DNA from: a virus
Taxonomy: Duplodnaviria > Caudoviricetes
Virus record (IMG/VR): IMGVR_UViG_3300025518_000002
Location: 1 to 49,593 of that record
Strand: one strand, 5' to 3'
Length of the DNA stretch: 49,593 nt
Every line of letters begins with the position of its first letter. Position 1 is the first letter of the stretch. The notes beneath the pieces were generated by a model. That model did no database searches. It worked only from the letters and a program-made list of their open reading frames with translations, and was not told the origin of the DNA. The position numbers were made by a program, and so were the translations under genes. This document shows, piece by piece, positions 1-49,593 of this stretch.

Positions 1-2173
1 CAGTAATAGATTTTAGTGAATTTATTATTGAAGTAATAACAGCTTTAGCGTTAGGATCTACAATTGAAGACAATACTCCTGTAATTGTTGGTTGAGCGAT
101 AGGTGTTCCACCATAAAATCCTAATCCAGAAACGTTTGTACCAGTCTCAACAATTACAGAACCATTACCAAATAGTCTAACTCCAGCAACACCAGCGGCA
201 GTTCCGCAAATATCTAAAGTGTATCTTGAAGCGCTAAGGTTTGCTAATTCCATTAACACTCTTGGTGTTCCAGCGCTAGACATTCCGTATATCTGAAACG
301 AATTTCCTAATCTAAGTCCATTATTTCCAGAGGTTGCTGGAGTTGGTCCTATAGATATGTATGTTCCTGTTACTATAATATTTCCTGTTGTATACGTTCC
401 TGTTGTTATTACGTTTTGAGATCCGAAATCTCCAGGAGTACTTTCAGTTATAACTGTAGATGTTCCAGCGTCGCTTATTTGAGCATCATCTCTAATATCA
501 TTATTTAGGATGTACGCTCCTATTGTTCCTGCGTTAATTCTTATGCTAGCAAGAACTATATTTGCATATCTAACAGCGTAAACACTTGATGCGTCCGGGA
601 TTACACCAAACGCATTAACATCAGCCTGTTTGCTTACTGTATCGTATGCATTTATATATCTAAATTGACCAACGCCTGTCCCTGCTGATATGTATATTGG
701 AGCATTTACAAACCAGTCATCTAAAAGATATCCGTTTGTTGTTGGTTCAAGTATCATATAATTTACATTAAATGGAGCCTGAACAAATCCTGAAACATAT
801 TTATCATGATATCTGAGGATATTATCTATAACAACAATTTTATCTGATCCAGCATCAATAAATATTTCGTAGTAAGTTAGATTTGTTTCTCTACCGTTAC
901 CACTTGCAAAGTTATCTCTAACCATTCCATTCGGGCAAGTATCTACGACTATTCCATTTCTTCCATTATTTTTTGATGTGTTATCGCAAAGTTGTAAACT
1001 AGAAGAATCTGTTACGTATATTCCGTGACCACCAAAAGAATCTGCTGTATTATTTGAAATTCTAACAGTTCTGTTTGATGTATTTGTTGGTATACCTTGA
1101 TTTCTAACAGTTATGCCATCATAATCTGAACCCATTAATGAATCAGCTCTACCAGTACCTTTATTATTTGATATATCAACACCATCGCATCCTAGAACAA
1201 GTATAAATCTAGAATTATTTCTTCCTCTATTTCCTAAAATTTGAACATTAGAACAATCTGCTATTCCAAAACCATATTGTCCAGCACCAGCAACTATAAT
1301 GTCATCATGATCTAGAGCTTCATTGCTTGATATAAGAATACCATCAGAGAGATCGATAAGACATCCACTTATAAGATTTCCTATAAATCTGTTGTTTATA
1401 ACTTCTATATTAGTTGGACGGTTACCACCAACACCTTGTCTGCAAACAAAACCTATACCAGTATTATTTCCTACAGAACCATTTGTTTTGAATTCACAAT
1501 TATCTACAGTTACTTTATCTACAGAAAAGCCACCATCAGCTTCTATATTGATTCCATTTTCAGCAGCAACTGGATCTAGTAAATATCCAGTGTTATTATA
1601 AAATCCATCCTTAAACAATAGTGAACTTCCGCCAATAACAGAACATCCAGCTCTGCGATTGTGATGAGAATTAACTCTTAATTGGAAAATACGATCTGAA
1701 TTTCCTGATATAAATATTCCATCATACCAATGATATAGAAATTCTGTATCTTCAATTCTTACGTTTGTTGAATTTAGTATATATAATCCATAACCACTAT
1801 TAGGAACAATTCCGTTTAGAAGTTGTCCTTCAATTTTCAAACCTTTGATATATACATTATCTATTACGTTTAATCTGAATGCCAAACAATCTTGACCAAC
1901 AATTTCAGATACAAGAATTCTTCCACTAATAGAAAGTAAACTAACATTACTTGGAATATCTATTAAATTAGTTTGTGGATCCAATAGATAGTAAGTCTTG
2001 TCTGAAAACAAAACTATACCACCAACTAATGAAGCTGCATTTAATGCACCTTGTATTCCAACAGAATCATCGTGTGTAGGATCATCTCCGATAGATCCGT
2101 AAGATTCTGGATAAAAGAATCCAGATAATTGAGTATTAGGAATAACTACATTATCACTTTCATCCCAAGACAT
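1..2173 (-). CDS. Right-handed beta-helix (pectate-lyase-like) spike/receptor-binding protein, 3' end outside the window
   Basis: Not in the ORF track because it has no stop in the window. Manual translation from ATG 2173 gives MSWDESDNVVIP...PESYGSIGDDPTHDDSVGIQGALNAA (YGAxGDGxxDD-type motif), then N/I/G-rich repeats, ending LGFYGGTPIAQPTITG. Both ends are in the same frame; the middle was not checked codon by codon. Confidence 0.75.
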   Translation of the reverse strand, partial: MSWDESDNVVIPNTQLSGFFYPESYGSIGDDPTHDDSVGIQGALNAASLVGGIVLFSDKTYYLLDPQTNLIDIPSNVSLLSISGRILVSEIVGQDCLAFRLNVIDNVYIKGLKIEGQLLNGIVPNSGYGLYILNSTNVRIEDTEFLYHWYDGIFISGNSDRIFQLRVNSHHNRRAGCSVIGGSSLLFKDGFYNNTGYLLDPVAAENGINIEADGGFSVDKVTVDNCEFKTNGSVGNNTGIGFVCRQGVGGNRPTNIEVINNRFIGNLISGCLIDLSDGILISSNEALDHDDIIVAGAGQYGFGIADCSNVQILGNRGRNNSRFILVLGCDGVDISNNKGTGRADSLMGSDYDGITVRNQGIPTNTSNRTVRISNNTADSFGGHGIYVTDSSSLQLCDNTSKNNGRNGIVVDTCPNGMVRDNFASGNGRETNLTYYEIFIDAGSDKIVVIDNILRYHDKYVSGFVQAPFNVNYMILEPTTNGYLLDDWFVNAPIYISAGTGVGQFRYINAYDTVSKQADVNAFGVIPDASSVYAVRYANIVLASIRINAGTIGAYILNNDIRDDAQISDAGTSTVITESTPGDFGSQNVITTGTYTTGNIIVTGTYISIGPTPATSGNNGLRLGNSFQIYGMSSAGTPRVLMELANLSASRYTLDICGTAAGVAGVRLFGNGSVIVETGTNVSGLGFYGGTPIAQPTITGVLSSIVDPNAKAVITSIINSLKSIT

Positions 2174-2240
2174 AATTTACCTTACACTTTCTAGTTACGT
2201 TATACTACTACATTTACTACTAAGGTTTTACACTCAACTA

Positions 2241-2687
2241 TTAAACGTTTTTCAATCCAAACGTCATTTCCTTAGTAGAGTAACGTATATAACTAGAAAT
2301 CAACTCCTGTCCTATAATTGCATTAATATCTAAAACTTCATCAACTGAAACGCAAACCATTATATTCTTTTCAAATGGCGTCCATTCTGTTCGTGGATGC
2401 CAAATAGCATGAGTACCTGGAAGAATGAATTTTGCAGGCAGATAAGGAACATTAGCTCCAGATGCAACTAGGTCGTTTACGTTTTGTTTATCTGTATCGA
2501 AAACTAGTATCCATCTACCTACAGGAGAATCTATAGATAACTGAATATCCATATCTATTACTCTTGTGGCCGATGTTAGTATAACAGAAAAATCTTCGTA
2601 ACCACTTTCCGTATTAGTTCTAAATGTTGCACGACAGTGATTCTTACGGATACCAGCTTGTAAGTTAACTATGTTTGCGCGAGCCAT
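2241..2687 (-). CDS. Hypothetical protein, beta-rich, probably virion-associated
   Basis: 148-aa ORF co-oriented between two putative structural genes. Confidence 0.55.
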   Translation of the reverse strand: MARANIVNLQAGIRKNHCRATFRTNTESGYEDFSVILTSATRVIDMDIQLSIDSPVGRWILVFDTDKQNVNDLVASGANVPYLPAKFILPGTHAIWHPRTEWTPFEKNIMVCVSVDEVLDINAIIGQELISSYIRYSTKEMTFGLKNV

Positions 2688-2749
2688 TTTTATTTACCGT
2701 TCCCTTCAATCTTGGGATAATTATAATACAGATAATACTAAAAAACACA

Positions 2750-4021
2750 TCAATAGAATTCTTGAAAATTAATGTTTGCATTAACAATGCAGTTTCCACC
2801 AACACTAGTAGCTACAACACATAATACATCTTGTACATTCAATAAACCTGTATAGACAAGCGGAAACTTTCTATAAGATTGACCTGATGTAATCCCTCTT
2901 GTGCTTCCCGCTCCGGCTGGAATACAACCAGAATTGATTACTATTCCACCAGCAATTACATCTGCATTTAGATTATATTGAGTTATTGAAAAATTAGCAT
3001 CAACATCTAACCATGTAGGAGCAACTCCTCCAGCAGTTAATGTTGTTGGATTTAATACAAGTTCAAATGTGCCGGAATTTGTTCCGACCATTATATCTAA
3101 TTCTTTGAATAATATTTGACCTATATTTCTAATACCATTTGGACCAGTTGTTTTAGCTCTTATACTTATAACAGGTCTTCTTGTAGTTACAGTTATAGGA
3201 GATGCTGCTGGACGTAAAACAGAAAACTCAATTCCTCTTTGATCTTCAAATCCGCCTTCACTAATAACTGAAGTGCATATATGTTTCATTGTTCCAATAT
3301 TTTGCAATACTCCTGTACTTTCAATCTCCATTCTTATAGGAAGGTTAGCTGATTTCATATAAACAGATGTTAGTCTATTTGCATTCAAAAAGTAATGACA
3401 CCAATAAATTTTTCCATCAACATCCCAACCAACTCTTACTCTTCCAACACCAAGCCACTGAAGATCTATTACAAGAATTTGTGCTTTAGAAAAGTCTAAA
3501 TCAATTCCACTTATACCGTTTCCATCCATTCTATCTATATTCCAATTCAATTGATCGAATGAATTTAGATCGCTTGGAGCCCCGGATGTGCTTGTTCTTA
3601 GAGTTAATTTAGCAGTTTGATCTTTTAGTTCAAAAAATATTCCATCATTTTGATCAAAATATCCATATCTTCTTTGGAGGTTATTTGTTTTACCTCCATT
3701 CATTACGAATGTTAATAATACAAGTTGTGATTTTCCAGGTTGATATCTATGGTATTGTCTTGTTTGTCTAACTACTTTATTTCCAGCTAATAAATCTCCA
3801 GTAGATAACTCAACTGATGATTCGCTGTATAAGTTTGATTTTGTTCCTGCTCCTGTTAATTGAGTTTCCCATACTAAAGTACTATCTCCATATTGTTGAG
3901 AGTTATCAAATAATGTAACAGGATCACTAACTCTCCATCTTGAAAATGCATCAATGCTTGGACTATCCGAAGCACTAATAGATATTGATTCTGGAAGTTC
4001 TAATTGTGTATCCCATGACAT
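2750..4021 (-). CDS. Putative viral structural protein, beta-rich/lectin-like
   Basis: 423 aa; DAFSRWRVSDPVTLFD, RQTRQYHRYQPGKSQL and DLQWLGVGRVRVG resemble a widespread uncharacterised phage family (recalled, not searched). Confidence 0.55.
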   Translation of the reverse strand: MSWDTQLELPESISISASDSPSIDAFSRWRVSDPVTLFDNSQQYGDSTLVWETQLTGAGTKSNLYSESSVELSTGDLLAGNKVVRQTRQYHRYQPGKSQLVLLTFVMNGGKTNNLQRRYGYFDQNDGIFFELKDQTAKLTLRTSTSGAPSDLNSFDQLNWNIDRMDGNGISGIDLDFSKAQILVIDLQWLGVGRVRVGWDVDGKIYWCHYFLNANRLTSVYMKSANLPIRMEIESTGVLQNIGTMKHICTSVISEGGFEDQRGIEFSVLRPAASPITVTTRRPVISIRAKTTGPNGIRNIGQILFKELDIMVGTNSGTFELVLNPTTLTAGGVAPTWLDVDANFSITQYNLNADVIAGGIVINSGCIPAGAGSTRGITSGQSYRKFPLVYTGLLNVQDVLCVVATSVGGNCIVNANINFQEFY

Positions 4022-4042
4022 TACTTGTTGCCCCCATCATTC

Positions 4043-5164
4043 TTAATAATGTAAATCATTCCACTCTGGACCTTGAATAGTATCCAGACGTCCGCCGAAT
4101 GGATTTATAATCTTATTGATAGGATCAATAAATTCTGGTTGCATTTGAAAGTAAGCTTGACGCTTATTGCTAGTCTTACGCATCTTACGGAATACACGAG
4201 CACCAACATAACCAGTAGGACGAGTTTGATCTATCGCTGGAGACCAAGGTAGTCGTCCGTTCTTTTCATCACCAGCAACATCTAAGTGTTCCATTAACAT
4301 CGCACCATCAACACCATGCAAAGCCTTTAATGGTCCTGCCATATCACCTTGCTTTGTACCATGAGCGATAATCAATATTGTACGCTTATCAAGACCTTTG
4401 TAAGGACCTTCAGCTTTTGCTCTATCGTACAAGATAGATATACACGATGTTACCTGCGACGGAGATCCTGGTTCACCTTGAAGTTGCTCGTTAATCAATT
4501 CCATTAATGAGTCTATAACCCATGTCTTAGCATTGATAGTATCTAAAGCACCAATCAAGTCGTGTATTGATTTTGAACGAGCTATTTTGAAATTAGGCTC
4601 AGATACGCGTTCTGCTGTTTCTATGATCGAATCATCATCTTCTTCAGACGAACCGTAAGCACCACCGTAACCGTAATGCATTCCAAACTTTTGAATGTGC
4701 GATATTGCTTGAGTGCATATTGTAGATTTACCTGCACCAGGAGGTCCAGCAACCATCAATACATATCCGAGCGATAAACCTCCACCGATCACATGATCTA
4801 AACCTAATACTCCTGTCGTAGACCGTTGTATTGGTTCACGCTTGTGATTTGTAGGGTCTGTTATCTTTACTTTTTTACTGCTACTAAAGCTTGGATTGAA
4901 TGCAGATGAATTATTGAAACGCTCAAACAATCCATGCTTAGATGAGTTGTTTGTTTGTATTTTAGGTTCACGTATACGAGCTTGATCTAATGGTATTGAT
5001 TTAAATGTGTTGATTGAAAAGCATGACGGACAAGATACAGGAGGTCGCTTACTAGATAAGATTCTATCCAATCCGCAATTAGAGCAACGTACTGCGGATT
5101 GGATTATTTGTTCAGTTACAATATCAAGAGAATCTTCTTGATCAAAATCTTCTGTATTGTTCAT
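4043..5164 (-). CDS. RadA/Sms-like RecA-family ATPase with N-terminal Zn ribbon, lacking the Lon-like C-terminal domain
   Basis: CSNCG...CPSC; TGVLGLDHVIGGGL; Walker A GPPGAGKST; Walker B WVIDS; HGTKQGDMAGPLKALHGVD matches RadA HVTKxGxxAGPxxLEHxVD. Confidence 0.8.
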   Translation of the reverse strand: MNNTEDFDQEDSLDIVTEQIIQSAVRCSNCGLDRILSSKRPPVSCPSCFSINTFKSIPLDQARIREPKIQTNNSSKHGLFERFNNSSAFNPSFSSSKKVKITDPTNHKREPIQRSTTGVLGLDHVIGGGLSLGYVLMVAGPPGAGKSTICTQAISHIQKFGMHYGYGGAYGSSEEDDDSIIETAERVSEPNFKIARSKSIHDLIGALDTINAKTWVIDSLMELINEQLQGEPGSPSQVTSCISILYDRAKAEGPYKGLDKRTILIIAHGTKQGDMAGPLKALHGVDGAMLMEHLDVAGDEKNGRLPWSPAIDQTRPTGYVGARVFRKMRKTSNKRQAYFQMQPEFIDPINKIINPFGGRLDTIQGPEWNDLHY

Positions 5165-5331
5165 TTGTTTTTCTTACGATTTTTCGCTGCTTTTTTACCA
5201 GCTATAGATCGCGAACGTCTAGCCTCACTTAAACCAATAGCTACAGCTTGCTCATGAGGATAACCTTCATGATGTAGCTTTCGTATATTTTTGGATATAG
5301 TGTCTTTGGACCAACCACGTTTTAGAGGCAT
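5161..5331 (-). CDS. Small basic phage protein (MPLKxG...QAVAIxL type)
   Basis: Manual translation, 56 aa: MPLKRGWSKDTISKNIRKLHHEGYPHEQAVAIGLSEARRSRSIAGKKAAKNRKKNK; ATGA overlap with the next gene. Confidence 0.75.
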   Translation of the reverse strand: MPLKRGWSKDTISKNIRKLHHEGYPHEQAVAIGLSEARRSRSIAGKKAAKNRKKNK

Positions 5332-5373
5332 TATGAATCTTCTCCTCTATTCCAAAGAATCCATTTTTTACAT

Positions 5374-6432
5374 TTAAGAAACAGCCCAGATAATTAAACC
5401 ACCAACAACAATCACACCAGTAATAAGAATTGGTTTCTTATTTTTCTTATATATATCAGAGATGTTCATCATCGATGCGTCCATAGATGTCGAAGTTGAA
5501 GACACTTTATCTGAAGATGGATTACTTGTTTTTTCTACACTAGTAATCATTCTATCTCCGCCACCTGGAGATGAGCTTATTGGAGCTTCACTTCGTGGCG
5601 ATACAGCACTTCCTGTTGGTTTACTAATTGAAGATTTACCATTAGGAAATACAGGATCAAATTGAACTTGCGCAGCACCAACACCTTCTGCTTTTACAAG
5701 ATCAATTACTAATCCGTATACACCAGGATCTTTACTAAGGAATACATCCTTACGAAGATCTACAGATCTTCCGTCCAACTCAGCTTTCTTAGATACAAGT
5801 GTTATTCCGTGAGAATAATCACTATACATCGATTCATGTATAGTTGAATAAGGCTGAACTATCGCTCCTGCTGATGACCAACGACCTCCGTAGATGGCAA
5901 CTTTAGAACCATCTAATCCTGGACCAACTACAATTGATTTACGATAACCAATTGCTGTTTCATCGTTTTCACCTGGAGATATACCAGCTTTTTCAAATAT
6001 CTTGTTAGCTAGATTATTTGCAGCTACAAGAGCATTATGTGTTTCGATCTTAGCAAGAGGAATATTGTATGGAGCTACCTTAACATCTGTGTATGCAAAC
6101 TTTGGATCTGCCTGCTTTTGAATCTCACGAAGTATTCTAGTTGAAGGTAGTATCGAATCGTAATAGTCAGCAACACGTTGAGCGCAAAATGGCGATTCTC
6201 GACCTACACGGAAAGGATCTTCATCTGTACCTAAAGCGAAATAATCAGGAGCTACCAATAAAGTAAGCTCATGACCGTTACCTTTGATTACTACTTCTTT
6301 CCAATAGTCTTCACCAATATAATCAGGAACATGGTCTTTCTCTAGGTGTCGTATAACGATCTTGTCTACATCTGCGGTTGTTACGGCAGATGTAAGCTCT
6401 TCTTCTATTTCTGTTCCGGTGCTCATTTGCAA
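5374..6432 (-). CDS. Conserved-hypothetical enzyme-like domain with S/T-rich linker and C-terminal TM anchor
   Basis: VAPDYFALG, KVAIYG and HESMYSDYSHG motifs; hydrophobic C-terminus PILITGVIVVGGLIIWAV. Confidence 0.6.
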   Translation of the reverse strand: MQMSTGTEIEEELTSAVTTADVDKIVIRHLEKDHVPDYIGEDYWKEVVIKGNGHELTLLVAPDYFALGTDEDPFRVGRESPFCAQRVADYYDSILPSTRILREIQKQADPKFAYTDVKVAPYNIPLAKIETHNALVAANNLANKIFEKAGISPGENDETAIGYRKSIVVGPGLDGSKVAIYGGRWSSAGAIVQPYSTIHESMYSDYSHGITLVSKKAELDGRSVDLRKDVFLSKDPGVYGLVIDLVKAEGVGAAQVQFDPVFPNGKSSISKPTGSAVSPRSEAPISSSPGGGDRMITSVEKTSNPSSDKVSSTSTSMDASMMNISDIYKKNKKPILITGVIVVGGLIIWAVS

Positions 6433-6845
6433 ACTCCAAGTTCTTGTAACACTGTAACTAACGCATCGCCTAACAATTTAGATACAGGACCAGAAACAGG
6501 TAGATGTTCAATTAATGGCAATAGATCATTTACAGCTTGACATGCTGAACGTTGAAATTCGTTTTCACCGTCAGACATATTATTAATCAAATCACGAAGT
6601 TTGTTTTGAGTTTCAGTAACGTCTTGTCCATCAAGAAATGATTTATTATCAGCACCAAGTATAATTTTCAATTCTTTTACAGGAGCGTAAGGTTTAACTT
6701 CCATTCCATTTTGCGGAAGCCATTCTAGTAATGCTTCTTGCTTAGGATAATCAATATATAGAACTCTAGCTTTTCGATCGTCATTAGTTCCATGTCCAGA
6801 CCAACGAACAACCATTCCAACTTCTAGTTCCATATCTATATCCAA
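6423..6845 (-). CDS. Hypothetical protein, N-terminal SH3/KOW-like pattern
   Basis: LEVGMVVRW...ARVLYID. Confidence 0.5.
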   Translation of the reverse strand: MDIDMELEVGMVVRWSGHGTNDDRKARVLYIDYPKQEALLEWLPQNGMEVKPYAPVKELKIILGADNKSFLDGQDVTETQNKLRDLINNMSDGENEFQRSACQAVNDLLPLIEHLPVSGPVSKLLGDALVTVLQELGVCK

Positions 6846-6877
6846 GCTTTCTATTGTAAAGTTAATTAACTAATAAT

Positions 6878-7132
6878 CTATTCAGCGGCATGTCCAGGAA
6901 GATGACCGTTAGGTATAGTTGCTATACGTGAACCTTTTAGAGTAGCTACATCTTCACGAAGTTGTTGAAGATTGCTTCCGTGAGCCTTAAAGTCTTGTTT
7001 TAGCTCTTTCGTATCTTCTCTAACTTCAATAATTTCTTGCTTTATACCACCAACTTTTATAAACACTCCTATAATGCTTATTAATGTTGCGACACCACCT
7101 AATATACCTAGTCCAGCAAGTAAATCTGACAT
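6878..7132 (-). CDS. Single-TM coiled-coil protein (holin/hemolysin-like)
   Basis: N-terminal TM followed by heptad repeats. Confidence 0.55.
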   Translation of the reverse strand: MSDLLAGLGILGGVATLISIIGVFIKVGGIKQEIIEVREDTKELKQDFKAHGSNLQQLREDVATLKGSRIATIPNGHLPGHAAE

Positions 7133-7141
7133 TTTTTATAT

Positions 7142-7423
7142 TTATTCCTGTTTACCTTTTTCTGCAGCATCCTCTTTAGACCAACCACTTTGAGCAACCA
7201 TCGCAGAAGCTGAAAATGCCGCGAATGCGGCAATGATCTTATTCTGAGCCTGATCCCAAGTTATCTGTCCTTTTACAGCGGATACCATAAGACCAATAGT
7301 GAATATTAATCCTATTACGAATACTACAAATGCAACGAAACCCTTGCGAGATGTTATTACACGATTGAAGACAGATTTATTGTCTTCTAACGATTTAGTT
7401 TTTAATGGTAATGGATCGGACAT
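7142..7423 (-). CDS. Putative holin, two TM segments
   Basis: TSRK followed by two hydrophobic helices and a charged tail. Confidence 0.55.
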   Translation of the reverse strand: MSDPLPLKTKSLEDNKSVFNRVITSRKGFVAFVVFVIGLIFTIGLMVSAVKGQITWDQAQNKIIAAFAAFSASAMVAQSGWSKEDAAEKGKQE

Positions 7424-7425
7424 TT

Positions 7426-7584
7426 TTACTTCTTTACCTTTATAACGTATTTTTTACCAGGATAATTTCTATCCATAAAACGAATTGCTTCTTCTGCGTC
7501 TTTTTTACGATCGTGCGTTGAGACTAATTCATCTCCAAACATTTTTGATTCAAATACATAGTAAAGTTTTGTGTTTCTAGGCAT
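7426..7584 (-). CDS. Small hypothetical protein
   Basis: Manual translation, 52 aa, MPRNTKLYYVFESKMFGDELVSTHDRKKDAEEAI...; fills the operon gap. Confidence 0.6.
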   Translation of the reverse strand: MPRNTKLYYVFESKMFGDELVSTHDRKKDAEEAIRFMDRNYPGKKYVIKVKK

Positions 7585-7585
7585 T

Positions 7586-7966
7586 TTAGTATTTTACAAA
7601 CTCCGCTTTAGATTCTGTTCCGTACATCTCTTTAGATAACGCTTTAGCAGCTTTAGATGCTGCACCTTTTGTACCGTGTGAACTATGTATTGCGCCAGAT
7701 CCTGATTGAACTAAATAAGATCCATTTGGAGCTTTATAGTAAATTATACGATGTTGACGAGTTTTAATTATCAAACTTAGTCCATTTGATCTATTTCTAG
7801 ATGATGTTGGATTGTAATATTCTACTTTAGAAAATCCTTGTCGTTCAGCTATCACTTTACCAGCCGACATCGCCGCTTCTTTTGAATGATGATAGCTAAA
7901 TTCAATTCCTGTTGGACCATAAACTCTATATAAGCTTCCATCTTTTACGACCTTAACTTTACGCAT
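7586..7966 (-). CDS. Basic protein with duplicated SxHx(S/T)KxAA motif
   Basis: SYHHSKEAAMSAGK and SSHGTKGAASKAAK. Confidence 0.55.
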   Translation of the reverse strand: MRKVKVVKDGSLYRVYGPTGIEFSYHHSKEAAMSAGKVIAERQGFSKVEYYNPTSSRNRSNGLSLIIKTRQHRIIYYKAPNGSYLVQSGSGAIHSSHGTKGAASKAAKALSKEMYGTESKAEFVKY

Positions 7967-9282
7967 TATTTACCACCACTTTCATCTTCCTTATTAATAC
8001 CAGCAGCCTTCAACAACCTCGTTAATCCATTAGCAGGATTTTCACCTTCACCAACACCAAGTATAGATTCCTTAACCTTCTTTTCAGAATTCTCAATCAT
8101 TTGATCGAAGTAGAATTCTTGGAAAAGCGAGAATGTGTCATCAATAGTCTGTTCGTCTAATCCAACCATATCCTTCAACATACCACGAACCATTTCAGGA
8201 TCGGATGTTCCAGGATTCTTTTGAAGTGTATTCATAATGTTCTTAAGAATAACTTCAGCCTTAGATTGACGCGATGTAACCTTTCCAGCTTTCTCTTCCT
8301 GCTTTGATTTCAACCAACGATTCATTACAGCAAAACCCATCGGTAATGCTTGCATAGTTTTTTCTAATGCTGTTTGCAAAGCAGCCATTTTTAGTTCTGC
8401 CATCTGCTCATTGAGCTTACGTTGAGCAGAACTATCCATCAATGTATTCATCAAATCAATTCGTTGAACTTCACGATCTTCGTGACGTGAGTTTGAAGCC
8501 TCTAAACGACGAGAATGGTTCTCAATCAAGTCTAGAGCTCTAAACAATACAACGTTAGCCATCTGCGTCGCATCGATGTTTGCTCGCAGGAATATAGCAT
8601 GTTGGTTGTTTACGTTACCTAAACCTCCACCATTACCAAAACCACCGCCTCCTCCATTCGCGCCGAATGGACCACCGTATCCAGATCCTCCAAAAAAACC
8701 TCCTGACATTCCACCTTGATGCGGTTGACCGTAATGCTGCATTTGAGGAGGAAGATGTATTCCGCAAGTGAATGGTTCCCAAGCTGTTATTTCACCATCA
8801 TCGGATCGAAAGTGACATCGAACTTCAAATCGCTGTTGCGGAAATTCTGATTGATATGCACGATAACGCATTTCAATCTTTTGTTCGATTGTCTGGTGTA
8901 AGTCTTCGTCGATATCTTGAGGCTCAATCGGTTCAGTTAGAATAACTGTAGATGTATCTAAATGGATAAGCTCTAATGCGAACCAAGGTATAGTTATCAT
9001 TTGTCCATCTGGACCACGACCCTTTTTACCTCGATGCCATACACGAATAGCTGCAAGCAAATCTGGTAGATTTACAGTTTGTTCTCGCTGTCCGTATAAC
9101 TGAGAATGTGATGGATTGTTTGATGGTGGAGCGGAAAACTGACGTGTTTGATTATTTGGATTGTTTTGTTGATTATGTTGATTAGGATTGTTACCAATAT
9201 TACCAAAAGGACTTTGACCTCCACCGAATGGTGAAGGTGGAAAAAGTCCGTTTGGTTTACGATCGTTATTATCAACTGACAT
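7966..9282 (-). CDS. Hypothetical protein with N/Q- and G/F-rich low-complexity tracts and coiled coil
   Basis: 438-aa ORF composition. Confidence 0.65.
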   Translation of the reverse strand: MSVDNNDRKPNGLFPPSPFGGGQSPFGNIGNNPNQHNQQNNPNNQTRQFSAPPSNNPSHSQLYGQREQTVNLPDLLAAIRVWHRGKKGRGPDGQMITIPWFALELIHLDTSTVILTEPIEPQDIDEDLHQTIEQKIEMRYRAYQSEFPQQRFEVRCHFRSDDGEITAWEPFTCGIHLPPQMQHYGQPHQGGMSGGFFGGSGYGGPFGANGGGGGFGNGGGLGNVNNQHAIFLRANIDATQMANVVLFRALDLIENHSRRLEASNSRHEDREVQRIDLMNTLMDSSAQRKLNEQMAELKMAALQTALEKTMQALPMGFAVMNRWLKSKQEEKAGKVTSRQSKAEVILKNIMNTLQKNPGTSDPEMVRGMLKDMVGLDEQTIDDTFSLFQEFYFDQMIENSEKKVKESILGVGEGENPANGLTRLLKAAGINKEDESGGK

Positions 9283-9354
9283 ATCTATTATTCCAAAGAT
9301 ATACTATTAAGAGAATAAACGATAGAATTCTAAAGTAATTAAACAAGTAATAAA

Positions 9355-9990
9355 TCAACGTAATCCAATAGATTTACGAGCAGCCATCATTGAAATAACT
9401 TGTGGAGCAGCAACTACAGCAACAATTCCAACAACAATAACAACTCCACCGATGATAATCCATTTCCATGGAATATCAGATGGAGGAGTGAATTTTGGAT
9501 CTGAAGGATAATCTATATCTTTAATATCTAATTTATAACCAAGAGCTTTGTATTGATCTTTACGATCTTTTAGAGATTGTTCGAATGCTTTAATATGGCT
9601 CATTTCCTCTGAACCTGCCCATGAGCTTTTCTTTAGCTCACGATAGTAACCAGGATCGAATGCGAATGAACCTTCAGCTTCATCATCGTCTCCACCCCAA
9701 TCATAAATCAATCCAGATATTGCAGATAGAAACTTTTCATGCTTGATTTTTTCAGAATCACCAAGCTTTAGATATTCACGCTTACCAAATATTGGATTAG
9801 CATCTATTTCTTTTTTGAAGTTAAATAGATCGCTATCAAAGAATTTAGCTTCAGCTTGAACTTCATCGTTATTAACGACTAAATTTACACCAGTACGAAC
9901 AATAACATTTGAATGATTTGCAAGTACGATATTCTTTTTAACTGAAAAATTATCGTTCACATAGTTTTTAACTGAAACTAAATTCATCAT
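9355..9990 (-). CDS. Membrane-anchored protein, C-terminal TM
   Basis: IPWKWIIIGGVVIVVGIVAVVAAP. Confidence 0.65.
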   Translation of the reverse strand: MMNLVSVKNYVNDNFSVKKNIVLANHSNVIVRTGVNLVVNNDEVQAEAKFFDSDLFNFKKEIDANPIFGKREYLKLGDSEKIKHEKFLSAISGLIYDWGGDDDEAEGSFAFDPGYYRELKKSSWAGSEEMSHIKAFEQSLKDRKDQYKALGYKLDIKDIDYPSDPKFTPPSDIPWKWIIIGGVVIVVGIVAVVAAPQVISMMAARKSIGLR

Positions 9991-9992
9991 AA

Positions 9993-10496
9993 CTATTTGT
10001 CCTTAATCGACTTGCGTTCTCTGTACGCTAATTTAGTTTCAGCCAATATAGAATTACGATTACCGAATTGTTCGTATCTAAACAATTTAGAGTTTGGAGG
10101 AGCTTCTAGTATAATCCATCTAACACGAGGATCATATCTTAATCTACTAGATGACCACTTCTGTATACTTAGTACAAACAGATCTTTAGATTCTATACCA
10201 TCGTTAGTATCTTTTGCTCCAGAAACACGCTTAGCTTCATTCCATAATCTAATTAATTGATCTTCATTGTTTGAAAGCTCTAGAGCGCAATCTAAAAACA
10301 CTATCGCTGATGAATCTCGTAGCTTAAATAGTTTAGAAGCAGATTCGTCTTTTGGACTTTTGATTACTATCACTTCACGAAGTAGTGGGCTGTTTTTTAA
10401 GTGATAATCGTAACGATCTTTGATCTGCTTTATGATCAATTTTCGTTCTCTGTAACGTGCATATAAACCAATACCGTCTATAGCAAAGCCTAACAT
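9993..10496 (-). CDS. Hypothetical protein
   Basis: 167-aa ORF in operon. Confidence 0.55.
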   Translation of the reverse strand: MLGFAIDGIGLYARYRERKLIIKQIKDRYDYHLKNSPLLREVIVIKSPKDESASKLFKLRDSSAIVFLDCALELSNNEDQLIRLWNEAKRVSGAKDTNDGIESKDLFVLSIQKWSSSRLRYDPRVRWIILEAPPNSKLFRYEQFGNRNSILAETKLAYRERKSIKDK

Positions 10497-10517
10497 ATAT
10501 TTATCCTAAATATGTAT

Positions 10518-11018
10518 TTACTTATTCTTTTTATGCATCTCTGCAATATTGACTTTACCACGAACACCAACAATACCTTTTTCTTCTAATGCATCCCAAA
10601 GGTTACTGATAGCATTAACAGCAGGTTTAGCTTCTCTTTTAATACCAGCTACAGCCGTCGGAATTGCTTCTGCAACCTTTGCGGATTTACGCATTATATC
10701 TGCTGCATTATCAGAATCTTCATTACCAATCTGTTCAACTAACGATGCTGTAGTATTCAAAGCTTCAGCAGTTAGTTTTGCAATGCTTGGCTTTTTAATG
10801 TTTACAGTAACTTCTTCTGGTTCAACTGTTGTATTTGAATTATGTGTATTATTTGATGTTGATGTATTTGAATTTGATGTTGACATTAGTTGTATCGCTT
10901 TAGTTTTATGTTGAATAGCAAGAGAACCAGAAATTCCATCTTTGCCAGATTCTAATGATAAGGATGAAGGTCGTTGACCTGATCCTGTTATTCTAACGTT
11001 GATGGAAGGTGAGGCCAT
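10518..11018 (-). CDS. Hypothetical helical protein
   Basis: 166-aa ORF in operon. Confidence 0.55.
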   Translation of the reverse strand: MASPSINVRITGSGQRPSSLSLESGKDGISGSLAIQHKTKAIQLMSTSNSNTSTSNNTHNSNTTVEPEEVTVNIKKPSIAKLTAEALNTTASLVEQIGNEDSDNAADIMRKSAKVAEAIPTAVAGIKREAKPAVNAISNLWDALEEKGIVGVRGKVNIAEMHKKNK

Positions 11019-11024
11019 TTTACT

Positions 11025-11507
11025 TTAACGTAATCCGCCATAAGAATGTAGAATCCACCATTGTTTTCTTGTAGATGAATCCCACATAGTTGTTGTACCA
11101 TATACATCAACACCATTAATTTTTCCCCAACCACCACCAGATTTAATTACAGAATTTGGAAACCAATCAAATTTCTTTAGTTCATCTTCTGTAACTTCAG
11201 CACGATTTCCATTAGCAAGAGATCGTTCAACTTCTTGTTTTCTAGTAAACTTTTTAGTTGAATGTGATTCAACCATATTCCCAAGACCTTGACGACGCTT
11301 AATCTCTTTCATAGCCAAACTACGTTCACGCTTGGTAGTCGCTTCTTTCCAGACGCGATACAGAACGTAGTTATCTAAATCTTTGACGTTTGAGGCTGTT
11401 ACAGTTAGTCCGTGTGACATATTTCTACTAGACATATCATAATCTCTTGCTAATTGAGAGTGTATTTTAGCTTGTTCATTATGAAAATACTGTTGCTCTC
11501 TATTCAT
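11025..11507 (-). CDS. Basic hypothetical protein; frame stays open upstream to ~11660 (see findings)
   Basis: 160-aa ORF plus an in-frame His/Ala-rich upstream extension. Confidence 0.6.
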   Translation of the reverse strand: MNREQQYFHNEQAKIHSQLARDYDMSSRNMSHGLTVTASNVKDLDNYVLYRVWKEATTKRERSLAMKEIKRRQGLGNMVESHSTKKFTRKQEVERSLANGNRAEVTEDELKKFDWFPNSVIKSGGGWGKINGVDVYGTTTMWDSSTRKQWWILHSYGGLR

Positions 11508-11669
11508 TGTACTTCCGGCAGCTTCAAGATGAGCTTTTTCAGCTAATCTATGTGCTTTAGAAGAAGTACCTTGAAGGTTAGCATAATCTGTTGCTTCTTT
11601 AGCTTTTATTTCATAGTAACTGTAAGGAGGTACCTGTCTAGATGATCCTGTTTTTAAATATCATCTCAA

Positions 11670-12392
11670 TCACACATACGGATTAGGTTTATAATCCGCT
11701 CCCATTTCATCGAATAAAACATCCATAGGGAAGCCTTTACCAGGATCGGTGTGACCTCCAGCAATCTTAAACGCTTTAGTTAATTCGTGATGCGTCGTAA
11801 TACCATGAGCATTATTACCTAATTTAGCAATTTCTTCAGAATCTAAAAATTCAATTGGTATATTGTACTTTTTACACCAATTAGATATTACAGCTGCACC
11901 TTTTTTAATCTCAGCAAGATGATTCATCCATTCATCTCGCGTCCATTTAGCGTAACCTGTAAATTCAATATGCAAACCATCTTCGTTCGCTCGACCACCT
12001 TTTGCACCCCAAGGGATCAAGCTATCTGGAAGTGTACGATAACATTCTTTATCGTCTACAACTATATGAGCACTTCCGCCACTAGCATCATTCGCAAACC
12101 AACCGGCAGCCCCGGCCGCTGTTCCGCCTTCTGTAGAATGTATAACAATCAATCGTATTTTAGAATCCTGACGAGAGCTACCTTTTTTAGTTGCAGTAAA
12201 TTTTGTACTGCAATCTGGTAATGGTAGATCTTTTTTATTAATACCAAGACCGATAGATCCGTCAGATCCACCATTTTTATCATCCGATGAACCATCATCA
12301 GACATAGATAAACCTTTTTTAGCTTTAGTAAAAAGAATAATAGCCGCTCCGGCTATTATTCCAACCGTAGCGGCTATTATTCCAGGTTTCAT
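11670..12392 (-). CDS. N-acetylmuramoyl-L-alanine amidase (Amidase_2) with N-terminal TM anchor
   Basis: IRLIVIHSTEG, SAHIVVD, HIEF, THHEL, HTDPG zinc-amidase motifs. Confidence 0.9.
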   Translation of the reverse strand: MKPGIIAATVGIIAGAAIILFTKAKKGLSMSDDGSSDDKNGGSDGSIGLGINKKDLPLPDCSTKFTATKKGSSRQDSKIRLIVIHSTEGGTAAGAAGWFANDASGGSAHIVVDDKECYRTLPDSLIPWGAKGGRANEDGLHIEFTGYAKWTRDEWMNHLAEIKKGAAVISNWCKKYNIPIEFLDSEEIAKLGNNAHGITTHHELTKAFKIAGGHTDPGKGFPMDVLFDEMGADYKPNPYV

Positions 12393-12407
12393 TTTTAACC
12401 TATTTTA

Positions 12408-12563
12408 TCACTTTTTGCTAGACTTCTTTCGAGGCTTCTGTCCAAAAGATCCAATCTGACTAGGATCTGACTTTCGACGATTTTTAATTATTCGACCAAG
12501 CTTATTATATCGTTTCTCAAGAATATCTAACGGAATGTGACCTTTTGCTTTTTTAGCAGCCAT
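12408..12563 (-). CDS. Small highly basic protein, possibly DNA-condensing
   Basis: Manual translation, 51 aa, MAAKKAKGHIPLDILEKRYNKLGRIIKNRRK...; GGAGG upstream. Confidence 0.7.
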   Translation of the reverse strand: MAAKKAKGHIPLDILEKRYNKLGRIIKNRRKSDPSQIGSFGQKPRKKSSKK

Positions 12564-12646
12564 AAATTCGTAACCTCCTATACTATCTTACACTATTTAC
12601 GGTTTCAGATCAAGCGGATTTTAACTGACTAACAACAAAAAACATT

Positions 12647-13507
12647 TTAATCAACAAAAATCCAATATAGAATTCCACCAACAATACCAATTGTTACAGC
12701 AATAACTCCTGGTTTTTTAGCAACATTTTTTACCGCATCAGATATTTTTGATGCAGTAGTTGTTGGTCTATCATCACCACCAAGATCTTCAATTACTGAA
12801 CTTCCACCAGATGGTGTTGGAGTATCTTTTGTTCCTGATTCAATAGGCTTACTTTTAGATCCTGTATCTTTTGAATAAGCGTTAGAATCTGCTACAGGAA
12901 GAGATTCTCCTTCTTTTGGAGGAGGAGGAGGCTTTACGAAAACCATAGGTTGTTCACCTAAAGCTTTAGCTACAGCATTAGCTCCACCTTGAAGGAACTT
13001 AGCGTAAGCAAGAATACGATAATAGTAGTCTTGTGGACTAAATTGAACAGTACCTTCTGGTGCTAAACTATATTTATGACCAGGAGGAAAACCTGTATAG
13101 TAAGATGGTTTAGATGTTCCAGGACCATCTCTCCATAAAGAACGTGCGTAACCCCAAGCATCTCCAGATTCAGCAAATGGCAAAACTTTATAGTTGTTAA
13201 TTACAAGATTAGAAAATTGTTTTGCGCCTGATTCTGGACTAATATTCCAGGCGCCTTTCATTGTTATTGGTTTACCTTCAAATGTATCTCCTACAGGAAT
13301 TGTAGGAGGATCATGATCTCCATTTGCGTATATAGCACCCCAATTGTTGCTATTACTACCATCTGGAGTTGAAAAATGATTTCCAAAATCACTTTCAGAT
13401 TTAGCTTGACCTAAAAGCATCTGACGTGCAGCGCGATTAAGATCTGGACGAACAGCATCTAACGCTACGGCTGCGCGAGGTATAGTTGTAGGATATTTTG
13501 TTGCCAT
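12647..13507 (-). CDS. Lysozyme/glucosaminidase-like protein with linker and C-terminal TM
   Basis: GQAKSESDFG...SNNWGAI resembles the AQAxxES/NNxFG pattern; start moved to MATKYP because the upstream part overlaps the previous gene. Confidence 0.55.
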   Translation of the reverse strand: MATKYPTTIPRAAVALDAVRPDLNRAARQMLLGQAKSESDFGNHFSTPDGSNSNNWGAIYANGDHDPPTIPVGDTFEGKPITMKGAWNISPESGAKQFSNLVINNYKVLPFAESGDAWGYARSLWRDGPGTSKPSYYTGFPPGHKYSLAPEGTVQFSPQDYYYRILAYAKFLQGGANAVAKALGEQPMVFVKPPPPPKEGESLPVADSNAYSKDTGSKSKPIESGTKDTPTPSGGSSVIEDLGGDDRPTTTASKISDAVKNVAKKPGVIAVTIGIVGGILYWIFVD

Positions 13508-13521
13508 TTTATACTCCACTA

Positions 13522-13971
13522 TTACGACATTAACGTCCAAACAAACATCATAACAAATGGAGCTGCAACCATAGAACCTACAGCGAATCCTAACCAATCA
13601 AACAATATATATCCAACAGTAGGTGGTCCGATTATCATACTACCAATAACAACTATTCCAGCAGCCTTACCAATTGTAGATGTTACTCTTTTTGATATCG
13701 CGTGCGATTCGCTGTATATTGTACCATCATCTTTGTAACTGTATTTATACTCTTCGCTTTTATTCTTTTTTTCTTTTTCATCAACAATAGAAGCTTTATC
13801 GATATATTCTTTTGAATTACCGACTAAAGTTTTACGACCAATTCCTAGTTTACCTACATTTACTATAGGTTGACTGAAATCTATATCTTTGCTTTTACGA
13901 CGCATTTGTGTTGCGTGTATATCCGCAAGGATAGTTGATGATAGAGATCTATTTAATTGAAGTTGAATCAT
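13522..13971 (-). CDS. Membrane protein, two C-terminal TM segments
   Basis: Hydrophobic C-terminal third. Confidence 0.6.
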   Translation of the reverse strand: MIQLQLNRSLSSTILADIHATQMRRKSKDIDFSQPIVNVGKLGIGRKTLVGNSKEYIDKASIVDEKEKKNKSEEYKYSYKDDGTIYSESHAISKRVTSTIGKAAGIVVIGSMIIGPPTVGYILFDWLGFAVGSMVAAPFVMMFVWTLMS

Positions 13972-14132
13972 TAGTATTTCAATAATGGAAATAATATAGA
14001 TCCAACTATTAATATTGGAACAGCTATTAATATTGCTGTATAGATATTCTTTTCAGATTCTTTTGTAGTTGCTCCAACTTTAACTTTTGCTGCTTTATCT
14101 GCTAGTACGGATGATTTGTTTAGATTCATCAT
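13971..14132 (-). CDS. Small membrane protein, C-terminal TM
   Basis: Manual translation, 53 aa: MMNLNKSSVLADKAAKVKVGATTKESEKNIYTAILIAVPILIVGSILFPLLKY. Confidence 0.65.
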   Translation of the reverse strand: MMNLNKSSVLADKAAKVKVGATTKESEKNIYTAILIAVPILIVGSILFPLLKY

Positions 14133-14143
14133 TTTTTTTATCT

Positions 14144-14422
14144 TTATGGCTTTTGACAGCAGAAAGTTAGTAGATCATTTGTCATTCGATAACAGTTTTT
14201 ATTATCAATTACTAATTCAACATTAGAAGACCAAGACTTATCGTAATGCTTAGTTTGACACTTTACAGGAAATGGATAAGGATTTTTTCCATCATACGTA
14301 AAATCATTACAGTTAAATTCGTTACTATAACAACAGTCGTCTATACATTTATTTTGAATGTTTTCAACATCAACACTAGAACATCCAAAAAACAAAACAA
14401 AAGAGATAAAAACAATACGCAT
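14144..14422 (-). CDS. Cys-rich putative lipoprotein
   Basis: MRIVFISFVLFFG-C lipobox-like signal. Confidence 0.55.
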   Translation of the reverse strand: MRIVFISFVLFFGCSSVDVENIQNKCIDDCCYSNEFNCNDFTYDGKNPYPFPVKCQTKHYDKSWSSNVELVIDNKNCYRMTNDLLTFCCQKP

Positions 14423-14429
14423 AATAACC

Positions 14430-16358
14430 TCACATTGATATTGGATTAATTTTGATTTTTTTGTTGTTAACAGGATTAATTGATCCTGTTCGTTCAGATA
14501 TTATCTGAAAACCAGTTAAAATAATATCTAGATAATTTAATTGACGAGCATTAGATATGCAATTTGCAGCATACTCGTATCCAGTTTCTTCATCTGGACC
14601 AATTCTAGAATTCCAACCTCTATAACCTTTTGCATCTTGCTCAAATGTAAATCCACCATTTGCTGTACTTCCAAACAATGCAGTAGATCCAGATCCAGTT
14701 TTCAAATATCCAACATGACTATTTGTAGCTAGACCCTTAAACCGATTCCATCCTTGCGATCTATTCCAAAGTTCTGTTGTAAAACTAACAACATCTTCAC
14801 CAATAGATTTAGCTAGAACACAACCTACTAAGTAGACTTGCTCATCGCTAGCAAGGTTTCTTCTACCCCAATCGCTATTATCAACATAGTTGATTGCGCT
14901 TTGAACATCTACATCTGTGCTAGAAAGTGAAGCTAACAAAGCGAAGAATGATCGTAATAATTCTTTTGCGCTATTTGGAAGAACTAATGTTTTCTTTATA
15001 TTTGAATTGTATATTTTATTATAAAATTTTAGATCGTCTAAGCTTGTAATACCATTATCAAGAGTGTGTAATGGATACGGAATACTAAATCCAATACTAG
15101 ATATTAGAGCAACACGTAATTCGTCTGCTGTTCCTTCAGCAATTGATGCGGCGCGTTTATATTCAGCATTCCAACTTGCAGGCATCCAACGTAGAAATGC
15201 GGCGTAAACTTCAGCGAATGCAATTACAAATCCATTTTTAGTGTATCTAGCATATTCAGAAATTTTGTTTGCCCACCATTCTTGACGACTTTTAAGGTTG
15301 TCGCCAACTTTTTCTAGAGCTTTTGATCCAAAAGCGTCAGCAGTAGATATTAAAATATCAGCAGCCGGCATTACCTTTGGTTTAGTAGCTTGAGCGTTTT
15401 TATGCATAAATTCAGCTCTGATTCTTCCATCTTTTGGAAGAGCCATAAGTGTATTTATGTTAGTTTTATTGACTTCAGGCCAACAAGCTCCATCTATTGC
15501 ATAAGGATCGATAAACTTTTGACCACGATTATTAAGCTTATCAGAAGGAATATTTGTGTTTGATTCCCAAACACTAATCTCTAAAGCACTTACTGTTTTT
15601 ACGAATCCTGGTTCAAGTTTAATCTTTGTAGTTAATACTACCGATGTTCCAGCAACTAAAAGAGGTATTGCTGCAATAAAAATTGGTGCACCTAAAGCTA
15701 ACGCCGCTCCACCAATTGTTATTCCAAACATAATTTTGGCGACAGGAGAAATTTCAAAAGATGTATTATCAGCTAAACTAACACCACCAACATCTGCGTA
15801 AACATCAGTTAGATCTTCTGTATAGAATTTTCCAACTCCAACTGATGTTTTACTTTTACCATTAAGCAGCAAAAGCTGCTTTTGAAACTTCTTTATGATG
15901 TAGTTTTCTTTTTTTCCATGCTCCACCATTTTATCATCCGGTGGAAGTTGTCCTTTAGATACATAAGGATATATATATATGTCATGTTCCTTTTTAAGGT
16001 TCATGACATAATCTGCTAACTTTAGACGCTCTTTTTCATCAGGAACCATTTGCTTAGACATAGAAATTGTCATAAGCATAGGAAAGAGCTTATCGTCTTC
16101 CTGCTTTGCGTGAAGGTACCAATCGTTTGGAGTCTCTATATAGTCTTTATCTTGCGAACGTGAATGCATATTCGCAACATAGTTTAGTCCTAGTTCAAGT
16201 AATATACTTTTAACTTTAGCATCATCAGCACAAGCGCATCCTGATGTTTTAGTGCTGATTTTACCAACACGAACATCAGATAAAACTGTTGATCTGATTT
16301 GCTTTATCATAACATTAATCCTGAAATCTACTCTACTTCGCTGTAATCTTCGTACCAA
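14430..16358 (-). CDS. Large putative virion protein with internal TM
   Basis: 642 aa; hydrophobic segment IMFGITIGGAALALGAPIFIAAIPLLV; true start may be MIKQIR. Confidence 0.6.
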   Translation of the reverse strand: MVRRLQRSRVDFRINVMIKQIRSTVLSDVRVGKISTKTSGCACADDAKVKSILLELGLNYVANMHSRSQDKDYIETPNDWYLHAKQEDDKLFPMLMTISMSKQMVPDEKERLKLADYVMNLKKEHDIYIYPYVSKGQLPPDDKMVEHGKKENYIIKKFQKQLLLLNGKSKTSVGVGKFYTEDLTDVYADVGGVSLADNTSFEISPVAKIMFGITIGGAALALGAPIFIAAIPLLVAGTSVVLTTKIKLEPGFVKTVSALEISVWESNTNIPSDKLNNRGQKFIDPYAIDGACWPEVNKTNINTLMALPKDGRIRAEFMHKNAQATKPKVMPAADILISTADAFGSKALEKVGDNLKSRQEWWANKISEYARYTKNGFVIAFAEVYAAFLRWMPASWNAEYKRAASIAEGTADELRVALISSIGFSIPYPLHTLDNGITSLDDLKFYNKIYNSNIKKTLVLPNSAKELLRSFFALLASLSSTDVDVQSAINYVDNSDWGRRNLASDEQVYLVGCVLAKSIGEDVVSFTTELWNRSQGWNRFKGLATNSHVGYLKTGSGSTALFGSTANGGFTFEQDAKGYRGWNSRIGPDEETGYEYAANCISNARQLNYLDIILTGFQIISERTGSINPVNNKKIKINPISM

Positions 16359-16711
16359 CTAGCTTCACTAACTTCTACTTTTGCAGGTAAAGCTTTTTCG
16401 TGTTCTGGAAGCATATGTCGCATCGACTCCGGTAACGGAGGAGCATTATAAACATCATCTTTAATTCCAAGCTTATTAATTACTTTAGTATAAGCTAGTG
16501 GAAACTTAATGAACAATTCATTTCTGTCAGCTTCAAAAGCTTCAATAGTTTCGTATTGCTGAACAATTACACCAGATGTTCTAACTTTACCATTCTTAGT
16601 TTCACGAACAGCTTGACCTTTGGCTACTAGAGTAATTGTATCGCCATCTCGATAGACATCTACTCCAGCTTCAGTTTGCTTTACACCAAGCTTTAATAGT
16701 AAATTACTCAT
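16328..16711 (-). CDS. Hypothetical protein
   Basis: 127-aa ORF with its own promoter-like site. Confidence 0.6.
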   Translation of the reverse strand: MSNLLLKLGVKQTEAGVDVYRDGDTITLVAKGQAVRETKNGKVRTSGVIVQQYETIEAFEADRNELFIKFPLAYTKVINKLGIKDDVYNAPPLPESMRHMLPEHEKALPAKVEVSEASWYEDYSEVE

Positions 16712-16717
16712 ATCGAT

Positions 16718-16746
16718 ATTATACCAATCATTGTCAGTATTTTCAA
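16718..16746 (-). promoter_or_regulatory. Sigma-70-type promoter, probably leaderless transcript
   Basis: TTGAAA-17 nt-TATAAT ending 6 nt before ATG 16711. Confidence 0.6.
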
Positions 16747-16749
16747 AAG

Positions 16750-17805
16750 TTATTCAAGCAAATCACGCTTAAGCGAGTTTGTAATCAAACGTAATTCAGT
16801 AACAGCTTCACTAAATGTGTCGCCATATTTATCTTGAATGTTTTTAGCAGCATCATTTAGACGATCTATACTAACTGACAATCCTGGACCATCATAAGCT
16901 AGATGAATTGCTGGAATACCATCTCCACCAATACCGATTGCTCCAACCTTTTTCAATCGAAGAGCGGCAGCTTTAGCGATATCTACATCGTATCCACTAT
17001 TAGGAAGACTCATAATTGACGGCCAATCAGATTCTGCTCTAATTTGTGTAGCTGTTTTTACAGATGTATCCAATGATGATGCGATAGCATTCTTAACCTT
17101 CATCGCAACATCACGAAGTATATTTTCAGCTTTAGTAGCTTTGTACTTCGCAGCGACATCAGCATAAGCTAAAATCTTACCAGATTCATATGGAAACTTT
17201 GTATAATCAACAGTAGAATTTTGCGATTGCTTTATGATATCAATAATAGCAACCTTATCAGGTTCAGATGCTCCGTTAAGAGATGTACGAATTTCACCAG
17301 CAAATATCGCTGATACTACATCTTTACCTAACAGAAGTCCAGTTTTTCGCTTTTCAATCAATGCATCTTCAATTGGTTTCTTTTGATCTTTACAACCATT
17401 TTTATCTAGAGTTGCGACAAGTTTAGTCGCACCATCAATAGATAGCTTACCGGACTTAATGTCATTTACAGCAACAGTTACCTGTTCTGGTGTTGGACAT
17501 TTAGTCTCTTCGGCTTTTTCTTTAGCTTTCTTTTCGTCAATTACAGCTTTATTTATTTCTGCAATCTTATCGTTAATTTCGTTATATGCACAAGTGAAAC
17601 CTTCGTCTTTGGCATTCTTAGCGAATGTCTGGAGCTTAGGAATGTTTTTATCAGAAATAGCTTTTAATACTTCTGACTTTTTAGGTTCTGGAAGTTCTGA
17701 TATACACGCATCCTTCATAAGGATCTTTTTACCCATATCAGAATAGTAAAAAGCAGTTCCGCCAGCTACAGCTAAACCTAATATCCACCATATTACGCTA
17801 GGCAT
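16750..17805 (-). CDS. N-terminally anchored helical membrane protein
   Basis: MPSVIWWILGLAVAGGTAFYY then K/A-rich helices. Confidence 0.65.
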   Translation of the reverse strand: MPSVIWWILGLAVAGGTAFYYSDMGKKILMKDACISELPEPKKSEVLKAISDKNIPKLQTFAKNAKDEGFTCAYNEINDKIAEINKAVIDEKKAKEKAEETKCPTPEQVTVAVNDIKSGKLSIDGATKLVATLDKNGCKDQKKPIEDALIEKRKTGLLLGKDVVSAIFAGEIRTSLNGASEPDKVAIIDIIKQSQNSTVDYTKFPYESGKILAYADVAAKYKATKAENILRDVAMKVKNAIASSLDTSVKTATQIRAESDWPSIMSLPNSGYDVDIAKAAALRLKKVGAIGIGGDGIPAIHLAYDGPGLSVSIDRLNDAAKNIQDKYGDTFSEAVTELRLITNSLKRDLLE

Positions 17806-17806
17806 T

Positions 17807-18028
17807 TTATTTACCGTATTTCTTTGCTGTAGTAGAATCAAATACGTGTCTAATTTTACCAGATTCTGTATTCTTTATCTCTACAGCAAGAGCATTGAAT
17901 TTATTAATCCAATGATTTGCCAGCTTATTTGCATCTTTTAGAGATTCAACGTAACTAGGTTGAGAATCTGATTTAATTTCCCTACCAGTAATTTTATCTC
18001 TATAAAATAATGTTGTTACAGAGAACAT
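17807..18028 (-). CDS. Hypothetical protein
   Basis: 73-aa ORF tightly packed in operon. Confidence 0.55.
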   Translation of the reverse strand: MFSVTTLFYRDKITGREIKSDSQPSYVESLKDANKLANHWINKFNALAVEIKNTESGKIRHVFDSTTAKKYGK

Positions 18029-18655
18029 TTACTGTACTCCATTAAAGTCAAATCCAGATGTCGCACTTGATGTAGTAATCAAATCTACATCATCTTCGTC
18101 TTCTTCGTATATATGACCAGAAGTTTCAACCATCATTCTAGAATCTGGAGGATACGGAAGATATCCACCTTTAGCTATTCCACGCTGATCAACCCAAGCA
18201 TTCATTGTTTGTGGAATGAATATCTTAGTTCCTTCAGCTAATGAACCTACAGCAAAATCCCAAGCGTTGTCACCTAGAACTTCGCCCATCTTTCCTTTTT
18301 TAGGAATCTCCGGGTTAGCTACTAAAAGCTCTGCGTATCTAGATGAATCTCCAACGATCTTTTGCGATATAGTTCCAGTGGTATCTCCAGCTTTAACTAG
18401 ATAACACCATCGAAAGAATGGAGATGATTGAACACCAGAACTAGGTTCACGTTTTCCGCCAGCCGGATTACCATCTCCACAAGCAACTAAAGTTATAGTC
18501 CCACCATTTCCCATGGTAAGCTCTTTAACTTTATCTTTAGCGGAGATTAGTTTGCTTTTAGTTTTATCGTAGAATGTTGGTGCGTATTTCTTTACGACAA
18601 CATATCCGCCGACTAAAGCAAGTATCCAAACTGCAACTTTTCCTAGTGTTCCCAT
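18029..18655 (-). CDS. LysM-domain protein with N-terminal TM
   Basis: YLVKAGDTTGTISQKIVGDSSRYAELLVANP...GTKIFIP. Confidence 0.8.
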   Translation of the reverse strand: MGTLGKVAVWILALVGGYVVVKKYAPTFYDKTKSKLISAKDKVKELTMGNGGTITLVACGDGNPAGGKREPSSGVQSSPFFRWCYLVKAGDTTGTISQKIVGDSSRYAELLVANPEIPKKGKMGEVLGDNAWDFAVGSLAEGTKIFIPQTMNAWVDQRGIAKGGYLPYPPDSRMMVETSGHIYEEDEDDVDLITTSSATSGFDFNGVQ

Positions 18656-18657
18656 AA

Positions 18658-19242
18658 TTACATTCCCAATTCTTTAGATGGGTCTTCAATCAAGACACCA
18701 TTATAACGTTCAACTGTATTAGGATATTTGTTTAGACCTTCAGGCCATTTACAAACAACATGATACAGATGTCGTCGACGCTTTTGTCCAAGTTCGTCTT
18801 TTATCCAATCGCGACGCAAAAAGACATAAGGCGAGACTTCGGGACTAATGAAGCCTCGCCCATTACAACGCGGACATGTCACTTTCCGCGCGCTTTGACC
18901 AACCTTGAATATGACATTAGCTTCCGCGGCTCGCCACGAAGCTAAATCTTCACAATCAGCTAAACAGACACCATTTTGTTTAGTGTCTAATATAGTTGGT
19001 ATGTCTGCCCACTTGTCGTCTCCGCACACTGAACCTTCTTCAGGTTCAAGTTCGTCATACCGAAGACCACCTTGTTGAGCAAGTGCGTATAACCTTGGAG
19101 TTTTAACTGGAAAACGTCGAAGGTGCGCTGAATTGATATTCACAAGGGCTTCAAGTAGAAACCCCATAGATTCAATTCCTATTTTTAGTGCTACAGGTTC
19201 ATCTCTACCAATAGCACTTACACTAAATGTCGGCTCGTACAT
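18658..19242 (-). CDS. Transglutaminase-like cysteine protease candidate
   Basis: ADCEDLA (Cys), YHVV (His), IEDPS (Asp); inserted CPRCNGRG knuckle. Confidence 0.7.
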   Translation of the reverse strand: MYEPTFSVSAIGRDEPVALKIGIESMGFLLEALVNINSAHLRRFPVKTPRLYALAQQGGLRYDELEPEEGSVCGDDKWADIPTILDTKQNGVCLADCEDLASWRAAEANVIFKVGQSARKVTCPRCNGRGFISPEVSPYVFLRRDWIKDELGQKRRRHLYHVVCKWPEGLNKYPNTVERYNGVLIEDPSKELGM

Positions 19243-19273
19243 GATAAGGCTCCTTTAACGTGCCTTAACATGA

Positions 19274-19630
19274 TTATAGAGGAAGACGACAAATAGTTAC
19301 TTCGCAATTTACGAAATCTTCACTACGAGCGGCAGCATCACTATTTACATAAATGTGGACAATTGTATTTCCACCAAAAGCTGTAAATGTTACTACTACA
19401 GCACGAGTATCTCCGGCAGCGTTATACGCTCTTGCGTTTACAGAGATATTTTGTTCATCTATTCCGCCAGGAACAGTTACAAAGTATTCTCCTAAAGCAT
19501 CAGTTTCTGGTAATCCTGGAGTTGTATCTCCATAACAATTACGCATGTACGCAGATGTACAAGGTAATGGAAATACTCCTGGAGTGAAAACTGTTGAAGC
19601 TATTAATCCGTCTACTAATGTGTTACTCAT
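19274..19630 (-). CDS. Small beta-rich virion protein, paralog 3 of 3
   Basis: Shares ASTVFTP, AYMRNC, ARAYNAAGD and NCEVTICRLPL with its neighbours. Confidence 0.7.
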   Translation of the reverse strand: MSNTLVDGLIASTVFTPGVFPLPCTSAYMRNCYGDTTPGLPETDALGEYFVTVPGGIDEQNISVNARAYNAAGDTRAVVVTFTAFGGNTIVHIYVNSDAAARSEDFVNCEVTICRLPL

Positions 19631-19652
19631 TTACCTACTCCAAAGATGTCTA

Positions 19653-20012
19653 TCAGAGCGGTAGACGGCAAATTGTTACTTCGCAATTAACGAAATCTTC
19701 GCTATCAGCGGCTGCGTCGTTTTTTACGAAAATTCCTACATTACAATTTCCACCAAGAAAGTTTGTGAATCTAACTGTAACATTTCTTGTATCACCAGCA
19801 GCATTGTATGCTCTTGCTGTTACAGAAATTCTTTGTTCATCAAGATTTCCTGGAACAACAATTAAATACTGTCCAGCAGCTATTGTATCAGGAACTAAAG
19901 GATCTACGGTTCCATAACAATTACGCATGTATGCAGATGTACACGCATCCGGTGCTACACCTGGAGTGAATACTGTTGAAGCTATTAATCCGTCTATTAG
20001 AGTATTACTCAT
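19653..20012 (-). CDS. Small beta-rich virion protein, paralog 2 of 3
   Basis: Same shared motifs; AGGAGG upstream. Confidence 0.7.
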   Translation of the reverse strand: MSNTLIDGLIASTVFTPGVAPDACTSAYMRNCYGTVDPLVPDTIAAGQYLIVVPGNLDEQRISVTARAYNAAGDTRNVTVRFTNFLGGNCNVGIFVKNDAAADSEDFVNCEVTICRLPL

Positions 20013-20041
20013 TTTTACCTCCTAATAGTTAAAACCAACTA

Positions 20042-20380
20042 TCAGAGAGGTAGACGAGCTAGAGTTACTTCGACGTTTACGCAATCATCAGAAGCTACAC
20101 CAGCATCTGTCTTAATGAAAATATCTAACTGTGTTCCGCCAGCAACTAATGTTGGAACAACAGTAACTAGACGGTTATCTCCAGCAGCATTATAAGCGCG
20201 AGCGGTAATTGACTGGCGCTTAAGCTCAACCTGATCTGGACAAACTACACGATATTGACCTGCCGCAATTCTAGTTGGAAGAGTAGTTGTGCTTCCAGCG
20301 CAATTACGAACATACGCATCAGCGACAGGTGTAGCAGGAGTAAAAATTGTCGAAGCAACCACATCACGTGTTCCGCGCAT
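20042..20380 (-). CDS. Small beta-rich virion protein, paralog 1 of 3
   Basis: ASTIFTP, AYVRNC, ARAYNAAGD, NVEVTLARLPL. Confidence 0.7.
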   Translation of the reverse strand: MRGTRDVVASTIFTPATPVADAYVRNCAGSTTTLPTRIAAGQYRVVCPDQVELKRQSITARAYNAAGDNRLVTVVPTLVAGGTQLDIFIKTDAGVASDDCVNVEVTLARLPL

Positions 20381-20478
20381 TTGAAGCTCTCTTTCTATTA
20401 TCTAGCGTTGACCAAACTAAAATACGGTTTGGCTCGTTTTATATATAAAAAAGATAATATCAATACAATAAAAAATCT

Positions 20479-20527
20479 AAAAACCAGTTTCTCGCGTCCA
20501 TCAATTATCGCGAGAAACTAGTTTTTT
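20479..20527 (-). terminator. Intrinsic terminator after the capsid candidate
   Basis: AGTTTCTCGCG / CGCGAGAAACT stem flanked by A/T tracts on both sides. Confidence 0.75.
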
Positions 20528-20538
20528 AATTCAACGTA

Positions 20539-21075
20539 TCACTGTCCGCAGATCGCAAGCTCTTTGCCTAGAATAAGCATCGAGAAGAATGCAGCGGCGC
20601 CAGAAACGTTCTTAACGCTTACTGTAAGCGGTAAGCTCGGGAAGAATACGCTACCGCAACCAAGGCTTACACCGGGACCCTGCGAGGTAAAGCTCTCTAG
20701 AGGCCACGGGTTAGTCTCGATATAGTCAACGCGACAAACCTTGATCGAGGTAACCTCGAAAAGCGACGCGAAGCTTTCGGGAACGTTGAATACACGATTC
20801 TGGTCGTCACCAAGCTTATACGGACCGCAAGGTGTCACTGTAAATGCAGTTGTCGCACCGGCAGCGACCGATGTCCGAGGAATCGAAAGTGGACGCATAC
20901 ACGCCTGCGACCAGTCATAAGCGTTACAGGCTGCCCCTCCGCTAACAGCATCATTAGGATTCGCTGCACCAACGCGAGTGCGTACACCTTCCTTGCGACC
21001 AACCTTAACGTCGGTCCGAACACGCATATCACTACGACCAACACGAACTACAGCAGATGTTCCGAACATTGTCAT
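20539..21075 (-). CDS. Putative major capsid protein, single jelly-roll-like
   Basis: ~120-aa all-beta C-terminal domain (SVAAGATTAFTVTP...FEVTSIKV...LTVSVKNVSGAAAFFSMLILG); Arg-rich N-arm; GC-richer codons; AAGGAG SD (best spaced to ATG 21069); strong terminator. Confidence 0.55.
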   Translation of the reverse strand: MTMFGTSAVVRVGRSDMRVRTDVKVGRKEGVRTRVGAANPNDAVSGGAACNAYDWSQACMRPLSIPRTSVAAGATTAFTVTPCGPYKLGDDQNRVFNVPESFASLFEVTSIKVCRVDYIETNPWPLESFTSQGPGVSLGCGSVFFPSLPLTVSVKNVSGAAAFFSMLILGKELAICGQ

Positions 21076-21093
21076 TCTCCTTTTAAGACCTTA

Positions 21094-21651
21094 TCAAACT
21101 TCGCCAGCGTAGATATCGAATCCAGATCCACGAGTTGAAGCTTCACGAGCAGGACGCTCATGCTTTACACGCTTATCGCCTTCAATTTGGTTGTGAGGAT
21201 TATCGTTTTCATAATCCCAACCTTTAGTTGTTGAAGTCGATTCGGCCTTCGCTTTAGTAGCACCCCAAATCGTACCCTGGACAGCGCTCCAATGACAAAG
21301 TAAGCCGGTAGAAGCTCCACCAATTACAGCGGTAGCTTTATCAAACTTACCTCGATACATACGCATGAATTCCCAACCACCAAGAACTAGGCCGGCAATA
21401 AGATCTCCGCCGGCAAAGTTCTTAATTTCAGGAAGACCCTTATATGCACTCATTCCGCCTGTTACGCCGGAAACGACTACAGCAACACCTTTGTGAATTA
21501 CAGCATTCATAACCATTGATTTAGAATGCGATTCACCGTCTGCTCGATTTAATGTCGAACGGACCGGAGTATAACCTCCATATCCGTAACTAGCTGGACG
21601 AGATAATGTCTTAAAATTCCACATTGAACGCTCCTTAAAAACTGTATACAA
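21094..21651 (-). CDS. Gly/Ala-rich membrane protein preceding the capsid candidate
   Basis: Three Gly-rich hydrophobic segments; AAGGAG before MWNFK. Confidence 0.6.
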   Translation of the reverse strand: MYTVFKERSMWNFKTLSRPASYGYGGYTPVRSTLNRADGESHSKSMVMNAVIHKGVAVVVSGVTGGMSAYKGLPEIKNFAGGDLIAGLVLGGWEFMRMYRGKFDKATAVIGGASTGLLCHWSAVQGTIWGATKAKAESTSTTKGWDYENDNPHNQIEGDKRVKHERPAREASTRGSGFDIYAGEV

Positions 21652-21734
21652 ACGAATTTTTCAATCGTTGTATCGCAACTATAGGATCGCTCTTGATTGG
21701 CAATGATGCCATGTTTGTATGCGCAAAAATAGCG

Positions 21735-22043
21735 TTACGCATTATCAACATTTATTTTCATTTCACTATTAAGCAATCTAATTTGTTTTGCTATTTCACG
21801 ACATTTATCGCAATCGTATTTCTTTGGTCTACCACGTTTATTAAACATTTTAACAGGAAAAACCTTACCATCTACAGGACACGTAATTCCTGTTATGATG
21901 TAAGGTTTTGCCTTTAACTTATTTTTAGATCGTTGCATCCTAACTCTATTTAACGATCCATGTTCTTTACAGCAAAAACGTTTTTTTGGATTAGACGAGA
22001 CATCTATTAATACATCACAATCGTCTAATTCACATATTCGCAT
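21735..22043 (-). CDS. Zn-finger protein (CGNR-like), possible late-gene regulator
   Basis: CELDDC...SSNPKKRFCCKEHGSLNRVRMQR; second finger CPVD...GRPKKYDCDKC. Confidence 0.55.
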   Translation of the reverse strand: MRICELDDCDVLIDVSSNPKKRFCCKEHGSLNRVRMQRSKNKLKAKPYIITGITCPVDGKVFPVKMFNKRGRPKKYDCDKCREIAKQIRLLNSEMKINVDNA

Positions 22044-22046
22044 CTA

Positions 22047-22529
22047 TCACATTCCACGATTTGGAATTAAGATATTTGCGTTAGTTGCTCTAATAACAAT
22101 ATCAGCAGCTTTATCGGCAGCATTAACAGTTAATCGTAATCGTTCTACATCATCTCTATGAAAATCGCTTAAAAACGATAAACTAGTTAAGCTTGCGTAA
22201 ACAGGAAATTCGTGAAGTAACTCTAATCCAATTTCATGCTTACCAACAGTAGCTATAGCTCCTGTATTCCAACCTCCAGTATGCTTACCACGAGCATCCA
22301 TTTCAGGCATTGGAAATTGTAATTGCTTAAGTATATATCGCTTTTTTAGAGTTACGCATACACACTTATTTGTCGCCAATTCATTTTTTAGATCTTGTTC
22401 AGATTGACTTTCCTCAACTAATGCAATGATATCGCAACCACCAAGCATAGCTAAAATCCAAACTCCTTTGCTAAAAGGATTTGGATTGTTTGGATTATTT
22501 GAATTAGATAAATTTGATACGTTACTCAT
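22047..22529 (-). CDS. Hypothetical protein
   Basis: 160-aa ORF. Confidence 0.6.
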   Translation of the reverse strand: MSNVSNLSNSNNPNNPNPFSKGVWILAMLGGCDIIALVEESQSEQDLKNELATNKCVCVTLKKRYILKQLQFPMPEMDARGKHTGGWNTGAIATVGKHEIGLELLHEFPVYASLTSLSFLSDFHRDDVERLRLTVNAADKAADIVIRATNANILIPNRGM

Positions 22530-22876
22530 GATATAACATCCTTAATATTTTCCGTATCATCGTAAGATGCTGCTACACCTTGCGAATCAAAGAATTGATC
22601 ACTAACAAATATATTGTCGTTCTGAACACCATTAACAAATGTTAGTTGATCAATTTCATCTTCATCATTATCATAATCATCATCGTTATCAACTTCTTCA
22701 CCAACATCTGATTTTATGATGTTCGACCGAACATCTGTATTTACTCCTCAACCAACTCTAATATTGCAAATATTTTGATCATGATCTTCATGACCAGAAA
22801 TACAGTCATTCAAGTCACAATCAACAATTGTATCTTCATTATCATTTTCGTCATCTATGTAAAAGTCTATTGACAT
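22526..22876 (-). CDS. Acidic protein interrupted by an in-frame TGA (readthrough, split gene or mutation)
   Basis: Manual translation: D/E-rich on both sides of the TGA at 22748-22750; final TGA overlaps the next ATG (ATGA). Confidence 0.55.
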
Positions 22877-22884
22877 AAGAGCTT

Positions 22885-23718
22885 TTAACCTCCAACACCA
22901 CGAAGCGTTTCTAACGATATTAATCGAGGTATAGTCGGATTTTTCGGATCAGGGTCATACATAATTGACAATCCGTATTCTTTACCACCATCTCCAGTTT
23001 CAAATATATGAAGCTTATCTCCAGGTTCAGCTATACGAACCTTACCTGTTACATTATCAACAGTAGTTGGAGCGGCCCAAAGTACCGGACGTCCTTCTGG
23101 ACCCTTAGCTAGACCAATCATTGGAGCCCATGCTATACCAGCATGAACTACAACTCTTGCTCCTTCTGGTAGAGATACAACTCGACCATTTCGATTACGT
23201 CCAAACGCAGGACCAACAATGATAAATACTATCATTGTAGGACGACCTTCGCGTTCTATTACACGATCTGGAACACCATGTAACGGACGTCCGCCCCAAA
23301 TCTCAGGAGACCAAGTATATAAACCTTCTGGAGTTTCTAGATATCCAGGAGGCGGAAAAACTGTAGTCTGTTTAGCGATAGGAGTTAATTGATCAACTAC
23401 CTTTTCAACTTTTTCTGTTACAGTAGTTTCGACCTTAGTTTGTTGATTTACATTGACTACATTATCAACATGCTTTTCTAAATTTTCTAGTTCTACTTTT
23501 TCATCCTTAACTTCATCTTTGATACCGCCATCTATACCATCAGCAAGCTTCATCATTTTTTCGTAAGACTCTTTTGCTGCTTCACGAATCTTTACTGGAT
23601 CATTATTAAATGTCATTAGAAGCATAGTATTAGCTTCTTCTTCTGATGTAGGAAAACCATCAGGAACGGAATGACCATTAACATTAGATGTATTTGGATT
23701 CATAGGAACATTGCTCAT
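22885..23718 (-). CDS. Hypothetical protein
   Basis: 277-aa ORF, ATGA-coupled to recD2. Confidence 0.6.
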   Translation of the reverse strand: MSNVPMNPNTSNVNGHSVPDGFPTSEEEANTMLLMTFNNDPVKIREAAKESYEKMMKLADGIDGGIKDEVKDEKVELENLEKHVDNVVNVNQQTKVETTVTEKVEKVVDQLTPIAKQTTVFPPPGYLETPEGLYTWSPEIWGGRPLHGVPDRVIEREGRPTMIVFIIVGPAFGRNRNGRVVSLPEGARVVVHAGIAWAPMIGLAKGPEGRPVLWAAPTTVDNVTGKVRIAEPGDKLHIFETGDGGKEYGLSIMYDPDPKNPTIPRLISLETLRGVGG

Positions 23719-26021
23719 TGAAATAAATTCTCCAACATCAACTTCAAATTAGTTTTACGGCTATCGTCTTTGTTGTTTTTAGCTGCGATAGTTATAGCGC
23801 GTTCAGAGCCTACCATTATACAGGCACGCTTGGCACGTGTCATTGCTGTATATAGTAATGTTCTAGTAAGCATTATATAATGAGATTCAACTAGAACAAT
23901 TATCACAACAGGAGCTTCGCAACCTTGAATAGAATGAATAGTTCCACAATACGAAAGAACCAATTGTGAAAGCTGGTCTCTAGTGTAATCAACTATTCCA
24001 ACACCTTCAAAGTCTACTTTTATAATTGTGTCATCTTTTAGTGAATTTCGGTCTTCAACAAATACAATTCTTCCTACATCACCATTAACAATTAATCGCT
24101 TATAATCATTTTTAGTTTGCCGAACTTTATCACCAATTCTAAATATACGTTCGTTTTCTTTGTTTCCGTATAGTATCTCTTTTTTATCGTCAGATGCAGG
24201 ATTTAGTTTATCCTGTATTTCTTTATTAAGCTGATTTACTCCAGCAAATCCTTTTCGCATAGGAGACAGACAAACAATATCTGTTGGATCTATACCTAAT
24301 TCTTCTTTAGCACTCATTAGAATACTAATTACAACATTTGCTGCATCTTGTGCAGTTACTTTAACTTGATGTAAGCAACCGGATGCTCTATCTCCTGGAG
24401 TTGAAATCCTTGGAGATATACCTTTTAGAACAGAATGTGATCCAACTACAATTGCACTTCCTTCAGATTGTCGATGAATCTTATTCAATCTAGATACATG
24501 TATTTTATCACTATTAATTATATCTCTAAATGGGCAACCTGGACCAACAGGAGGTAATTGGTCTTTATCACCAACAAGAATAAGTCTACATCCATTACGA
24601 ATTGATTCTATAAATTTAGACATCAATTCAACATCACACATACTCATCTCATCAGCAAGGATCAAATCTGCATCAATAGTATTATCTCTATCTCGTACAA
24701 ATTTCCCACCATAATTAGGTTCAAGTAATCTATGGATAGTTGTAGCTTCCAATCCTGTAGATTCACTGAGTCGTTTTGCTGCTCTAGCTGTAGGAGCACA
24801 AAGCTTAACTATCAATCCATTGAATGTTGCTATATCAACAATAGTCTTACATGTTGTAGTTTTACCAACACCCGGACCACCAGTAATTACAATTAAACCT
24901 TTTTCTATAGCAGCATTAACCGCAACATCTTGTTCTTCAGTTAGCTGCACCGATCGGGCGCCGTCAGTAGGGTCCGTTGCGGCCGATTGCGCCCGCTGGG
25001 AGGGGTCGCCACGGGCCGCCAGATCCATAGGTGCACCATCCGCCACGGACCGCGCTAGTCGCGCTAGATCGGCCGCTATTCGCTCCTCGCATTCCATTAG
25101 ATATTTAAGCGAATAAGCATCTTCTGAAACGCAAACTACTAGTTCTTTTTCAATCAACCTTTTTACAGAATTTGCAGTTTCAATAGATGGGTTTTCAACA
25201 AAGAATCTAGGTGGACTTCTTTTTACAAATAGATTGCAAAGTGATTTGTATATTCCACGAATTGAATTGCATGTATGTCCAGAATCTAACGAATCTTCTT
25301 GCAAAACATGTAATGTTGCAGCATCAAGTCTTTTTTCTGAATTAATATCTACGCTACCAGATTCTATAGCTATATCATCTGCCGTAAGAAAACCAATACC
25401 TTCTACTTCAATTGGCATTCTATATGGATCATTTTTAACTACATAAGCAGATTTTGATCCGTATTTAGCTCTTATTTTATTTCGTATTCCTGGAGAAAGG
25501 TTTAATGATGCTAACTCAGCATCAACCTCTCTTTCGACTCTAGTATCCGTCCATTTTGTTTTAAGATCTGAAAACATTTCAACTGGTATTACCACTTGAT
25601 CGTTCCAATCTTCATTCTTATCCATTGCACTAATAAAACCTTCAACACCATCAAAGTGTTTTATCAGTTTTCTAGCTCTAGCTGGACCTAAACCTCTCAC
25701 TAATCCACATAACGATTCAACCATACCATCTTCAGTAACAGAGTTTTCGAATGTTATTAATTCAGCAGCAAATTGACTACCATACTTTGTCTGCTCATAT
25801 TTACCAACAACTCTAACATTTTCACCATTTCTAAAAGATGTTGATTTGCCTGTTACAGTAACAATAGATCCATCGTTAGACTCTATTCTAAAAACTCTAA
25901 ATAATGTATCTTCATTAGAATATTTTATTCCAATAACTTTACCAGTTATAACAACTTTATTGTTTTCTTCTTCTTTTTTATCTGTATGAATGTTCATTCG
26001 TGTATGCACCTTACGTGCCAA
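23715..26021 (-). CDS. recD2: RecD2-like SF1B helicase
   Basis: N-terminal OB/HhH-like region (GIGFLTADDIA); Walker A GGPGVGKTT; APTARAA; DEMSM; LVGDKDQLPPVGPG; TIHSIQG; LLYTAMTRAK. True start may be ATG 25997. Confidence 0.92.
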   Translation of the reverse strand: MARKVHTRMNIHTDKKEEENNKVVITGKVIGIKYSNEDTLFRVFRIESNDGSIVTVTGKSTSFRNGENVRVVGKYEQTKYGSQFAAELITFENSVTEDGMVESLCGLVRGLGPARARKLIKHFDGVEGFISAMDKNEDWNDQVVIPVEMFSDLKTKWTDTRVEREVDAELASLNLSPGIRNKIRAKYGSKSAYVVKNDPYRMPIEVEGIGFLTADDIAIESGSVDINSEKRLDAATLHVLQEDSLDSGHTCNSIRGIYKSLCNLFVKRSPPRFFVENPSIETANSVKRLIEKELVVCVSEDAYSLKYLMECEERIAADLARLARSVADGAPMDLAARGDPSQRAQSAATDPTDGARSVQLTEEQDVAVNAAIEKGLIVITGGPGVGKTTTCKTIVDIATFNGLIVKLCAPTARAAKRLSESTGLEATTIHRLLEPNYGGKFVRDRDNTIDADLILADEMSMCDVELMSKFIESIRNGCRLILVGDKDQLPPVGPGCPFRDIINSDKIHVSRLNKIHRQSEGSAIVVGSHSVLKGISPRISTPGDRASGCLHQVKVTAQDAANVVISILMSAKEELGIDPTDIVCLSPMRKGFAGVNQLNKEIQDKLNPASDDKKEILYGNKENERIFRIGDKVRQTKNDYKRLIVNGDVGRIVFVEDRNSLKDDTIIKVDFEGVGIVDYTRDQLSQLVLSYCGTIHSIQGCEAPVVIIVLVESHYIMLTRTLLYTAMTRAKRACIMVGSERAITIAAKNNKDDSRKTNLKLMLENLFQ
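26005..26020 (-). promoter_or_regulatory. Sigma-54-like -24/-12 box upstream of recD2
   Basis: TGGCACGTAAGGTGCA (GG-N10-GC), 7 nt before ATG 25997. Confidence 0.45.
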
Positions 26022-26029
26022 TTTGATAT

Positions 26030-26320
26030 GTATAATCTGGATAAAACTGCGGGGTGCTATCGTCTAAGTACCTGATATAACAGTGGTTAGCCATGGTTAG
26101 CCAGACCGTTTCGTTTGCAATAACGGGTACTTCCCTACCTTCCTATCTAATATATATATATATATATATAAGACGTTTCCCCTACGCTGCGTGTACCCGC
26201 TGCCAGGATGGACAGGTAGGCAACACCGCGAAATCACTATGCTTTTAGCCCGCCAACCCCCGATTTGGCTCCTGTAATTTCGGGCACTTGCACGATTCAG
26301 ACTCGAATTTCTATCCATTT
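26030..26320. other. Candidate replication origin
   Basis: Non-coding, directly downstream of the VapE helicase; (TA)10 at 26151-26170 inside GC-richer flanks with repeated TTCCC(C)TAC. Confidence 0.45.
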
Positions 26321-27955
26321 TTACCTCCCCACACCTGGTGGATAGTACGGATAAATTCGCCCAGCTGGACCCGACCGTCTGTCGCCTTTAGTCCAATAAA
26401 AACGCGAGGTTAGGATTTCAGCTACTCTCATTTGATCAGATTTTTCTGCTCTTCCAGGTTTTATTTTTAATGCATACCAAAGAATTTCGGATACAGTAAC
26501 ATATCCTTGTTTTAGAACCTTACTCTCGTTTTTAGCTAACCAATTTGAGATGTCTTCCTCCCATGAGTCAGACATATACCGTTTCTCTTGCTCTTTACGA
26601 GCTATATTCTCATCTTCGTCATCTAACCACCACTTATGTTCATCATAACCATTTTTATATAATCGATAACAATTTAATGCTTCAGCAATTAATTGATCTC
26701 TATACTTAGAAATCAAATCTAAATCTATTTTATCTGCAACTTTACACGGCCAAGAACGTCTATCTCCTGTAGGATCCTTTAGATAGACATCTTGGTTTGT
26801 AGTTGATACGAAAACATTAGTTCTAGGTTGGTGTATTTTTCTCCTTACATTTTTAGGTGAGTAGTCATCAATTTTTCTAGACAAAAATGCTTTAGATTTT
26901 TCATTTGAGAATGCTTTATATAATACCATTTCTGGCAATTCATACATCCACACTCCAACCAATTGTGCTGGCGAGAATGTACTATTCAAATCTATTTCTG
27001 AATCGCAGTAGTTTCTAGATCCTGCTAATATTTCTATTACAGAAGATTTACGTGCGCTAGTTTTACCTTCTAGTACTAAAACATGATCAACCTTGCATCC
27101 AGGTTCCATAGCTCTAGCAACTGCGCTAATAAGAAAACGTTTTCCTATCTCTCTATGATATCGACTATCTTCTGCACCTAAAAATATGCATACCCAATTA
27201 TCTAATCTAGGAATACCATCCCAATCAAACGATTGTATTTCAGCTTGAAGTGAATTATAGCTATTATCATGACCAATAACAGCAAATACTTCTTCAAGCA
27301 ATCCTGTCGCATATGAACATCCAAATTTATCTGATAACCAACATTTAGCTCTAGTTGTATCTATATCCTGCCAAGGAGTATTTGCTCCTCCCCAAGGTGC
27401 AGGATTTTGCTTCATTAATTCGTCTTTGAATGTATCATAACGAATTACGCCTTGCCAATCAGGATGTTCAGAAAAAACACGTCTTATATGCGTGTGAGTG
27501 ATATTTGCAAAGTTTGGTATCCAATGAGATACAGATAGATCGATATCCTTATTTATTAATACAACTTTTGAGCTTGTTAGTGGTTGCGATTGTGAAGATG
27601 GATAAGAAGAAAAAGATCCATCATTTTGTGATGAATCTCCATCTACGATTTCTTCAATCATAGTTTCGTCCCCATTGCTATCGGGGCTATTTGGCTGTAT
27701 ATACGTAATACCGGATCGGACGCCGCCACGTTCTGCTCCTAGAGACCCCGAAACGTTAGTCGCGTTTTCGGGGTTTCGTTTATTCTTAATATTTGAAATA
27801 TCAGATTCATTACTATCAACATTATCTTTAATGGATAATGAATCTGAAAACTGAAATTGACTAGAATCATGCGCCTTTTCTTGCTGCGCGTCAAGGACTG
27901 ATTTTAAGATCTTCTGCATTTGCAGACGACGACGTTCAGATTGATCGTCAGACAT
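26321..27955 (-). CDS. VapE/virulence-associated E family SF3-like helicase with C-terminal winged helix
   Basis: WDGIPRLD, AVARAMEPGCKVDHVLVLEGKTSARKSS, STTN, YLKDPTGDRRSWP, RDQLIAEA. Confidence 0.9.
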   Translation of the reverse strand: MSDDQSERRRLQMQKILKSVLDAQQEKAHDSSQFQFSDSLSIKDNVDSNESDISNIKNKRNPENATNVSGSLGAERGGVRSGITYIQPNSPDSNGDETMIEEIVDGDSSQNDGSFSSYPSSQSQPLTSSKVVLINKDIDLSVSHWIPNFANITHTHIRRVFSEHPDWQGVIRYDTFKDELMKQNPAPWGGANTPWQDIDTTRAKCWLSDKFGCSYATGLLEEVFAVIGHDNSYNSLQAEIQSFDWDGIPRLDNWVCIFLGAEDSRYHREIGKRFLISAVARAMEPGCKVDHVLVLEGKTSARKSSVIEILAGSRNYCDSEIDLNSTFSPAQLVGVWMYELPEMVLYKAFSNEKSKAFLSRKIDDYSPKNVRRKIHQPRTNVFVSTTNQDVYLKDPTGDRRSWPCKVADKIDLDLISKYRDQLIAEALNCYRLYKNGYDEHKWWLDDEDENIARKEQEKRYMSDSWEEDISNWLAKNESKVLKQGYVTVSEILWYALKIKPGRAEKSDQMRVAEILTSRFYWTKGDRRSGPAGRIYPYYPPGVGR

Positions 27956-28031
27956 AAATTAGCGCTTATCTATTTTATGAAGTTCTACAGGTTTATTAGC
28001 TTAACACAACTCTATAAAAGGAATGTTGTTT

Positions 28032-28856
28032 TCAAAACAAAGATCCTTGTCCGTTACCACCTTTTTTATCATTTTTTTTATCACTTGACTTTTTCTGGTT
28101 TTTCTTATCTTTCTGATTTTCAATATTTTTACGATCCTGGATTCTAGATGAACAGGACAAATCGGATTCTTTAGACAATTCACCAACATACTTCGCACCG
28201 TACATCGGTAGAATATCTCTAGCTAATATAGTACGATGACATTTTTCATGATCAGTACAATAACAAGTTAAAACTATACGATCTTTTGAAAGCATTAAAA
28301 ACCAAGCTGCGTTGTTTTCAACGTAGCTTTTTTTCATTTCTTCTACGTAAAGAAGCTTGAATGTATCAAAGTCTATTTGGTTTTCCTTAGATTTATTTAT
28401 AATATCCCAAGAAGGTGCAAAATTTAGTCCGAATCTGTTTGCTGATTTCCTAGTTACATCCTGTTTGTCTTTGTCTTGCGAATCTATTCGATCTGTATAG
28501 ATTGTTAGTTTCGTATCTACACTAGTATCTATTTTATTGTTTGTATTGGATGATTTTGGTTGATATCTTTGATCGTACTTTTGAATACGTTTTACGAATT
28601 TAGCTAGAGATTTGATATCTATTTTTTTATCACTTACTTCTTTTGAATCGTAATCTTCTGAAGTTGTATTAAATCTCTCGAATTGTTGGTCACCATCAAG
28701 TAACCTCTCTTGATTATTTTTGAATAATAAATTTTCGGAATAAGCGCAAATAATGCACTTGATTGGTGTATTGTTAATGAAAAATGGTATTTCATGAGGT
28801 TGTATAGTTATATTGGAGTTGTATGTCCATTTACCATCTAGACACTTGTGCCACAT
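28032..28856 (-). CDS. DUF488-like protein
   Basis: FAPSWD...YVEEM...VLTCYC...CHRTILA. Confidence 0.65.
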   Translation of the reverse strand: MWHKCLDGKWTYNSNITIQPHEIPFFINNTPIKCIICAYSENLLFKNNQERLLDGDQQFERFNTTSEDYDSKEVSDKKIDIKSLAKFVKRIQKYDQRYQPKSSNTNNKIDTSVDTKLTIYTDRIDSQDKDKQDVTRKSANRFGLNFAPSWDIINKSKENQIDFDTFKLLYVEEMKKSYVENNAAWFLMLSKDRIVLTCYCTDHEKCHRTILARDILPMYGAKYVGELSKESDLSCSSRIQDRKNIENQKDKKNQKKSSDKKNDKKGGNGQGSLF

Positions 28857-29048
28857 TCACTTTTCAAACTTAAATGCAATTATGTTATCATACTTTGTAA
28901 CGATTTTTTTATTTTCACCTTCTCCTCTACTTTTTCTTTCATCAGTATTAAAACTAACCATTGTTTCAGTTATCTTTTTGAAAGAATTCTTTTCTACAGG
29001 AATCCATCCACAAATTAAAAGAACATGTGAAAGTTTATCAAAATCCAT
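28857..29048 (-). CDS. Small hypothetical protein
   Basis: 63-aa ORF in operon. Confidence 0.5.
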   Translation of the reverse strand: MDFDKLSHVLLICGWIPVEKNSFKKITETMVSFNTDERKSRGEGENKKIVTKYDNIIAFKFEK

Positions 29049-29060
29049 ATTAAAAAACCT

Positions 29061-30128
29061 CTATTCTATAACTGTAAAGTCTACACCAGGAACCAACTGA
29101 ACATCACTTCTAAGCGAAATAGCATTTCCTTCTAAACTGTATACACGTTCATCTCCAGGTAATCCAAAATTAGGTTTATTTATTACTCCAAACATATCAA
29201 TAAATTTAGCTGATTGTTTTTCTCCAAACGGACGTAACGCTCGACCAACCATCTGCAAGTATGTTGATGGATTATTACAATTACGATTAAGTATAATTGT
29301 CTCTATCGACGGATCATCATATCCGTACGAAAGTAAATATACATTGCATAGAACTTTTATAGATCCATCCTTATGCATTTCAACACCAGAACGATCTCCT
29401 GCGTGAGCAAAATACGATGATATTCCACTCTCTCTAAATTCTTCAGATAGATCCTTTGCGTCTTCTACTGTAGAGCAAAATACAGCAGCTTTAGTATTGT
29501 TTGCATATTTAATATATGCATCAACTGGACTTTTGAAAACAGCAACGTAAGTAGATGTTGGTGAAAAAACATCACACTTACAAAGGTGATTTAATTCAAT
29601 CAATTCTTTTACAGATGGACCAACGATTAGCGCGTCTGCTAATCCAGACAATGGAGATCCGTCCTGTCTTGATGGTGTAGCTGTAAGAGATAGAACTTTT
29701 GCTCCTTGATCAATATAGTATTTTGCTACTTGATTCCATTCTGGAGTGCCGAAAAAGAATTGAGCTTCATCTAGAACTACAAATGATGCTCGAGGTCTAA
29801 ATTTACGACCACGATGCGATAACGATTGCACTGTAGATATATGAACACGAGGAAACATCGTTTGTTGTAGTTCAGTATCTTCGTCTACAGTAACAACATC
29901 AACATTAGTTGGAAAATATCGTTTAGCTTGTTCGACTAGTTCTTTTAGCGGAGCAAGCCAAACTACAGAAGATCCTTTATTCTCTAGAATGTGACGTAAT
30001 GCACAATTTACTCCAACTGTAGTTTTTCCTGCGCCAGTTGGAAGAACGCAGCATACAGATCGTTTACCTAATGAATATTCATTGAATATATCGTTGATAG
30101 CTTTTGATTGGTAGTTACGTAGTTTCAT
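29061..30128 (-). CDS. SF2 DEAD/DEAH-like helicase
   Basis: LRNYQ, PTGAGKT, DEAQ, LTATP, GYDDP, QMVGRALR. Confidence 0.92.
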   Translation of the reverse strand: MKLRNYQSKAINDIFNEYSLGKRSVCCVLPTGAGKTTVGVNCALRHILENKGSSVVWLAPLKELVEQAKRYFPTNVDVVTVDEDTELQQTMFPRVHISTVQSLSHRGRKFRPRASFVVLDEAQFFFGTPEWNQVAKYYIDQGAKVLSLTATPSRQDGSPLSGLADALIVGPSVKELIELNHLCKCDVFSPTSTYVAVFKSPVDAYIKYANNTKAAVFCSTVEDAKDLSEEFRESGISSYFAHAGDRSGVEMHKDGSIKVLCNVYLLSYGYDDPSIETIILNRNCNNPSTYLQMVGRALRPFGEKQSAKFIDMFGVINKPNFGLPGDERVYSLEGNAISLRSDVQLVPGVDFTVIE

Positions 30129-30140
30129 TTTTAAGGATTT

Positions 30141-30314
30141 TTAACTAGATTTATAAGATGAAGTTGGTAACATATCTGTATCTTGAGTATTAAACATTGA
30201 ACCAATTGTTGATATAACAGAGTCGATTTGTCCGATATAATCTTTCTCTAGATTGTATTTTTCAATAGTTTTCCACTTCGATACCTGATGAGAGAAAAAA
30301 TTACAAATTTCCAT
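30141..30314 (-). CDS. Small hypothetical protein
   Basis: Manual translation, 57 aa, MEICNFFSHQVSKW... Confidence 0.4.
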   Translation of the reverse strand: MEICNFFSHQVSKWKTIEKYNLEKDYIGQIDSVISTIGSMFNTQDTDMLPTSSYKSS

Positions 30315-30450
30315 CAATTAACTTAACAACACCATCGTGAGATTGTCCTAATGCATAATGCATATTACGATTACATTTTCCACATTTATCTGGAACGAAA
30401 TCTTCGTTAGATTGAATTATTTCATGATCACAACATTGAGATTTAATCAT
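30301..30450 (-). CDS. Small Cys-rich (Zn-ribbon-like) protein
   Basis: Manual translation, 49 aa, MIKSQCCDH...DKCGKCNR. Confidence 0.5.
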   Translation of the reverse strand: MIKSQCCDHEIIQSNEDFVPDKCGKCNRNMHYALGQSHDGVVKLIDGNL

Positions 30451-30468
30451 TTTTTTATTCCGGTTTAA

Positions 30469-31821
30469 CTAAAACAACTTATTCTGAACACCAGGAGGTC
30501 CATATTTCTTATACTTCAATTCAGTAGCTTCTTTTTCTTTAAGCTTTTGTTCCTCTATTTGCTTTTGTTTTTGAATCTGAATTTGAAGCTTATCTGCTTC
30601 ATATTTTGCCATCAATTCAGGATTATGTATAAGGCATTCAAAATCAACGTTTTCAATTGATTCGCAAATGCATTTAATCTCTTCAGTTACTTCTGAAATA
30701 ATGTTAGATACTTCTACTTCGATCTGTTTTTGATCTTCGATTTTTTCGATTTCTTTTTCTTCAACCTTTGTTTGTCTATTTTCATCTTCCATGTTCCTGG
30801 AATCTTCGATCCGTATATCGAGTTTGGTATCTCGTAATGTTTGTTCCTTATTACTGATGCCATTATCGATTTTAACCTTCACAGGAACAATAGACTTACC
30901 AATATCATGAACAGAAAAAAGTGTCTTTTGACTCTTACCTAAACAATGTGGCGAACACCATAAACGTTCACGATAACTATTCGCATCAGCTTCAGTACCA
31001 TTACCTCCGCCATAACCTCCTTGCGCCTTCCATTCTAATGTAGTCCAATTATCAGGAGGATTAAATTGACCTTCATAACCACAATAGATGATTCTCATTA
31101 ATGGATTGTCGCCATTTTCAACAGCCCATCTCTGAACATCTCTTGCAACCTTTTGATCTGTATTACCTCCTACAGAATAATCCATCTTACCTTCACCGTA
31201 AGGAGGATCTAATACAATACCTGTAAGACCTCTCTTGTATGTAATAGTTGGAGTACACACACGAGACCAGTCTCCACAAGCTACATGCGTCAATCGTAAT
31301 CGATTCTGAAGCTTCTTAAAGATATCGTATAAATTAGCTATACGATCGTCTGTAAGAATTCCACGATCTAAAATCGCAGGCATCTTACATTCAATCTCTT
31401 TAACGCAAAATCCTCCACCAACCCAATTACATAATCCCCAACACCACCAACCTGCAATTTGTGGATCAAAGTAATAAGGTTCACGAAGCATTCGTTCGCG
31501 AAATTCCTTTTGACGAACAAGCCAATTTTGTCTTGCAATTAAATCAGTTTCATTAACTGGCCAATCGCAATGTTCAGCTACGGCATGTGCGTTGTATTTT
31601 ACAGAACGCCAAAAGTTAGCGACGTAAGAATCAAAGTCATTTACAGACTCCATTTTTGGTTCATGAGGTCTAGCCAATAAGATTGATGCTGAACCCATAA
31701 ATGGTTCAACGAAGTTCTGAACATTACCAAGTATCTCCCATATTAGCGGAGCTACTTTTCGTTTTCCACCGAACCAAATGTAAGGAGATTCTAATACATC
31801 AACCATTACTTGAAGCTCCAC
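30469..31821 (-). CDS. DNA adenine methyltransferase (D12/Dam-like, alpha order) with charged C-terminal extension
   Basis: WFGGKRK, FVEPFMGS (SAM-binding), VND, LDPPY (catalytic). Confidence 0.88.
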   Translation of the reverse strand: MELQVMVDVLESPYIWFGGKRKVAPLIWEILGNVQNFVEPFMGSASILLARPHEPKMESVNDFDSYVANFWRSVKYNAHAVAEHCDWPVNETDLIARQNWLVRQKEFRERMLREPYYFDPQIAGWWCWGLCNWVGGGFCVKEIECKMPAILDRGILTDDRIANLYDIFKKLQNRLRLTHVACGDWSRVCTPTITYKRGLTGIVLDPPYGEGKMDYSVGGNTDQKVARDVQRWAVENGDNPLMRIIYCGYEGQFNPPDNWTTLEWKAQGGYGGGNGTEADANSYRERLWCSPHCLGKSQKTLFSVHDIGKSIVPVKVKIDNGISNKEQTLRDTKLDIRIEDSRNMEDENRQTKVEEKEIEKIEDQKQIEVEVSNIISEVTEEIKCICESIENVDFECLIHNPELMAKYEADKLQIQIQKQKQIEEQKLKEKEATELKYKKYGPPGVQNKLF

Positions 31822-32089
31822 GTAAAAATAGAATACGAAACATCTCTCCTCGCGATACCCTTAAACCAGGATTATCGCTTTCCATTCTAGTAATGTTTTC
31901 GTCAATAATAAGTAAATCAGAATCAGATAAACGAACATTAATCTGATTTGAAAGAATGTTTGAATTTTGCTTAACAGCAGAAACATTTACTGTATCTGTT
32001 GTAGATATTGTCTGTATATTATTATTCTGTTCATCCACGACTAAATCCGTCCTTATATAGTGCGCCGTGCACCGATCTGACGCTACCAT
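31799..32089 (-). CDS. Ribbon-helix-helix (CopG/Arc-like) regulator
   Basis: QINVRLSDSDLLIID...VSRGEMFRILFLRG; first gene of the leftward arm. Confidence 0.65.
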   Translation of the reverse strand: MVASDRCTAHYIRTDLVVDEQNNNIQTISTTDTVNVSAVKQNSNILSNQINVRLSDSDLLIIDENITRMESDNPGLRVSRGEMFRILFLRGASSNG

Positions 32090-32226
32090 ATAACGGTGTA
32101 CAGGCGCTAGCCTAGGCTAGCGAAGGCGTGTGCACGCTATTTACTGGACACGCTAGGTACCGTCGTGGTTAGGTAGCGATCGGTCGTACGGAGCGCCGCT
32201 AGTGGCGTGACACGGGTAGATGCGGA
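32090..32226. promoter_or_regulatory. Divergent control region between the two arms
   Basis: Strand switch point; GC-rich; palindrome CGCTAGCCTAGGCTAGCG at 32105-32122. Confidence 0.6.
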
Positions 32227-32757
32227 TTGAATTTACAAATGGAAAACATCGAAACTGAAATCAAAAAGTCAGATGTTGAAAAAACAAATGAACTTAGGAT
32301 TTGCATTCAACGATTGATTCAGAATAGCGATTTTTCTGTAGAGCGACTTACTAACGCTAAAAAAGAAATCAAAGATCTTTTCGATTCAGAAGAGTTTGAA
32401 TCCGAAGTTGCTCGTTACGCTTGGATTGCTTGTTACTCTTCATCAACCATTAAAGATTGTCTTCGATGGTTTAGTTCAATAAATTCAATCGCTGAAGAGG
32501 CGTACGATAATATTATTGAACCTTACGATAATTATGTAGAACTTAATGATAGTGAATTCGATAATCATCTTTCTGATTGTCTTAATGGAATCAAGCTTGC
32601 AAAAGAAAACGGAACATGCGACGGAACTTTTGTTTCAGCAGAATACATTCGTGGATCAATTAATGATCTAACTAAAGCGCTTGAATATCTTGGTTTCAAT
32701 CGTGAAGCTGTAAACATCCGAAATTCAATTGAGGCTTTAAAATCAAATGTCGAATGA
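32227..32757 (+). CDS. Hypothetical protein
   Basis: 176-aa ORF, likely start MENIET. Confidence 0.6.
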   Translation: MNLQMENIETEIKKSDVEKTNELRICIQRLIQNSDFSVERLTNAKKEIKDLFDSEEFESEVARYAWIACYSSSTIKDCLRWFSSINSIAEEAYDNIIEPYDNYVELNDSEFDNHLSDCLNGIKLAKENGTCDGTFVSAEYIRGSINDLTKALEYLGFNREAVNIRNSIEALKSNVE

Positions 32758-32998
32758 TAATACAGAAAAAATGGATATCGATACAACCGCTACAGATAAA
32801 GATATCAAATGGTTTGTTTGGAATTGGAATAAGGATAAATTGGATAAATCTAGCATTCGATTTACAATAAATTTCAATAACATTGTTGTTAGTGAAAGTT
32901 GGATTAAAGCAAATATTAATGAACCTGGAAATGTAGTTGCTGGTCCATTTAATGTTTTGAAAGATGCAATTTCAAAGTGTGATGAGTTGAACGGTTGA
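32747..32998 (+). CDS. Hypothetical protein
   Basis: 83-aa ORF. Confidence 0.55.
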   Translation: MSNDNTEKMDIDTTATDKDIKWFVWNWNKDKLDKSSIRFTINFNNIVVSESWIKANINEPGNVVAGPFNVLKDAISKCDELNG

Positions 32999-33008
32999 TA
33001 TATAGATC

Positions 33009-33959
33009 ATGGAACAAAACGATCTCCTTGACATTACATCGACTGGACGCTCAAACGCACCGTATCGCGTTTTAATTTACGGTCAAGGTGGAGTAGGTAA
33101 ATCTACATTCTGCTCTAAATGCAAAGATGTATATTTCCTTCCAACCGAAGATGGTGTCAATGACATCCATGTTCCGCAGTATAAAGAAAAGATTTCTTCT
33201 CTTGACATTCTATACAGGATTCTAGACAAACTGCTTAATGGTAAACATCCATACAAAGCAGTTTGTCTAGATTCAACAGGATCTACAGAATCTCTAATCA
33301 TTGAATCGATCGAATCTCGTCTAAAAAAGGCAGGAGGTAAATCTCCTAAAACGATTCAAGAGATGAACGATGATTTTGGTTCTGGTTATACAGCAATTGC
33401 AAATGAATGGAGAGAACTACTTAAAAAGTTTGATGAGTTACGAAATATTCGTAATATCAATGTTCTACTAACTGCTCATGCAAAACGTGAAAAAGTAGTC
33501 AATCTAGAAGGTAAAGATTACGATCGATTCACACTAGACCTTATTGGTCAAAAGAGTAGTAAGGTAATTACTAATTGGTGTGATCATGTTTTGTTTGCTC
33601 GTCAAGATATTAGTGTATCCGCAGAAAGCAAACATAAGCTTTTAGCAATGAGCGGATCGTTATCAATCTATACTCGTGGAACAGCATCATTCTCTGCAAA
33701 AACTCGCGGAGAGATAACTTGGCCAGACCGCATTCCATTGTCGTGGGATGTTTTTTCTACACTACGAGAATTGATTTCTACGCATGGAAAAGAACTTCCT
33801 TCGTACTTGAAAAGTAGGTTTGAAAAAATTAAACCATTGATTGAAAAAGATAAAGTTGAAAAAGCGGAAATAGCATTCAATAACTTTTATAATGCTGGAG
33901 TGTGGTATCTAGCAGATATGGTCTGCAATCAAGCAGAAAATGAGGCTAAAAATGTTTGA
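33009..33959 (+). CDS. AAA_24/Sak4-like ssDNA-annealing ATPase
   Basis: VLIYGQGGVGKSTF, PTEDG, VCLDS, FGSGY, LLTAH, WCDHVLFA, AKTR. Confidence 0.85.
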   Translation: MEQNDLLDITSTGRSNAPYRVLIYGQGGVGKSTFCSKCKDVYFLPTEDGVNDIHVPQYKEKISSLDILYRILDKLLNGKHPYKAVCLDSTGSTESLIIESIESRLKKAGGKSPKTIQEMNDDFGSGYTAIANEWRELLKKFDELRNIRNINVLLTAHAKREKVVNLEGKDYDRFTLDLIGQKSSKVITNWCDHVLFARQDISVSAESKHKLLAMSGSLSIYTRGTASFSAKTRGEITWPDRIPLSWDVFSTLRELISTHGKELPSYLKSRFEKIKPLIEKDKVEKAEIAFNNFYNAGVWYLADMVCNQAENEAKNV

Positions 33960-34164
33960 AGTTTTTGAAAACGATAAATCTTGTAACAACACACAATTTA
34001 ACGTTCACAAATCTTGGAAAAATAGTAAATTCAACACATACCAAGAAGCTAAAGAGTACGCAAGAAAATGGCTTGGTGGATATATTATGCCTAAAGATTG
34101 GGATGGGTCTAAATTTGATTATTCTGGTAGTGGTTCAATAATTGAAATTAGAATTGTCGATTAG
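33952..34164 (+). CDS. Small hypothetical protein
   Basis: MFEVFEN...FNTYQEAKEYARKWLG. Confidence 0.55.
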   Translation: MFEVFENDKSCNNTQFNVHKSWKNSKFNTYQEAKEYARKWLGGYIMPKDWDGSKFDYSGSGSIIEIRIVD

Positions 34165-34198
34165 GTAAATCTATTTTAGAAAACACGTTAAATAAATA

Positions 34199-34269
34199 CC
34201 TCCGTTCCTTCCGGTAGAAGGAAGATGTCTTATAAGCATCTAAGCTTGGTTCAACTCCAAGACGGAGGA
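34199..34269 (+). tRNA. tRNA-Ile(UAU)
   Basis: Acceptor CCTCCGT/ACGGAGG; D arm CCTTC/GAAGG; anticodon loop CT-TAT-AA; T arm CTTGG-TTCAACT-CCAAG; no encoded CCA. Confidence 0.8.
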
Positions 34270-34330
34270 CTATGAAAAATCTACAAGAACTATCTTGGTC
34301 TATTGATTACATGTCACACTAATCTCCTAA

Positions 34331-34711
34331 ATGAAAGTATATCTCATGTTCTTCCGTGTCACACTATGGCAGAGAACCTCAGATTATATAGAATCCGTGC
34401 GATCAGCCGCGTACACCAGAGGGTTTAACGATGGTAAAGCGGCCGGCATTACAACGTGTCGTGTTACGCCCTATGGTACCAATATATTAGTGATGTCTCC
34501 GTCGATCTCTACCGCTCTAGAGAGGACATCAGATCATATAGAATCCGTGCGATCGGACGCGTACAACCGAGGGTTCGACGATGGTAAATCGGCCGGCATT
34601 ACGGCCGGCATTTGCGAAAATCTGGCGAGGTCAATGTTCGGATCGTTTGGATCGATGTTCATGGAGCATACCGAGAGAGAAGCGGCTATTAGGGCAACCA
34701 GACGCTCATAG
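34331..34711 (+). CDS. Hypothetical protein with internal 27-aa duplication
   Basis: RTSDYIESVRSAAYTRGFNDGKAAGIT / RTSDHIESVRSDAYNRGFDDGKSAGIT; GC-richer than neighbours. Confidence 0.55.
   Translation: MKVYLMFFRVTLWQRTSDYIESVRSAAYTRGFNDGKAAGITTCRVTPYGTNILVMSPSISTALERTSDHIESVRSDAYNRGFDDGKSAGITAGICENLARSMFGSFGSMFMEHTEREAAIRATRRS
34371..34602 (+). repeat. Imperfect 82-bp direct repeat, period 150 bp
   Basis: 34371-34452 versus 34521-34602. Confidence 0.85.
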
Positions 34712-34759
34712 TAGATGTGGAAAAACTACAATTTTATGTCTAAACTAGCTAGGTAGATT

Positions 34760-35035
34760 ATGTCAAAAGTAATAGATGCAATAGATTACCTTCAATCAAA
34801 AGTAAACAGCAATGTATATGTGAAGGTAATGCAAGTTTTGACTAAAGATCAAAATATGCTTGTAATGAAACTTGTTATTCTTGCAAAAGCAAAGAATAAT
34901 ACTCCAGCATCACAAATAGAATTAGAATCAAAAGGAAAAGAATTCATCACTTCACTGACAGATGATCAAAAAACAAAGCTTTCAGGTATTGTTGGTAAAG
35001 ATGTTGTTGATAATCTTGTAGAAGCTATCAAGTAA
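34760..35035 (+). CDS. Hypothetical protein
   Basis: 91-aa ORF. Confidence 0.55.
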   Translation: MSKVIDAIDYLQSKVNSNVYVKVMQVLTKDQNMLVMKLVILAKAKNNTPASQIELESKGKEFITSLTDDQKTKLSGIVGKDVVDNLVEAIK

Positions 35036-35058
35036 TTACATAACAGAAAAAGATACTA

Positions 35059-35139
35059 GCAATAGTGGCGGAATGGCAGACGCACTCGGCTTAAAACCGA
35101 AGACCGAAAGGTGTATGGGTTCAAGTCCCATCTATTGCA
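35059..35139 (+). tRNA. tRNA-Leu(UAA)
   Basis: Acceptor GCAATAG/CTATTGC; GGCGGAATGGCAGACGC D arm; loop CT-TAA-AA; long variable arm ACC-GAAA-GGT; ATGGG-TTCAAGT-CCCAT. Confidence 0.9.
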
Positions 35140-35162
35140 CAAGATCGTAAGAAAGGAAATAA

Positions 35163-35372
35163 ATGTCTTCAGAATCTGAAACTCACATTATTACAGAACA
35201 GCAATACAAAGATGCTTGCTATAGCAATCTAGGATTCTGTATCGAATGTAAAGAATTTACTCGTGAGATGGTTGAACCTGATGCTGAAAACTACAAATGT
35301 CCAGAATGCGAAAGTGATACAGTTTTCGGATCAGAACAATCTTTGATTCTTGATCACATTCAAATCATCTAA
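35163..35372 (+). CDS. Zn-ribbon protein
   Basis: GFCIECK...EPDAENYKCPEC. Confidence 0.7.
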   Translation: MSSESETHIITEQQYKDACYSNLGFCIECKEFTREMVEPDAENYKCPECESDTVFGSEQSLILDHIQII

Positions 35373-35403
35373 ATAAAAAAACAGTATATACTTAAGGTTA
35401 AAA

Positions 35404-35589
35404 ATGGAACAGCAGAAGTGCACTCATAGTTATTATGATGGATCGAAGCAAATTCGTTGTCACAAGAATAGTGAATGCGATATTTGCAAGCATTGTTCGA
35501 GTGATTGTCCTGGACATTATCGTATCCGAATTACAAGCAATCGTGCTGGTAATAACGGAATCAAAACTATTCACAATCATCGTTTTTAA
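35404..35589 (+). CDS. Small Cys/His-rich protein
   Basis: CDICKHCSSDCPGH. Confidence 0.5.
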   Translation: MEQQKCTHSYYDGSKQIRCHKNSECDICKHCSSDCPGHYRIRITSNRAGNNGIKTIHNHRF

Positions 35590-35712
35590 TATATATATAT
35601 ATTAGATACAATACATCATAAATACTTAAACTAATAAATTTGCTCTCGCATGGATGGTCCATGGACTGCAAAATCTTAAAATATCAGTTACGATAAAGGT
35701 AGATAAAACAAA

Positions 35713-36294
35713 ATGGCTACTGAGCGAATTACTGAAGGTCACTATCGCGCGGTTGTTGAGAATCCTGAAATCGCCGTTAGTGCAAAGAAAGATACTCCTT
35801 GCATTAAAGCGACTGTTAAGATCGTAGAAGAAGGACCTCATAAGGGTATGCGTCTTTCGTGGGAAGGTTGGCTTACCGAAGGTGCTGGTAAGCGAACCAT
35901 TCAATCGATGATGTATGCTGGATGTACTTTTCCCCCTGCTCCCGGTTCAGATGAACCTAACCTCGAGGATTTTACAGGTTGTGGTTCTGTAGAGATTGAA
36001 GCTGTAATCTCTATGGAGGAATACACTCCAGAAGCTACAGAATCGAATCCTACTCCAAAGACATCAAAGCGTCCGCGTGTAGAATTCATCAATGCAATCG
36101 GACAGAGTCGTGCTACTCGTGCTGTAGATTCTGGACAGAAGAAGATGATTGCTTCTCAGTTTGGAGGTCTCATTAACGCTGTTCGTAAGGAACAGAACGA
36201 TCGTAAGGGTAAGAAAGATGATGCATCTTTTGATCCTAAGACGTTAGATCAACAGAACGCATCTGCTGATGAAACAGCAAAGAAGCTTTACTAA
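35713..36294 (+). CDS. DUF669-like ssDNA-binding protein
   Basis: EGHYRAVVE...IKATVKIVEEGPHKG; lies downstream of the Sak4-like gene. Confidence 0.6.
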   Translation: MATERITEGHYRAVVENPEIAVSAKKDTPCIKATVKIVEEGPHKGMRLSWEGWLTEGAGKRTIQSMMYAGCTFPPAPGSDEPNLEDFTGCGSVEIEAVISMEEYTPEATESNPTPKTSKRPRVEFINAIGQSRATRAVDSGQKKMIASQFGGLINAVRKEQNDRKGKKDDASFDPKTLDQQNASADETAKKLY

Positions 36295-36299
36295 GTAAG

Positions 36300-36350
36300 T
36301 GGACAGGGCTAGCGATCGTATGCTATAATCAGGATACGATCGCTCGTCCA
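36300..36350 (+). promoter_or_regulatory. Promoter-like site embedded in an inverted repeat
   Basis: TGGACA-18-TATAAT with extended TG; arms AGCGATCGTAT (36311-21) / ATACGATCGCT (36334-44). Confidence 0.6.
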
Positions 36351-36351
36351 A

Positions 36352-36918
36352 TTGGATATTTTATTTACAACGAACAGTACATTAGATTGTTCCACAACAC
36401 CAAAAATATTTAACAGTGTTGTATATAAAATATCCAATTGGGCGTGCGATCAATATAAACGATCTATAACGCCTAAAATGTTTTTGGAGCTAAAAGTGTC
36501 TGAAGTTGAAAACAACCGTATTGAAACAACATCAAAAGATTCCCGAGTACGTCGCGAAGAATGGCAAAAGGAAAAGGAATTCGAGAAAGACGGAATAGTC
36601 GTTATCGTAAGTAAGCTTCCTTTACATCTTCCTCGATATAGCATTGAAATTGCATCACGTACACAATTCGGAGATCAAAAGATTGGTCGCCATTTTCAGG
36701 TTCACGTTGATCGCAAATCTGGAAGCGCTGTAGTTAGTCGAATTATGGTTAGATCTCTTGTTGTTCTAGTTGGTGAAGCCGAAAAGTATATTGAAGATCA
36801 AGAACAACTAGATATTAATGCTTTCGTTGAATGGAAAAAGACGAAAGAAAAGATTGAATCTGGAACATCTTTGATTGAAGATGATGATAATGAGATTTTA
36901 ATACCTGCAACAAAATGA
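36352..36918 (+). CDS. Hypothetical protein (start uncertain)
   Basis: ORF; coding-like from about VSEVENN. Confidence 0.55.
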   Translation: MDILFTTNSTLDCSTTPKIFNSVVYKISNWACDQYKRSITPKMFLELKVSEVENNRIETTSKDSRVRREEWQKEKEFEKDGIVVIVSKLPLHLPRYSIEIASRTQFGDQKIGRHFQVHVDRKSGSAVVSRIMVRSLVVLVGEAEKYIEDQEQLDINAFVEWKKTKEKIESGTSLIEDDDNEILIPATK

Positions 36919-37097
36919 GCAATAAAATTATAGAAGATGACGAAATTAAGTTTATACACGACTTGATTTCAGAACTTCAAAGCGAAGGTTTTGCAGTTAC
37001 AGGATGCACTTTGTGTAATAATAATAGTCCTGCTAAAACTGCAAAATGCAGAATTTGTGGTAACATTTGTTATCCAAAAGATCAACAGAATAACTAA
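36915..37097 (+). CDS. Small Zn-ribbon protein
   Basis: CTLC...CRICG. Confidence 0.55.
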   Translation: MSNKIIEDDEIKFIHDLISELQSEGFAVTGCTLCNNNSPAKTAKCRICGNICYPKDQQNN

Positions 37098-37123
37098 CTA
37101 AAAACTAAAACGAAAACAGGATA

Positions 37124-37600
37124 ATGCTTTTCGCTCTCGTTCACCTAATTTCAGTTACACTATCTCACGGATCTATGTCGTCCGATATCGTAACAGAATC
37201 TGCAATGTACGTAAGAGATATCGCTCTTGAGGAGCCTACTCTTTTCCATGTTAAAGGTTTAGACGAATTTGGTGATAAAAAAGCATCCGCTTGTTTAGCT
37301 GCAACTTGGTTTTATCGAGAGAGCGCATTTGATCCAACTGTGATTGGTGATAATGGTACATCTTTCGGTATTCCACAGATGAAAAAGCAACACGCGTTAC
37401 TCACTAACATTGAAATAGATTTGATTCGTACAGATCGAAAAGAATCTATTAGAGCAGGATATCGTTTACTCCGTCATGAGATTAAGCGATGTTCAAATGT
37501 TAGTGATGGACTAGGAGCTTACGCTTCTGGAGTTTGCGGTGGAGCTAAAGAAAAAGTTAATAGTAGATTAAGTATCGCTAAAAGTTGCTGGATAAACTAA
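37124..37600 (+). CDS. Lytic transglycosylase (SLT)-like protein with signal peptide
   Basis: RESAFDP...GDNGTSFGIPQM...LGAYASG. Confidence 0.7.
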   Translation: MLFALVHLISVTLSHGSMSSDIVTESAMYVRDIALEEPTLFHVKGLDEFGDKKASACLAATWFYRESAFDPTVIGDNGTSFGIPQMKKQHALLTNIEIDLIRTDRKESIRAGYRLLRHEIKRCSNVSDGLGAYASGVCGGAKEKVNSRLSIAKSCWIN

Positions 37601-38061
37601 TGAAAACTCCTCCTCTAGACTACGAAACATTACGAAAACGTAAAGGCAAATACGCTCCTTTATGGTATACGGTGTTCGATTTTGGTCTAGAGGGAATTAC
37701 AAATCCTAATGGAGCACCATTAATCGGAGCGGTAGTTTCAAACGATGGCTCTCGCGTAGGTGGACGCTACTTTCCAACTGTAAATTCGATTATTGTTTAT
37801 AGTAACGATGATCATTATGTAACTCTTGCTACAGCCGTTCATGAGCTTGCTCATTATAATATGTATATCTGCGCTTGCGATCATGTTCCTAGAACTAAAT
37901 CAGCAAGAGTTAAGTGTGTATACAAAGGTGAACATGATCGCGAATTCTACAAAATGCTTGAGCCGATGTATAAACAAGCTCAAGTACCAACATACGCTGC
38001 TAGAGTAGTCGAAGGTAAATACGACTATCCGCAACATTGGAATGACGATAGCTGGCGATAA
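37600..38061 (+). CDS. SprT-like/zincin metalloprotease
   Basis: TAVHELAH...EHDREF. Confidence 0.7.
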   Translation: MKTPPLDYETLRKRKGKYAPLWYTVFDFGLEGITNPNGAPLIGAVVSNDGSRVGGRYFPTVNSIIVYSNDDHYVTLATAVHELAHYNMYICACDHVPRTKSARVKCVYKGEHDREFYKMLEPMYKQAQVPTYAARVVEGKYDYPQHWNDDSWR

Positions 38062-39270
38062 ATGTCCATTAAATTTAATCTAGACTCATCGTCAATAGAT
38101 TCGGATCTTGAAAAAGATACCGGATCTTTTGTTATTAAAGATATCAATAGTGTTAATGATACGAAAAAAGAATCGCCATCAGGACATTCTAAGTTGCCAG
38201 ATTTGAGTGATATACAGAGATTGTTTAATCCAAAAAATGATGATAAATCCAATAACACTAATGGTTCTAATAGTCGTAACAACGGAAATGGTTCATCCAA
38301 CTCCGCACAGTCAAGAGTATTGGATGACGGAAATTCACGTAAAGAACATAATGAACAAACAGAATCATCGATAGAAAATTCACCAAAAGGTCGCGAGATA
38401 ATACTATCATTAGATAATGTTCTATCAGATCCAAAAGACAACATTTCTCGTGGATGTAGAGTTTTTCTTCCTACAGACCATGATGTGATAACTCTTGCTC
38501 ATCTAATTAGAACTAAAGGTTTAATTAACCCTGTTGAAGTTGTTGAATTAGATGAGCCAATAGAAAACGAATCTAAATTCTATACACATAAAGTATGTTC
38601 TGGATTCAAGCGTTTTGCAGCTTTACAATATCTTGGTTTCAAAACATATCGATTCACTATATTCGATGATTTATCTGACGACGATAAACTGATTCATAAC
38701 GGAATAGAAAATTGGGGTCGTACAGATCCAACAGATTACGATCTTGCATTATACATTGCCGTTCTACATCGTAAGCGTAACTGGACATCTCAACGAATCG
38801 CTCTTGAAATTGGTGGTAAAGCTGGAAGAGTTGAATCTCTGTTATTGATAGCAACAAAGCTTCCTGCTGAATTGCTAGAGGTTTTCCGTATTCAACCTAC
38901 TCCTGAAATACGTCGAGACCTAGCAAAGATATCACTTATACAGCGAGATACTGTAGAAGAAACGCATAAAGCTATGATGGCCGAATGGATTCGTATTGAA
39001 AATGAGCGAAAACGCACTGAAGATATTCGATCTAATATTCCACACGCTACTAATAATGCTCGCGTCGGTTCTGGTAGTGGTTCTTCTAAATCAAATTCTA
39101 GCGATAGAAACAATAGGTTAATAGAACTACGCAACGAACAATCTCAAGCTAGTCAATGGTTTGATTCTTTAAGTAATACATACAAGCCTATCACTGAAGA
39201 TATGCGTGAATATGCTGATATGATTTTTAGACATCTTTCTGATCGTAAACTAAGGAGTCCATTTCGATGA
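38062..39270 (+). CDS. ParB/Srx-domain protein with HTH
   Basis: LAHLIRTKGLINPVEV...SGFKRFAALQYLG...IENWGR...WTSQRIALEIG. Confidence 0.75.
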   Translation: MSIKFNLDSSSIDSDLEKDTGSFVIKDINSVNDTKKESPSGHSKLPDLSDIQRLFNPKNDDKSNNTNGSNSRNNGNGSSNSAQSRVLDDGNSRKEHNEQTESSIENSPKGREIILSLDNVLSDPKDNISRGCRVFLPTDHDVITLAHLIRTKGLINPVEVVELDEPIENESKFYTHKVCSGFKRFAALQYLGFKTYRFTIFDDLSDDDKLIHNGIENWGRTDPTDYDLALYIAVLHRKRNWTSQRIALEIGGKAGRVESLLLIATKLPAELLEVFRIQPTPEIRRDLAKISLIQRDTVEETHKAMMAEWIRIENERKRTEDIRSNIPHATNNARVGSGSGSSKSNSSDRNNRLIELRNEQSQASQWFDSLSNTYKPITEDMREYADMIFRHLSDRKLRSPFR

Positions 39271-39677
39271 ATGAAGTTGAAAAAGTAAATCATCCAACTC
39301 ACTACAATCAACATCCATCTGGAATTGAATGTATTGATCTTGTAGAAGAATTTAACTTCAACTTTGGTAATGCGATTAAATATCTTTGGCGTTGTGGTAA
39401 AAAGAACAATGTCGAAGCATCAGAAGATATTCGTAAAGCTAAATTTTATATTGATAGAGAATTTGATCGTCTTAAAAAAGTACACAAACCAGAATACATT
39501 ACTAATGACATGTTAAATTCAATTACAGCTTATAAGATGTCAAAAAATCTAACTATTGATATTTCATATATGATCGAAAAGATTATTTCTTCAGATCCAA
39601 ATTATTTGCTTTCAAAAGTCTTGAAATCTGTTATATCTAACGAAGATCCTAGAATTCACTTTCAAGACTTGAAGTGA
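39267..39677 (+). CDS. DUF3310 (SaV-like) protein
   Basis: VNHPTHY...IECID...GNAIKYLWRCGKK...EDIRKAKFY. Confidence 0.85.
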   Translation: MNEVEKVNHPTHYNQHPSGIECIDLVEEFNFNFGNAIKYLWRCGKKNNVEASEDIRKAKFYIDREFDRLKKVHKPEYITNDMLNSITAYKMSKNLTIDISYMIEKIISSDPNYLLSKVLKSVISNEDPRIHFQDLK

Positions 39678-39680
39678 TAA

Positions 39681-40133
39681 ATGTCTAAACCGAACAAATC
39701 GAAAAAGAGTAAAAAGAATAAACACTCTTCTAAACATTCAGCTTCAAAAGCTAACGCTAAATCAAAAGCTAAATCAAAGAAGATAGTTTATTCTGGTACT
39801 CCTGGACCTTCTGTTCGTAAAAAAGACAAGAACGATCATACATACTTTATAGATCGCGAAACAGGAAAACGAGTTAGTCGCAATAGATGGGAATTTGAAC
39901 GTCAACAGATACATAAAGTTAGAGATAAATCTAGACAAGAACGTAAAAAAGATCTAGACAAAATCAAACAACCTGTAGTTCAACATTTTCCTGAATACGT
40001 AGATCCTATTGGTGTACCTAAACGTAAAATCAATAAAGATTTTACATATGATTCAGATTACTTTGAAGGTGAATCGTTTGAAGTAGAAGATTTTGAACCT
40101 TTCGCTATCGAAGGCGAAGATGAAACAGGTTGA
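39681..40133 (+). CDS. Protein with basic N-terminus and acidic C-terminus
   Basis: K/S-rich start, E/D/F-rich end. Confidence 0.6.
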   Translation: MSKPNKSKKSKKNKHSSKHSASKANAKSKAKSKKIVYSGTPGPSVRKKDKNDHTYFIDRETGKRVSRNRWEFERQQIHKVRDKSRQERKKDLDKIKQPVVQHFPEYVDPIGVPKRKINKDFTYDSDYFEGESFEVEDFEPFAIEGEDETG

Positions 40134-40145
40134 TAGGATATAATA

Positions 40146-40481
40146 ATGAGCGATTTATACGATAAAGAAACAGCAATAGATGGTGAAGTTGATGGTGAAA
40201 AACTACCATCATACAATATTATTCGATCTTCTCAGATTGATAAAAATGTATTCAAACTATTTACAGAAGAGTTTGTTTACATAATGTCTTACTGTGATGA
40301 AGGTTGTCCAGATGAAAATAATGAAGTTAACCAAATTTATTGTGTAGATGTATATAGTTATAAAAATGCAAACATAGAACTAATTCGATCATACGACGAT
40401 CGTAAGAATCCTCACGCTCGTAAGGTTTTCTGGTACGCAATGCTTCTATCTGAAATCATAAATAAACAACTAATAGGATGA
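40146..40481 (+). CDS. Hypothetical protein
   Basis: 111-aa ORF. Confidence 0.55.
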   Translation: MSDLYDKETAIDGEVDGEKLPSYNIIRSSQIDKNVFKLFTEEFVYIMSYCDEGCPDENNEVNQIYCVDVYSYKNANIELIRSYDDRKNPHARKVFWYAMLLSEIINKQLIG

Positions 40482-40894
40482 ATACATTGGGAAACATTGG
40501 ACCTACAAAGCGTTCTGCTGATTTCAACGATTACGTTGAATTGGAATCTAAGCTCGCTAAAGCTGAATCAGAAATTGTACGTCTAAAAGACTACAATAAA
40601 AAGTTGTTAAATGTTCTACAATCAAAAGATACTCGTATCAATGATCTTGAATCTAACGATAGTGTAAATAGTCCAGATATTGTCATTGCAATTAATGACT
40701 ATGTTACTCTTCGTGATACAGCATCAAAGCTTCGTGAAGAGAATAATAAGAAGTCTGTAAACTTTAATACAACAGGCGAATCGGGTTCATATAATACTCC
40801 AGCAAACGTTATTGATGCAGGTTTGAATTGGACTAGAAAGTCTATTGAAATCTGCAATAAGCTTGCTAATAAGCTTGGATTGAAAAGCAAGTAA
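40478..40894 (+). CDS. Coiled-coil hypothetical protein
   Basis: 138-aa ORF. Confidence 0.55.
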   Translation: MNTLGNIGPTKRSADFNDYVELESKLAKAESEIVRLKDYNKKLLNVLQSKDTRINDLESNDSVNSPDIVIAINDYVTLRDTASKLREENNKKSVNFNTTGESGSYNTPANVIDAGLNWTRKSIEICNKLANKLGLKSK

Positions 40895-40896
40895 AA

Positions 40897-41232
40897 ATGT
40901 CCGCATCAAAGCTAAAGGTTCAATGGAAAGGAAGTATTGTATTAGGCGGACCTGCTAATGCAGAAGAACAGGCTCGTCAAGAGCTTGAAGAGCTATTATA
41001 CGGATATTTATCTCAATGCTATTACTTGGATGATTCTATGCGTGCTGCAAAGTACGCCGAAGTAATAGCATCAAAGATTCCTTATCAAATCAAAGGAAGA
41101 CAAATCATTACTTTTGTTAATATAGATGTCTTGTATCGTAACCCTCCTGGACCATATAAATGGTGGATTAGAGTAAGAACAGATAATAATGGCGTAATTA
41201 GTAATACAGTTAGACCTGGAACTAGATCGTAA
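40897..41232 (+). CDS. Hypothetical protein
   Basis: 111-aa ORF. Confidence 0.55.
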   Translation: MSASKLKVQWKGSIVLGGPANAEEQARQELEELLYGYLSQCYYLDDSMRAAKYAEVIASKIPYQIKGRQIITFVNIDVLYRNPPGPYKWWIRVRTDNNGVISNTVRPGTRS

Positions 41233-41267
41233 ATAGATCGTAATATAAGAACTAAGGAATACATCAA

Positions 41268-41555
41268 ATGTCATCTACTGTCGATATCTTTCTGCTTCAA
41301 AACGCTTGTAACCTCGCTAACAGGTTCGACGGATGTCAACTTCGTATCGACGCTCCAAACAATGATGAAGGTACTGAAGTTTGGACTCTTGATCTTGTAA
41401 ACGATGAAGGTGAATGCGAAGAATACGATGTTGTTATTAAAGATAAAGATCTAAACATCGCTCTTAATAAGTTTGTATCAAAGGCAAACAAAGAGATTGA
41501 TGAAGATCCAATGTCTTCGGATGATGAAGACGGTTTAGATGATGACGAAGATTGA
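41268..41555 (+). CDS. Acidic hypothetical protein
   Basis: 95 aa, D/E-rich; AAGGA SD. Confidence 0.6.
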   Translation: MSSTVDIFLLQNACNLANRFDGCQLRIDAPNNDEGTEVWTLDLVNDEGECEEYDVVIKDKDLNIALNKFVSKANKEIDEDPMSSDDEDGLDDDED

Positions 41556-41569
41556 TTAGTTGGTTACGT

Positions 41570-41603
41570 TGATGCTACTGCGATCACGTTCAATGTAGCA
41601 TCA
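41570..41603 (+). other. Intergenic hairpin
   Basis: TGATGCTAC / GTAGCATCA, no U tract. Confidence 0.5.
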
Positions 41604-41618
41604 CTGAGGTAATATATA

Positions 41619-42113
41619 ATGTCCAAACACTCTCCTTCAACAACATCACCTTCGCATAAACATGCATTCAAAAGCTCATTCTTTACAGAATCAGAACATT
41701 GGGATGCTCACGTAAAGGTAGATTACGATACTAAGGTCAATCCTATAAGCGTTAATAGGATTGCGAAGTTTATACATGAAACAATTAAAAAGAACGTTCA
41801 TGGAATTACTGGATATACAGTAAAGATTTTCACTACAGGAAAAGGCCATCATCTCCGTATATGGTGGATTCGTAAATCTCTATTACCTATTCCTGCTACA
41901 TCAATATTACGTTTTCAACGCGATCTAAACGACGATCCTATGCGTCAGAAGTTTAATCAAGCTAGGGTACGTCGCGGTGAACCGTATTGGAATGTTCTTT
42001 GGAATCTAAAAATCCGTAACGGAAAGATTGTATCCAAAGAAGAACGTTGTCAATCTTTAGAAACTGAAATAGAAAATAAATATTTGAATATTAAATATGA
42101 AAAATCTACCTGA
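41619..42113 (+). CDS. Minimal AEP (primase-polymerase)-like protein
   Basis: VKVDYD (motif I), TTGKGHHL (motif II), NDDPMR (motif III candidate). Confidence 0.5.
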   Translation: MSKHSPSTTSPSHKHAFKSSFFTESEHWDAHVKVDYDTKVNPISVNRIAKFIHETIKKNVHGITGYTVKIFTTGKGHHLRIWWIRKSLLPIPATSILRFQRDLNDDPMRQKFNQARVRRGEPYWNVLWNLKIRNGKIVSKEERCQSLETEIENKYLNIKYEKST

Positions 42114-42429
42114 CGGAATATATCCTGCTAAAGCGAAAAACGCCAAAATGACTAAAACGTCAGATGGCGTTAATTTCGTTGAAGTAGAATTAGATGTTAA
42201 TGGATATAGCATCCATTGGCGCTCACCATTAACAAAAGGTGGTACAAAGAAAACTTTCTTTTCACTACTAAAAATGGGCGCATCTATGGATGTAAATAAT
42301 CTAGATGAAGTAGAAGATCCACTTAAAGGTGTTGGATCAAAACAGTTTATGGTAGAGATTGTTAATATCGAATGTGAAGAAAATGAAGCTCCTGGAAGCT
42401 TCAAAACATTCGCTAAGGTTGTATTATGA
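42097..42429 (+). CDS. Second DUF669/SSB-like OB-fold protein
   Basis: LPDGIYPAK...WRSPLTKGGTKKTFFSLLKMG aligns by eye with WEGWLTEGAGKRTIQSMMYAG of 35713-36294. Confidence 0.55.
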   Translation: MKNLPDGIYPAKAKNAKMTKTSDGVNFVEVELDVNGYSIHWRSPLTKGGTKKTFFSLLKMGASMDVNNLDEVEDPLKGVGSKQFMVEIVNIECEENEAPGSFKTFAKVVL

Positions 42430-42706
42430 GCGGAATAAAGATTCAATAAAAAACGAATCAATTAAAGCTGTTTTAGGGATAGATGATTATTCATTAGCTA
42501 AACGTGGTCACGAATTAGGTAAACAGATGATGGATAGAGTTTGCGTTTGCGGACATCAATGCAGAGAACATAACTTTATACCTCATACAGAAAAAACAAT
42601 ACAAATTACAACATCTCCTGTTCGTAACGAGGTTCTTAATATACCTATTAGTAGAACGACTGAGTTGCACGATAATTACTGTCAATGTCAAGAATGTCAA
42701 AAGTAA
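42426..42706 (+). CDS. Cys/His-rich hypothetical protein
   Basis: CVCGHQCREH...CQCQEC; start uncertain. Confidence 0.4.
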
Positions 42707-42707
42707 A

Positions 42708-42923
42708 ATGATCCTTAGAGGTGAATCTTTGGGAAGAATAGAATTTGATATTCTGTTTGAGTATATAACTGATAATGATGGAGATTTTGTTCGTTGTGTA
42801 GTATACAGCATTCCATCATACGACTATGTTGTAGGCGATTGGATGCGTGATAGAAATAAAGCATTCAAAAATGCAATGATGTTAGTTTTGAACGATAAAA
42901 AAGTTCTAAATACTATTCACTGA
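42708..42923 (+). CDS. Hypothetical protein
   Basis: 71-aa ORF. Confidence 0.5.
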   Translation: MILRGESLGRIEFDILFEYITDNDGDFVRCVVYSIPSYDYVVGDWMRDRNKAFKNAMMLVLNDKKVLNTIH

Positions 42924-42936
42924 AAACGAGAGTAAA

Positions 42937-43392
42937 ATGTCCGAAACTAAATTGTCTGACTTTTGTTGTGGTTCATTATCATTAAACGACTGGACTGAAA
43001 AATGTACATCTACAGCCAAAGAAAAAGGTTGGGGATGGAATGACGGTGAATCAATAGATCCAACTTTTCTATCCGCTCAACTAATGCTTGTTGTAACAGA
43101 AGCTGCTGAAGGTTGCGAAGATCTTCGTAAAGGGTATATCAAAACAATGTACCTTGAAAAAGCTTTTTCATTGGATGGAAAGCTTAGTACTGAAAATATC
43201 CATACAGAACAAAAATACATTGATGGAATTCCGCAATACAAGCCAATTGGTTTTCCATCAGAAATTGCAGATATCTTGATTCGTATTTTTCACATCGCAG
43301 GCGAATGTGGTATTGATTTGTTGAAAGAGGTTAAAGATAAAGATCTATACAACAATACACGTTCATTTCGTCATGGTAATAAGAAGTTATGA
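42937..43392 (+). CDS. MazG-like NTP pyrophosphohydrolase
   Basis: LMLVVTEAAEGCEDLRKG...SEIADILIRIFH...YNNTRSFRHGNK. Confidence 0.85.
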   Translation: MSETKLSDFCCGSLSLNDWTEKCTSTAKEKGWGWNDGESIDPTFLSAQLMLVVTEAAEGCEDLRKGYIKTMYLEKAFSLDGKLSTENIHTEQKYIDGIPQYKPIGFPSEIADILIRIFHIAGECGIDLLKEVKDKDLYNNTRSFRHGNKKL

Positions 43393-43598
43393 AAAATGAT
43401 CCGTTTGAAAACATTATTTCTGAATGGATAAAATCAACAAAACTAACAATTACAACTGATAATATATTAAAGGATGCATTGAAACTAAAACTAAATGAAT
43501 TCAACTTATCAAACAGAATGAGAGTACATTCTGTAATGAGTAAATTAGGATTTACTGCTGGAAAAATTAATAACGTCCGTATGTGGATTAAAAAATGA
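43389..43598 (+). CDS. Stand-alone homolog of the VapE C-terminal winged-helix domain
   Basis: DPFENIISEWI...TTDNILKDALKLK...RMRVHSVM versus VapE DSWEEDISNWL...TVSEILWYALKIK...QMRVAEIL. Confidence 0.65.
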   Translation: MKNDPFENIISEWIKSTKLTITTDNILKDALKLKLNEFNLSNRMRVHSVMSKLGFTAGKINNVRMWIKK

Positions 43599-44050
43599 AA
43601 TTCTATATCGCTACCAAACTAGAAAACCACAAACAACACAACATTGTTCGTGACATCCTTGTAAATGACTACAACTATCAAATTACATACGATTGGACTA
43701 TTCATGGACCAGTTTGGTCAAAAGGTGTTAGTGAAATCAAACGCGTTCAGCAGTTAGAAATCAACGGAGTAAGAGACGCGGACGTAGTTATCGTTCTATC
43801 TAATTGTCCAGATAAGAACATTCCTACAGGTCTCGGAACGCACGTAGAATTAGGTCTTGCTATTGCATACGAAAAGGATATTTACATCGTAGGTAATAGA
43901 GATATTATTTCTGGAGCTTGCACTGATACGTGTGCATTTTATCACAACAGTTTAGTTAATGCATTTGAAACTTACGAAAGTGCTATTTACCATATCTATA
44001 GAAAGTATTATGGATCAAAAATAGATCAAGAATGGCCAAATAGATTTTAA
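43595..44050 (+). CDS. Nucleoside 2-deoxyribosyltransferase-like protein
   Basis: KFYIA...ITYDWT...EINGVRDADVVI...GTHVELGLAIA. Confidence 0.8.
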   Translation: MKFYIATKLENHKQHNIVRDILVNDYNYQITYDWTIHGPVWSKGVSEIKRVQQLEINGVRDADVVIVLSNCPDKNIPTGLGTHVELGLAIAYEKDIYIVGNRDIISGACTDTCAFYHNSLVNAFETYESAIYHIYRKYYGSKIDQEWPNRF

Positions 44051-44066
44051 TGTCCGGTGGATTACA

Positions 44067-44354
44067 ATGTCCGACAACTCATCAACATTATCAAACAAAG
44101 ACTTCAACAGGTTTATAAACGATCGTAATGCAAAAGACGAAAACGATCTATTGGTTGAAGTAGATAAGGCTGGTCCATTAGGTTACAAGCTACCTAATAC
44201 TGGACATCCTGATTGCATCAGGTTTTTATTAGCTTCATATCGTCTATGTTCTAACAGTGATATGTTCGGTAGAAACATTGGTTTAATTTTACAAGAGCGC
44301 GAACCTTATGTCTTGGTTAGGAAAACTAATAAAGACAATAGTAAAGAAACCTAA
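44067..44354 (+). CDS. Hypothetical protein
   Basis: 95-aa ORF. Confidence 0.5.
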   Translation: MSDNSSTLSNKDFNRFINDRNAKDENDLLVEVDKAGPLGYKLPNTGHPDCIRFLLASYRLCSNSDMFGRNIGLILQEREPYVLVRKTNKDNSKET

Positions 44355-44355
44355 A

Positions 44356-44571
44356 ATGAAGTACAATATCACACTAATAGATAAACGTGGAAACACTGTT
44401 TTAAAAACAGAAGAATCGTTTGATATTGTACCTATAGTTTTGAAACATAAACATTTATACTACGTACTACCATTCGGAGAATTAACGTCTGAATATAGAA
44501 AAAAGATAGCATCTGAAAGATTGGATTACACATACAAAGAAACTGACATTCATTGGTTAAATCATGGCTAG
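44356..44571 (+). CDS. Hypothetical protein
   Basis: ORF from MKYNIT. Confidence 0.5.
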   Translation: MKYNITLIDKRGNTVLKTEESFDIVPIVLKHKHLYYVLPFGELTSEYRKKIASERLDYTYKETDIHWLNHG

Positions 44572-44736
44572 ACTAAAAGGTTCTAAATATTGCAATTTCA
44601 GATACAGAAAAGATTGGTGTATTCAACCATGGACATTACTTTGTAGTCCTATTTCTATATACATTAATGCTTTTGAAAATCCAGAAGAATACGCTTGTCT
44701 TCAACCTTTTAGTATTACAACTCATATACTAAATAC

Positions 44737-45087
44737 ATGTCCAACTACATCGAACAAATGCTTTGTATCTCAGTCCGTATTGCATTAATGGGCGATACGA
44801 ACCGTAAATATTGTTTAGGTGCAGTTGCGAAACGTACAGATGGAGCTTTAGTGTATGCATACAATGGACGACCATTAAACGTTCATGCTCCATCTCACGC
44901 TGAATTTAGATTGAGTAAGAAACTAGATTCGTCTCGTACAGTTTTCGTATCTAGAGTTAATCGTAATACTGGCACTATTGCTTTAGCTAAGCCTTGCCAA
45001 TCTTGTCAGATTGCATTGAAAAGCAAGTATGTTGAAAAAGTGATATACAGCATTACTGAGAAAGAATATGGAGTGTTATTTCTATGA
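44737..45087 (+). CDS. Cytidine/dCMP deaminase-fold protein
   Basis: SHAE...AKPCQSC zinc-deaminase motifs. Confidence 0.82.
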   Translation: MSNYIEQMLCISVRIALMGDTNRKYCLGAVAKRTDGALVYAYNGRPLNVHAPSHAEFRLSKKLDSSRTVFVSRVNRNTGTIALAKPCQSCQIALKSKYVEKVIYSITEKEYGVLFL

Positions 45088-45470
45088 ATAATGTAAAAGA
45101 ATACGTTGGTATCGTTAAAGTTGATAGACCTATAATTTGTACTGTCAACGTAACTAAAAATCTTCCAGGAGAATCATCTCTTATAAAATTTAACATTTAT
45201 GAGATGATGTTACATGGATGTAAACACGCAGGACTGAATATTAAATCAATTAATGATCAAATGTATAAAAATACAATACGTGAACTTGCATCATTTATAA
45301 AAGTTACTAATATAGTACATGATAGATTTGATTATGGAATAAACACAAATCTATACATTTTATCTCAAATTGAATTTGAATCAATTGTATCAAGCCAGTT
45401 TAGCTTTTTAATGACAACAAAAGAAGGTTTTGAAAGTATGGTTCTTGAATTTACAGAGATTGAAAAATGA
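45084..45470 (+). CDS. Hypothetical protein
   Basis: 128-aa ORF. Confidence 0.5.
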   Translation: MNNVKEYVGIVKVDRPIICTVNVTKNLPGESSLIKFNIYEMMLHGCKHAGLNIKSINDQMYKNTIRELASFIKVTNIVHDRFDYGINTNLYILSQIEFESIVSSQFSFLMTTKEGFESMVLEFTEIEK

Positions 45471-45967
45471 ACAAATCATGGATCTGGAAATCTATCGCTG
45501 GACTTATATATCTAGTATTTGCGATATCATATGCTAGAATATGTAAGAAGCGTACTGAAAACATAATCATGATGAAGTTGCGTGATCAAGAAATTGAAGT
45601 TCAATTATTCGCTTACGGATCAATATTATTCTTCAGTACATTTTGGTTTATATCGTATATTTACGATGTATATCAAAACAAAAAAAACTTTAATACTTCT
45701 AACAAATTTGATAAGTCCGACTACGACATTATTGATGCTGAATTTCAACGCATCGAAAAAGATTTTGAAACTATGTATAAACGTATTTTGAATTGCGAAT
45801 CAAAATTAAATATTGATGAAAAAAAATATGATGAATACGATCCAGATCCAAATTTAGAAGACATATGCGATCATAAAGATTGCGATGGATCTACAGTTGG
45901 TGTTTTTTACGAACGTAAAAACGAACCAACAGATTGCGTTCGATGCGATAAACATAAAGACTCATGA
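45467..45967 (+). CDS. Two-TM membrane protein with coiled coil and C-terminal Cys cluster
   Basis: Two hydrophobic segments; CDHKDC...CVRC. Confidence 0.55.
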   Translation: MNKSWIWKSIAGLIYLVFAISYARICKKRTENIIMMKLRDQEIEVQLFAYGSILFFSTFWFISYIYDVYQNKKNFNTSNKFDKSDYDIIDAEFQRIEKDFETMYKRILNCESKLNIDEKKYDEYDPDPNLEDICDHKDCDGSTVGVFYERKNEPTDCVRCDKHKDS

Positions 45968-46023
45968 CATATATCATACTATCTACCATTGAAATCGGCT
46001 AAGCTATTAATGAGGAGGTCTCA

Positions 46024-46068
46024 ATGAAATCAAATCGCCCTAAGCCACGTCCATGTCCAAGCTGCTAA
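46024..46068 (+). CDS. 14-aa micropeptide MKSNRPKPRPCPSC
   Basis: GAGGAGG SD just upstream; terminal CxxC. Confidence 0.45.
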   Translation: MKSNRPKPRPCPSC

Positions 46069-46113
46069 TTAACAATCTGCTAATAATCTAAACACATTCA
46101 AAAATATACATAA

Positions 46114-46446
46114 ATGTCAAATATATCCGTATCGGCTCAAATATTCATTTGGATTACGACTACATACGGTATATCCGTAGTAGTATCGCAATCGAAGATA
46201 TTTGAGCCGATACGTTCGTTTATGTATAAACGTATATCTACCTTTTTAGGAGATATGCTTAAATGTATAATGTGCTTTGGATTTTGGGTAGGATTAGTAA
46301 TGTCCTTAGTTTTACAACTAGGACCTAACAATCTGCACACGAATAGATTATATCGAATTGTACTAGATGGATTTGCAACATCCGGGATTGTATGGATTAT
46401 ACATGTTGTACTTTTTAGGTTGCGCGACGAAAACTGCGAAAAGTAG
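46114..46446 (+). CDS. DUF1360-like membrane protein
   Basis: SKIFEPIR...LKCIMCFGFWVG, three TM segments. Confidence 0.7.
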   Translation: MSNISVSAQIFIWITTTYGISVVVSQSKIFEPIRSFMYKRISTFLGDMLKCIMCFGFWVGLVMSLVLQLGPNNLHTNRLYRIVLDGFATSGIVWIIHVVLFRLRDENCEK

Positions 46447-47187
46447 GACGTCAAGTTCTTTTTTTCACTTACAAGGCTCGTGCCAAAGGTTGACTTTCAA
46501 GGTTCGTACCAGAAAGGCAACCTTCAACTTTTGTGCCACCTACAAAACCTACAAACGGTTACTTGTAGCAGAAAAGGTACCTGTAGAACAAGGTAAGTAA
46601 AAACCTTACACGTACGAAACTGTAAAGAAAAACCTCACACCGTACGCCACTGTACCTCTTTGTAGGTAACAGTAAGTCCTTGTAGGTAACTGTAGGTTAA
46701 GGTGTTTGGTACGTTTCCTTCAAAGTAGGTTTTCTGGCACGTTTCTTGAAGCACCTACACTGTAGGTAACAAGGTCCGTGCGCGCACGCGTAGCAGAAAC
46801 CGTGCCAAACCTTACACTAGCAAAACCGGTGCCAAAACCTCGAGTTTTTTCTACAGCAAGGTCCGTGCCAAAATTAAAACCTTGCAGAAACCTGCTAAAA
46901 ACGTAAACTGTAACTTAACCAGACGCTTTCGTACCTTTTCGTGACGCGTTTTTCTCGGTGTTTTTCAACCTAGTGTCACAAAGCGTGACGTTTTCTAGGT
47001 TTCGCAAAACAGGACTAGTGGAAAACGGCCGCTTTCTGGCACTGTAGGTTTTGGCACAGCGTCTGCACTAGCTCTAGGTACGAACGCACCTAGCGAAAAA
47101 GGTTGGCACGAAAAAAAGTCTGTAGTGAAGGACTTGCGAAAGCCAAAAGAGTAACTAAGCTAGGTGGACGAACGGAGGTTTTCGCGA
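46405..47187. promoter_or_regulatory. ApT-free, largely non-coding island with clustered sigma-54 boxes and TGTAGGT repeats
   Basis: One ApT (46873-74) and no CCC/GGG in ~780 bp; nine TGGCAC motifs, four with intact GG-N10-GC. Confidence 0.8.
47134..47161 (+). promoter_or_regulatory. Sigma-70-like promoter, copy 1
   Basis: TTGCGA-16-TAAGCT; CTTGCGAAAGCCA is repeated at 48358. Confidence 0.5.
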
Positions 47188-47469
47188 ATGGAAAACGAAA
47201 AAAGCTTTTGCGCTGAAAAATGGATGGACGAGTCGTACGGTTGTAATAAACCGCACTCGAAAATCACTGAAACTCAGAAAAAGCAAATTCGGTACCTAGA
47301 AAATCAAAACGACCTAGAGATTTTGCGCGGAATGTGGGGTCGAAGTTTTGAATGTTCTTGTAAAACTTGCGGAACAAGTAAACATTTTGGAGCAGCAGAT
47401 AATGCTCGAAAATGGCTTGAATATGGACACGCTGGACATCGAACGTGGATTGATACTCTAAACAGGTAA
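47188..47469 (+). CDS. Small Zn-finger-like hypothetical protein
   Basis: GGAGG at 47174, ATG 47188; CKTCG...HAGH. Confidence 0.65.
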   Translation: MENEKSFCAEKWMDESYGCNKPHSKITETQKKQIRYLENQNDLEILRGMWGRSFECSCKTCGTSKHFGAADNARKWLEYGHAGHRTWIDTLNR

Positions 47470-47470
47470 A

Positions 47471-47524
47471 AGCCGAAACGCACTAATAGTGCGTCCGTAC
47501 GTAAAAGCGTACGCTGATGAGGCT
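47471..47524 (+). ncRNA. Hammerhead ribozyme, type II (HH1)
   Basis: AGCC-GAAA-CGCAC/GTGCG-TC-CGTACG/CGTACG-CTGATGA-GGCT; predicted cleavage after 47495 (GUC). Confidence 0.92.
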
Positions 47525-47528
47525 AAAA

Positions 47529-47735
47529 ATGGAAACTAAAGAAATTGAATCTACACTTCGTCAAATCGGACCAATCGACGAATGTTCATTTCGATATGAT
47601 GAATCTACTAAAACGTACATAGTAAAGATTAAAAATGAAAACGGATTTGTAACCGGAGAATCATCGAGATTGTTGGATGCAATGATTTATGCGATGGAAG
47701 AATATAGAAATCTTCAAGACGAACCTAGAACCTAG
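47529..47735 (+). CDS. Small hypothetical protein between HH1 and HH2
   Basis: METKEIE...; SD-like GAGG lies in the ribozyme 3' end. Confidence 0.6.
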   Translation: METKEIESTLRQIGPIDECSFRYDESTKTYIVKIKNENGFVTGESSRLLDAMIYAMEEYRNLQDEPRT

Positions 47736-47768
47736 AACGCCACAGGATCTAAAAACGATTGGTACTAA

Positions 47769-47824
47769 GGTCGAAACGAACCATAATAGGTTCGTACGTA
47801 CGTAAAGCGTACGCTGATGAGACC
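47769..47824 (+). ncRNA. Hammerhead ribozyme, type II (HH2)
   Basis: GGTC-GAAA-CGAACC/GGTTCG-TA-CGTACG/CGTACG-CTGATGA-GACC; predicted cleavage after 47796 (GUA); stems covary with HH1. Confidence 0.92.
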
Positions 47825-47850
47825 AAGATTTATAAAGGGTATTGATCAAA

Positions 47851-48039
47851 ATGGCAAACGAAAACGTCGAAATGATCGATAACTGTATCGACGCAACACT
47901 CGAAGGAATCAAAGGGTTGCTTTTGATCGAATGGTACGCAAAGGATAACGATACGTGCAAATTGGCGAAGGAATCGCTTCGTAGGATCGCCGAAATGAAC
48001 GATCGATTCGCTCAAATGATCGAATCATGCAGGAAATAG
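47851..48039 (+). CDS. Small helical hypothetical protein between HH2 and HH3
   Basis: MANENVEM... 62 aa. Confidence 0.6.
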   Translation: MANENVEMIDNCIDATLEGIKGLLLIEWYAKDNDTCKLAKESLRRIAEMNDRFAQMIESCRK

Positions 48040-48047
48040 CTTCCGTG

Positions 48048-48107
48048 AAGTTCGAAACGCACACTTGAAAATGTGCGTATGTACGTAAAGCGTACCACTA
48101 AAAACTT
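48048..48107 (+). ncRNA. Degenerate hammerhead copy (HH3), probably inactive
   Basis: GAAA-CGCACA/TGTGCG-TA-TGTACG-TAAAG-CGTAC kept, but CTGATGA is replaced by CTAAAAA. Confidence 0.6.
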
Positions 48108-48152
48108 GGTTATCAAATAATTGAAAGTAGGTTGAATAATTGTTTTAGGTAA

Positions 48153-48438
48153 GGTCCAGCACACTCCATAGGGTGCGAGCCTTCAAAATACAGACCGGAC
48201 CTAGGCCGGGTATTTGCATCGTAGAAATAAGCTACGATGATTTCGAGATCGACACTCGAATTGAAGGTCTAAATCGAAGTGTAGTAACATCTAAAATCGA
48301 AGGCATGAAACCCGTACGGTGGCACGAAAAATAAAGTAGCAGATGGCGAAAAAAGCCCTTGCGAAAGCCACCGAATCGATTTAGAGTGTTTGTGACGCGA
48401 AGTGAAACGAACCTAGCGCGAATAACCGTGCTGGTACC
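48153..48438 (+). ncRNA. Candidate multi-stem structured RNA/DNA element
   Basis: Four-way junction closed by CCTTCAA/TTGAAGG; TCTAAATCGA/TCGATTTAGA; outer CCAGCAC/GTGCTGG. Confidence 0.45.
48359..48387 (+). promoter_or_regulatory. Sigma-70-like promoter, copy 2
   Basis: TTGCGA-17-TAGAGT, preceded by TGGCACGAAAAA as in copy 1. Confidence 0.5.
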
Positions 48439-48462
48439 AGATTTGAAAGGTTGGATATACAA

Positions 48463-49197
48463 ATGGCAAAGCCTGAAACCACTTCCACCAAGTCCGATTC
48501 GAAGCACTCCAACAACAAGGCTCCAGCTGCTACCGTTGCGGCGCCGAAGAATGAGGCTCCTGTGGCTGCAAAATCGAATGTCGTACCGCTCTCAGCTTCC
48601 GAAAAGCACGTCGGAGCGCCTCTGAATAGCAAGGTCGAAGGTGCTCGTGTTCGAACCGGCGCAAAGGGTGTTTCGAAGGCATATCTTCCTCCGATCGCTA
48701 CTCGCCGCAAGATGTTGACCTTCGCGTGCACGCTCGCGACGAAAACGTCGAAGCGCCTCAAGAAATGGACGGCAGAAAAGGCAGAATTCGGCGCCATCGC
48801 AAAGCAGGTTGACGCAGCGATCGTCCAGCTTCAAAGCGCGATGATGGACCTTGACAAGCTTCCTCAGAATTGGGAGCCTACCAAGACGATCGCTTCCGTG
48901 AACGTTGGTGGCTTCTCGCTCGGAGATATTGTCCGTATCCGCGAAAAGCGCCAGAGCCAGTACGCGGATGTTTTGGATGCCGAATCGGTCAAGATGCCGA
49001 TGAAGGTTTCCAAGATCGGAAAGTCGAAGATCGTGGTCGATCTCGGTGGTGGAAAGGTTACCGTAATCACCAAGTCGCATTTGGTTCCGAACAACAAGCC
49101 GATCGAAGAGGAGCGTGCGGAGCAGGCAAAGATCGATCAGGCGCGTAAGGACAAGGCTGCCGCTGCTGCCACCGAAGCTTCGACCGCAGCGAAGTGA
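48463..49197 (+). CDS. K/A-rich basic protein with C-terminal KOW/SH3-like domain, probably highly expressed
   Basis: GFSLGDIVRIRE...KVSKIGKSKIVVDLGGGKVTVI; strongly C/G-ending codons. Confidence 0.7.
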   Translation: MAKPETTSTKSDSKHSNNKAPAATVAAPKNEAPVAAKSNVVPLSASEKHVGAPLNSKVEGARVRTGAKGVSKAYLPPIATRRKMLTFACTLATKTSKRLKKWTAEKAEFGAIAKQVDAAIVQLQSAMMDLDKLPQNWEPTKTIASVNVGGFSLGDIVRIREKRQSQYADVLDAESVKMPMKVSKIGKSKIVVDLGGGKVTVITKSHLVPNNKPIEEERAEQAKIDQARKDKAAAAATEASTAAK

Positions 49198-49203
49198 TAA
49201 GTA

Positions 49204-49273
49204 GTTACTAGTCGCGATACGATGCAACCTACTAATGTGATAATTGGTAGGTTGCATAAACGCGGAAAGTAAC
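49204..49273 (+). other. Long intergenic hairpin (processing site or terminator)
   Basis: ATGCAACCTACTAAT/ATTGGTAGGTTGCAT extended by CGCG/CGCG and GTTACT/AGTAAC. Confidence 0.6.
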
Positions 49274-49297
49274 GCGAGAAATTGGATTGATTATACA

Positions 49298-49593
49298 ATG
49301 AATGTAAAAGAACATGCGTACAACAACATTACCGATTCGTACGCTCAATTCCTAGCTACTCCTACAGACGTTAATTACGCAGACCTCATTAATGCGATGT
49401 CTGCTTATCTTGAAGCTAGTAAACCTAAATTGCGAACAGCTAGTGAGATGTCGTGGGATGAATTGAAAGCTTTTACACAATCAGCTATTGAAATTATTCA
49501 AAGCGAGAGCGGAGATCATTTCGACAAAGTTGAAGAATTGCGAAAGTTGATTAATGAGCATTCAATTAAGGATGCTTATGAAGTACCGCATAA
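49298..49593 (+). CDS. Hypothetical protein, truncated by the window end
   Basis: Manual translation MNVKEHAYNNITDSYAQFL..., open to the end. Confidence 0.6.
   Translation, partial: MNVKEHAYNNITDSYAQFLATPTDVNYADLINAMSAYLEASKPKLRTASEMSWDELKAFTQSAIEIIQSESGDHFDKVEELRKLINEHSIKDAYEVPH

Follow-up and report, generated by a model that had tools for sequence, protein, structure and literature searches.

Compact type II hammerhead motifs between small phage genes: structure, relatives, and a proposed role in cutting mRNA

What would hammerhead ribozymes do between the small genes of a phage? In the window (the whole 49,593-nt stretch of DNA analyzed here), the plus strand carries, in order, an ApT-poor island, ORF1, HH1, ORF2, HH2, ORF3, and the HH3 remnant (Table 1). 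The first-pass annotation had read this locus as three hammerheads alternating with genes; that alternation stands for two complete copies, HH1 and HH2, and not for HH3, which is without its catalytic strand.

Table 1. Features of the hammerhead locus, with positions in the window
Feature	Position	Strand	Basis or remark
Non-coding island nearly free of ApT, with short repeated words	46404..47187		Upstream context
Promoter-like motif (TTGCGA, 16 nt, TAAGCT); predicted unit start	47133..47161	+	Putative function
ORF1, 93 aa from ATG; SD GGAGG at 47174-47178	47188..47469	+	Stop codon separated from HH1 by 1 nt
HH1, full type II hammerhead with its cut predicted 3' of C47495	47471..47524	+	Core, fold, descriptor, model score
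ORF2, 68 aa; sole plus-strand ORF of the 301-nt piece	47529..47735	+	SD, start, size
HH2, full type II hammerhead with its cut predicted 3' of A47796	47769..47824	+	Core, fold, descriptor, model score
ORF3, 62 aa; SD AAGGG ~10 nt upstream	47851..48039	+	ORF call
HH3 remnant, predicted inactive	48050..48108	+	CUGANGA and 3' strand of stem II lost; 5' half and both hairpins kept
Predicted four-way junction, 3' of HH3	48179..48268	+	Fold, z = -3.09

Two complete motifs and a broken copy

Both HH1 and HH2 have full cores, composed of GAAA, CUGAUGA, and an NUH triplet that reads GUC in HH1 and GUA in HH2. The two copies combine CUGANGA, GAAA, and NUH with the A15.1-U16.1 and G10.1-C11.1 pairs, which HH3 does not. 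Three helices are present in each, with I and III closed by loops and II open, the topology of type II. As had been noted earlier, the cores lie 300 nt apart, at 47514 and 47814; the predicted cuts, after 47495 and 47796, are 301 nt apart. The compensated changes in stem II (AGCC/GGCT versus GGTC/GACC), the differing but paired stems III, and the common CGTACG stem I that the same annotation described were all confirmed.

A descriptor covering three hammerhead topologies, run on both strands of the 49.6 kb, returned 2 matches only, HH1 and HH2, compared to 0.005 matches per window over 200 dinucleotide shuffles. Taken alone, segments of 75 to 76 nt folded into the three-way junction with z scores of -2.95 (HH1) and -3.94 (HH2); in 201-nt windows, the native stem II had probabilities of 0.01 and 0.18, respectively, under an equilibrium model that includes neither tertiary energy nor ribosomes. 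A hammerhead reading of the minus strand was rejected, as it folds but has no core. HH1 and HH2 are intact type II hammerhead motifs that probably self-cleave.

The piece between the predicted cuts, 47496 to 47796, contains a single plus-strand ORF of at least 35 aa, in agreement with the first reading. A search for sequence relatives of ORF2 of 37 to 119 aa found none, so its coding status rests on its SD, start codon, and size. Neither ORF2 nor ORF3 matched a family in Pfam or PHROGs, and their Atlas look-alikes scored <0.9, under the bar for naming. ORF1 has one relative, with 72% identity over 66% of the query, and was likewise without a match in Pfam and PHROG searches.

HH3 retains GAAA, a 7-bp stem III, GUA, and most of stem I. 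Past CU, however, AAAAAC stands in place of the core sequence, and no stem II can form. A covariance model gave HH3 23.5 bits versus 67 to 69 bits for HH1 and HH2, both of which were included in building that model. We therefore predict HH3 to be a dead copy. Completion of HH3 in trans by the HH2 strand was considered and rejected, as the hybrid stem II has an energy of 0.0 kcal/mol. Since the core of HH3 is lost, two cuts are predicted rather than three, which would leave ORF3 uncut on its 3' side.

The broken copy could be taken as a sign that the whole cluster is decaying, with the intact copies slow or misfolded in their native context and having no current role. Besides the loss in HH3, the low probability of native stem II in the longer windows fits such a course, as does a result of Perreault 2011, in which 4 members of a set of 18 consensus hammerheads showed no activity (PMC3088659). 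However, HH1 and HH2 differ in stems II and III and yet have each kept every core position, all 16 pairs, U1.7, and the flanking A; we consider decay highly unlikely.

Relatives of the motif and their build

An Rfam search, proposed in the first-pass annotation as a check, mostly failed. The whole window gave no hammerhead match at the gathering cut-off, nor did 3.3 kb searched at E ≤ 10. A 121-nt slice containing HH1 aligned to the whole of RF02276 (Hammerhead_II) at 28.9 bits (E = 1.7e-4), under the gathering cut-off of 37; the 121-nt slice of HH2 had no Rfam hammerhead match, and 0 of 14 related loci matched Rfam at the cut-off. RF02276 has the same core and helix order as HH1 and HH2; however, stem II is 2 bp and loop I 10 nt in the model, compared to 4 bp and 5 to 6 nt in the form seen here.

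Relatives were collected by scans with stem I-based patterns, which picked 3, 36, and 66 stretches in viral contigs, 104 in metagenomes, and at least 120 in GTDB, many of them chance matches. Across 329 fetched loci and the window, the descriptor passed 51 distinct motifs. The loci carrying them, which are redundant, numbered 38 viral, 38 metagenome, and at least 2 GTDB, with one of the GTDB stretches probably due to chance. After L161 (a probable chance match) and a copy in L088 cut by the contig end were left out, 49 motifs from 35 loci and the window remained; L133 is the window's own sequence and was excluded from the counts.

This compact form thus comprises 49 distinct sequences, 47 of them outside the window, and its build is uniform: a 4-bp stem II, a 6-bp stem I, and a short loop I. 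In 42 aligned copies, 99.6% of the cells pair and 14 of the 16 pairs vary on both sides; pairing was a selection criterion for these copies, while variety of pair types was not. An additional U separates A9 from G10.1 in six copies (in L071, L113, L135, L291, L321, and L322). Cultured phages gave no blastn match to HH1. Similarly, single-protein and alignment searches of viral contigs yielded no related DNA for the locus, despite six relatives of the 244-aa protein encoded further downstream.

The majority of type II hammerheads use a pseudoknot, and many hammerheads have no known contact (PMC3088659). Pairing of loop I with the 3' tail over at least 4 pairs was possible in 7 of 49 members, compared to 4.8 with tails shuffled among members, and a count of 7 or more was reached in 201 of 1,000 tail shuffles. 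HH1 offers 2 pairs at best, and HH2 a possible 4-pair A-U match. The compact form shows no pseudoknot signal beyond chance and in this respect differs from the type II consensus of Perreault 2011, which includes a pseudoknot of loop I with the 3' tail (PMC3088659). A motif search of the supplement to that paper gave no match within the part covered; the type II alignment stands outside that part, and overlap with the compact form is possible. In a literature search of papers available without subscription, no paper naming the compact form was found. We regard the compact, uniform, pseudoknot-free form under the Rfam cut-off as a modest new variant, set apart from that of Perreault by its consensus; the arrangement itself is known. 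Because the Rfam cut-off misses this form, phage hammerheads are under-counted.

What might take the place of the pseudoknot? An A lies directly 5' of stem II in 49 of 49 copies (background A, 0.28), including all 27 copies in which it falls outside a stop codon. U1.7 is found in 48 of 49 copies, a count partly forced by two of the search patterns; in array mates that were unselected by the patterns and have other stem I sequences, U1.7 is present in 11 of 11, and the flanking A likewise. The two bases are U47502 and A47470 in HH1. Minimal hammerheads have a Hoogsteen contact between U1.7 and A(L2.4) (O'Rourke 2015, via PMC11875169), and the HH1/HH2 form has both a U at 1.7 and an A at the place equivalent to L2.4. 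As in the sTRSV and Schistosoma structures of such hammerheads, the U lies seven bases past the cut, stem II has 4 bp, and the A stands directly 5' of the stem II strand leading to GAAA. In those structures, however, stem II is closed by a loop whose last base is the A; the phage form has an open stem II with the A flanking it, often as part of the upstream stop codon. The geometry appears to fit, and a single U1.7-A Hoogsteen contact may stand in for the pseudoknot. On the other hand, U1.7 faces G in 40 of 49 copies and could wobble-pair instead, and a section heading of PMC11875169 states that U7 is not essential in the constructs of that study.

Gene context and proposed role of the predicted cuts

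Across the family, the motifs lie between stop and start codons. In 40 of 49, the end of an ORF of at least 35 aa lies no more than 15 nt upstream (null, 8%), and in 41 of 51 an SD with a start codon is found in the next 70 nt (null, 14%). A terminase gene lies upstream, pointing away, in 5 of 12 long viral loci, and other loci adjoin Gam, Erf, RecT, anti-repressor, or primase genes; this family search covered 53 of 60 listed neighboring ORFs, with 7 likely shadow frames left out. The terminase orientation and the Gam, Erf, anti-repressor, and primase neighbors fit early units. No terminase was identified in the window, so the word early, as applied to the HH1/HH2 transcript, rests on analogy.

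The reading that we consider probable is that HH1 and HH2 self-cleave and thereby cut an early transcript into linear single-gene mRNAs, with a protective hairpin for each new end. As follows from the type II topology, the upstream product would end in stem III with a cyclic phosphate, 25 nt past the ORF1 stop, and the downstream product would open, from its 5'-OH on, with the stem I hairpin, which precedes the ribosome site. Speed at cellular Mg2+ would come from the single contact of U1.7 with the A 5' of the open stem II. Early RNA of T7 is processed by RNase III, and RNase E and 3' exonucleases act more slowly on RNA with structured ends of the predicted kind. By giving each new end a hairpin, one 55-nt element would match the role of RNase III in T7, or that of RiboJ, without a host nuclease. 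Moreover, one copy would suffice for the benefit, which fits the many single-copy loci.

The RiboJ insulator also self-cleaves before a ribosome site and leaves a hairpin at the new 5' end, with mRNA raised about twofold and protein two- to tenfold; it is engineered, derived from sTRSV, and used as a single copy after a promoter (PMC6206723). HH1 and HH2, in contrast, are natural, of type II, and located between genes, and the upstream gene would also gain a 3' hairpin. Cleavage by glmS leads to mRNA decay (PMC6765202), and if decay of that type followed, the effect on the life or translation of the HH1/HH2 mRNAs could run either way.

The layout itself has been in print since 2011, and the first reading had already stated that type II hammerheads occur between small phage genes. 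Perreault 2011 described clustered hammerheads that flank single prophage genes in A. tumefaciens, C. scindens, and A. caulinodans, and hammerheads in this layout were shown to self-cleave both in vitro and in E. coli (PMC3088659). The present locus likewise has several copies in intergenic gaps around single small phage genes. Common to those clusters and this one are the type II class, copies between small unrelated genes, the proposal of single-gene mRNAs, and the consideration of circles (PMC3088659), while the dead third copy of this phage is a difference. In D. vulgaris, three type II copies near phage-like genes cleave in vivo, two of them ~300 nt apart (PMC8782182); PMC6155905 and PMC6765202 restate the layout and call the role of phage ribozymes open. 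Cutting into single-gene RNAs, which was proposed from the start and is in print for other phages (PMC3088659), thus remains the best reading, except that the 3' side of ORF3 would stay uncut.

A different use of the cut is suggested by the overlap of HH1 with the ribosome site of ORF2. The ORF2 SD (GAGG, 47519 to 47522) falls within the core and stem II of HH1, being formed by G8, A9, and two stem II bases. HH1 might hide this site until cut, with ribosomes that end at the abutting stop delaying folding; only the 4-bp stem II would hold the products together after the cut, and upstream stops abut the motif in the 40 members counted above. However, compact phage DNA would be expected to have abutting stops in any case, and in HH2 and most family members the SD lies 12 to 49 nt past the motif. 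The SD is predicted to become more open upon cleavage when a 201-nt window is modeled, and not with one of 121 nt. Such a translation switch is, in our judgment, improbable.

The first-pass annotation further suggested that an RtcB-type ligase could circularize the 301-nt piece. A circular single-gene RNA might arise through such a host ligase or through a re-formed hybrid hammerhead: the predicted 5'-OH and cyclic phosphate ends are RtcB substrates (PMC8782182), and the hybrid stem II pairs at 4 of 4 positions here, 2 of them G-U. Among 14 neighboring copy pairs, 7 give four Watson-Crick pairs in the hybrid stem II and 2 include two G-U pairs, but 5 have a mismatch. In the window, the hybrid stem II reaches -2.5 kcal/mol versus -5.2 kcal/mol for the native one, with a probability of 0.0008 in the piece, both ends of which are tied up in local hairpins. 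The 70 window ORFs included no match to RtcB, an RNA ligase, or a reverse transcriptase, and most relatives are single-copy, with two or more copies in 9 of 35 loci overall. In addition, Perreault 2011 sought circular or spliced products and found none (PMC3088659, data not shown there). The suggested circle is not borne out by this evidence and appears highly improbable. Distinctly improbable, too, is a combined scheme for a widespread phage form, in which the last base of the upstream stop-codon region makes the only tertiary contact, a cut gated by the terminating ribosome frees the ORF2 site, and the 301-nt circle forms via the weakened hybrid junction.

Retrozymes resemble the locus in that two hammerheads a few hundred bases apart bound a unit that could be released and circularized; they are eukaryotic, of type I or III, and built of non-coding repeated units (PMC6155905), whereas the phage units hold unrelated genes and no reverse transcriptase was seen in the window. 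The repeated unit, matching hammerheads, and re-forming junction of a retrozyme are not found here: the hybrid is weak in this phage and mismatched in the 5 of 14 pairs already mentioned.

Arrays of 2 to 4 copies occur in 9 of the 35 loci, and 11 of the 12 loci that extend 1.5 kb to either side are single-copy, with the proviso that other ribozyme classes below the Rfam cut-off could be missed there. Intact arrays with differing stem I are found in L065 (522-1830, four copies), L091 (633-1430, three), and L088 (three) and are better test cases than the window. In L266, two copies are near-identical including the SD; its third repeat, at 4678-4760 (+), is reduced to 14 nt from the hammerhead's 5' end and, after ~45 unrelated bases, the downstream SD; it folds no better than shuffles.

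Such patterns raise the question of whether blocks of hammerhead plus ribosome site act as joints for gene gain, loss, and swapping by DNA recombination, with cleavage secondary. HH1, HH2, and HH3 share direct repeats of 17 to 28 nt at a spacing of 283 to 301 nt, the third L266 copy keeps only the outer parts just described, like the broken HH3, and the genes between copies vary across loci in length and number. However, the stems vary with compensation, which keeps the RNA structure while lowering DNA identity, and single copies prevail in the well-flanked loci. A role as recombination joints is thus unlikely, and we favor cutting into single-gene mRNAs.

The locus leaves the phage role of self-cleaving ribozymes unsettled and adds a compact form of 49 sequences. 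These constitute a test set for the question of whether fast cleavage by an open-stem type II hammerhead can be achieved with a single U-A contact. Furthermore, HH1 and HH2 together with HH3 provide a natural pair of predicted active and dead copies for reporters, and the 55-nt hammerhead parts could serve as gene insulators.

Island, promoter-like motif, and neighboring features

The ApT-free island described in the first reading is real, with 1 AT in 784 nt compared to 59 to 79 expected, and contains repeated words such as GTGCCAAA. As a trait of the hammerhead family it was rejected: 36 other hammerhead loci are without it, and the longest AT-free run there is 194 nt. The island is possibly a genome end or origin, or a region kept clear of adenine modification, as this phage has a Dam-type gene. 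Past it, GC climbs from ~0.33 to 0.42-0.50 (47000 to 49200).

A 13-nt motif at 47133 recurs exactly at 48358 and precedes both plus-strand units (second site, 48358-48387). Both copies carry a TTG-type hexamer followed 16 to 17 nt later by a TAnnnT hexamer, and 4 matches with up to 2 mismatches were found versus 0.84 expected. The motif may be the promoter of the plus-strand units. It lends indirect support to the earlier proposal that a transcript leaves the island; a simple sigma-70 scan, however, did not call it as a promoter and found no terminator either.

The predicted four-way junction ranked best among 333 sampled 90-nt windows in a rough scan, and 0 of 200 shuffles reached its fold. 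As a known ribozyme it was rejected: Rfam gave no match, and an exact-pattern search of viral contigs found no relative. Had HH3 been intact, its cut would have freed this junction from ORF3. Further downstream, a Lys/Ala-rich gene of 244 aa (48463-49197) belongs to no family and has six relatives at 56 to 86% identity, three of which sit on contigs of 49 to 53 kb. It is followed, at 49222-49257, by a 15-bp near-perfect inverted repeat with no U run, a possible terminator or processing hairpin.

Among the 70 window ORFs, Pfam and PHROGs recognized phage genes for an endolysin, a virion protein, RecD2, a primase-helicase, Sak4, and a Dam-type methylase (30469-31821), and no terminase or capsid. 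Within 1-32089, where terminase, portal, and capsid went unrecognized in these searches, several large ORFs are without a match, and the relatives' contigs of 49 to 53 kb are of the same size as the window. Variants and joints, looked for in one DNA run (X1) that may be the source of the window, were not seen. A tRNA with anticodon UAA (Leu) and a long variable arm lies on the plus strand at 35059-35139.
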